Under the pieces are notes generated by a model. That model was not told the DNA's origin. It was given only the letters and a program-made list of their open reading frames with translations, and searched no databases. Shown piece after piece: positions 1 to 63,475 of a DNA stretch of 63,475 bases. Source of the stretch: Octopus bimaculoides (Eukaryota); contig NC_068988.1 in NCBI RefSeq assembly GCF_001194135.2, positions 93,972,045 to 94,035,519 on the forward strand, in the 5' to 3' direction. Within the stretch, counting starts at the first letter, position 1. Each line of letters starts with the position of its first letter. The position numbers and the translations under genes are program-made.

Positions 1-56
<56 letters not shown>
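1..56. repeat. (AC)n microsatellite
   Basis: Direct reading. Confidence 0.99.
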
Positions 57-57
<1 letters not shown>

Positions 58-879
58 GTTTGGTGACTTTTACCTTGTTTAGTAAATGAATTTGTATTTT
101 TTTAATTTGTACAAATAATAGTTCTTCTAATTGGCATACTCCTTTGTTTTGCACGTGGATTTTTGGTTCTACTTTAATCAGCGTGTATTTTTGAGTATAT
201 ATATTGCTCACATGCTCATTCCATTAATGAGCGGCTGAGGGGAATTCATATAATGTAATAATTCTGTATTAAAACATAACAAATTTAAATTTTTGTATCT
301 GATAAATTATTTAAAAAAAAAAGGAATATAGTATTGTTTTATCACTTGTTGGATCTGGCTCATCTTGAAAGGCACGAAATAAATAGAAAATGATTGTGTT
401 GATTACTCTGGCGAGGACATTAACGTCTTAAATTTACATAAATAGGATAGGTAACAGATGTCCATTGCTTCGTGGCTGACTGTAAATTTAAGAAATAAAT
501 TCGCTAGTTTGTAATATTGACTGCTGGATCGAACCCTTTTGAGAATGACCATCTCGTGTAATATATTCAACAAGGGTCATCTAACTGACCCTATATAACA
601 TTGCAGCAACCACAATCACGAAGGCTCATAAAGGCGGATAAAGAAAGTTTTTCTTTTTTATATTTTGAGAGTTTGAAGATTTGTGTGTGAGATTTCATCT
701 ACATTTCACAATGAAGAAGTGGAGGGGATAAAAAGCATAAAAATCGAATTCATTTGGAACAAGAACAAGAAAAAAGAAAAGAGAAATTTACATCACATTG
801 AAATGAAAATTGCCAGAATGTCTCTCATGTAGTTCATAAACTAATAAGAGCGAATGGAGCGGAAGAAGACGAAAAATAT

Positions 880-1290
880 AAAAATACTGAATATTATTTC
901 AAAAGATAAAAACTTCCACCAAAAGGTAATTGATAGTTGTTCTCATTAGTAATACCTTAGACGTACAATGAACGATAATATAAAAAGTAAACTTGAGAAT
1001 ATGTTGTGAACAGGAAATGACATTTGATCACAATATTTCTTACTGTCCCAGTTTAAACCAAACTGAATGTATACATAAACAGGAGTTGATTGCTTTGTCC
1101 AACAGAAATACTGTCGGTGCTATCAAATTACTATGGAAGAAAGGTGTACAAACGTTTCTCGAAAACGACAAAGTGACCCTACCTCGGGACATGCTTATTC
1201 AAATTTCGGAGTAGTAAAGGCAACGTTGTTTTATAGCATTATCAAAGAGCGAAGGCCAAACTGTATCACCTGGTTGACGTTTTAACCTTA
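880..1290 (+). pseudogene. Possible degenerate Helitron/PIF1 helicase C-terminal relic
   Basis: Reading through the stops after ORF 993-1214 gives DKVTLPR...CFIALSKSEGQTV, versus Helitron xxVxIPRI...xFAMTINKSQGQTL. Upstream TE...KLPP. Weak match. Confidence 0.3.
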
Positions 1291-3627
1291 GTAGACAAAA
1301 GATATTTTTTCCAAACTTAACAAGACAAATTATCTGAGAATAAAATTGTCCGAATCTCTCCTTCTAGAATGTACTAGACTAACTGGTGTTATAGAATTTA
1401 TGAAGTAGTAGTTCTCAATCCTTTTGATTTCCTGATGCACCGGGTATGAAATAAAAAAAGATTCCAGTCTTGGAACTCGTAAAGGATTAATGGGGAATAT
1501 GTTTCCTAACAGGGCATTGCATATTCCTCGATAAATGTCGAATTAGAGCTAAGTAATAAGAAAACAAGCAAACATTATAAGTGCAAGCAATTATGATAAT
1601 TGTTATTCAAGTGATGGTTGATATTGTACAAATTATCAGCAACTAGAATAATTCATTTAACTACTAAAAAAACACACAAATAAAATAAATTGAAGATATC
1701 TCCTTAATCTTCGAATCTGATAAGCATTTCTTGAAATTAAGTTGTTAATTGTTGCAAGTAGTATGAAGTACTTAACCTAAAGAAACAACGAAATGCATGA
1801 AGCGAATCATGTGTTCAATATTCAAAATTGTGTTATTGTTGTCGATCCTGTTATCTCAAGATATTTCACAGTTATATTGTTAATACTTGTCATACCACAC
1901 GTAACTTTGCAGTGAGCGTTTGTTGTCATGGGTAATATCAGGAAATATGGTGGACATACAATCACTATAGTTCAAGTTTTATCAAATTTTATGGTTCTTA
2001 TTCAAAAGATGATGAAATGAATACTAATTTTTTGAAAGAAAAATATTTATCTTAAAATAAATTTAGGTGCAACAAATTTCTCATTCGAATTTGCACTAAA
2101 TATGTTATTATTTTTCTAATTTTTTTTTCGGTATAATCACAGTCTACACCATCAAAAACCTATTTTCAGAAGATTTCATTAAAAAAAAAAAAATGAATAT
2201 TTTTCAAAGCTTTATATGACACTCATCCTGCATTTGTTCTGTTAAGACTCTTCTCTGTGTGTCTCACTTTTATTCTCCTCTGTTCGCTCTGTACGATGTA
2301 AAACAACACCAGAGATAGCAACCAACTGAGCGAACCTATTTTTATATAGGCTAATATTAAATAGAAATAACCTAACGAGAGGGTCTTTATGTAATCGTTT
2401 GATTTGCTAAATACAGCAGCCAAATCTTGATAAAACTGCACATTACTGTAAAATGTTAAATCTAAATTCGGGATAAAGTTCACACGAAAACAAAATGGGA
2501 TGATCAGAGCTGGAATATTTTTGATTATAAATCTATTCAATAAAGATCTGGGGCCAAAGAGCCTTAAAAATTAGAACAGCCGTTAGGGAAACGTAAATAA
2601 GAGCTCGTGTGATGTTCATAAGTTTTTGAAAGATGTTAGTGAAGTGGAACTAGTCTTTTCCTGCTGTGGAGGCGAAGCTTGTTTTGTTGGATGCTTCAGG
2701 CCTCACTACGATGTTTGGTTTACAAGAAATTATAAAGATTTCTCATACATCTAATCTAAAGATGGAAGTAAGTGGGAAGCTGTGGTGTTCATATCTGTCT
2801 CACAATGATTAGCTAAATATATGAAGCCGTTTATACATTGGATTGAAACCATGGCGCAAGATTAGGAATTCGCTTGAATTAATTGCGTTAATGTAGCAGC
2901 ATCTATCGGTAACAGTTACTATAGAAGTAGGACTTCGTAGTAATTTATTAACTCTTTTACAGTTGTTGTAGTCAGACACTATTAACGGAACAGCTTTAAA
3001 TACACATAAGTAGTTACATAAGCTTTTCAGTAAAATATTAAGTCTTTCTTTGATCTGTTGCTACAATATTTTGTCGATAGTCATAATGTACGCTCTTTTC
3101 GTAATTGGATAATGGACTTTGATAAATTAAGCTGTAGACATCTACATAGACAGTTGTTCAGTTATTCACTGCGACCACTGCGGTTGTAAGCATTAATATT
3201 TTTTGCATATAAGCGCGGTGATGGAATAATCAGTGAAGTGCTAGAGAAAATTGCAGCAAAGTATTTCTTTGCATCCGTTTACAATCTGAGTTTGGATAAT
3301 GGCGGAGATCGGTTTTACTCTTTTTTTTTCTCCTTCCGGGTCAATAACACTCGCAGTGAACTAAGAGTATATTTTTCTCAGTTATATCATTTATACATTT
3401 AAGGCCTTGTTTTAATTAATATAAGAAATCAATAATTTCTTCCATGCAGTCACTGTTGCTGAAATGAACAAAGTAAGCCGAGTGTAGAATGAGATTTCAA
3501 GTTCAAGTTCGGCCTACTTAACCTACAGCGTTTATATTCTCGAGAAAGACGTGGTTGTCATAACAACTCTTTATCATCCTTGAAATATTTTCTCATTCGA
3601 TAGCAGGCGATAAGACTTTGATATGCT

Positions 3628-3885
3628 ATGGCATTGTCAACTGGCCTTCATGTTCCCCAGACTTGACTAGCCCGGATTTTATTATTTTTTGTGAGGTTAC
3701 CTGAAAGAGAGGGTTTACGTCAACAAACCGGAGACCCTGATGCAAATGAAGGAGAACATTAAGAGAGAAATCAGAGAAGTAGGATCTGAAACTCTTGAGG
3801 GTGTTATGGTGCAAATTTTGGAATGAACACGGGCGTGAGAAGCCGAAAATGGCAGCCATTTAAGCGATGTCATTTTTCACATGCG
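3628..3885 (+). mobile_element. Tc1/mariner-superfamily (Tc3/maT-like) transposase C-terminal relic
   Basis: NWPSCSPDLTSPDF..FL*GYLKERVYVNKPETL..MKENIKREI...NGSHLSDVIFH matches WPPRSPDLTPLDFFLWGYLKxKVY...GGHLxDIIF. Confidence 0.88.
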
Positions 3886-4336
3886 ATATAATGGTGTTGC
3901 AAAATTTGACTTGTGCATATTACTTTTCATTATGTCCTCCATATTGTATCAACATTTCATGCATTTATTTCGAAGGTTAAGGAAATTATTCAAAACTGAA
4001 ACACATCAGTGACTTTTGGGACGACCTGTATATATATATATATATATATATNNNNNNNNNNNNNNNNNNNNNNNNNNNNNNNNNNNNNNNNNNNNNNNNN
4101 NNNNNNNNNNNNNNNNNNNNNNNNNNNNNNNNNNNNNNNNNNNNNNNNNNNNNNNNNNNNNNNNNNNNNNNNNNNNNNNNNNNNNNNNNNNNNNNNNNNN
4201 NNNNNNNNNNNNNNNNNNNNNNNNNNNNNNNNNNNNNNNNNNNNNNNNNNNNNNNNNNNNNNNNNNNNNNNNNNNNNNNNNNNNNNNNNNNNNNNNNNNN
4301 NNNNNNNTAAACCCTCATTTGTCGTTCACGACAATA

Positions 4337-4379
<43 letters not shown>

Positions 4380-4857
4380 CATACATATGTGTTTGTGTTT
4401 GTGTGTGTGTGTGTGTGTGTGTCCATCACTCCTTCGTTTGTTATTCGAAGGGATGTGAAATGTCCTGGGTACTCCATAGTTTTTAAATCAATCTCTGCTT
4501 AGCTTCTCTTTGCGGGGCTATGGCGTCTTTTCTTTCATCTTTCTTCACTGAGGTTGAAAACTTGTCACACTCGTCTTCCATTTTCTCCTCCTCACTATGT
4601 GTGGCGGTACTACAAATGGTGGCCAAGGATGGACGAGGCGATTTCATTCGCTTCCAACAGAACTGCAGACGATAGTATGACCGGCGGGACCCTCTCGGGT
4701 AACTACAGCTTTTAGGAGCTGCAGCTGCATTTGCCGTTGATGCACTTTTGTTGCTGTTGTCTTTCTCTCCCCCTCTCCCCACCTCTCTCTCAATTCTCTT
4801 TCTTTTCTTTTGCTACCAGAACAAACAAGGCAAAACCCTGACTACTTTGACAATTTT

Positions 4858-4915
4858 CTTCTTCTTCTTCTTCTTCTTCTTCTTCTTCTTCTTCTTCTTC
4901 TTCTTCTTCTTCTTC
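4858..4915. repeat. (CTT)n microsatellite
   Basis: Direct reading. Confidence 0.99.
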
Positions 4916-5686
4916 ATTCCCGTATCAGTTTTAAAAAAGAAGTGGTATGATGAAAAGAAAAGAAAAGAAGGGCTAGTTTGTCATGCCTGGAACGCTTTTG
5001 AGCATAGTTCGGCATGATCCAGTCTGGTTAAGGGTTAACGACAACAGCAATGACAACAACAACAAGGACAAAATACTAGCAACAACAAGATGAACAATGG
5101 CTGCAACAATAAAAACAATAATATTGAAACAACAAAAGAAGCGACAACAACAATAACAAGAACGAATGACAACGAGGACGCCAGCAATTAGAACAAGAAG
5201 CGGAAACAATATGAGGCTGGTGGAGAGGATATCTTTGTGGTAGTCGTCTTTTCATTATGGAGCAATAAGACAATAAACACATTAACACAGTTGCTGAATG
5301 AATGATTTTATCTTCAGTTAACAATGGCGGTGAAATGAGGGAGTGATGGTGTGTGTGTGTGTGTGTATGTGTGTGTGTGTGTGTATGTGTGTGACGTAGT
5401 TCAACGTGGTGGTGGTGGTGGTGGCAGAGAATTTGGCGAGAGTGCAGAGCGTGTGAGATCGCATTAACAATGAAGCAGTCTCGATATCAAGTAATATCTC
5501 AGGCAAATGTTAAATCATTCTAAAACGTGGAGACTCTCTAAAGCAGAACTGATTCATAAAATGCATTGTTTGATGCAAGAAGAAACAAGTGCACATTGTG
5601 TTGGAGTGAGGAGGAGGAAGAGGAGGGTAGTAATAGAGAGTGGGGTGGTGGTGGTGGTGTTATATGTATGTACATATATACTTATA

Positions 5687-5733
<47 letters not shown>

Positions 5734-7261
5734 NNNNNNNNNNNNNNNNNNNNNNNNNNNNNNNNNNNNNNNNNNNNNNNNNNNNNNNNNNNNNNNNNNN
5801 NNNNNNNNNNNNNNNNNNNNNNNNNNNNNNNNNNNNNNNNNNNNNNNNNNNNNNNNNNNNNNNNNNNNNNNNNNNNNNNNNNNNNNNNNNNNNNNNNNNN
5901 NNNNNNNNNNNNNNNNNNNNNNNNNNNNNNNNNNNNNNNNNNNNNNNNNNNNNNNNNNNNNNNNNNNNNNNNNNNNNNNNNNNNNNNNNNNNNNNNNNNN
6001 NNNNNNNNNNNNNNNNNNNNNNNNNNNNNNNNNNNNNNNNNNNNNNNNNNNNNNNNNNNNNNNNNNNNNNNNNNNTATATATATATATTTATATATATAT
6101 ATATATAATCTATCATTTCTAACGTAATATCTGTTATGTGTGTGTGTGTATTTGTTTTTGTGTTAAGTTCCACATAGAATCAAGTTAACATTAAACCAAA
6201 GAATTACTCTATACTTGTTTAACATTGTAAAAGAGTTTAATAAATATGTACAAAGAAAACGTTGACAATTACTTCGAAATTTCGGGTGCTCAACCCCAAC
6301 AGACAGCCTGAGAAGGGCGGGAAAGCCGAACGTTCAAAGACAACGTCAGCCATCAAACAACAGTTTGAATATTTGCATTGATTATAGTGGGAATACGCTC
6401 GATTCGTAATAAAGCTTAGAATTCTAACATCATCTAAAAGTGTCCACAAAATTAACAATACTGACAGATTCTACCACATAAAAAAGTTACGATGAAGGAA
6501 GTTCATAATAAGCCAAATAGCTTTTGTTATTTAGACAACACCAACGAAGCTTAAGAAACGAAAACTAACACATTTATAAAAGATGTCAGCTAAATGTGGG
6601 CATTCACTCAGATTTCTAATCACAGCCTAATGTCTTATGACTGTATGTTGAATAAGGTAGAAATGGATATTGGACAAAATAGACATTACGGCCGAGATAC
6701 ACCAAAACGTGTGTGTGTGCGTGTTTTCTCAAACAGGAATCTAATAGACAAGAAATGGACATAGGACAAAACAGACAATTGATCACTGATGTATGAGGTC
6801 AGGGAAAATTATTTGGAACCGACTACTACTACTACTACTAACACGAGGAAAATAATATGAGTCGAGAGCAAACTTTCTAAGAATTTCTCAGTTCTCTTTG
6901 CTACTCTAGGCACAAGGCCCGAAATTTTGGGGCCTCTGCAAGCTCAGCATAAAACAGCTGCCTGTGTGTGCGTTCATCCACCATTCGAACAATGTGGCCA
7001 CACCATCTCATTTGTTTTTTCCAAACCATAGCTTTAATTGAGGTGATGCCTGCAGATGCAAGAATAATTCATTCCTTTGGACAAACCATGAATATGATAT
7101 CTAATTATCCTTCGTTAGAAATGTGCATTTTACTGGAGTGAACGAAACTAAATGTGACACCACTGAGTGTATTAAACACTGTGGCACATGGCACATTATC
7201 TTGATGTATCCAAGATTGGTTTCGATTTCCAAGTTAATAAAATAATTTCAGTTACATCTTT

Positions 7262-7510
7262 GTGGAGGCACATGGTCTATTAGTTAGAGCAGTGGACTAG
7301 CGGTCGAGGGATTGTGGGTTCGAATCTCAGACCGGGGGATGTGTGTGTTTATTAGGGAAACACCTTAAATGCACGCAGCTCCGCCAGAAGGTAATGGCGA
7401 ACTTCTGCTGACTCTTTCGCCACAACTTTCTCTCGCTCTCTCCTTCTGCATCTAGCAGCTCACCTGTGATGGATCGGCGTCCTGTCCAGGTGGGGAACCT
7501 ATACGCTAAT
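7262..7510 (+). mobile_element. SINE family C (tRNA-derived)
   Basis: A-box TGGTCTATTAGTTAG, B-box GGGTTCGAATCTC, 3' box gatggatcggcgtcctgtccagg. Confidence 0.75.
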
Positions 7511-8089
7511 GAACAAATAGCGAACCTTCATAGCGGACTCTATGACTCAGCACCAACTTCGGTGAATGGGTAATCTTGAAAGAACGGGTGGCATTTCAGG
7601 CTAGAGTAGATATTTTACTTTTTCACTGTTGTTAAAAGAAAATATACATAGGAATAGCCTAGACGCCTCTATCAAGATACAAGCACCCGAGTCAGCTTAA
7701 ACGTTCTGAACGTCGTTGCTGGGTATCCAGTTATGGAAGTGACATTAATACAAATCCATTAAATTTACCAGGAGAAATCTACCCTGGTACAATTGTTATC
7801 TACAATCATGTGACTCTCCTCATTTGCAATTTAAATGAAATATTTCTCTCAGCTTTGTAAATGATAAATGAAACAAACGAAAACCAATAGAAGGCCCTTT
7901 GCAAGTATATTTCATGCAAGTATATTTCATCAGCAAAAGGAGGATGAAAAGCAATGTATATACATGAGTAATTTGAACTTAGAACCTTCCAGCACATATT
8001 TTGTCTGCTATTTGGGCTATATATTACTGCTGCCAACTTCATCACCTTTCATTGTTTCTCGTTTAGTAGACGTACGACTAAGAAGTGTA

Positions 8090-8220
8090 AAATTGGTTTC
8101 AAATTTTGACTGAAAGCCAGCAAGTTCAGGGGAAGAGGGTAAGTCAATTATATCGACCCCAGTACTCAACTGGTACCTCTTTTATCCAACCCCGAAATGT
8201 TGTAAGACAAAGTCGAAGTT
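8090..8220 (-). mobile_element. SINE family B fragment
   Basis: tcgaccccagtactcaactggtacc...aaagtcga core. Confidence 0.7.
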
Positions 8221-9308
8221 CATTCAACTCCAGCATGGCCGCAGACTAATGGCTGACAAAAAGAAAACCAGGACCAGATTTAAAGTTGCCAAAGTTTGAT
8301 TTGAGGTTAATTTGGATGGTTATATTGAGACAAGCGATAGCAGAGAGATGCATTTTGTTGGTTCATCTTAAAATATTTGTGAAACAAGTGTCATTGCTGT
8401 CGTCTCCATTTCTTCCTTTTTATTATTATTATTTTTGTTTGATTAATCCCAACTCACTCATTCAATGGCTNNNNNNNNNNNNNNNNNNNNNNNNNNNNNN
8501 NNNNNNNNNNNNNNNNNNNNNNNNNNNNNNNNNNNNNNNNNNNNNNNNNNNNNNNNNNNNNNNNNNNNNNNNNNNNNNNNNNNNNNNNNNNNNNNNNNNN
8601 NNNNNNNNNNNNNNNNNNNNNNNNNNNNNNNNNNNNNNNNNNNNNNNNNNNNNNNNNNNNNNNNNNNNNNNNNNNNNNNNNNNNNNNNNNNNNNNNNNNN
8701 NNNNNNNNNNNNNNNNNNNNNNNNNNNNNNNNNNNNNNNNNNNNNNNNNNNNNNNNNNNNNNNNNNNNNNNNNNNNNNNNNNNNNNNNNNNNNNNNNNNN
8801 NNNNNNNNNNNNNNNNNNNNNNNNNNNNNNNNNNNNNNNNNNNNNNNNNNNNNNNNNNNNNNNNNNNNNNNNNNNNNNNNNNNNNNNNNNNNNNNNNNNN
8901 NNNNNNNNNNNNNNNNNNNNNNNNNNNNNNNNNNNNNNNNNNNNNNNNNNNNNNNNNNNNNNNNNNNNNNNNNNNNNNNNNNNNNNNNNNNNNNNNNNNN
9001 NNNNNNNNNNNNNNNNNNNNNNNNNNNNNNNNNNNNNNNNNNNNNNNNNNNNNNNNNNNNNNNNNNNNNNNNNNNNNNNNNNNNNNNNNNNNNNNNNNNN
9101 NNNNNNNNNNNNNNNNNNNNNNNNNNNNNNNNNNNNNNNNNNNNNNNNNNNNNNNNNNNNNNNNNNNNNNNNNNNNNNNNNNNNNNNNNNNNNNNNNNNN
9201 NNNNNNNNNNNNNNNNNNNNNNNNNNNNNNNNNNNNNNNNNNNNNNNNNNNNNNNNNNNNNNNNNNNNNNNNNNNNNNNNNNNNNNNNNNNNNNGTATAT
9301 ACACACAT

Positions 9309-9367
<59 letters not shown>

Positions 9368-9467
9368 CAATATGTGTATATGTATGTATATATATATGCA
9401 TATACACACACAAACACATACATATCGTATGCATATATGTATACGTGTATATATACACACATGTATA

Positions 9468-9537
<70 letters not shown>

Positions 9538-10111
9538 GTGCGTGACACAAAGAATCAGTAAATAGATATACACGGATGGATGAATGCATTCAACGTATGT
9601 ATAGATGTAAACAGTACATAAACATCAGCGAAAACACTTCGACATCGCTAAAATCTTCGCTGCCTAATGTATATCTGGCACGTTTTTTTCTAATATTATT
9701 AATTGTATATTTATTATTTTTGCATGTATTTGTAATATTTTTTTTATATGCAATTCATATCCCACATCTCCAAGAGACAGAGACGCTTCGTTTTATATTG
9801 TTATTTCCATATTTTGTTTGTGATTTTGTTTTATATGTTCATTAAAAAATGTTTTTATTTTTTCTTTGCCTTTCTTCTTTCGTTGTTTTTTTTTTTCACA
9901 GAATAATTCAATTTCTGCTCACCGTTTCCGTTCGGTGCACATAGAATGAGTGCTTGATGCTTGTCTGCTAAGCATTTCATCTGACAATCTTTCAGGAAGT
10001 AACTGAAGGAAATATACACAGGAAATGTGTAGTGTAAACGGAAAAGCCGTTGAAACAAAGGAACGCATAATAGCTGTGTGTGTGTAACTATATGATAGGT
10101 AGATGAAGATC

Positions 10112-10164
<53 letters not shown>

Positions 10165-10610
10165 NNNNNNNNNNNNNNNNNNNNNNNNNNNNNNNNNNNN
10201 NNNNNNNNNNNNNNNNNNNNNNNNNNNNNNNNNNNNNNNNNNNNNNNNNNNNNNNNNNNNNNNNNNNNNNNNNNNNNNNNNNNNNNNNNNNNNNNNNNNN
10301 NNNNNNNNNNNNNNNNNNNNNNNNNNNNNNNNNNNNNNNNNNNNNNNNNNNNNNNNNNNNNNNNNNNNNNNNNNNNNNNNNNNNNNNNNNNNNNNNNNNN
10401 NNNNNNNNNNNNNNNNNNNNNNNNNNNNNNNNNNNNNNNNNNNNNNNNNNNNNNNNNNNNTATATATATATATCCATCCGTATATACATACATATATGTA
10501 TGTATATATATATATGTAGGTAGGATTGTGTGTCTATATACATATATGTATATACATACACACACAAAAATACACACACACATACACACACGCACACACA
10601 CACACATATA

Positions 10611-10740
10611 CGGGGGGCTTCTTTGAGTTTCCGTCTACCAAATCTACTCACAAGCCCGAGGCTATAATAGAAGACACTTGCCCAAGGTAGCACGCAATGG
10701 GATTGATTCCGGAAACGCGTGGTCAAGAAGCAAGGTTTAA
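10611..10740 (-). mobile_element. SINE family A, head and CORE part
   Basis: Matches 14085-14230 (ttccgtctaccaaat...gaggctata.tagaagacacttg..caagg). Confidence 0.8.
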
Positions 10741-10749
10741 TAGATGGAT

Positions 10750-10798
10750 ACTAAAAGAAGCCCGTCATGTATGCATATATAAATATGTATGTATGTAT

Positions 10799-10840
<42 letters not shown>

Positions 10841-10862
10841 GAACTTCGGGCTTCTTTTATGT

Positions 10863-10903
<41 letters not shown>

Positions 10904-11150
10904 TGTGTGTATGTATTTATGCGTATATATATCTATATGTGTGTGTCCTCCACAACTACCACCACCACCTGGCAACAAGTTCTTGTCTGCGTTCCCGTAA
11001 CTTAGCAGTCCGGCAAAAGAAACCAATAGAATAAGTACCAGTGTTATCAAAAAAAAAAAACACATCAATAAGTACTGGGGGTTGATAAACTCTTTACGAC
11101 AGCACCCCAGCATGGCCATATTCTACCGACTGAAACAGATAAAGGATATA
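10750..11150 (+). mobile_element. SINE family A, microsatellite and 3' body
   Basis: AAAGAAGCCCGTC, TA/TG repeats, cgtaacttagcagtccggcaaaag...ccagcatggcc...gactgaaac. Confidence 0.75.
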
Positions 11151-11540
11151 TAAGCGAAGAGAGAGACGAATAAATAGATGTGTAGATAAATGAATTGATA
11201 ACCTGGTAGATAGAACGATAAACAGAGAGAAAAATAGGTAAGGTAGGAGTACATACATATATACACGCATCCACACACATACATACATTTAGGTTGAATC
11301 ATTTTCATGAACGAATTTTCATAATTCCATGCTTAAATCATGGAAACAATAAACCTTCTCGGCACCAATACTTACTCCACTCAATTATAATCGTTTCAAG
11401 AAGGTCTTGAATCATTAAGAGATAAAGGAACGCTAAATTTCAAAGCACGACTTAAAGAACGAAATAAAAATGCGAAGAACCGTTAATGAAACATATAAGA
11501 CACGAACTGGATCGAGTCGTCAATACAGGAGGGATGTATA

Positions 11541-11676
11541 TAAGGCAGCGAGCTGGCAGAAACATTATCACGCTGGGCGAAATGCTTAGTGTTATATCGT
11601 CTGCCTTTCATCCTTTGGGGTCGATAAATTAAGTCACAGTTGCATACTGAGGTTCATCCAATCGATTGATCCCTCA
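11541..11676 (+). mobile_element. SINE family B, internally deleted
   Basis: aaggcagcgagctggcagaaac...gcctttcatcctttggggtcgataaattaag. Confidence 0.8.
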
Positions 11677-12198
11677 ACAAAAATATATATATATACACCC
11701 CCATATCACACACACACACATAAGTATATATATATATATATATATATATNNNNNNNNNNNNNNNNNNNNNNNNNNNNNNNNNNNNNNNNNNNNNNNNNNN
11801 NNNNNNNNNNNNNNNNNNNNNNNNNNNNNNNNNNNNNNNNNNNNNNNNNNNNNNNNNNNNNNNNNNNNNNNNNNNNNNNNNNNNNNNNNNNNNNNNNNNN
11901 NNNNNNNNNNNNNNNNNNNNNNNNNNNNNNNNNNNNNNNNNNNNNNNNNNNNNNNNNNNNNNNNNNNNNNNNNNNNNNNNNNNNNNNNNNNNNNNNNNNN
12001 NNNNNNNNNNNNNNNNNNNNNNNNNNNNNNNNNNNNNNNNNNNNNNNNNNNNNNNNNNNNNNNNNNNNNNNNNNNNNNNNNNNNNNNNNNNNNNNNNNNN
12101 NNNNNNNNNNNNNNNNNNNNNNNNNNNNNNNNNNNNNNNNNNNNNNNNNNNNNNNNNNNNNNNNNNNNNNNNNNNNNNNNNNNNNNNNNNNNNNNNNN

Positions 12199-12241
<43 letters not shown>

Positions 12242-13286
12242 GAGGAAGTAATTAGAGAAATTCGATAGAGGAATAAAGAGTGTGACACGAAAAAAAGGCT
12301 GGCGTGTGAGACATTGAATGTTAGAAAAGATGTGAGCTAAAGGTTAGGCAGTGAGTCGTGCCTAGATATTGATGGAAGGTTGACAGCTTTGATTGTCTCA
12401 AGATCCACATAAAAGGTGCTGTAACTTTAAACTAACCACCGAATCATGATGATGTGGCGACTATAACTAAAGACGAAACAAATGAACGCCATTATCATGC
12501 TGCGTGTCTTCCTCTTGTTGCATGTCAAACTCCAGGGGGAACTAGCGAACCTTTAAGCAAAATGTCTGAAGTGTAAACCTTTGTTGTCAGCAGTAACGAC
12601 TAAGTAAGCAATCAATATTTGCAATTAAGAAGAGCATATGGTTGAGTGTTGGAGGCAGAATTTAGTGTTTCGCTGCTTAAATTTATGGATTTTATATGTG
12701 ATTTTCTGAGTAATATTTTCAATGGTTACAAGTCTCCAATAGGATCAGCCTTGCTTCACTGAATTTTTGACGAGGAGAAGTAACAAGGGGACAATCCTGA
12801 CACAATAGACTTCATTTGAGCGACACCGGTTTTAGAATGACGTCCACATTCTGCATCTTTATTCGGTGAAAGATTGCATAAATAAGATTACATATGTATG
12901 CGCGCATACAAATATATATACATACATACATATGTGTACGTATGTATGTACGTAGGCTATTGTGACGATTCGACAATATACCTGACTAAAGTAACTCAAG
13001 GACAGTTATGTATATTCCTTTCTACTATAAGCAGAACGCCTGAAATTTGGAGTCTAATCAACTGGCCCCTCCCCCAGTATTTCGGGCCTTGTGCCAAGAG
13101 CAGAAATGAATATATATATATATATATGACTTTCCGACTATACATATGTGTGCGTTTATGTGTCTCTGCATACATATATTATATATATATGCATGCATGC
13201 ATTATATGGAAATAAATATGTATGTATATGTTATATGTGTGTGTGTGTATACTTATATTCACAGACACATTCACGCTCGTATGCGC

Positions 13287-13330
<44 letters not shown>

Positions 13331-13714
13331 CACAGAAATTTGAAAAATGATTTAAGATAAATGGTTTATAAAGTGTAATAAAAAAAAACAAAAAGAAATA
13401 AAAAGAAAATCAACAGCGTTGTTGGTGGTTGCAATTTCTAATCAGATCACGGTGTTTCAAGTAAAATTTACCTGAAATAAACAGACTTGCTGAAATTCCA
13501 AATCGGAATACTAACGAGGTTTTGATTTATTAAGAAACAGAGAAAGGTTTTGATATTTCACGTAAGTCTGGGAATTTATTGAAACACGAACGGCACTCCG
13601 TGACTGACAAATATATTTCGTTTAGACACAACATTTCACTAAATAACTTGCTTTACAATCTTCCATTTTAATTTCATTTCCACACGTTTTTTACTCATGT
13701 AAGACATTTTTTTC

Positions 13715-13948
13715 TCTTTCCTTTATTTGTTTCAATCATTTGACTGCGGCCATGCTGGAGCACAACCTTTAGTCGATCAAATCGATCCCCAGGACTTATT
13801 CTTTGTAAGCCTGGTGCTTATTCAATCGGTCGCTTTTGCCGAACTGCTAATTTACGGGGATGTGAACACACCAGCGTCGGTTGTCAAGTGATGTTGGAGG
13901 GACAAACACAGACATACAAACATATATACACACATATACATATACACG

Positions 13949-13980
<32 letters not shown>

Positions 13981-13997
13981 TACACACACACGCACAC

Positions 13998-14082
<85 letters not shown>

Positions 14083-14250
14083 AACGACGGGCTTCTTCCA
14101 GTTTCCGTCTACCAAATCCACTCACAAGGCTTTGGTCGGCCCGAGGCTATAGTAGAAGACACTTGCTCAAGGTGCCACGCAGTGGGACTGAACCCAGGAC
14201 CATGTGGCTGGTAAGCAAGCTATTTACCACACAGCCACACCTGCACCTAT
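13715..14250 (-). mobile_element. SINE family A, full length (tRNA-like head, CORE-like box, internal TA/TG microsatellite, 3' body)
   Basis: Minus strand: head with GGGTTCAGTCCCAC B-box, then GGCACCTTGAGCAAGTGTCTT (CORE-like), AGAAGCCCGTC, (TA)n(TG)n, then a body ending GCTCCAGCATGGCCGCAGTCAAATGATTGAAAC. The same modules recur at about ten loci. Confidence 0.85.
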
Positions 14251-14525
14251 ATGGTGATGTTATCGTTATATGAGAGAAAATAACCCCAAAACAGAAATGA
14301 AACCACAAAAAAAAAATAATAAAATAAACGAAGGAAATCGAATAAAGAAGACGAAATGGTCACCTTAAGCTTCCGTTGCAGGCGATGATTTTCGGAAACT
14401 GTTTTGCATATAAGTAATACTGATATCTTCAGGATCTCTTTAGCGGAGATTTTACTACGCGTATACCAATATATATGTTTATATGTGTGTGTGGGTGTAG
14501 ATATAGTAATATATATGTGTGTGTT

Positions 14526-14567
<42 letters not shown>

Positions 14568-14909
14568 GTCATATATATGTGTGTGTTTGTGTATTTGTGT
14601 GTGTGTGTTTGTGTATTATTACAATATTTCAGCTGTTTCCCGTAGCACATTTGCATATAGCAAAGCGCCAGCGTTCACCTCCTGTTGATCATTGCATGTT
14701 TACTACTTTGCTCCTGATAATCTTAATCACGCATAATTGACCCCCGGCCGAAAAGTAAGCGCAACAGGAACGTCTAACCAATGAAGAAGAAGAAGAAAAC
14801 TACTAAAACAACTGCTGCGTATTGCGGAAGCTGGGACGGATTCTGTAAGTGCCATATATGCAAATTCAAGAAATGAAACTAGCACGTCTTCCACAAATAT
14901 TGACTATTA

Positions 14910-14962
<53 letters not shown>

Positions 14963-14986
14963 GTGTGTCTGTCTGAGCATATAATA

Positions 14987-15157
14987 CGTAGGTGCAGGTG
15001 TAGGTTGTTTCTGGGGTAAGAAGTTTGCTTCGTAGCTGCATGGTTAAGGGTTCAGTTCCACTGCGTGGCACCTGGGGCATGCGTCCTCTTTTTAGCCTCC
15101 GGCCAACCATAACCTTGTGAGTGTATTTCGTGGTCGCAAGCTGAAAGAAAACTGTTT

Positions 15158-15232
<75 letters not shown>
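14987..15232 (+). mobile_element. SINE family A, head, CORE part and microsatellite
   Basis: gtaagaagtttgcttc...gggttcagttccactgcgtggcacctgggg...ccttgtgagtg...ctgaaagaa, then (TA)n(TG)n. Confidence 0.75.
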
Positions 15233-15238
<6 letters not shown>

Positions 15239-15242
15239 ATAA

Positions 15243-15720
15243 AACTTAGGTACGTTTCGACCAAAGATTTATTTGTCCAGGCCATGTCTAACTTAATAGC
15301 ACTACCTGATAGGATTATCTAAACCCTTTTTTAAGTCAAATTTTGTTTATGGTCCATTCAAGTAGTAAGTTTTAGTTGAGTGAGTCGAATCCAGGTATGG
15401 GTGGCTTATCTGGTATTCCTTGAAGAAATCTGTCTAGACTCCTTTTAAAGCTGATAGGGTCCTTCTCCTCGTTTATCTGTTTTGGGACAAAGTTAAACAG
15501 GGCAGGACCCGTTGAAGAAAAGAAATCATCATGAAACAGGTAGGTGTTTTCCAACAGTTAGATGGCTTTCAATCCTTCATCTCAGCTAACCTTTTCTCAT
15601 CTACAATTTTAATCTTTGTGCTCCCTAACGCCTTTGATTATTCACCAATAAATGAAGCTGATCGTGAAAACTTGGAGAGTGACCACACGGCTTTTTAAAA
15701 GCTATAAGTCAGGTCGTGGT
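15243..15720 (-). mobile_element. CR1/L2-group LINE 3' end (ORF2 C-terminus and 3'UTR)
   Basis: FSSTGPALFNFVPKQI...FKRSLDRFLQGIPDKPPIPGFDSLN*NLLLEW resembles the CR1-group terminus (GPRLFNxLP...FKxxLDxFL..IPDxP..PGY...NSLLDW). A short 3'UTR ends next to a dinucleotide repeat. Confidence 0.75.
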
Positions 15721-16241
15721 GGTCAGTGGAGCCCCCTCTAAGAAAATACAAATAGTAAATGATGTTCCTCCTGTCAAGAGTTCCGGATGATCCTACTTTG
15801 TGGTAGGAAACGCAAATGAGCGAAGCAACATCAAACTCTCTCAGTCAGAGGAGGTTTTCTAATAATGAAAGTGTAGCAAAACTAACGGCAGTGTCCCCTG
15901 ATGGTCGTAGCTCTCGAACTGAAACTAGGAATAGAGGCATATATAGCAAAACATATAGACTATATAGTAAAAATAACTTTTTCACAGGTGGCAACCTGCA
16001 AAGAAATCGATGAGTAAACACTTTGCAATTGGTAGAAAACACAAAACTTGAATCAAAATCAGCAACAACAACAATAAAAAAAATAAAATTGAGACTGGCA
16101 TTTTAAGGAACCCTGCTTCCTTGTTGATGGATTCTTATCGAAGAACAACCAAAGAGACAGGTAAAATATTATCTGACAGAAACGTGGACGGGCTTCAAAG
16201 TACCCTAAAAGAAGTGGTTTAGGGAAGACAGCGGTTATATA

Positions 16242-16375
16242 TTCTTTTCTACTCTAGGCACAAGGCCCGAAATTTGGGGGAGGAGGCCAGTCGATTAGAT
16301 CGACCCAGTACGCAACTGGTACTTAATGTATCAAGCCCTTAATGATGAAAAGCAAAATCGATCTCGGCGGAATTT
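16242..16375 (-). mobile_element. SINE family B, 5'-truncated
   Basis: ctactctaggcacaaggcccgaaatt...gatcgacccagtacgcaactggtactt. Confidence 0.8.
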
Positions 16376-17084
16376 AAGACAGCAGATATATTAAAAGTTG
16401 AAGAAGGGTGATGAGAGCAAAAGACTTGGTCTTTAAAACCGCAGAAAAAAGGAGGCAGATGGAATTGGCGTACCACTATTCTCCCAAAATATATGGAGTG
16501 TACATAGAGTATACATGTACTGCACAGATATTTCTATATTTGCTATCCGGAACACAAAGATGATGTGAGGGGTAACAAACAACTTTTATGTATTTAGTTA
16601 GCACCGTAAAGGGGTACATATGACGAGAAAAAATTATCTATTTTTTTTACCCTACAAACATAACGTTGATATGCTTACCAAGGAAAATCGATAGGCTTAT
16701 ATATCATTGATTTATCGTGGAAAGATAACAAGAGTTAGCATTATTGACTAATCTATAAATTGTTATAATGACCAAGATATAGAGTGACCAGGAAAAAAAT
16801 GAGAAAAAAATTTAATTTTTAGTAAACGTATGTCTATAATTCATTAGGTATTACAGCTGTGAAGTTGAAGAGTGTCGCTGCTTTTGATAAACTTCGAGAA
16901 CATATTCCAACACGATTCCTTCAAAAGAAATTATTTTACATGTCTCATATCTTCATTTTTAATGGCGTTTTATGGTTTGTTTGATTCTTAAACAATATTT
17001 ACATCCAAATATCTCTCTTTCTCTCTCCTCTTTCCTGCTTCCTCACGTTTAATATATACATACACACGCACGCACACATATTGC

Positions 17085-17124
<40 letters not shown>

Positions 17125-17508
17125 NNNNNNNNNNNNNNNNNNNNNNNNNNNNNNNNNNNNNNNNNNNNNNNNNNNNNNNNNNNNNNNNNNNNNNNNNNNN
17201 NNNNNNNNNNNNNNNNNNNNNNNNNNNNNNNNNNNNNNNNNNNNNNNNNNNNNNNNNNNNNNNNNNNNNNNNNNNNNNNNNNNNNNNNNNNNNNNNNNNN
17301 NNNNNNNNNNNNNNNNNNNNNNNNNNNNNNNNNNNNNNNNNNNNNNNNNNNNNNNNNNNNNNNNNNNNNNNNNNNNNNNNNNNNNNNNNNNNNNNNNNNN
17401 NNNNNNNNNNNNNNNNNNNNNNNNNNNNNNNNNNNNNNTATATATAATATATACACATATATATGCAATATCTGTCTATCTCTCTCTCTCCCTCTCTCTC
17501 TTTCACTC

Positions 17509-17580
<72 letters not shown>

Positions 17581-17607
17581 GATGTGTGCATATGTATACA
17601 TATATTT

Positions 17608-17659
<52 letters not shown>

Positions 17660-17759
17660 TGCTGTGATATACTTCTGGAAAATATCTGAAGGACTTGTAC
17701 CCAACATTTTTATTGAAAGTTATGCTAGCACCGGGATGGGACTCCACTGCACAGCGTCA

Positions 17760-17915
17760 AAGACCCTAATATCGTCATCAGAGTATAGGTCGAGATAGTG
17801 CAAGAGTTTGGGTTTCACGAGCTTACAGCTCTTCAGTATACTCGCCACAAATCTGAGAGACCTACATGAGGTGGATCTAGATGTTTTGAACGCAAAACTG
17901 CATTTCCCCCTGCAT
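17760..17915 (-). mobile_element. Possible L1/Tx1-type endonuclease relic
   Basis: Minus NAVLRSKHLD...GLSDLWRV and, in another frame, YLDL loosely resemble APE motifs GDxNAVL..LD, L.D.WR and xLDR. Highly degenerate. Confidence 0.25.
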
Positions 17916-17920
17916 TAATG

Positions 17921-18112
17921 TACACGAGGGTTGTGCTGAAATTTCTTGGAGCAGTTTTGATTTTATTCACCATATTCCTCTTTCAGATTCACACACTTAT
18001 TGCAGCGATCCTTCAGTTTTCTACGCCCTGTAAAAAAACTCGGAAAGTTAGGCCTCTAGCCAAGCCTTTCGCGATGCTCTTGAAGCCAGGAACTTTTCAA
18101 CCTCCCTTCATA
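17921..18112 (-). mobile_element. ~190-bp internally deleted mariner (MITE-like), both TIRs plus the last transposase codons
   Basis: Ends are imperfect inverted repeats (TACACGAGGGTTGTGCTGAAATTTCTTGG; right end reverse complement TATGAAGGGAGGTTGAAAAGTTCCTGG). The minus strand reads, with a frameshift, FLQGV(E)KLKDRCNKCVNLKEEYGE*, like the mariner terminus GIxKLxxRWxKCV...GxY.E*. Confidence 0.75.
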
Positions 18113-19709
18113 TAGTAGTGTGATCAAAGCCTAATAATGTGTGCCATATGGGATTTGTGCCGTCTCTGTATTACGTATATGACATATTATGGGCAGAGTT
18201 CGTGGTGCATGGCACCTTTCGAACGAACAGTTTTTATATTCTGTTGTGACTATGGCTGCAGTTAGAAACAATATTGTTTATATTTATCATTATATATATT
18301 TTTTTAATTTTAATGGTTCCAAGTTATTGTTTTTATTTACTCTTCTCTGTGTCAATATAACGCTTTGATAGTTTTTGGTGAAGAAGCTTTCATCATGTGC
18401 TTGCGATCTAAACCCTTCAGACTCAAGTTTGAAATCTTCGGCTCTTCATTTATCATTGAGTAGTTTGTTATTGATTTCATTTTGGCCGAGTATTGTCCAT
18501 CTAAAGATTCTTTCTTGTAATTGTGACAGTTTGTAATTTAAATTTAGTAATAATATAAAACAACAAAAACGTCTCTGTTGTTATGTTCTCTTAGAATACT
18601 CCATCAGCTCATACTCTGATTTTAATAAGAATAAAGACCTGAAAAATACTCAGAGACGCCTGCTGTAATAAAACCAATTAGTAAAGTGTTAGCTAATATT
18701 CTTGGTGTAGTGATCCAAAATACTATTTTACTAAAATTGTACCCCTCGTGAGGGGAGAAAATATCATTTTTAGATAACCAGTTCTGGTCAAAAACGTTAA
18801 ACATGATAACAATTTAACTTAATTTATATTTCAGGTCTTTAGAAATACGATGATGACTGTAGCATACTTTTAAATTATTTGTGAAGTCTGTAGTCTAACA
18901 AATATTACCAGAACTTAGACTGATTTGAGGGACGTTGAGCTACTTTTTCTCGTAGGTCGAGCAACTTCGTAGAAGCTGCCATTGTATCCTTATGCTCGGT
19001 ATTAAGGTGAACAGGGTGATTCGGTGTGAGAAAGAGCTACTTTCCCTCTGTGCACTGCGAAGGAAGTTAAGCAAATGTTAATGAATTGTTGCGCCGAGTT
19101 TCATTATTTATTCACTAATATTACCTACCTTTCTTTCTATTGTTAGCAAGTTTGGTAGAAATTAAAATTCTGATATATTTGTAGGTATTGATGGAAGAGA
19201 AGTTGGGAAGGATAAAATAGAATTAAAACAAAACGTGCAGAGTTAATTAGAGTGTTAGAATAAAAGTGAAATTAGATAAAAGAAAGCGTTCAATATTCGA
19301 AATTTAGTTTAAAGACTTGGAAGCGTATCTAGGAAGTGAAGCAGATAGACATGATAAGAAATGAAGAAAGGCAGACGACCACTTTGGTACGTAGCTGGAA
19401 ACAAAAACAAAACAAAAAAAGGATAGGAATGACTGTATTACACACACAGCAAAGTTTTGGAGAGATTAATCTGGCTAATGAATGCAATGTTCAAATTAGT
19501 TACAGTGATTTGACGATGGAATTGGTTGAAACCAGAAGAAACAATATCTGTATTAGTACAGCCGGTTAAACAAAGACTTTGGTCAAGAAACTCTCTATGG
19601 CGGCTGGCTATTATGTTATTATTAGCAAACGGCACGTCTTATACGCCAAAGTAGTAGTAATCTTTTGGAACAATAATTAGAATTGCTGTCCAGAATATAT
19701 AGTTTCTCC

Positions 19710-19740
<31 letters not shown>

Positions 19741-19897
19741 TGTATGTATGTATGAATGTATATATGTACGTATGTATGTATGTGTGTGTATGTGCATGTA
19801 AGTGTGTGCGTTTGAACAGTTAGATATACACAGACACATAGACAATTTTGTCAGTGTTGTCAATGTAACTAATTACAAAGCAGAACTATAATCTATC

Positions 19898-19937
<40 letters not shown>

Positions 19938-20203
19938 NNNNNNNNNNNNNNNNNNNNNNNNNNNNNNNNNNNNNNNNNNNNNNNNNNNNNNNNNNNNNNN
20001 NNNNNNNNNNNNNNNNNNNNNNNNNNNNNNNNNNNNNNNNNNNNNNNNNNNNNNNNNNNNNNNNNNNNNNNNNNNNNNNNNNNNNNNNNNNNNNNNNNNN
20101 NNNNNNNNNNNNNNNNNNNNNNNNNNNNNNNNNNNNNNNNNNNNNNNNNNNNNNNNNNNNNNNNNNNNNNNNNNNNNNNNNNNNNNNNNNNNNNNNNNNN
20201 NNN

Positions 20204-20237
<34 letters not shown>

Positions 20238-20387
20238 TGTACGTTTATATTCAGGTACAGATATTGCACATATACGTACGTATGTTTAATTATATATGCA
20301 GTACATCTACAGTTACAGTGATTGTATAGACATATATACATTTATATACATATACATATGCATATATGTGTGTGCGCGCATGTATGT

Positions 20388-20625
20388 GTGGAGGCTGGTG
20401 GCTTATTGGTTAGGCTGTTGTACTCATGGTCGTAAGATTGCAGTTTCGATTCCTTGGCTGACGGATGGGTTACATTCTTTCACGAAACACTTTATTTCGT
20501 GAAATTGCTCCAATTCACTCAGCTGGCAATAATGACTAATACGACGGACTAGCGTCCCGTCCAGGAGGAGAATATATATACACACCAGAATCCCGGAAAT
20601 TGATTTTAGGAGCCTATTGAGGGGG
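20388..20625 (+). mobile_element. SINE family C, diverged
   Basis: tggcttattggttagg...gtttcgattcc...gaaacactttatttc...gacggactagcgtcccgtccagg. Confidence 0.7.
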
Positions 20626-20708
20626 AGGCACTTTCGGTCCAGTTTCTTGGCCATGGAGCGACAACGATTCTGCCAGCTCGACTCTTTGTGGCAGTTTATC
20701 ACATTATC

Positions 20709-21123
20709 AATTTACAATGTCTACATTTGATTGGGAAATGTTATAATAAACATGAAGAGCATTCCATGATGTCCATTAATAGACTGAAAGATTTTTAGAT
20801 AAAATTAAATAGCTATACATCTTTTTCTACTCTAGACACAAGGCTCAACATTTTTGGGAAGGGGATCAGTCGATTAGATCGATCCCTAGTACGCAACTGC
20901 TACTTACTTTATCATCCCTGGAAATATGAAATGCAAAGTCGACCTCAGCGGAATTTGAACTCAGCACGTAAAGGCAGATAAAATACCGCTAAGCATTTCG
21001 CCCGGCTTGCTAACGTTTCTGCCATCGCCGCCTTTAAATAGTTACTTTTCACACAACCACTCCTTAAGATATTTCTCTTGACAACGCTGCTAATTGTTAA
21101 ATATTTGTGTGTAAACGTCAGTG

Positions 21124-21162
<39 letters not shown>

Positions 21163-22001
21163 NNNNNNNNNNNNNNNNNNNNNNNNNNNNNNNNNNNNNN
21201 NNNNNNNNNNNNNNNNNNNNNNNNNNNNNNNNNNNNNNNNNNNNNNNNNNNNNNNNNNNNNNNNNNNNNNNNNNNNNNNNNNNNNNNNNNNNNNNNNNNN
21301 NNNNNNNNNNNNNNNNNNNNNNNNNNNNNNNNNNNNNNNNNNNNNNNNNNNNNNNNNNNNNNNNNNNNNNNNNNNNNNNNNNNNNNNNNNNNNNNNNNNN
21401 NNNNNNNNNNNNNNNNNNNNNNNNNNNNNNNNNNNNNNNNNNNNNNNNNNNNNNNNNNNNNNNNNNNNNNNNNNNNNNNNNNNNNNNNNNNNNNNNNNNN
21501 NNNNNNNNNNNNNNNNNNNNNNNNNNNNNNNNNNNNNNNNTATTTCATTCCGTTTCAGCAATCTTTATTTCTCTCCGTCTCTGGTCTGCAAACATACGCA
21601 CACACGCACGCACACACGCGCGCGCGCACACACAGACACATTCACACACATACAGTTAGTTGTATGCACATAGATAGAAAAAGCGAGAGAAGCAGAAAAG
21701 CGAAAGAGACTGAGTGTCAGAGTGTGTATGTATTTACGCGTGATCTAAGAAAAGAATTTTCGTGAAAGATAGTTTGGTTTCAACCAAGCACAAGTATACA
21801 ATATCCGAAAGCTTTTGTATAGATCTGGTAACAATTTCATTTGAGTCAGTAATTAACTGTTTTTCTAGTCCTTAGATTGTTGCTAATTAATTTACAGTGT
21901 CTAGATTTGATTGGGAAATGCTATAATAAACATGAAGACCATTCGATGATATCCATTCATAGACTGAAAGATTTTTAGACAAAATTAAATAGTTGTATAT
22001 C
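20709..22001 (+). repeat. 113-bp direct repeat (20709-20821 and 21889-22001), about 90% identical
   Basis: Ungapped manual alignment, 11 mismatches. Confidence 0.9.
20822..21035 (-). mobile_element. SINE family B, full length
   Basis: Collinear with 35056-35275. Confidence 0.85.
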
Positions 22002-22008
22002 ACATGTA

Positions 22009-22219
22009 TTTCAAATTTTGGCACAAGGCCAGCAATTTCGTGGGCGGATGAAACCAATTATATCGATTCCAAAGTTCAACTGGTAATTGTTTTATTGTTT
22101 CCGAAAGTATGAAAGGCAAAGTCGACTTCGGCAGTATTTGAGCTCAGAACAAATTCGAACGAAATGGCCGCTACGTATTTCGACAGGCGCGGTAACGATT
22201 CTGTGAGCTCACCTCCTTA
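22009..22219 (-). mobile_element. SINE family B, full length, alternative-tail subfamily, diverged
   Basis: The tail reads ttcaaattttggcacaaggccagcaatttc; the body is collinear with other copies. Confidence 0.8.
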
Positions 22220-22309
22220 TGGCTATTTATCATTAAATAAGCGAAATATTTCACAATGTTGAAATGTCTTCATATCCACGGACCAAACTATTTCTTTATA
22301 ATATTCTTT

Positions 22310-22500
22310 TATTCTGTAACTTGTTTCCGTCATTTGATTGCGGCCTTGCTGGAGCAACGCCTTGAAGGATTTTCGTCGAACAAATCTACTCTAGGACTTA
22401 TTTTATCGGTACCTTTTGCTGAACCGCTAATTTACAATGACGTAAACACACCAACACCGGTTGTCAAGCGGTGATGGAAGACAAACATAAGCACAAAAGT
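22310..22500 (-). mobile_element. SINE family A, 3' body
   Basis: Similar to 13735-13910. Confidence 0.75.
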
Positions 22501-22514
22501 CTAAGCTAAGAGCA

Positions 22515-22975
22515 TTAGACCCCTTTGTAAGAAAGTTAGCTAATGTGTACGGTAACAAAGACAAAAAACAAACAAACAAACTAAAAAACGAAGAACATGG
22601 TACACAATTACGAATACAAACAACAAGAAATAACAACAGGCGTCTTTCGACTGAGAACAAATCAAACTGAGCTGGCGTGCATGAAGTGAAGGCCTAAAGG
22701 CGGGAACATGGGGGATGGACATTAGAGGTGTTGGCGGTCGGCAGTCAAGCCAAGAAAGAAAGATCATGGCTGGCCGGACACCGGTCACGTGGAAGGAGAG
22801 GAGAGATGCGTAGGGGACAGCGGGATTGAAGGATTAGAAAAAAATCAGAGACAAAGAGAAAGGTACAGGGGGAGATAAACGAATGGGAAATAGTGGGAGT
22901 TAAAGAAAGAGAGGGCCAAAAAATGTGGGAGAGGGGGAGTGAGAAAAAGGAAGAAAATTAGATGGGGAGTAAACG
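22515..22975 (-). mobile_element. Unclassified repeat with a polypurine tract, possibly Penelope-derived; related segment at 34010-34170
   Basis: Abrupt compositional change and shared words (gtac..aa...aagaaa.aacaa.aggc) with 34010-34110. Confidence 0.3.
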
Positions 22976-23189
22976 ATAAAGTAAGAGTCGTACAAAATTT
23001 AGATACATACCTTCTATANNNNNNNNNNNNNNNNNNNNNNNNNNNNNNNNNNNNNNNNNNNNNNNNNNNNNNNNNNNNNNNNNNNNNNNNNNNNNNNNNN
23101 NNNNNNNNNNNNNNNNNNNNNNNNNNNNNNNNNNNNNNNNNNNNNNNNNNNNNNNNNNNNNNNNNNNNNNNNNNNNNNNNNNNNNNNAC

Positions 23190-23257
<68 letters not shown>

Positions 23258-23695
23258 TGTATATATACATGTGTGTGCGTGCGTGGATGGATAGATGTGT
23301 GTGTGTATGTGTGTGTAATCATACAGTCCACACTGCACTCAACATACAAATGTTTTACAATAAATTTCCTTAAAATTTGCCAAATATTCCACCTCCCAGA
23401 CAGTAAAGTCACTTCCAGAATCATCAAACTTTTCGATTTGACATCAAAATCTTCGATAAGATTCTACGACCAAGTTTGCTTTTTTCCTAAATAAAATGTT
23501 TCGCACTTTGTAAGCTTTAAAATACATACATATGTAGAGATACCTACACACGCGCATACTCACACACACACTCACACTCACATACACACACACATACGCA
23601 TATATATCCGTATGCATACAGGGAAATACACATGTATATTTGCATATTTACATATATCCGTCTATTTAACTGTCCTATCTATCAAAACATTTTAG

Positions 23696-23698
<3 letters not shown>

Positions 23699-23749
<51 letters not shown>

Positions 23750-23769
23750 TCTATCTTACTCTCTGTCTC

Positions 23770-23832
<63 letters not shown>
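23699..23832. repeat. (CT)n plus (CTAT)n compound microsatellite
   Basis: Direct reading. Other GATA/TATC arrays lie at about 14908-14961, 17588-17658 and 38130-38197. Confidence 0.98.
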
Positions 23833-24871
23833 CTATAGTATATAGTTTATAATTTAATTGTGACGTACAACTTGCAAACTACATCATCTTGAGGTCAGCA
23901 CAACTCTAGTCAGATTCTTCACAGGATAAAATAGAGTGCCAGCTACATTTTATACTCTTAAGAACCTGGAAACAGCTGCGCTGATGCCTAGATGAAAGAA
24001 TTTACCAAATTAAAATCGACTNNNNNNNNNNNNNNNNNNNNNNNNNNNNNNNNNNNNNNNNNNNNNNNNNNNNNNNNNNNNNNNNNNNNNNNNNNNNNNN
24101 NNNNNNNNNNNNNNNNNNNNNNNNNNNNNNNNNNNNNNNNNNNNNNNNNNNNNNNNNNNNNNNNNNNNNNNNNNNNNNNNNNNNNNNNNNNNNNNNNNNN
24201 NNNNNNNNNNNNNNNNNNNNNNNNNNNNNNNNNNNNNNNNNNNNNNNNNNNNNNNNNNNNNNNNNNNNNNNNNNNNNNNNNNNNNNNNNNNNNNNNNNNN
24301 NNNNNNNNNNNNNNNNNNNNNNNNNNNNNNNNNNNNNNNNNNNNNNNNNNNNNNNNNNNNNNNNNNNNNNNNNNNNNNNNNNNNNNNNNNNNNNNNNNNN
24401 NNNNNNNNNNNNNNNNNNNNNNNNNNNNNNNNNNNNNNNNNNNNNNNNNNNNNNNNNNNNNNNNNNNNNNNNNNNNNNNNNNNNNNNNNNNNNNNNNNNN
24501 NNNNNNNNNNNNNNNNNNNNNNNNNNNNNNNNNNNNNNNNNNNNNNNNNNNNNNNNNNNNNNNNNNNNNNNNNNNNNNNNNNNNNNNNNNNNNNNNNNNN
24601 NNNNNNNNNNNNNNNNNNNNNNNNNNNNNNNNNNNNNNNNNNNNNNNNNNNNNNNNNNNNNNNNNNNNNNNNNNNNNNNNNNNNNNNNNNNNNNNNNNNN
24701 NNNNNNNNNNNNNNNNNNNNNNNNNNNNNNNNNNNNNNNNNNNNNNNNNNNNNNNNNNNNNNNNNNNNNNNNNNNNNNNNNNNNNNNNNNNNNNNNNNNN
24801 NNNNNNNNNNNNNNNNNNNNNNNNNNNNNNNNNNNNNNNNNNNNNNNNNTATATATATATATATATATATG

Positions 24872-24902
<31 letters not shown>

Positions 24903-25007
24903 TACATACATTTATATATGTATATGTATATATACACATACATACACATATATACATACATACACACACATGTATGGAGTTATGTAGGTATGTATGTGTG
25001 ATTGTGT

Positions 25008-25275
25008 GAATGTGCATGGCTCAGTGGTGAGAGCGTCGAGATTACGATCGTGAGGTTGTGAGTTTTTCCCGGACCGGACAGCGTGTTGTGTTCTTGAGCA
25101 AGACACTTTATTTCACTTTATTGCTCCAGTCCACCCAGCAGTAGAATTGAGTTGCGACGTCATTGGTGCCAAGCTGTATCGGCCTTTGCCTTTCCCTTGG
25201 ATAACAACAATGGTCTGAAAAGGGAAGCCTGGCATGCATGGGTGGGCGACTGCTGGTCTTCCATAAAAACAACCC
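25008..25275 (+). mobile_element. SINE family C-related (tRNA head and CORE-like box, different tail)
   Basis: gcatggctcagtggtgagagcg...gtgttgtgttcttgagcaagacactttatttcac. Confidence 0.7.
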
Positions 25276-25410
25276 TAGGTTGTGCGTTCGCCAGTGAGGC
25301 CACTTCCTACCCAGACTTGTACCTCGGCGGGGAACCTCTTAGGTGTACCTATGGTCATTGGTGACCGACGGAGTCGATGTGTGAATGTATTTATTTTCTG
25401 CATGTGTACG

Positions 25411-25471
<61 letters not shown>

Positions 25472-25481
25472 NNNNNNNNNN

Positions 25482-25521
<40 letters not shown>

Positions 25522-25773
25522 GTATACACTTGCATATATATAGATACATACATACATATACTTACACACATATACTTATATATATATACACCATGCATGG
25601 AAATGCCTCTTTCTACACACACACATATATATATATATATATAAACAAAACATTCAGACACTAAGGTATGAAATAAGATGTTACCACTGGTATCAACAAT
25701 AGTAACAAACGTGGTTCACAGGCAAAAGGCATTATTTTTCTATAAATTATAAATCGGTGGTTTAATTAAGACT

Positions 25774-26168
25774 TTAACTCTTATTTCTAGCAGGTCGATG
25801 CTCTTTCGCATCCTTATGCTTCGTGCTGATTTATATATATATTTTGTTTAAAATTATTGATGTAAAGATGTAGTGGTTTTAATTTTTAAAGAAGTTAACA
25901 ACGTTTTCTGTCTGTGTAATTGTGAATGTTACGTTTAGGAACCACTTCACTGGAATTTCGAATCACTGAATTTCGAAACTGATGTAAGTCTTTTAGCAAT
26001 AACGTTGAAAAAATAATGGTTTGAATTTGCAGGAGAAAATTTGGCGAATATAATAGCCAAAACAATCGAGTGAAGGGGTGACAATGTATATATCTCCTTT
26101 GATAAGGTCTGTAAATGAAACATATTTATTTTGCCCGTTTGGTAGATAAGTATTGTGTTAAGGGTTAA
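25774..26168. mobile_element. Possible piggyBac-like MITE
   Basis: Bounded by TTAA-CTCTTA and TAAGGG-TTAA. The TIR match is only a few bases. Confidence 0.3.
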
Positions 26169-26717
26169 TGAATTTTATTACAAGTCCTGGCCAACATGAA
26201 CAGTTCTTTTAAAAAACTAACTGTGATGGTATGCCGAAGACTGGATAGCCCTAGAATGGAAAGCATTTCTTCGGATAAATTTTGTAAAATGGTTTAATGA
26301 AATGAAGTAATTTCAAAATGAGTTATAAAAATTAAAATTATCAGTTGAATGTTTCAAAAGTTATGTTTTGGTAGAGCAGTTTTGTATAGGAACACATTAG
26401 GAAAATATATATGAATACACCCTGTCTGTGTTTTCACACTCACACACACACCCAGAGATATTACACATTTGTGTTCTGTTTATGCATGTTTATACACACA
26501 CTCACACACACACATTCTTTTATTCTTATATATAATATATATATATATAATGTATGTTGGTGTGTATGTATGTATATATGTGTGTGTGTATGTATTTATA
26601 TGTAAACTTATATATATATCATATACAAATTTATATACATGTAATAGATATATATTTACACACATATACACACATTCACACATTAAACATATATGTATAT
26701 ATATACATATACATATG

Positions 26718-26779
<62 letters not shown>

Positions 26780-26814
26780 CATACGTATATAAATATATAT
26801 ATATATCTATATAT

Positions 26815-39807: not shown

Positions 39808-39990
39808 AAATTTTGGCTCGAGGCCAGCAATTTCGGCGATGGGGAGCGGATTAAATTCATTCAAATTCCACCGAGGTTGACATTGCCTTTCATCCTTTCG
39901 GGATGTACCAGTTGCGTACTGGGTCGATCCAATCGATTGCCCACCCTCTCCCAAAATTTCGGGCCTTGTGTCTAGAGTAGAAAAGAATAT
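39808..39990. mobile_element. Two SINE family B fragments in opposite orientations
   Basis: Minus-strand tail at 39808-39850, then a plus-strand 3' half at 39863-39990. Confidence 0.7.
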
Positions 39991-41148
39991 TGGAACTTGC
40001 AAAGTATTAATGAGATAGATACTAGTTCTTTAAATCCTCCCCCCACCACCACTACCAAAAAAAGAAAAACACCCGCCATTAGGACGTCTCTGTCAGTTGC
40101 GATGATGAAATGGCGAAATCTTTCACAGACTAAACTAGTTAATGAAAGTGTTTGTGTTTGGAACTTTACAGGTTTCCACTCCACGTTTAAAATAATGGTA
40201 TGCCCAGGGCTGCGAATATAAAGTGATCGGATATAATCGATTGACTCGACTTTAATGTTTCATCGGAATTAATCAAATTATCGATTTTTGATCGGTGCAA
40301 AGCAAAGTCTAACTGGGTTCGAACACGGCACCCAATGAAATATAACTAAATACTGTGAATCCAGCATTCGCACTATTCCAATCATTCATCTACCGCTTCG
40401 TCTCTTGAGAATATTTAGCAAAAGAAAAAAAAAAAGAGAGCCTGTGCTGTAGAGTGGGAAGCGAGAGTAAAAAAAAAACAGGAAAGTACTGAGAGGTGGA
40501 GAAAGAAGGAAAGAGACTTGCAATGCAATAAGATAATAAGAGATATTTATTCAAATGAGAAGACCATGCTATTGTTATTCACAATGATGTTTTCGTTAAC
40601 GAGAATTGCACGTGATACTCACAATGTCCACGCGAGTTGTTTCTCTTAGTCGTCAACTGAAAATATGGCGCTGGTGTCGTGCGCCAATGACTGTATGTCT
40701 CCCATTCGTTGACTAGACACTGAAAGCCACAACTTACTCCAAGTCATAGACTGAACAGCAACATTTAAAACAAGAACAACAACGTTGTAAACAAGCAAAA
40801 TAATAACAGCAATAATGAAACAAAATCTACAACATAAGAAAACTAATAAAGATAAAAGGTGGGAAAGAGTGAGATAGAGTGAAGACATAACATAGATCGT
40901 TTGTTACTTTATGTTTTGTTTTGTTTTTATTTGTGATGGTGTTATTGTTTTCCTTTATCTTACTATGATTTGCATAAATCTGCCATAAAAACGACTTAAG
41001 AAATTAATTTATCTTTTGCTTGCAAGCAGTTTCAGCGTCACTCAAGTTGTCATCATCACTCAGGAATGATAGCGGTTGGTTTGTAATGGTGGGTGAACAG
41101 ACGATTCTTTTATAGGATGGTAGGGAATGTTCAGCAACAACGTACTTA

Positions 41149-41201
<53 letters not shown>

Positions 41202-41444
41202 CACACACGCATGCGCACACGTAAATACACTTTCCTCTTATCGGCTGCTAATTTTTTATTCACTAAAACACTAGTAAATAAACTATTCCACTCATGAGAC
41301 GGGAGTACTAGCTGATTGGTAGACTTTCAGAGTAGCTCTCACTACCTCATGGAGAAGGGAAAATGGCTAAGGAAATTGATGATTGCTTAATAGCTTATTC
41401 AGTAACCCTTCAGAAAAAAATAATTAGCTGCCGATAACAGGCAG

Positions 41445-41520
<76 letters not shown>

Positions 41521-41524
41521 TTAT

Positions 41525-41570
<46 letters not shown>

Positions 41571-41607
41571 CTCTCTCTATCTATTTATCTATCTATCTAT
41601 CTATCTA
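41445..41607. repeat. (CTAT)n microsatellite
   Basis: Direct reading. Confidence 0.98.
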
Positions 41608-42007
41608 CACACACACACGTATATATACTCACAGACGCGCAATACACACACACACACACAAACACACCCACATACCGTCACATATATGACGCGTAATTTT
41701 GTATTTTTTCCCGATAAAAGAAACCAGAGCACACAGCACGTCTTGTAGAGTAAATAATTTGATTAGAATATAGATGATTCACATATTGATTGTAATATCT
41801 TAGACATATACATAATAACATAATAGATGTACAACTCATTAGAAGCATGCGATTCGAATGAGGGCTGAATCGTTAAACACTCACCATTCTCCACTTGCAT
41901 GCTTGGCAGTTTTTCATAGTCTGGTGCATGATATAATATCAGTAGAAGGAATAACACATTACACGTTTGTACATACATGCATATACAGGCACACATGAAC
42001 GGACTTG

Positions 42008-42045
<38 letters not shown>

Positions 42046-42085
42046 CATATGCATATATAAAAAACACATAAAACATGCATACATA

Positions 42086-43088
42086 TCAGGTCATCCCATA
42101 AGTTCTGTCCGTTTTTACCTTTTTTTAAATTGAATGAAATTTAATAGTATTTTAGAATGTCTAATGGAATTTAAAATTATTTTTATGCATTTGTGTTCAT
42201 TTAACCTAATTAAATATTATTTTACAGAATAATAGAATTAAAATTTGTTTGATTGAAACCCTTTCTAACATGAAAGTATCCAAAGAGCATTTAAGGCACA
42301 TAATGCTTTATGAGTACAAAAAAGGAAACTCTGCAGCCGAATCGACTCGAAACATACACTCAGTTTATGGGGGAAAATGCTTGAACGAAAGAACGTGCAG
42401 GAGATGGTTTGCAAAATTCAGAAGTGGAGATTTCAGCCTTGAAGATAAAGATCGAACAGGACGTCTTGAGTTTGATGATAAGCTCCTTGAGGCATTACTT
42501 GAAGAAAATCCTGCATTATCAGTTGAAGAATTGGCAATAAAGCTTAGTTCAAACCATACAACTGTTCATCGTCATCTTCAACAGCTTGGAAAGGCTCCTA
42601 AACTTGGAAAATGGGTGCCTCATGAATTGTCCGAAAGCAACCGCTAATCTTGAGTTGACATCTGTTCTTCTATCCATTCTCGCGAACTCATTTCACCCTT
42701 TTTGGATAGACTTGTGACTGGTGACGAAAAATGGATCTTCTATCGAAATGTTAAATGTCGTAAACAGTGACTTGGTAAAAGGGGAAAAGCTCAACCACAA
42801 CTGAGAAGGGAACTTCCTGGAAAAAAGGTTCTTCTCTCTATCTGGTTGGATTGCAAAGGAGTAATTCACTTTGAATTCTTACCACCCAATGCAACAATCA
42901 ATACTCAAGTCTACTGTCAGCAATTAGAGCGTTTGAACCAAGCTTTGAAGAAAAAAAGACCCGCTTTAGTGAATCGAAAAGGAGTGATGTTTCATCAGAA
43001 CAATGCGCGACTCCACACTGCAAAGATCACATCACAGAAGATCGAAGAACTTGGTTGGGGAAAAATTCCTCATCCCCCTGATTCTTCC
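42086..43088 (+). pseudogene. mariner (DD34D) transposon, left TIR plus 3'-truncated transposase pseudogene
   Basis: TA then TCAGGTCATCCCATAAG at 42084-42102. ATG at 42270. Motifs WVPHEL, VTGDEKW, FHQNNAR (HQDNA) and PHPPDSSDHSPSN (PHPPYSPDLAPSD). Three in-frame stops and no frameshift. The second and third catalytic Asp read as Asn. No right TIR. Confidence 0.95.
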
Positions 43089-43452
43089 GACCATTCTCCT
43101 TCAAATTAGACTAGGCTGTCCCGTTCTGCCTCAGTTTTTGGGAATAGCTTCAGGTTGTCCATGAATAACAAGTAATTCAGTTTTCCCTAACCTCTTCCCA
43201 GATCATATCACAACTTTGTTTTCTGTAGTATTTCACTCGAGGGAATCATTCCCAGAACGAATATCAGTGGGGACACACTCTTCCCTTGGAAAATTCCCCT
43301 CTTGATTTTCATTTCTCCTTGTACTTGCTTCTTTGCTGTCAATTCCGTTCTCCAGCATTTCATGCTATTTCGTATAAGGCTTCTCATATTCTCTACTACT
43401 CCATACATTTCCATTGTTCTTATTATCCAGGAGTGTGATATCATAACGTATA
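43089..43452 (-). mobile_element. R4/Dong-clade (RLE-type) LINE, reverse transcriptase fragment
   Basis: Minus translation KKIYVMISHSWII...IKRGIFQGKSVSPLIFVLGMIP...GYDLGRG*GKLNYLLFMDNLKLF matches RT motifs KKAYDMVPHSW, RGIFQGDSLSPLLF and HLLFMDDLKLY. Confidence 0.9.
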
Positions 43453-43453
43453 T

Positions 43454-43468
43454 CTTCTTCTTCTTCTT

Positions 43469-43535
<67 letters not shown>

Positions 43536-43560
43536 GTAGTAGTAGTAGTAGTAGTTGTAG
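43454..43560. repeat. Compound (CTT)n(TTA)n(TAG)n microsatellite
   Basis: Direct reading; abuts the R4/Dong RT fragment. Confidence 0.98.
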
Positions 43561-43564
43561 TAAT

Positions 43565-43790
43565 ACCAATAGTAGTAGTAATACAGCGAGTTGGCAGTAT
43601 CCTTAGCACGCCAGGCTAAATATTTAGCGGCATTTCGTCCGCCCCCGCGTTCTTAGTTCCGATTCTGTGAGACCGACTTTTATCGGGGTCGATAAAATAC
43701 GTACCAGTTGAGCACTAGGGGTCGATGTAATCGGCTATCCTCTTTCCCCAAATTGCTGGCCTTATGCCAGAATGTGGAATTATTACTATT
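43565..43790 (+). mobile_element. SINE family B, diverged
   Basis: ttggcagtatccttagcacgcc...tcggggtcgataaaatacgtaccagttg...aaattgctggcctt, followed by (TTA)n. Confidence 0.75.
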
Positions 43791-45392
43791 ATTATTATTA
43801 TTATTGTTATTATTATTATTATTGTTATTATTATTATTATTATTATTACAGTTCTAGTTCTGTATGATTAAATTTAGTTGTTCGTTTAGGAAAAATATTT
43901 TCAACATTATTTAACTGTCATTCATTGTTTTACGATTAAACATTTTCTGGTAGACGGGATTTAAGAGGAAGTGTGCGTCGATGAGAACTTAAAAAATCAT
44001 TGACCTATTGATAGTAGAGTGGGGTAAGTCAATCAAAGTTGTGGTTTCACTTGTTATTTGTGATTCCTTGTTTGCGATTGAATCATATTATCTAAGCCGC
44101 TATTCTTTGACAATCCATAGGTCTGAGATTATCTATTAGTTAACAATTTGACGAGAGAGAAAGGCTGGACGTCCTCCTCAGCTCTCTTACATTATAAGTC
44201 CGCTGCAAGACAAGAATTGCACTCTTTGGAACTAAAAGCAAATACTAAGCCAATCGTCATGGTTGTAGGAATATCAGGTGCATTAGCAGCAAGGAAATAT
44301 TTACATATCCGTAATTTCCTCACTTGCTTGTGCATATGGGGTATGTATAATTATTGTCGGGTGCAGCCACGGTTGCCTGAGCATCTGATCTGCCGCATCA
44401 AACATTGCTGATGCTTTTCAAAAAGTGTCTAAGAAGAGGAGTTTGGGGGTATGTTCGAAAACTAGGAGTGAAAAAATTATGCTCACACACACGTACGCAC
44501 ACACACACGCACGCACACACACACGCACAGAAACGCACGCACGCGCACACACAAACGCCCTCTTTCTTTCTTTCTTTCTTTCTCTCTCTTTCTCTCTACT
44601 GAAAAGAATAGAGTAATAAATAAACATTAATGTGTATGTGAATGTGTGAGTATCTCTGTATGCGCGTAAGATATGAATATGCATATATGTGAATACATAA
44701 TATTTATAGATGTATATGTGCATCTATATATACTTACATATGCATAAACATGCATGTATATACATACAAATGCATTATATATACATATATATATATGAAT
44801 GCATATATACATGCTCACATGCACATATACATACATATATAATTATATACACAATAGATACAGACGCACACATACGCAAGTATGTATGTATATAGACATA
44901 AATTCTTAAGCGCACATCTCTGTCTGGTGTAGATAGAAACTCAATAGATTAAGTTTATAAATAAACTAAATGTTTAAATGTTTCTTCGACTTCGTTTATG
45001 ACGTCATAAGGGACTTAACTAAAGGAAGTACTTTTATTGTTTCTTTTTTTTATTCGTATCAAGTTTCCGGCAACAAAAACTCTATGCAGTCACCAGGAGG
45101 TAAGAAATGTTCAAATATGGAAACTTCGTTTCTTATTAGTCATTCTTTATTTTTCAATCATTTCTTTCTAAATGGATTTTTCCTTTTTGTAATGTTTATA
45201 TGATTTTCAAGGAACTAAATACTTTATGAAGAAGATTAGGTTTCTAACCTTTTAGAAGATGAAATTTAGGAATTGTCTGACTTCATACATAAACATTCTC
45301 GGCTAAATAATATTTTTAACCGAAAAAGTGAGAAAGAAAAGGAGAGGATCCGCATTCCTGTTATAGCTTGTCTTTCTCTGTCGCTATCACTC

Positions 45393-45481
<89 letters not shown>

Positions 45482-45570
45482 CTCTCTCTCTCTCTCTCTC
45501 TTTTTCCCACCTCTTCCCATCTCTCATTTGTAGCAAACATTACATGCATTACGTTTATCCGAAGACTTCC

Positions 45571-46016
45571 ATTTTCAGTAGATTATGAAAACATTTTCTA
45601 TAGTGTATGATAGCAAAAGGTACTTCTTATGAATGCTGTTTAACTTAACCCCACAAATTCTACCCCGAATGAACTATACGCATCCAGCAAATAACCACCT
45701 TTCAAAAATAGTGATAAAAGCATCTAAGCATCTTAATTCAGCCATATTTTGAAGCTTCCGGAGTTGTAGTGGTTTAACAGTCTCTCTTAATGTCTGACTG
45801 TCGTACATTAATCCCAAACTGGATCATCTGGCATTCACCTTCCATGAAAATGTACCAGTAATATTCTTCGAACATATCGCTTAAGTATATTTATTATCTT
45901 ACATGATCCAATCCAACGAAATCCCAACGTTTTGCTTGTTAATTTAAAACGAAACTCACTGCCTTTGATTTTCAGTAGATTATGAAAACATTTTCTATAG
46001 TGTATGATAGCAAAAG
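45571..46016 (+). repeat. Perfect 49-bp direct repeat (45571-45619 and 45968-46016)
   Basis: attttcagtagattatgaaaacattttctatagtgtatgatagcaaaag occurs twice, base for base. Confidence 0.95.
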
Positions 46017-46559
46017 ATAGTCCGGGTCTCCACAACTAATCACCCGAATGGTCAATTTAAAATATCGATTAAATAAGTATTCGATGTTTCAGTCAGATAA
46101 AATCTTCTGTATTTGGTGTATCTTCTTCAGAGAAATTATTCTATATATCAAATTATCCTCTTACTTTAGATAAGGCTGTGCATGTTGGCGGTTTTCTCTT
46201 ATCGATAAGGCTTAGTAAGACTTTAGGTCACTGCAACTGATGTTGTAGTGGCTTATTATTGAGAATCAGACGTAAGTATAAACAGCGAATGTATGTATGT
46301 ATTGCGTATGTGTGTGTACATATTTGCATGTTTGTGTGTGTGCGTGCGTGTGAGTGTGTGCAAACGAGGTTAAAAGATCAAGTACATTGACCGAAATACA
46401 TGTGTGAGATCAGTTCAACACAGTATGACATATTTCTATATTTCTATAAGAGGATTAACTACCAATACACGGAAGTGATCGTAGGCAACACGGAGCAGGA
46501 GGTAAGGTTCCACAAGTTGAAATTTTGCCGCTAGAGTGTGCTAAATGAAGGGCCATTAT

Positions 46560-47390
46560 CACAGTGTTCAAGTATTTCAGTGGGTTCTCTAATTCTATTG
46601 GTACCCACTCACATCATGTCACATCGCTAGTTAATACCGTTATGGTATTTTCGGACAACTGCTTATGAGGTGGGTGAGATCTTCAGTGTGAACTCCACAA
46701 AGTCTGCATCGGTTGTCACATTTTACAGCTTTTCCTGCATCTCTATCCCTTTTGGGCATCAGGTACTTGGTTGATATTTGCTGTTCCTGGATTGCAAACT
46801 CATACCCTTCAAAGTGAGAGGTAGTAATCCGGCTATTGGTCCATGGTAGACTACTTTGATGATTGATGTTACTATCATCTCGGAGTTTTCTACTAACATA
46901 TCCAAGCATAGTCTTCTGCTCATATACGCTCATCCTTTCATCTGATGATACATTGCGGTAGCGTCGTGCGACTTTTTGGGCATGTATTCTAGGTTATCAA
47001 AGAGTGTTGCTCAAGGAGCTGCCTTCGAAGTCTTATGATGTTATCAGCTTCATGTATGCACACTTAGTCCAGGGATGCACTTCGACGCTTGATGATTAAA
47101 AGATGTTGCCGAAGGGATATGATGTGACAGTCAAAGGCATTTTGGATCGATGTTAAGCTTCTGCCGCTTTGTTTTCCTTTTAGGTAGAGGCGGTCTAAGT
47201 CACTGTTTATGTGGAAATTATGTGTACTTGTTAGTACTTTTCGGATTTTCGCATCAATGGCTCGAATCTTATCAAGCGTATAATCAAGCAGCCCAAATGT
47301 TGGTATGTGTACTGGCACTGCAAGCACATTCTGGGCCACTGTTTTATCGAATGCAGTGAGTTTTGAGGTCCAACATTCCTTATTCGACTG
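46560..47390 (-). mobile_element. R4/Dong-clade LINE fragment (post-RT region and CCHC zinc knuckle), frameshifted
   Basis: AVPVHIPTFGLLDYT...IDAKIRKVLT...SDLDRLYLKGKQSGRSL, followed by AIQEQQISTKY...CRLCGVHTEDLTHLISSCPK (Cx2C...H..SxC knuckle typical of RLE LINEs). Confidence 0.88.
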
Positions 47391-47464
47391 TATGCATGTA
47401 TGTATGCATATATGTAAATACATATGTATGTATTATACATGTATGTATATGTATGTGTGTGCAA

Positions 47465-47625
47465 TGCTGGCGACCTGGCCGAGATTGGTGAAGCCAAGGC
47501 ATGTGTCGTAGCGGCGCTCTACGTCCCGTTTCTCATCGCTTTCAGCCACACCCAGTTAGAGGTTTTCTTAGTAGCCCCTACGTTGTTCTTGAGGTTTCTT
47601 CTGCTAATTCCTTTTAAGAATGGGT
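47465..47625 (-). mobile_element. Possible HERO-like RLE LINE C-terminus and 3' end
   Basis: LKGISRRNLKNNVGATKKTSNWVWLKAM resembles remembered HERO termini (..AAERASNWLWLKR..). The match is short. Confidence 0.35.
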
Positions 47626-47758
47626 TATATATATATATATATATATATATATATNNNNNNNNNNNNNNNNNNNNNNNNNNNNNNNNNNNNNNNATGTATG
47701 AATGCATGTATGTATGTATATATATGAATGTATGTATGTATATATATATGAATGTATG

Positions 47759-47852
<94 letters not shown>

Positions 47853-49367
47853 AAGAGGGATATAGATATGTATATATATACAAGTGTGTGTGTGCATGTA
47901 TGAATGCATATATATATATATATGTATATATACGTATAAATATATGTATGAGCGTGCATGTGTGTGTATGTATGCATGTGTATTCAGCTCTGTGTGATCT
48001 TATTTTGTGTCTTAGAAACCATCGCTTAAACATCTACAAACCACCATTAGCATCAGGAAATACTTTACAAGTTTATCACTGTCATCACAAACTATGAGGC
48101 CCACCCCATTACAGTAATTGTTACTTTTTTTTTTCTCCAGAAATTCCACTACTTCTCTAAAAGAATAAGTAAAAAACAAAAAAAGAAAGAATAGAGAAAA
48201 AGCAACAAATGGAACTCTTCGATAATTTACCATCATCAACGATTGTAGCATTAGTAATAAATTATTAACTTTGCTTTTATAATTAGTATGCATCGTAAAT
48301 TTTTGCGTGCCCGAATTCTCTAAACACATTAGCAATATTCCCTGGTGGAATTTTAACAAAATTTGATGATTAATGAGTTAAATTTGCATAATGTAACTTG
48401 GACTTGAGGGACCGAAGCGTAACTACATTTCACATAGACTAGCAAGTGGAAGAAACAACTAGAGTAAACATTTTGATAAATAAAAGAGAAGTGATAGTTG
48501 CTTTGTTCATTTAAACTTCGATAAAAATGACTGATGATGCCATTTTTTTAAAACAAAATTCTTTAGTTTTAACCAAGAAAATTTTTCAAGTTATTTATTT
48601 TTCATGTCGATAAAAGTATTGTGTCAATTTTACATGGTACGAATAAGGTCTGTAAGGAAATAAATATCTCTTGAAGAAATACCATTCGTTACTCTGAATA
48701 TATTTATTTCCGTTCCAATATATTCTTCGATAGGGTTCCTATTAAACAAATATTTAAATGTAAAATATAATTAATGACGAAATTATTATAGCTGCAGTTC
48801 GGTTCGGTGATTTACCAAACCAATAGAACCAGTCATAAAATATAATAAAGAATGTACCCATGGATGGATTAAATTCGTTTCACAGCTAAAGTGTCAGGGT
48901 GTATCGAAATTTAATTATAATTATGCAGTAATGAAAAAAATCAATATTCGTCTGTAGATTTTGACTAATAACAATGATAGTAATATTAACTAAAGCCGAA
49001 TATTACTGGAGTTATTTCAGTTGGTACGGGAGATAACTCTAGATATATTTTATTTAAAACTCATCAGCAAAACATGAATTTCATTCTATTTGCTCAAATA
49101 TTGACTAAAGAATCGCTGTGTAAATATACAAGACTACACACTGTTTAGAGCAGATGTGTAAAATTGAACTCTCCGATCAGGAGGTTTTCTTTGTACATGT
49201 TTGATTCTGGGTTCCATCCCAATGCGCGGCACCATGGTTGTATGCCTCCTTCTGTTTCCCTGTGACGACCAATTCCTATGCTAGCTATTTCTTAGACAGA
49301 AACTAGAAATTACACACACACTACCGTCAAACTTGCTGCCCTCATACACACACAGAGGCACACACAG

Positions 49368-49410
<43 letters not shown>

Positions 49411-49624
49411 AACTTCTCGAGGCATTTTAACAATTTAATAAAATCTTACCAATTTCGTTAAATTCTTTTCTCAAAATTAAAAACCTTTTGTTTCATTTTG
49501 GAATTTCAGAAATTGTTGCTTTCTTTGTTTCTTCCGAAAAGAATTTCCCTGCCATAAGTTTCAACTTCATTATCATCGAAACAGGTCACTAAAATTTCTA
49601 AATAGTTCTCAAATGTTTTATTTT

Positions 49625-50520
49625 CTCGATCCTGAAAGGTGAAAGGTAATGTTCACCTCAGCGGGATTTGAACTCGAGACATAAAGAGACGGAAAATATA
49701 GCGCAAGACATTTTCTCACGATTGTACCATCCGATTCTACCACCCGATTAATCGATTAATAATCCTTTCTACTATAGGCGAAAGGCTTGAAACACTGCGG
49801 GAGGGGACTTGTTGATTACATCGACCCCAGTGTTCAACTGGTACTTATTTTATCGATCCCGAAAAGATAAATGGCAAAGTCGACATCGACGGAATTTGAA
49901 AATAAAACGTAAAAGTCTGGGAGAAATATCATTAAGCGGTTTTTATGCACCGTTTATATTCTTTTCTACTCAAGGCACAGGCCCGAAATTTTTGGTGAGG
50001 GGTCCAGTCGATTAGATCGATCCCAGTACAGAACTGGTACTTAATTTATCCACCCTTATATATTCTGTCGGCTCACTGCCTTAATAATTACAATAATCAT
50101 TTCTATTGTGGGCACAAGTTTTGAAATTTTGCCGGATGGGCAGTAGATTACATCAACTGGTATTTATTTCATCGACCCCGAAATAGTGAAAAGCAAAATC
50201 GACATCGGCAGAATTTGAACTCAGAACGTAACGACGGACGAAATGTCGCTAAGCATTTCGCCCGGGTGCTAAAAATTCTGCCAGCTCGCTGCCCGCATAA
50301 TAATAATAATAATGAAAATAATGGTTTCAAATTTTGGCACAAGGCCAGCAATTTCAGGGAGGAGCTAAGTCAACTGCATTGACCATAGTACTCAGCTGGT
50401 ACTTATTTTATCGATCTCCGAATGGATGAAAGGCAAATTCGACCTCGGCGGAATTTGAACTCAGAACATAAAGACAGACGAAACGCTGCTAAGTATTTTG
50501 CCCGTCTGCCAGCTCACAGT
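49625..50520 (-). mobile_element. Tandem cluster of five same-orientation SINE family B copies or fragments
   Basis: Copies at about 49625-49700, 49765-49910, 49960-50060, 50098-50295 and 50322-50520. Confidence 0.85.
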
Positions 50521-50523
50521 CTA

Positions 50524-50560
<37 letters not shown>

Positions 50561-50563
<3 letters not shown>

Positions 50564-51113
50564 GCCATGATGCAGTACCAGGCACTGGCTCTCATGGTTT
50601 CTGATCTTAACTGATTGGAAGTGTTATCATGTACATTGTTTTGTCTTGGTATAAAAGATGGGCCACAGCAAATATTCTGCTCAATACTCCAGATTTGCTT
50701 GTCAATTGTTTGACCTTAACCATTTGAGCATGTCCTTTGGTGGCTGACGATATGTGCATCTTTGATCATGAGCAGAAGTAGTGAGGGAGCATCATAACCA
50801 TGTGTTGAGAGAAATTCTTTGGGGTTTGAATAATTCACCCTTGGAAACAACCTTAAACAACCCTTGTTCGAGGACCATTTACGCGGGATGGGCTACTCAA
50901 CCCGAGGAAATTGTAATTGGGCTCCCACCTGCAAGGTCATACGCTGTTTATTTTGATATGAGATCACTCTGTCGCGCACATATGGTTGTGATGCATGTGC
51001 CTGGTGTACCCTTATAAGACGGGTAGTCATGATGGGTATACTGAGCTTCATATATTTGTACTCAGTACCACTTTGATGGCATCCACTGTTCTCTCACTCA
51101 ATAATAATAATAA
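50561..51113 (+). mobile_element. Unclassified ~550-bp probable retroposon-derived element bounded by (AAT)n on both sides
   Basis: Complex, GC-richer, non-coding block between (AAT)n at 50523-50560 and an (AAT)n tail at 51100-51113. Confidence 0.5.
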
Positions 51114-51792
51114 GAGGAAGAAGAAGGAGAAGAGGAAGAGGGGAAGGCAGGAATGATAGCGGGGTATGTTCTATATGTAAGAAAGCTGAATCGTTGCCCC
51201 ATAATTTACCCGTACCAACAGATAAAGATCAATGAATGAAACGGAAAATGTCAGGAAATCCTGTCAGACAACTACTTCAGGAAAAGTGTATAAAATTTAT
51301 TGATATTTACTCCATAAAAAATATAACAACAAGTTTTTATAGAATCTAGCTTTCTAAAATTATTAGTAAATATGACTATAAAAGAACAGTCCATATCAAC
51401 AGAAGACTAGCTTCAAACACAAAATATATCAAATAATTCAAATAAAAATTGCACTATTGAAGCTAATTCAAAGTACCCATTCCCCAATTAAGGATAATAG
51501 GTATTAGGGAAAATGTACGAAAAATCAGGTTATCGACTTCAACCACAAATTCTTCCGCAAATTTAAGATATATAGAAATCTCGCTTTATGAGACGCTATC
51601 GTACGTTAAATTCAAATTACGATGAAAGTAAACAAACAAACGAAGTTTGCTTTTTAGAAGCGTTGAGATGTCTTAGAAAGTTAAAGAAGTGATTTTAAAT
51701 TCTCAATCACAGGATAATGCTAATAATATAGCCTGAACAGGATAAACTACCACTATTTTGCAGAAAAAAAGTGGCAATGGTGGTAATTAATT

Positions 51793-52208
51793 AAAGCGGC
51801 GAGTTGGCAGAAACGTTAGCACGCAGGGCGAAATGCTTTGCAGTAATTCGTCTGCCGTTACGTTCTGAGTTCAAATTCCACCGAAGTCGACTTTGCCTTT
51901 CATCCTTTCGGGGTCGATAAATTAAGTACCAGTTACGCACTGGGATCGATGTAATCGACATAGTCCCTTTGTCTGTCCTTGTTTGTGCCCCTCTTTGTTT
52001 AGCCCTTTGTGGGCAATAAAGTAATAAGAAACGTAAGCGTGCCGGGCGACATGCTTAGCGGTGTTTCGTTTGTCTTTGTGTTCTGTGTTCAAATTCCGCC
52101 GAGGTTGACTTTGCTTTTCATCCTTTCGGTGTCGATACATTAAGTACCAGTTGCGTACTGGGGTCGATCTAATCCCAAAATTTCGGGCTTTGTGCCTAGA
52201 GTATAAAA
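51793..52208 (+). mobile_element. Two tandem SINE family B copies; the first has a different tail
   Basis: 51793-52025 (tail gtccctttgtctgtcc...gggcaataaag) and 52030-52208 (standard tail). Confidence 0.85.
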
Positions 52209-52751
52209 GAATGGTGGTAATGAATTTCTCTCTCACACTGATGACTTTCTTGGGGAGGACGGCGTTTTTCTTGCTGCCGCCTTGCTTCTCTGTCTCACAC
52301 ATCGTCACTCCTGTTGTTTTTACTGTTTTGTTACTGTTTTGGTTACTTCTACTGCTGTGGAGTTCTGTGGTGGTGGAAGATAGCGATAAGGAAGAGTTAT
52401 TTTTAATCCTATTTTTGGTAAAAGTCTATGAAATAAAATAAACTTGCCCTTTAAAAAGTATTTCCATGACAAAAAAAAAAAAAAAAGAAAAATTAGTAAA
52501 ATAAAATTGTGTTAGAAAAATCTTGGAAACTTTTGCAGTCCAGGCACTAACAGCAAAATCCATAAGAAAAACATTTTTTCGAGCTGACATTGACTGCAAG
52601 AAGAAGAGGAACGACGACAACAACAACAACAACAACAACAACAACAGCATACAACCTATAACACGTTGAATGATTGTTGGAAAAGACGGCTTGCTATTGG
52701 TGGTCATCTGGAAGATCTCCTGTATCTGGAGGCCAGTATTATTGTCTATAT

Positions 52752-53007
52752 CAGTGGTTCTCAACAGGGTTCCATATAAAATTTTGTCGTTAAAATTTAT
52801 ATGCAATAGATTGGTTTATATTTCTTCAATTCACGAAATATTTAAATTATTTTCTAATATAATTCTTCAGTATATCTAATTATTAAAAAAACCAAAAAAA
52901 AACCAATAGGCTTTTTTAAAACATCGAATGGCTATGAGGGTCCAGTAAAGTAAAAATAGGAAATTAGATTGATCCATAGGGCAAAAAAAAATGGCTAAAA
53001 GGCACAG
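52752..53007 (+). mobile_element. hAT (Charlie-like) non-autonomous element
   Basis: Starts CAGTGGTTCTCAAC. Internal ttttaaaacatcgaatggctatgagggtccag is shared with 57200-57225. Confidence 0.55.
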
Positions 53008-53109
53008 TATATTGTTTAAAGTACATACTTGGACCGTTTTAGTATTGGAGCATTTCCCCATTAAAACTGCTAAAAAAATATTATCAAATGTTGTGTAATA
53101 AAGCTACTC

Positions 53110-53340
53110 AGGTGAAGGCTCGTGGAGCAGTGGTCAATGTGTTGTACTCGCGATTGCTAGATCGTGAGTTCGATTCCCAGACCAGGAGGTGCATTGTGTT
53201 CTTGAGCAAAACACTTCATTTCACTCTTCTCCAGACTACTCAGCTGTAAATAATAACCCTGCGATGGACCAAGGTCCCTTCCAGGGAACCGGAAAACCAG
53301 CCTTATGCTTCTTACGGAGTAATGTAGACTAACCGAAGCA
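53110..53340 (+). mobile_element. SINE family C
   Basis: gtggagcagtggtcaatg...gagttcgattcccag...ttgtgttcttgagcaaaacacttcatttcac...cctgcgatggacc. Confidence 0.75.
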
Positions 53341-53770
53341 ACTTAAGGAAACAAAAATAAAAAAAAAACTATTTCTTTCGCTTTAAGCAATTTGTTTTTA
53401 TTAGAAAAAGAAGTCTGAGCAATATACTCATTTCTAGTATTTACCAGCTTCAGTAAGATTTGAACCCACAATAAGTAAACAATTAAAAACTGTAATACAT
53501 TTCTTTTTAATTTCTTTCCGTGCTGCAGCCTTCCATATGTTTTCATGACGTATGAAATGAATCGGATCGACTACAGCATACATCGTACACCAGCTTGTAT
53601 TTCAACTTCTCAGGAGAGATGAACTGAAAAGCCAATCTCAGAATAACTCGAAATTAGAACTTTTATGAATGAAACACCGTATTCCATTTGACACCCAAGC
53701 CTTTATCATACCATGCCGTGTATCTATTTTCTTGATGTTAACACCAGCTTTATATTCAGATTGTTTCATT

Positions 53771-53801
53771 GCTAACAGATTTTTATATTTGTTTTGTTTA
53801 G
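53771..53801 (+). promoter_or_regulatory. Branch point, T-rich tract and AG acceptor of a 5'-UTR intron of the RD3-like gene
   Basis: GCTAAC at 53771-53776, T-rich tract, TTTAG ending at 53801, 28 nt before the ATG. Confidence 0.7.
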
Positions 53802-53829
53802 GTTAAGTTTGAAGTAAGGCGATTGCAAC

Positions 53830-55116
53830 ATGTTTCAATCCGTGACGAAGTTTTTTACCAAACGAAATACAAAGCATCATAAAAGGTCATTTGATAAAGA
53901 TTACAATGCAGCGAACGCGTTCATACTTCTCGTCACAGAGAAAATGGAGGAATTATCAAATATCAAAACTCAAACTGCCAGCGATCGCTATGAAATTGAG
54001 TCTAATGAAAATAGCGAACAGAGTTCTGACAGTTACAGCTATTGCGATAACTTGAATACTAATGATTCTGCTGTTTATTACAAAAATAAAAATCTCTGTG
54101 ATTCACGCAGTGTTAGTGCAACAAATGTTAGAGAAAGGAGAAAACATTCGAGTTGTAATAAGAACGGATCTGTTTGTGAAAACGAAACACTCCAGAAAGA
54201 TATCATTTCTGCCGATAAATTCCCCGCAAATACACAAGTGGAATATGACCAGCTGAATAATCTACATGAATCAGGCTGTGCTAATTGGGATAATTCTAAA
54301 AAATGTATTAGCAGGAATAATTGCAAATTTAAGCGTCGAACTAAAGTTGATTATTCTTGGTTATTTGATAGAAAAAATATTCCACGATTGAACAGATTCG
54401 ACCGGGGGAAATTACGAGAATGTTGTCAGTTAATGACTTATGATCAGAGTATATTAGCATATGATGTACTTCAAAAACTCATTGAAGATATATCAGAACC
54501 GTCGGTTATCCCAGAAATATTAGATACCATTATTATGTATATACTTGGGCAAGAGAAAGAATCCGCAAGTTTTAAAGATCTCTTCAGGAGAAGAAACCTA
54601 ACCGAAATCTGCTGGCAAGGATACATGCGTCCCTTCGGCCTAATTTTATCAGCGCTTTTTCCGAAAAAATTTAAACAATCGCCTGATCCTGATCGTCAAA
54701 ATGAAGCAATCAAAATAGCAAGCGTTGTTAAAGAATCCCTTATGAAAAAATGCAATAAGGTTTTTGTGAATAAGGCTTCAACAGAAAGCGATGTATTCGA
54801 GTCACCAAATGAGGCTAAAGACATCAATGTAGTGTATGTTCAAAGAGTGGACCAGGACCGAGGACAAACAAGTGCACAGAAATCTTATGGGAATCAACAA
54901 TCATATAAACTTTGCAAAATAGATAAGTTTTATTTTAGAAATTCAAACAATATATTGTCAAATAGCATGTATAGATCTCAGATTTGCCGTTTACAACCTG
55001 CCAGCAGAGAAAGGATTAATAGTGAAGCACAATTCAGAAGAAGGAAAAGATTAATAAAGCGTCGTTCTCAAGCAGTAACTGTACGAGTGATTCGTGATTT
55101 CAACTCTAAGCCATAG
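53830..55116 (+). CDS. RD3: RD3 (retinal degeneration protein 3)-domain protein, divergent, 428 aa, single coding exon
   Basis: Only long, non-repetitive, stop-free ORF in the window. aa173-240 (VDYSWLFDRKNIPRLNRFDRGKLRECCQLM...LQKLIEDISEPSVIPEILDTIIMYIL) aligns with remembered human RD3 aa58-126 ([31 protein letters not shown]...[27 protein letters not shown]). N-terminal KRS...NAFILLVTEKMEEL resembles RD3 helix 1 (TRS...ETLMMELTGQMREA). ATG context GCAACATG with an in-frame TAA just upstream. The CDS is near certain; the family call is from memory. Confidence 0.8.
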   Translation: MFQSVTKFFTKRNTKHHKRSFDKDYNAANAFILLVTEKMEELSNIKTQTASDRYEIESNENSEQSSDSYSYCDNLNTNDSAVYYKNKNLCDSRSVSATNVRERRKHSSCNKNGSVCENETLQKDIISADKFPANTQVEYDQLNNLHESGCANWDNSKKCISRNNCKFKRRTKVDYSWLFDRKNIPRLNRFDRGKLRECCQLMTYDQSILAYDVLQKLIEDISEPSVIPEILDTIIMYILGQEKESASFKDLFRRRNLTEICWQGYMRPFGLILSALFPKKFKQSPDPDRQNEAIKIASVVKESLMKKCNKVFVNKASTESDVFESPNEAKDINVVYVQRVDQDRGQTSAQKSYGNQQSYKLCKIDKFYFRNSNNILSNSMYRSQICRLQPASRERINSEAQFRRRKRLIKRRSQAVTVRVIRDFNSKP

Positions 55117-55118
55117 AA

Positions 55119-55423
55119 AATAAACAATTAGAATAAATAAAGTTAACATCTGCCAATTTCGCCAGCATTTCTTATTTCTGACAATCTATAATTCATAGGA
55201 ATTCTTTGTTTCAGTGTTTGCATCTTTATTTTTATATATTCGGAATCCTATGATGAGACGAGAAACAAACACAAAGCAAAAAAAAAAAAACCCCAAAAAA
55301 CTGACATAAATAAAATATCTGAAAATTCAAAATATATTGTTGGTGGAAATACATAATATATTTTAGTATATAACAAAGCCATGCGCAATGTACGATGAGA
55401 AGACCATATTTCCTTGCAATAAA
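55119..55423 (+). terminator. Candidate polyadenylation signals of the RD3-like gene
   Basis: AATAAA at 55119, 55132/55136, 55309 and 55418. The background is AT-rich, so which one is used is unknown. Confidence 0.4.
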
Positions 55424-55913
55424 TGAGATACTGTAAGTTTTGTTACCATAAGAGTTCTATAGCAGATCTATGAAATATCCTAAATATTGATGACTAGATG
55501 AATCGAGGAGCTTTTATAATTAACAAGCAAATGGCACACAACCATGCACGAGTTAGTGAAGAGCACTGTATGTACGCACATATATACATACACACAAACA
55601 TGCATATATATTTTATAAATATAGTTAAATAAGATTTAGGTAAAAGCCTTTGTTTTGCAAAGTCCATCCACATTTATTGGTTACCGGATCTCTTCATACC
55701 ATGGAAATGCTCTTGCTACTAGATAAACATCAGGAATTCCATAATATTCGTAGAATTTATATATTTATATATAGATAAGAGATAGAATATAGATTGAACG
55801 ACATTCTTTATTTAAAAATTACTACAATTGTTTCTACACATCATTCTACCGGTAGAACATTGCTGGGATGACACGATTAACTTATTGAGTAGTCCTTATC
55901 ATCCATAAAATTC

Positions 55914-56309
55914 AACCACCGCAAAATTATAAACCTGTGAGTTCTGATATGCAACACAATACATCAACACACTTCGTCAGTATTATCCGCAGAAATACGA
56001 CAAAAAGGAAGACACGAGTTTGACAATAAGTACAAAGGGTGAAAGAAGTACAAAGGGTGAAAGAAGTACAAAGGGTGAAAGAAGCGAGAGGATAAGTAAG
56101 CGTGAGAGAGGAGTGTAATGGGATAGNNNNNNNNNNNNNNNNNNNNNNNNNNNNNNNNNNNNNNNNNNNNNNNNNNNNNNNNNNNNNNNNNNNNNNNNNN
56201 NNNNNNNNNNNNNNNNNNNNNNNNNNNNNNNNNNNNNNNNNNNNNNNNNNNNNNNNNAACCACCGCAAAATTATAAACCTGTGAGTTCTGATATGCAACA
56301 CAATACATC
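55914..56309 (+). repeat. 52-bp exact direct repeat (55914-55965 and 56258-56309) enclosing a 3x18-bp tandem repeat (56028-56081) and a gap
   Basis: Read directly; tandem unit aagtacaaagggtgaaag. Confidence 0.9.
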
Positions 56310-56359
56310 GTACCAAAGGTTTCTTACTCACAAAGATGAAGATTAGCATTTATTTAAAT

Positions 56360-56733
56360 AGTAACCAAAGTATGAAAGATAGGCGCAGGTATATGTTTTC
56401 AGTCGTGTTTGTTTGTTTGATCGTGAAGAAGATGTTTGAAGAACCGCTGGATGGATTCGGATGAAACTTTCAGGGATGTTTGGACTCGCAACTGGCACGA
56501 ACTGATTAGATTTTGTGATCAATCCGGTACTGGACAAGGATTCTGAATTATTTTTCCCGTTTTTTTCTTACTTAGCTTTTGAGAGCGGTCGGGTTCAATT
56601 TTAGTATTCTTGTTTGTGACAGCAGTCAAATTTATTTCAAATATTCTCATTTTAAAAATCATCTTTGGCTAATCGTTGAGAGGACATTGGTGTTGCCTTG
56701 GCAGAGGTATGCGCTCTCTGAGTGCTCTTGTTT
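56360..56733 (+). mobile_element. Non-autonomous Helentron (HINE/DINE-1-like) element
   Basis: (GTTT)n near the 5' end, ggatggattcggatgaaactttcaggg body, 3' end gccttggcagaggtatgcgctctctgagtgctcttgtt (sub-TIR plus GC(G/A)CTC/GAGTGC hairpin). The same 3' end recurs at 36356-36398. Confidence 0.55.
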
Positions 56734-56938
56734 TAGATTGTAATTGCTTTGCTGTCGTTTTTAATCAACCTTAGATTATCCCTACCTGATCAAAACTAAG
56801 ATGAGAGGAGTTCAACCACGAACATAGCGGCTTCATTTCAAATAGAATTTTAAACTACAGCTATTTTATGTCATCATTTCTAAAGACGGTAGTGTAGTAT
56901 TTGGCTGCTATTTCTGGCAATCTAATGACTGCATAAAC

Positions 56939-57280
56939 CAGTGACTTTCAACCGGCATTCACATCGCTCCGGGGGTCCATACAAAATTTTGCGGGGTCCA
57001 CGCAAGCAAAATAGAAAATTGGGTACCCACGTTAGTATTTTAAGTGCCCCCGAAAAAAGTTTGCTTTAGATGTATGTATTGGTGTTTATTGTAAGAAACA
57101 GCAAGGTTTCTTTCTCCGACATTTTACATAATTCAACCTACACAAGTTAATGTGTGAAAAACAAAATAAGAATTTTGAAAGTATCTATAAAACTAATTTT
57201 TAAACAACGAATGGGCATCGGGTTCCAGAATAAACAGTAATCAAAGCGGTCCATTGGTAAAAAGTGATTGAAAACCGGTG
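56939..57280 (+). mobile_element. hAT-like non-autonomous element, same family as 52752-53007
   Basis: Imperfect TIRs CAGTGACTTTCAAC and GATTGAAAACCGGTG; shared internal segment. Confidence 0.55.
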
Positions 57281-57692
57281 GTATAGATGTTGTTGTCTTC
57301 GCTTGTTTATAATATTGTGAGATCGAATCAGTCAACTAAATTTTTCAGTCTACTCTAAAGATTTGTAAAACAAAAATATTCCGCTGATTTCTTGAAAAAG
57401 TTGTGAACTTTAAATATAATCTCCTAGTAACTTTTATAGAGAAGATGTTATTTTCACAAAACTTTTTAAAAGTTTTTTTTTTAAATATATTCATAAATTT
57501 TATTTTTTATATTTTATAAATTTTACAATTTGAAAAAAATTATTAAAATTTATAAATTTCAAATTTATAAATAAAAAGAATATGTAGAAAATATTTCTTC
57601 TAGCTTTGCTGCCATTCATAACCAAGAAAAAAATATATAATAACGAAAAATTCAAAAATGTAAATGGTCTGAGAAAACAGAAACAACAGAAC

Positions 57693-57781
<89 letters not shown>

Positions 57782-58922
57782 TATACACGTTGAAACAAAG
57801 TAAAAAAACAAAACAAAACAAGATATAGAATAAAAAAAAATATTCAAGAATTAAAACTAAAAGATAATTTTCTTTTGAATTGCCGGGGAAAATACTAAAA
57901 AAAAAACAAAAAAAAAACAACAACTCAAAAACGGAAACAAAAGAAAAAAGTAAATAAAAACAAGGTTGGTCGCTGCACAATCTCTGTTGAATTATTTGCA
58001 GGCTGTAAACTGCAAGTGTATTAAAGCTTTCGCCAGAGCATAACACTACACGTAGCTTTGTGTCTGTGTTTAGTGGAACGAACACGCAAACATTTTCTAA
58101 ATTGCTTTTGTTGAATAAAATTAAATGTCGTTCTGATTGCTAGATCAGATCATATGTAAAACAAAACAACAACAACAAACAACAATACTAACTACAAAAA
58201 CAACCACAACAATAACAACAACAACGACGACGAAGGCGGCGACAGCAACACCAAATATTGAAAACAAATTATCGAAAAAAGTGCAAAAAGAAAAACGAGA
58301 TGCCGTCAATATAGAGGACGGATCCGCCAACCTTGCCCCCACCCCACCTCAACCATCAGAAATACTTGCGCAAAATAAAAAGCTCCATAGCATCAGCTTC
58401 CACCCCCAAAACCCACCCCACCCTCGCATCTACCCGCCACGAACAATAACTAGCACCAGCGCAACTAATTTATGATCACAACAACCTCTGCCAAAGTATT
58501 CACCCCCAATAAATAGCAACACCGCCATACACAATCCGGACCAGTCGTTGCAATTCACAATATCTCAACCACATCCGCAACAACAACAACAACAACAACA
58601 ACAACTACTACTACTACTACTACTACTACTGTCGTAGGACAAATCGCCTACATTAACAACAGTAACAAACGCAACGAAAGTGGTCGTTCGATGTGCTAGA
58701 AATAGCAGTTAAATTTATTTCGAATCCCAACGTAACCTCATAGAATAAGAGAAAGAATTTGAGCTACATAACAACAAGAACAACAACGATAACGTGACAA
58801 TACTAATAAAAGAAAGAAAAAAGAGCTGTAGAAAACGAAACACAAACAGTCACAGAGACAATGGCTGCGGCAATTGTTTTGTAAAATTACTTCACACAAC
58901 GAAAAATGTATCAACAGTGAAC

Positions 58923-58923
<1 letters not shown>

Positions 58924-58999
<76 letters not shown>

Positions 59000-59109
59000 T
59001 AATAATAATAATAAAAAATAATAATAATAATAATAATAATATTAATAATAACAATAATAATAATAACAATAAATAATAATAATAAATAATAATAATGATA
59101 ATAATAATG

Positions 59110-59149
<40 letters not shown>

Positions 59150-59356
59150 TGATAATAATAATTTTTATTAGCCACAGGGGCATAAATGAGGGGGACATCA
59201 CAAGAACAGTTAGCAAATTGTGTTGGGATTTTACATAAAGGATGGGAAGAAAGAAATGGAAAAGTCAATGAAATGCGATAAAAGTCTACAGTAATAATAA
59301 TGGTAATAATAATAATAATAATGAAGATGATGATGATGAGGATGATGATGATGATG

Positions 59357-59400
<44 letters not shown>
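58924..59400. repeat. Long (AAT)n and (GAT)n compound microsatellite region
   Basis: (AAT)n at 58924-59162; (AAT)n/(GAT)n at 59290-59400. Confidence 0.97.
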
Positions 59401-59844
59401 AATAAATGATTACAAATATAACAATATCAACATGTTCGTTGAAACGCATCTCCATCTACAATAGACAATTGAGCGCAACAAAGCTAGCAGTAACTAAACT
59501 GTGTTAGGGAGAAAAAAAAAAGAAAAATGATTAATGCGCAGTTTCTCCATTAGTGACTTTTGGAAAAGTATTAAGCAAGTGAAGAAACTTCCGACTTGTG
59601 TACAAAACAAACGCATGACATAAGAGACAGCGGTAACAAAGGGTAATCTATTGAAAAATCGGATATTCACGACGTGGACATGTGAAATGCCGTCGTTGTG
59701 TTTCCAAACTTAATTTTCGTTCATTTTTAAACGTCTGAATCTTGTGTGCAGTAACACAAACAACAACAACACATTACACACAAATATATATCTGTATGCA
59801 TGTGAGTGTGTATATGAATGTATATATATGTGTATGTTTATGTG

Positions 59845-59887
<43 letters not shown>

Positions 59888-60191
59888 NNNNNNNNNNNNN
59901 NNNNNNNNNNNNNNNNNNNNNNNNNNNNNNNNNNNNNNNNNNNNNNNNNNNNNNNNNNNNNNNNNNNNNNNNNNNNNNNNNNNNNNNNNNNNNNNNNNNN
60001 NNNNNNNNNNNNNNNNNNNNNNNNNNNNNNNNNNNNNNNNNNNNNNNNNNNNNNNNNNNNNNNNNNNNNNNNNNNNNNNNNNNNNNNNNNNNNNNNNNNN
60101 NNNNNNNNNNNNNNNNNNNNNNNNNNNNNNNNNNNNNNNNNNNNNNNNNNNNNNNNNNNNNNNNNNNNNNNNNNNNNNNNNNNNNNNNNNN

Positions 60192-60236
<45 letters not shown>

Positions 60237-60377
60237 CACATACAGACACATATGTGTATATATACATATATATATATGCATATATATATATATATATATG
60301 ATATATATATATATATATTATACATGCATACATATACACGCACACACACATAATATATATATATACATACATATATT

Positions 60378-60525
60378 AGCTTGCTTACAACCACATGGTT
60401 CCGGGTTCAGTCCCACTGCGTGGTACCTTGGGCAAGTGTCTTCAACTATAGCCTCGGATCGACCAAAGCTTTGTGAGTGGATTTGGTATACAGAAACTGA
60501 AAGAAGCCCGTCGTATATATATATA
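60378..60525 (+). mobile_element. SINE family A, head and CORE part
   Basis: gcttgcttacaaccacatggttccgggttcagtcccactgcgtggtaccttgggcaagtgtctt...gaaagaagcccgtcgtatata. Confidence 0.85.
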
Positions 60526-63475
60526 TCAGTTGAATACAGTTAAAGCAAAGTCTGGTTTTAACGTTTTTTTTATTATGGTATTTTAAGAAAATTAGCGCTT
60601 TTATACATAAATGTACTCATCAGATTTCAAATGTGTTTAACTGACAGCTGAGTTCTTGACAACTTTAGTATACCTCATAGAACGCTCCAACCAGCTGAAT
60701 TTTTAGAATAGCTTTTTGATGAATCCGCATGCTCTTAAATATCACAGTTTTCCAGGCGTACCGATATTCTGTAATTTGTTTATATTTATTAATCCACATC
60801 ATTGACTGATTGTTATATTATTGCTGTTATTTCCATTCAGAACAGGTTTGAAGATTTTAATAAATCGTTTTTATTTTATCCTTCTATATATAGGTTCGAT
60901 GATTTTAATTATCACGTTTCTCTTTCAGGCGTATCGACAGTAACAAGATGGTGGATTCCAACAGGACACACGGAAAGAAAAAGTACACTGTCCTGATGAG
61001 TTAATCGTAGTTATTCACCTATTTTTATAGATACAAATATATGAATAAGATACATGCATAAATAAAGACAAGCACATATGTACCGGCTCAATGTTTCTAC
61101 TCGATGAAAATTTTAATTTATTAATTATTTACAACAAATGAAACATTTGTTATTGTTGAAGAGATATATATATACACTCAATACTAGACAAAGGGAGATT
61201 GTGTGGCGTGTATTAATTTTCCAAGAGCATTAACTGGAAATAGCATCAACAGGGATACGCAATTGTCCAACAGATTTGTTTTGCTGGAAACTAATTCTGT
61301 CAAACTCTGGTTACAAGAACAGAATATATCAGTAACAAATTCCTTGTCACATTAGAATTGTGTCAGTGACCAGCTCACAGTTGTACGACAAAAATTTTGA
61401 CACATTTTGAAATCTAAATTTAATGTAAATTTAACACTTTGTTTTTCTGAATGGTACACAGTTTTTGATGAAGGTATTTGAAAGACAAATACAGTTTCGA
61501 AATTTTATAACAGGTTCTTCTTTCTAGCGGTTTGAATAAGTACACGATCAATATTTATTCCGCCCAAACGTTGCAACAATCATTTTTCTTTCGCTAGTTT
61601 CAGGCATTCGAGTGCAGCCATGTTGGGCTCCACTTTTTACGATGTAGTCGATTGGCCACACTGTTTATTTTATTGAACTTGAAAGGATTATAGGTAAAGT
61701 TGACCTGTATGGAACTTAAACTCATAACGTGAAACGCACTGAGATGTTAGTTTGTCCGTCACTCTGCTGCCCGGCATTTCGTAAACAATAAAGTAGTTTT
61801 TTGATTTCACGTGAATAAAGTTATCTTTCAAAGATCCTGACAAGTTTTAACATAACCGATTAGAAATTATGGAAGTGCAATTAAAATAGCTACCAGCGAA
61901 AGTCGAACTTGAACAGTGGACTCAGCTTTACCGGGAGATAAACTCACCATGGTGCTTTTGAAACACAAGAAATTATGTTCTTACATTTTACTTAATTTCC
62001 TCCACAATTCAGGAAATGACGGTGGATATGAAAAAAGAAAATAATAATCCGAGGCCGGCTGTCTTCAATTGTTCCTGTGCAAATTTCAACACCATATTTA
62101 TTGAAAAAGAACTTTCCCTCAAATAAAAGAATGGTATAAGGTCAGTCTCACTGAAATGTCAGTGTGCTAAACAAGGGGTGTTTTTAGGCTTAAGTGTACC
62201 TTTCTTTTCCTAGCTTTATTCCAATAATCCTTTTCGCCAAATAAATAAATGTTTACCTCGCTCGTGTTTTTTTTTGTTGTTGATTTACGTCAATGGCTGA
62301 TAGTGTCGACATCTGTCCGTTCATATCCTTCAGGCGTACATTTATAGACGTAGTGACACAAGCTAAGAAACACGGGGGTACGTCAGCTTTTGGAGTTGGG
62401 CAGAAAATACAGGAAGCGTATTCTTTTGTGGCTTTACCAAATATTACTTTAAACAGGGCTAACAGACTGGGAAATGATGGCTGCTAAATTAACAATCACC
62501 GCCATTTTAAACGTTGACACTTCAGCAAAAGACAAGAAAATAACAATGTTGAAAATGTTAAAGAATAATCTAAGCGAACTAACAATAAAACAACAGCAAA
62601 AATAACAACTAGTCACGTGTTCATTGGTAAAATAGACCAAAAGTATCAAAATAATTTGCCACATCTTCAACAAAGATTTATTTGAGTAAAAACACTTATT
62701 GTGTCATACGAGAAAGTATTATTAGGAAAACATCACAAAAGCAAACAAAATCAGTGAAATCGTTCGCTCAAACATTCAGATTTCTTAGTTTTTATTACCG
62801 TCTTCCTCTCCTCTTTCTTTCTTTTGTTTGTTTGCTTCCTTCTTTCTTTCTTTCTTTCCCTTTCTCTCTAATATCTGTATTGTTGTACAGCATTAACCCC
62901 AACAGCTTGACTGCTTCTTCTTAGACTCATCCGTTTTATTTGCTCAAGTTATAATTGAAGAAAAATGCTTTAGAATTAAGAGAGAGACCTTGCTTGATAT
63001 AAATGACAGTCAATATATTTCGAGCATGATTGAAGCAGAAACGAATCAAATGAAGAGAAGAACGAAAGCAAAAATTAATGAACATTTCAAAAAGGTGACC
63101 ATGAAAAGATGTAAAAAAAAAAAAGAAAAAGAAAATAAGAAGAAAGAGAAAAGGAGGATGAGGAGGAGGGGAAAAAATAGAGTGTGTTTATGTGTATGTG
63201 ACTGTTATACTATATTTCGTAAAATAGTTACAAAATTCAGGGGAGTTTGAGAAACGGTAACGCGCCATGATGAATTGTGAACAACAATCGGATTCCTTAT
63301 TTTAGTGGGTCAAGAGTAATTTTTTCTTTCATTTCTATTCAATAAAATAAGGATCACACATGGACTTGTGTCTATTAAATCGGTGTAAACTCCTGTATTA
63401 TGTAGTCTTCTGCAACGAATTGAATGATTTGGTATATATATTAATCCTCATCCTCTTATATAGATGTATATGTAT

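What the first reader, a model, noticed from the sequence alone, without database searches (positions are those of the whole stretch)
53830..55116. Divergent RD3-family gene in an apparent cephalopod genome
Seen: an intact 428-aa ORF with the exact VDYSWL word and a helix pattern that follows RD3. Established: vertebrate RD3 binds retinal membrane guanylyl cyclases (RetGC), inhibits them and is needed for their trafficking in ciliary photoreceptors. Cephalopod retinal photoreceptors are rhabdomeric and signal through Gq/PLC. Inference: this protein either regulates another receptor guanylyl cyclase or has a new role. It is the strongest biological lead in the window.
Basis: partly seen in the sequence, partly recalled or inferred. 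Interest (0 to 1): 0.75.

Follow-up and report, generated by a model that had tools for sequence, protein, structure and literature searches.

The report
Divergent RD3-like gene in octopus
This Octopus bimaculoides gene encodes a conserved, unannotated protein whose central helices are a distant relative of RD3, which escorts and silences membrane guanylyl cyclases in vertebrates and nematodes; this extends a known family to cephalopods and does not reveal a new kind of system.

Summary
Window 53830..55116 (+) is an intact 428-aa ORF in Octopus bimaculoides chromosome CM046608.1. It is the only long real ORF in the window and it contains VDYSWL at aa 173-178.

The gene is real. Uninterrupted orthologues exist in O. 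vulgaris/sinensis, another octopus and Argonauta, plus two more distant relatives. dN/dS is 0.30-0.44 overall and 0.09-0.20 in aa 169-245.

RD3 homology of aa ~169-251 is well supported but remote:
- Pfam RD3 is sub-threshold (14-17 bits against a cutoff of 27).
- hhalign against vertebrate RD3 gives P about 1e-4 to 2e-5. That signal disappears if the motif is deleted.
- Two motif-free downstream blocks each pick the motif's register as their single best placement, and essentially no decoy matches them.
- Predicted helices match RD3 alpha2-alpha4.
- Foldseek ranks human RD3 (6DRF) first twice, but not significantly.

Differences from RD3: twice the size, about 120 variable residues between the N-terminal helix and the motif, extra conserved modules, and only 2 of 8 RetGC1-contact residues kept.

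The most likely function is inferred: a chaperone and inhibitor of receptor-type guanylyl cyclases, as for RD3 and C. elegans RDL-1. RDL-1 already works outside photoreceptors, so the rhabdomeric-eye "puzzle" is weaker than stated. Expression is untested.

The parts
53830..55116 (+). Complete single-exon coding sequence (428 aa plus TAG stop) of the RD3-like protein
   Evidence: ORF listing. Identical protein is on record for GCA_001194135.2. Intact uninterrupted orthologous ORFs in six other loci. dN/dS is 0.30-0.44.
53887..53964 (+). Conserved N-terminal amphipathic helix (aa 20-45, FDKDYNAANAFILLVTEKMEELSN). It is a candidate counterpart of RD3 helix alpha1, but this is not proven.
   Evidence: Near-invariant in four octopods and recognisable in P0005/P0006. 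AlphaFold predicts a helix at 21-60 with pLDDT 70-78. Sequence match to RD3 alpha1 is not significant (P = 0.3). In the gapless scan its best placement is RD3 alpha4, with alpha1 second.
53965..54333 (+). Variable, predicted-disordered linker (aa 46-168). RD3 has nothing comparable here: only about 8 residues separate the end of alpha1 (V51) from Y60 of the motif.
   Evidence: Low conservation and many indels. pLDDT is 21-30 with no predicted secondary structure. The linker is about 60 aa shorter in P0005/P0006.
54346..54369 (+). VDYSWLFD motif (aa 173-180), matching the invariant GVDYSWL of RD3 (human residues 57-63)
   Evidence: Y175 S176 W177 L178 F179 D180 are invariant in all six cephalopod-type sequences. 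G57 V58 D59 Y60 W62 L63 are invariant in 23 vertebrate RD3 sequences. The two motifs are aligned by Pfam and hhalign.
54334..54582 (+). RD3-like helical core (aa 169-251): the motif plus three helices that correspond to RD3 alpha2, alpha3 and alpha4
   Evidence: Pfam RD3 at aa 167-245. hhalign P = 1.2e-4 for the whole protein and 1.7e-5 for the core alone, and the real score exceeds all 200 and all 150 column shuffles. Anchored register test. Lowest dN/dS in the protein, 0.09-0.20. Helices at 189-201, 204-218 and 224-240 with pLDDT 69-83.
54583..54675 (+). Octopod-conserved block (aa 252-282, FRRRNLTEICWQGYMRPFGLILSALFPKKFK) with no significant RD3 counterpart
   Evidence: Conserved in four octopods and absent or divergent in P0005/P0006. 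Its best gapless placement falls on RD3 149-163, putting R-P-F opposite S-P-F, but this is not significant.
54829..54843 (+). Small conserved VVYVQ element (aa 334-338) inside an otherwise variable C-terminal half
   Evidence: V335 Y336 V337 are invariant in all six sequences. No RD3 counterpart was found.
55030..55113 (+). Conserved basic C-terminal tail (aa 401-428, QFRRRKRLIKRRSQAVTVRVIRDFNSKP)
   Evidence: Conserved among octopods with dN/dS 0.19-0.45. No family hit. Its role is unknown; a membrane-binding or localisation signal is only a guess.
53772..53801 (+). Candidate 3' splice site just upstream of the ATG: CTAAC branch-point-like element (53772-53776), polypyrimidine tract, and AG at 53800-53801. 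It implies a non-coding 5' exon further upstream.
   Evidence: Sequence read directly. The polypyrimidine tract plus AG is conserved in Octopus species and Argonauta, and P0005/P0006 loci have analogous sites. This is an inference only: no spliced transcript was available.
55119..55141 (+). Three overlapping AATAAA hexamers 3-25 nt after the stop codon, possibly poly(A) signals
   Evidence: Read from the sequence. Such hexamers are common in AT-rich DNA, so this is weak evidence.

Best explanation
The ORF is a functional, single-coding-exon gene of Octopus bimaculoides. It encodes a lineage-expanded, remote homologue of RD3.

The conserved centre (aa ~169-251) has the invariant VDYSWL loop followed by three helices that correspond to RD3 alpha2-alpha4. 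A conserved N-terminal helix (aa 20-45) probably supplies the fourth helix of the bundle, tethered by a roughly 120-residue disordered linker.

By analogy with vertebrate RD3 and C. elegans RDL-1, the protein most likely binds the cytoplasmic part of one or more octopus receptor-type (membrane) guanylyl cyclases in the ER/Golgi, keeps them inactive in transit, and promotes their delivery to a sensory compartment such as the cilia of chemosensory or other sensory neurons.

Shown here: the gene is real and under purifying selection, and the core is homologous to RD3.
Inferred: the four-helix packing, the cyclase partner, the trafficking and inhibition activity, and the tissue of action.
My confidence is about 0.9 for core homology and about 0.5 for the cyclase-chaperone function.
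For: Gene reality:
- 432 open codons against 179 for the next longest ORF.
- Intact uninterrupted orthologous ORFs in O. vulgaris, O. sinensis, an unnamed octopus, Argonauta hians and two more distant samples.
- dN/dS is 0.30-0.44 overall and 0.09-0.20 in aa 169-245.

Homology:
- Pfam RD3 is the only family hit at E<=10 for the window protein and the best hit for 2 of the 6 relatives; three others gave only unrelated weak hits and P0006 was not scanned. E = 0.034 and 0.0068 in the predicted stretch.
- hhalign against 23 vertebrate RD3 sequences: score 38.3, P = 1.2e-4. Column shuffles give 14.5 +/- 2.7 (max 26.7, n = 200) and the reversed profile gives 17.0.
- Core alone: P = 1.7e-5, z = 10 against shuffles made within the core.
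- Octopods alone (P = 2.4e-4) and P0005/P0006 alone (P = 1.7e-3) find RD3 in the same register. A vertebrate-only RD3 HMM hits all six sequences, P from 4e-6 to 1.4e-3.
- Motif-free anchored test: aa 182-204 is best of 173 placements at RD3 68-90, and 1 of 47,229 decoys reaches its score. aa 215-251 is best of 159 placements at RD3 102-138, and 0 of 38,955 decoys reach it. Both lie within 1-2 residues of the motif's register.
- Family-invariant residues coincide under the hhalign alignment: Y60/W62/L63 = Y175/W177/L178, R78 = R192, C85 = C199. Bundle-core positions stay hydrophobic: F100 -> Y211, V114 -> I227, F118 -> L231, L122 -> I235.
- Helix boundaries match RD3 alpha2-alpha4.
- 6DRF is the top Foldseek hit of 350,542 chains for both models.

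Function by precedent:
- RD3's helical core binds and inhibits RetGC, and R158-S170 couples the complex to trafficking (PMC13400361).
- RDL-1 traffics non-visual receptor cyclases in nematode sensory neurons.
Against: - Pfam scores are below the gathering cutoff (14.4 and 16.7 bits against 27).
- Sequence searches against the PDB do not reach 6DRF.
- An exhaustive profile search of 1.84 billion representatives, and an iterated search, found no annotated RD3 protein.
- The hhalign signal falls to noise when aa 171-181 is removed.
- Both Foldseek matches are non-significant with TM about 0.34, and the 3Di+AA score is not independent of the motif.
- The N-terminal helix cannot be matched to RD3 alpha1 by sequence.
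- Only I97 and Q102 of the eight mapped RetGC1-contact residues are identical, S120 becomes T, and R99 and R101 become A and D. The partner interface may therefore differ.
- There is no significant counterpart of the RD3 R158-S170 trafficking segment.
- No expression, localisation or binding data exist.
Confidence: 0.6

Rival explanations
1. It is a true RD3 homologue that has been repurposed. The helical scaffold is kept, but the cyclase-binding surface has been replaced and new modules added (long linker, aa 252-282 block, basic tail). It would then serve another partner or process, for example a cilium- or mitochondria-related role like the one reported for mouse Rd3 in spermatids, or a nuclear role suggested by the basic tail.
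For: Five of the eight RetGC1-contact residues are not conserved, including R99 and R101. The protein is twice the size of RD3 and has lineage-specific conserved blocks. Mammalian Rd3 has a reported role in round spermatids that involves mitochondria rather than RetGC (PMC10943590). There is no significant match to the RD3 trafficking segment.
Against: The best-conserved elements are the ones shared with RD3: the YSWL loop and alpha2-alpha4. In both functionally studied lineages (vertebrates and nematodes) the family acts on membrane guanylyl cyclases. Interface residues would be expected to co-evolve with a divergent cyclase, so their change alone does not show loss of the function.
Confidence: 0.25
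2. The resemblance to RD3 is chance or convergence. On this reading it is a cephalopod-restricted helical protein that happens to contain a DYSWL word.
For: Pfam is sub-threshold. The hhalign signal depends on aa 171-181. Foldseek is not significant. Large database searches do not connect it to RD3. By my own estimate, a five-residue word such as DYSWL is expected about once per proteome by chance.
Against: The motif is the most conserved run in both families. Two downstream blocks that exclude the motif independently choose the register it predicts, each as rank 1 of about 160-170 placements, with at most 1 of about 40,000 decoys reaching the score. R78/R192 and C85/C199 coincide, and the helix boundaries match. 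Two cephalopod sub-lineages hit RD3 separately.
Confidence: 0.1
3. It is a non-functional ORF: a dead retrocopy or an annotation artefact that is not expressed.
For: The coding region has no introns. No transcript evidence could be obtained: the Logan contigs are collinear with the genome, end in repeats and have no poly(A) tail. Public records annotate it only as 'hypothetical protein'.
Against: The ORF is intact in seven loci spanning Octopus, Argonauta and more distant relatives. dN/dS is well below 1 and lowest in the core. The start codon and an upstream acceptor-like site are conserved. An ORF of this length is not expected by chance.
Confidence: 0.03

Closest known systems
Vertebrate RD3 (retinal degeneration 3; Pfam PF14473; NMR structure PDB 6DRF)
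   Same: Invariant (V)DYSWL loop. [DE]-R-x-x-[LI]-x-[DE]-x-C in the helix corresponding to alpha2. Hydrophobic core positions of alpha3 and alpha4 (F100, V114, F118, L122). Helix lengths and spacing for alpha2-alpha4. A long N-terminal helix at residues ~21-51. About 25% identity over 93 aligned columns.
   Different: 428 aa against about 195 aa. About 120 variable residues lie between the N-terminal helix and the motif. Extra conserved modules at aa 252-282, VVYVQ and a basic tail. Only 2 of 8 RetGC1-contact residues are identical. No detectable R158-S170 trafficking segment or C-terminal WSMPEF motif. The coding sequence appears to be in one exon, whereas human RD3 is split over two coding exons (from my own knowledge, not checked here). 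The Pfam score is below the cutoff.
C. elegans RDL-1 (RD3-like), which regulates trafficking of receptor guanylyl cyclases to sensory cilia
   Same: An invertebrate RD3 relative in an animal without vertebrate-type photoreceptors. This is the functional precedent for action on non-visual receptor cyclases such as GCY-9, GCY-22 and DAF-11.
   Different: The founding paper (Martinez-Velazquez & Ringstad 2018, PMC5776970) is not held. Whether RDL-1 shares the cephalopod insert or tail is unknown.
Vertebrate RD3L (RD3-like paralogue)
   Same: From my own knowledge, it belongs to the same Pfam family and has a similar helical core.
   Different: It was not retrieved or compared here. The 120 listed hits of the human RD3 search were all named RD3 apart from one 'RD3-like' teleost entry.

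Membership tests
RD3 (Pfam PF14473) | Score at or above the Pfam gathering cutoff (27 bits) | tested here: not met
   14.4 bits (E = 0.034) for the window protein and 16.7 bits (E = 0.0068) for P0003. Four other relatives show no reported hit. RD3 is nevertheless the only or best Pfam hit, and it falls in the right place.
RD3 (Pfam PF14473) | Invariant G-V-D-Y-S-W-L loop between helices alpha1 and alpha2 | tested here: met
   V173-D-Y-S-W-L178 is present. Y/S/W/L are invariant in all six cephalopod-type sequences, and V/D/Y/W/L are invariant in 23 vertebrate RD3 sequences. G57 is replaced by K172.
RD3 (Pfam PF14473) | Significant profile-level similarity across helices alpha2-alpha4, not only at the motif | tested here: met
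   Local hhalign without the motif is not significant (P = 0.32-0.33). In the register-anchored test, aa 182-204 and aa 215-251 are each rank 1 at the predicted register, with 1 of 47,229 and 0 of 38,955 decoys reaching the score.
RD3 (Pfam PF14473) | Elongated four-helix bundle fold as in PDB 6DRF | tested here: inconclusive
   Predicted helices match alpha2-alpha4 in length and position, and there is an N-terminal helix at 21-60. Foldseek puts 6DRF first for both models, but with E = 1.0 and 0.53, TM 0.34-0.35 and rmsd about 15 A. Mean pLDDT is only 39 and 44.
RD3 (Pfam PF14473) | Helix alpha1 (core residues L29, L33) lying directly before the motif | tested here: not met
   The only candidate helix (aa 20-45) is separated from the motif by about 120 residues. 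It does not align significantly to alpha1 (P = 0.3), and its best gapless placement is alpha4.
RD3 (Pfam PF14473) | Hydrophobic bundle-core residues of alpha3 and alpha4 (F100, V114, F118, L122) | tested here: met
   Under the hhalign alignment they map to Y211, I227, L231 and I235. Y211 and L231 are invariant in the cephalopod family.
RD3 (Pfam PF14473) | RetGC1-contact surface (H89, C93, P95, I97, R99, R101, Q102, S120) | tested here: not met
   Identical: I97 = I208 and Q102 = Q215. Conservative: S120 -> T233. Different: H89 -> T203, C93 -> gap, P95 -> Q206, R99 -> A210, R101 -> D212.
RD3 (Pfam PF14473) | C-terminal trafficking segment (human R158-S170) | tested here: inconclusive
   The best gapless placement of aa 256-270 is RD3 149-163, putting R267-P-F269 opposite S160-P-F162. 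It is collinear but not significant, and hhalign confidence there is zero.
RD3 (Pfam PF14473) | Binds and inhibits a membrane guanylyl cyclase and is needed for its trafficking | not testable with these tools
   This needs co-expression, binding, activity and localisation experiments.

The most novel reading that the evidence does not exclude
Cephalopods carry a re-engineered RD3 scaffold. The bundle is split by a long disordered tether, the cyclase-contact surface is rewritten, and new conserved modules are added (aa 252-282 and the basic tail). On this reading it controls cGMP signalling in a cephalopod-specific setting, for example in sucker or olfactory chemosensory cells or in rhabdomeric photoreceptors, or it acts on a partner other than a guanylyl cyclase. 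That would make it a handle on the little-explored membrane-cyclase biology of cephalopod sensory systems.
Probability: 0.25. Interest if true: 0.55.

Novelty: new variant of a known kind. Interest (0 to 1): 0.35.

Why it matters
RD3 is a disease gene (Leber congenital amaurosis type 12). Its only studied invertebrate relative is nematode RDL-1.

A cephalopod branch of the family would show which parts are ancient: the YSWL loop, the R78 and C85 positions, and the hydrophobic core of alpha3 and alpha4. It would also show which parts are lineage-specific: the RetGC1 contact residues and the C-terminal trafficking segment.

It gives these 'hypothetical proteins' a testable function, and it points to receptor guanylyl cyclases as regulated cargo in cephalopod sensory cells. 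No paper in the searchable library mentions RD3 together with cephalopods.

It does not overturn anything. An RD3 relative outside ciliary photoreceptors is already precedented.

Tried and rejected
- Sequence searches against PDB chains, with the single protein and with the four-sequence profile, did not reach RD3.
- The exhaustive profile search of 1.84 billion representatives found only three proteins, all of this same family. The iterated search with five sequences added only P0006 and no annotated RD3, even at E <= 10.
- The human RD3 search listed only vertebrates among its 120 displayed hits, so no invertebrate bridge sequences were obtained.
- Foldseek on two AlphaFold models put 6DRF first, but without significance. 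I did not count this as structural proof.
- I chose not to add vertebrate RD3 rows to the AlphaFold alignment, because that would have been circular.
- N-terminal helix against RD3 alpha1: not significant. Global hhalign: meaningless. Permissive hhalign extension into the C-terminal region: zero confidence.
- Transcript evidence from the Logan contigs L003-L007: they are collinear with the genome through the putative acceptor, end in microsatellites or repeats, and have no poly(A). They are uninformative.
- The run and assembly accessions could not be traced in the literature, so the species behind P0003, P0005 and P0006 are unknown. Calling P0005/P0006 'decapodiform' would be a guess.
- The founding RDL-1 paper is not held.
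- No tRNA or Rfam family lies in the window.
Full report
**1. The observation**

VDYSWL is at aa 173-178.

The ORF is not a chance feature. The longest N-free open frames in the window are 432 codons (this one) and then 179, and about 1e-10 ORFs of this length are expected from the base composition. The many other 'ORFs' over 300 aa in the mechanical list run across 16 assembly gaps made of N.

The exact protein is on record for Octopus bimaculoides assembly GCA_001194135.2, chromosome CM046608.1, near 94.0 Mb. The 'apparent cephalopod genome' is therefore confirmed.

**2. It is a real gene under selection**

Full-length relatives are:
- P0002, from the O. vulgaris and O. sinensis assemblies (83% identity);
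- P0003, from an unnamed octopus assembled independently in five SRA runs (73%);
- P0004, from Argonauta hians (44%).

An exhaustive profile search and an iterated search added two more distant proteins with the same layout. These are P0005 (362 aa, ENA ERZ21867824) and P0006 (375 aa, ERR3431203). Their species could not be determined.

All seven loci carry uninterrupted ORFs. Nei-Gojobori dN/dS is 0.30-0.44 over the whole protein and 0.09-0.20 in aa 169-245. The variable stretches (aa 46-168 and 283-400) run higher, at 0.22-0.64.

Conservation falls into blocks:
- an N-terminal helix, aa 20-45;
- a central block, aa 169-251;
- an octopod-specific block, aa 252-282;
- a short VVYVQ element;
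- a basic C-terminal tail.

About 30 nt upstream of the ATG there is a polypyrimidine tract followed by AG, with a CTAAC element in Octopus. It is conserved in Octopus species and Argonauta, and the P0005/P0006 loci have analogous sites. This suggests a non-coding 5' exon and a single coding exon, but it is an inference.

No transcript evidence was obtainable. The Logan contigs are collinear with the genome through that site, end in repeats, and lack poly(A) tails.

**3. Is it related to RD3?**

*Direct evidence is weak.*
- Pfam RD3 (PF14473) is the only family hit for the window protein. It covers aa 167-245 against profile positions 48-128 of 129, but scores 14.4 bits (E = 0.034) against a cutoff of 27.
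- P0003 scores 16.7 bits (E = 0.0068). Three other relatives (P0002, P0004, P0005) gave no reported RD3 hit, and P0006 was not scanned.
- PDB sequence searches do not reach the RD3 structure.
- Very large database searches do not link the family to annotated RD3.

*Profile-profile evidence is better.* I confirmed my remembered human RD3 sequence against 6DRF, collected vertebrate RD3 sequences, and aligned 23 of them from mammals to sharks and teleosts.
- hhalign of the six-sequence cephalopod alignment against this profile gives score 38.3, P = 1.2e-4, aligning aa 152-246 to RD3 43-139.
- Column shuffles give 14.5 +/- 2.7 (max 26.7, n = 200) and the reversed profile gives 17.0.
- The core alone gives P = 1.7e-5, with z = 10 against shuffles confined to the core.
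- Octopods alone (P = 2.4e-4) and the P0005/P0006 pair alone (P = 1.7e-3) each find RD3 in the same register.
- A vertebrate-only RD3 HMM hits all six sequences at the same place, with per-sequence P from 4e-6 to 1.4e-3.

*A caveat, and how I addressed it.* Deleting aa 171-181 (the VDYSWL block) drops hhalign to noise (12.3, P = 0.32), and aa 182-260 alone gives P = 0.33. The local-alignment statistics therefore rest on one short motif.

Because the motif fixes the register in advance (offset 115), I scored motif-free blocks at every gapless placement on the RD3 profile:
- aa 182-204 has its single best score of 173 placements at RD3 68-90 (offset 114). The score is 13.6 against 5.0 for the next best.
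- aa 215-251 has its single best score of 159 placements at RD3 102-138 (offset 113). The score is 12.9 against -3.2 for the next best.
- Of decoy windows taken from the rest of the octopus protein at all placements, 1 of 47,229 and 0 of 38,955 reach those scores.

Two independent blocks choosing the register the motif predicts is strong evidence that the whole alpha2-alpha4 core is homologous, and not only the motif.

*Residue-level agreement*, using the hhalign alignment, the family invariants and the published structure (PMC9493048):
- Y60/W62/L63 = Y175/W177/L178.
- R78 = R192 and C85 = C199. These are invariant in both families.
- The bundle core stays hydrophobic: F100 -> Y211, V114 -> I227, F118 -> L231, L122 -> I235.
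- Of the eight residues whose mutation abolishes RetGC1 regulation, only I97 and Q102 are identical and S120 becomes T. H89, C93, P95, R99 and R101 are not conserved.

*Structure.*
- AlphaFold with six sequences gave a poor full-length model (mean pLDDT 38.8).
- A trimmed model of aa 1-310 was better, with pLDDT 69-83 in the helices.
- Predicted helices at 189-201, 204-218 and 224-240 match RD3 alpha2 (75-87), alpha3 (90-107) and alpha4 (111-139) at the motif offset. A helix at 21-60 parallels alpha1 (21-51).
- Foldseek against 350,542 PDB chains ranks 6DRF first for both models, but with E = 1.0 and 0.53 and TM about 0.34. I count this as consistent but inconclusive, and it is not independent of the sequence motif.
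- The N-terminal helix cannot be matched to alpha1 by sequence (P = 0.3). Its best gapless placement is in fact alpha4.

**4. Mechanism**

The following is established for the family:
- The RD3 helical core up to G148 binds RetGC and blocks its activation.
- Residues R158-S170 couple the complex to trafficking (PMC13400361).
- C. elegans RDL-1 is described as the RD3 orthologue and controls the localisation of non-visual receptor cyclases, namely DAF-11 (PMC12541453) and GCY-22 (bioRxiv 10.1101/861955).

The best-supported reading is therefore that the octopus protein chaperones and silences one or more receptor-type guanylyl cyclases on the way to a sensory compartment. This is inferred from homology only. 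The altered contact residues, and the lack of a recognisable trafficking segment, leave real room for a changed partner or role. Mouse Rd3 also has a reported mitochondria-linked role in spermatids (PMC10943590).

**5. Comparison and novelty**

It works like, and descends from, the RD3 scaffold. It fails several membership criteria of canonical RD3:
- the Pfam cutoff;
- alpha1 lying next to the motif;
- the RetGC1 contact surface;
- overall size.

I therefore class it as a new variant of a known kind: an expanded, cephalopod-type RD3-like family currently labelled 'hypothetical protein'. No paper in the library mentions RD3 together with cephalopods.

**6. Verdict**

- Observation: confirmed.
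- Interpretation: partly supported.
- Core homology to RD3: about 0.9.
- Cyclase-chaperone function: about 0.5.
- Interest: moderate to low (0.35). It is a useful annotation and a clean experimental lead, not a new kind of system.

Noticed in passing
window 42210-42644 (+), possibly continuing to 43191-43616: A 145-aa ORF carries the HTH_48 domain of Mos1/mariner transposases (E = 2.3e-23). It is probably a degraded mariner-type transposon copy.
   Followed up: partly
window, 16 N-runs (e.g. 8471-9294, 24022-24849, 27980-28979): 5,616 N bases in assembly gaps create spurious long ORFs on both strands in the mechanical ORF list, and they depress the apparent GC content in those windows.
   Followed up: yes
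L003 1-139 against window 13732-13871, 31329-31445 and 27046-27111: The 5' end of the other-octopus contig matches three dispersed places in the window at 75-82% identity. This is a short interspersed repeat shared between octopus species.
   Followed up: no
window 54595-54639 (aa 256-270): NLTEICWQGYMRPFG resembles RD3 twice over: L257-T-E-I-C-W262 against RD3 L138-T-R-Q-W142, and R267-P-F269 against S160-P161-F162 in the R158-S170 trafficking segment. The matches are collinear with the core but not statistically significant, and the block is absent from P0005/P0006.
   Followed up: partly
window 53890-53982 (aa 21-51): In a gapless profile scan the N-terminal helix scores best against RD3 helix alpha4 (start 111), not alpha1 (start 19, second best). 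It is unclear whether this is only generic amphipathic-helix similarity or says something about the origin of this helix.
   Followed up: partly
window 51925-52425 and 52429-52815 (- strand): Two adjacent ORFs of 167 and 129 codons on the minus strand, separated by a single stop codon, lie just upstream of the gene. Neither has a Pfam hit. They may be one decayed reading frame of an unclassified repeat.
   Followed up: partly
window 57696-57778 and 58923-59162: Long perfect or near-perfect microsatellites lie downstream of the gene: (CA)41 and (ATA)80. There are further trinucleotide arrays at 58160-58630 and 59321-59400.
   Followed up: no
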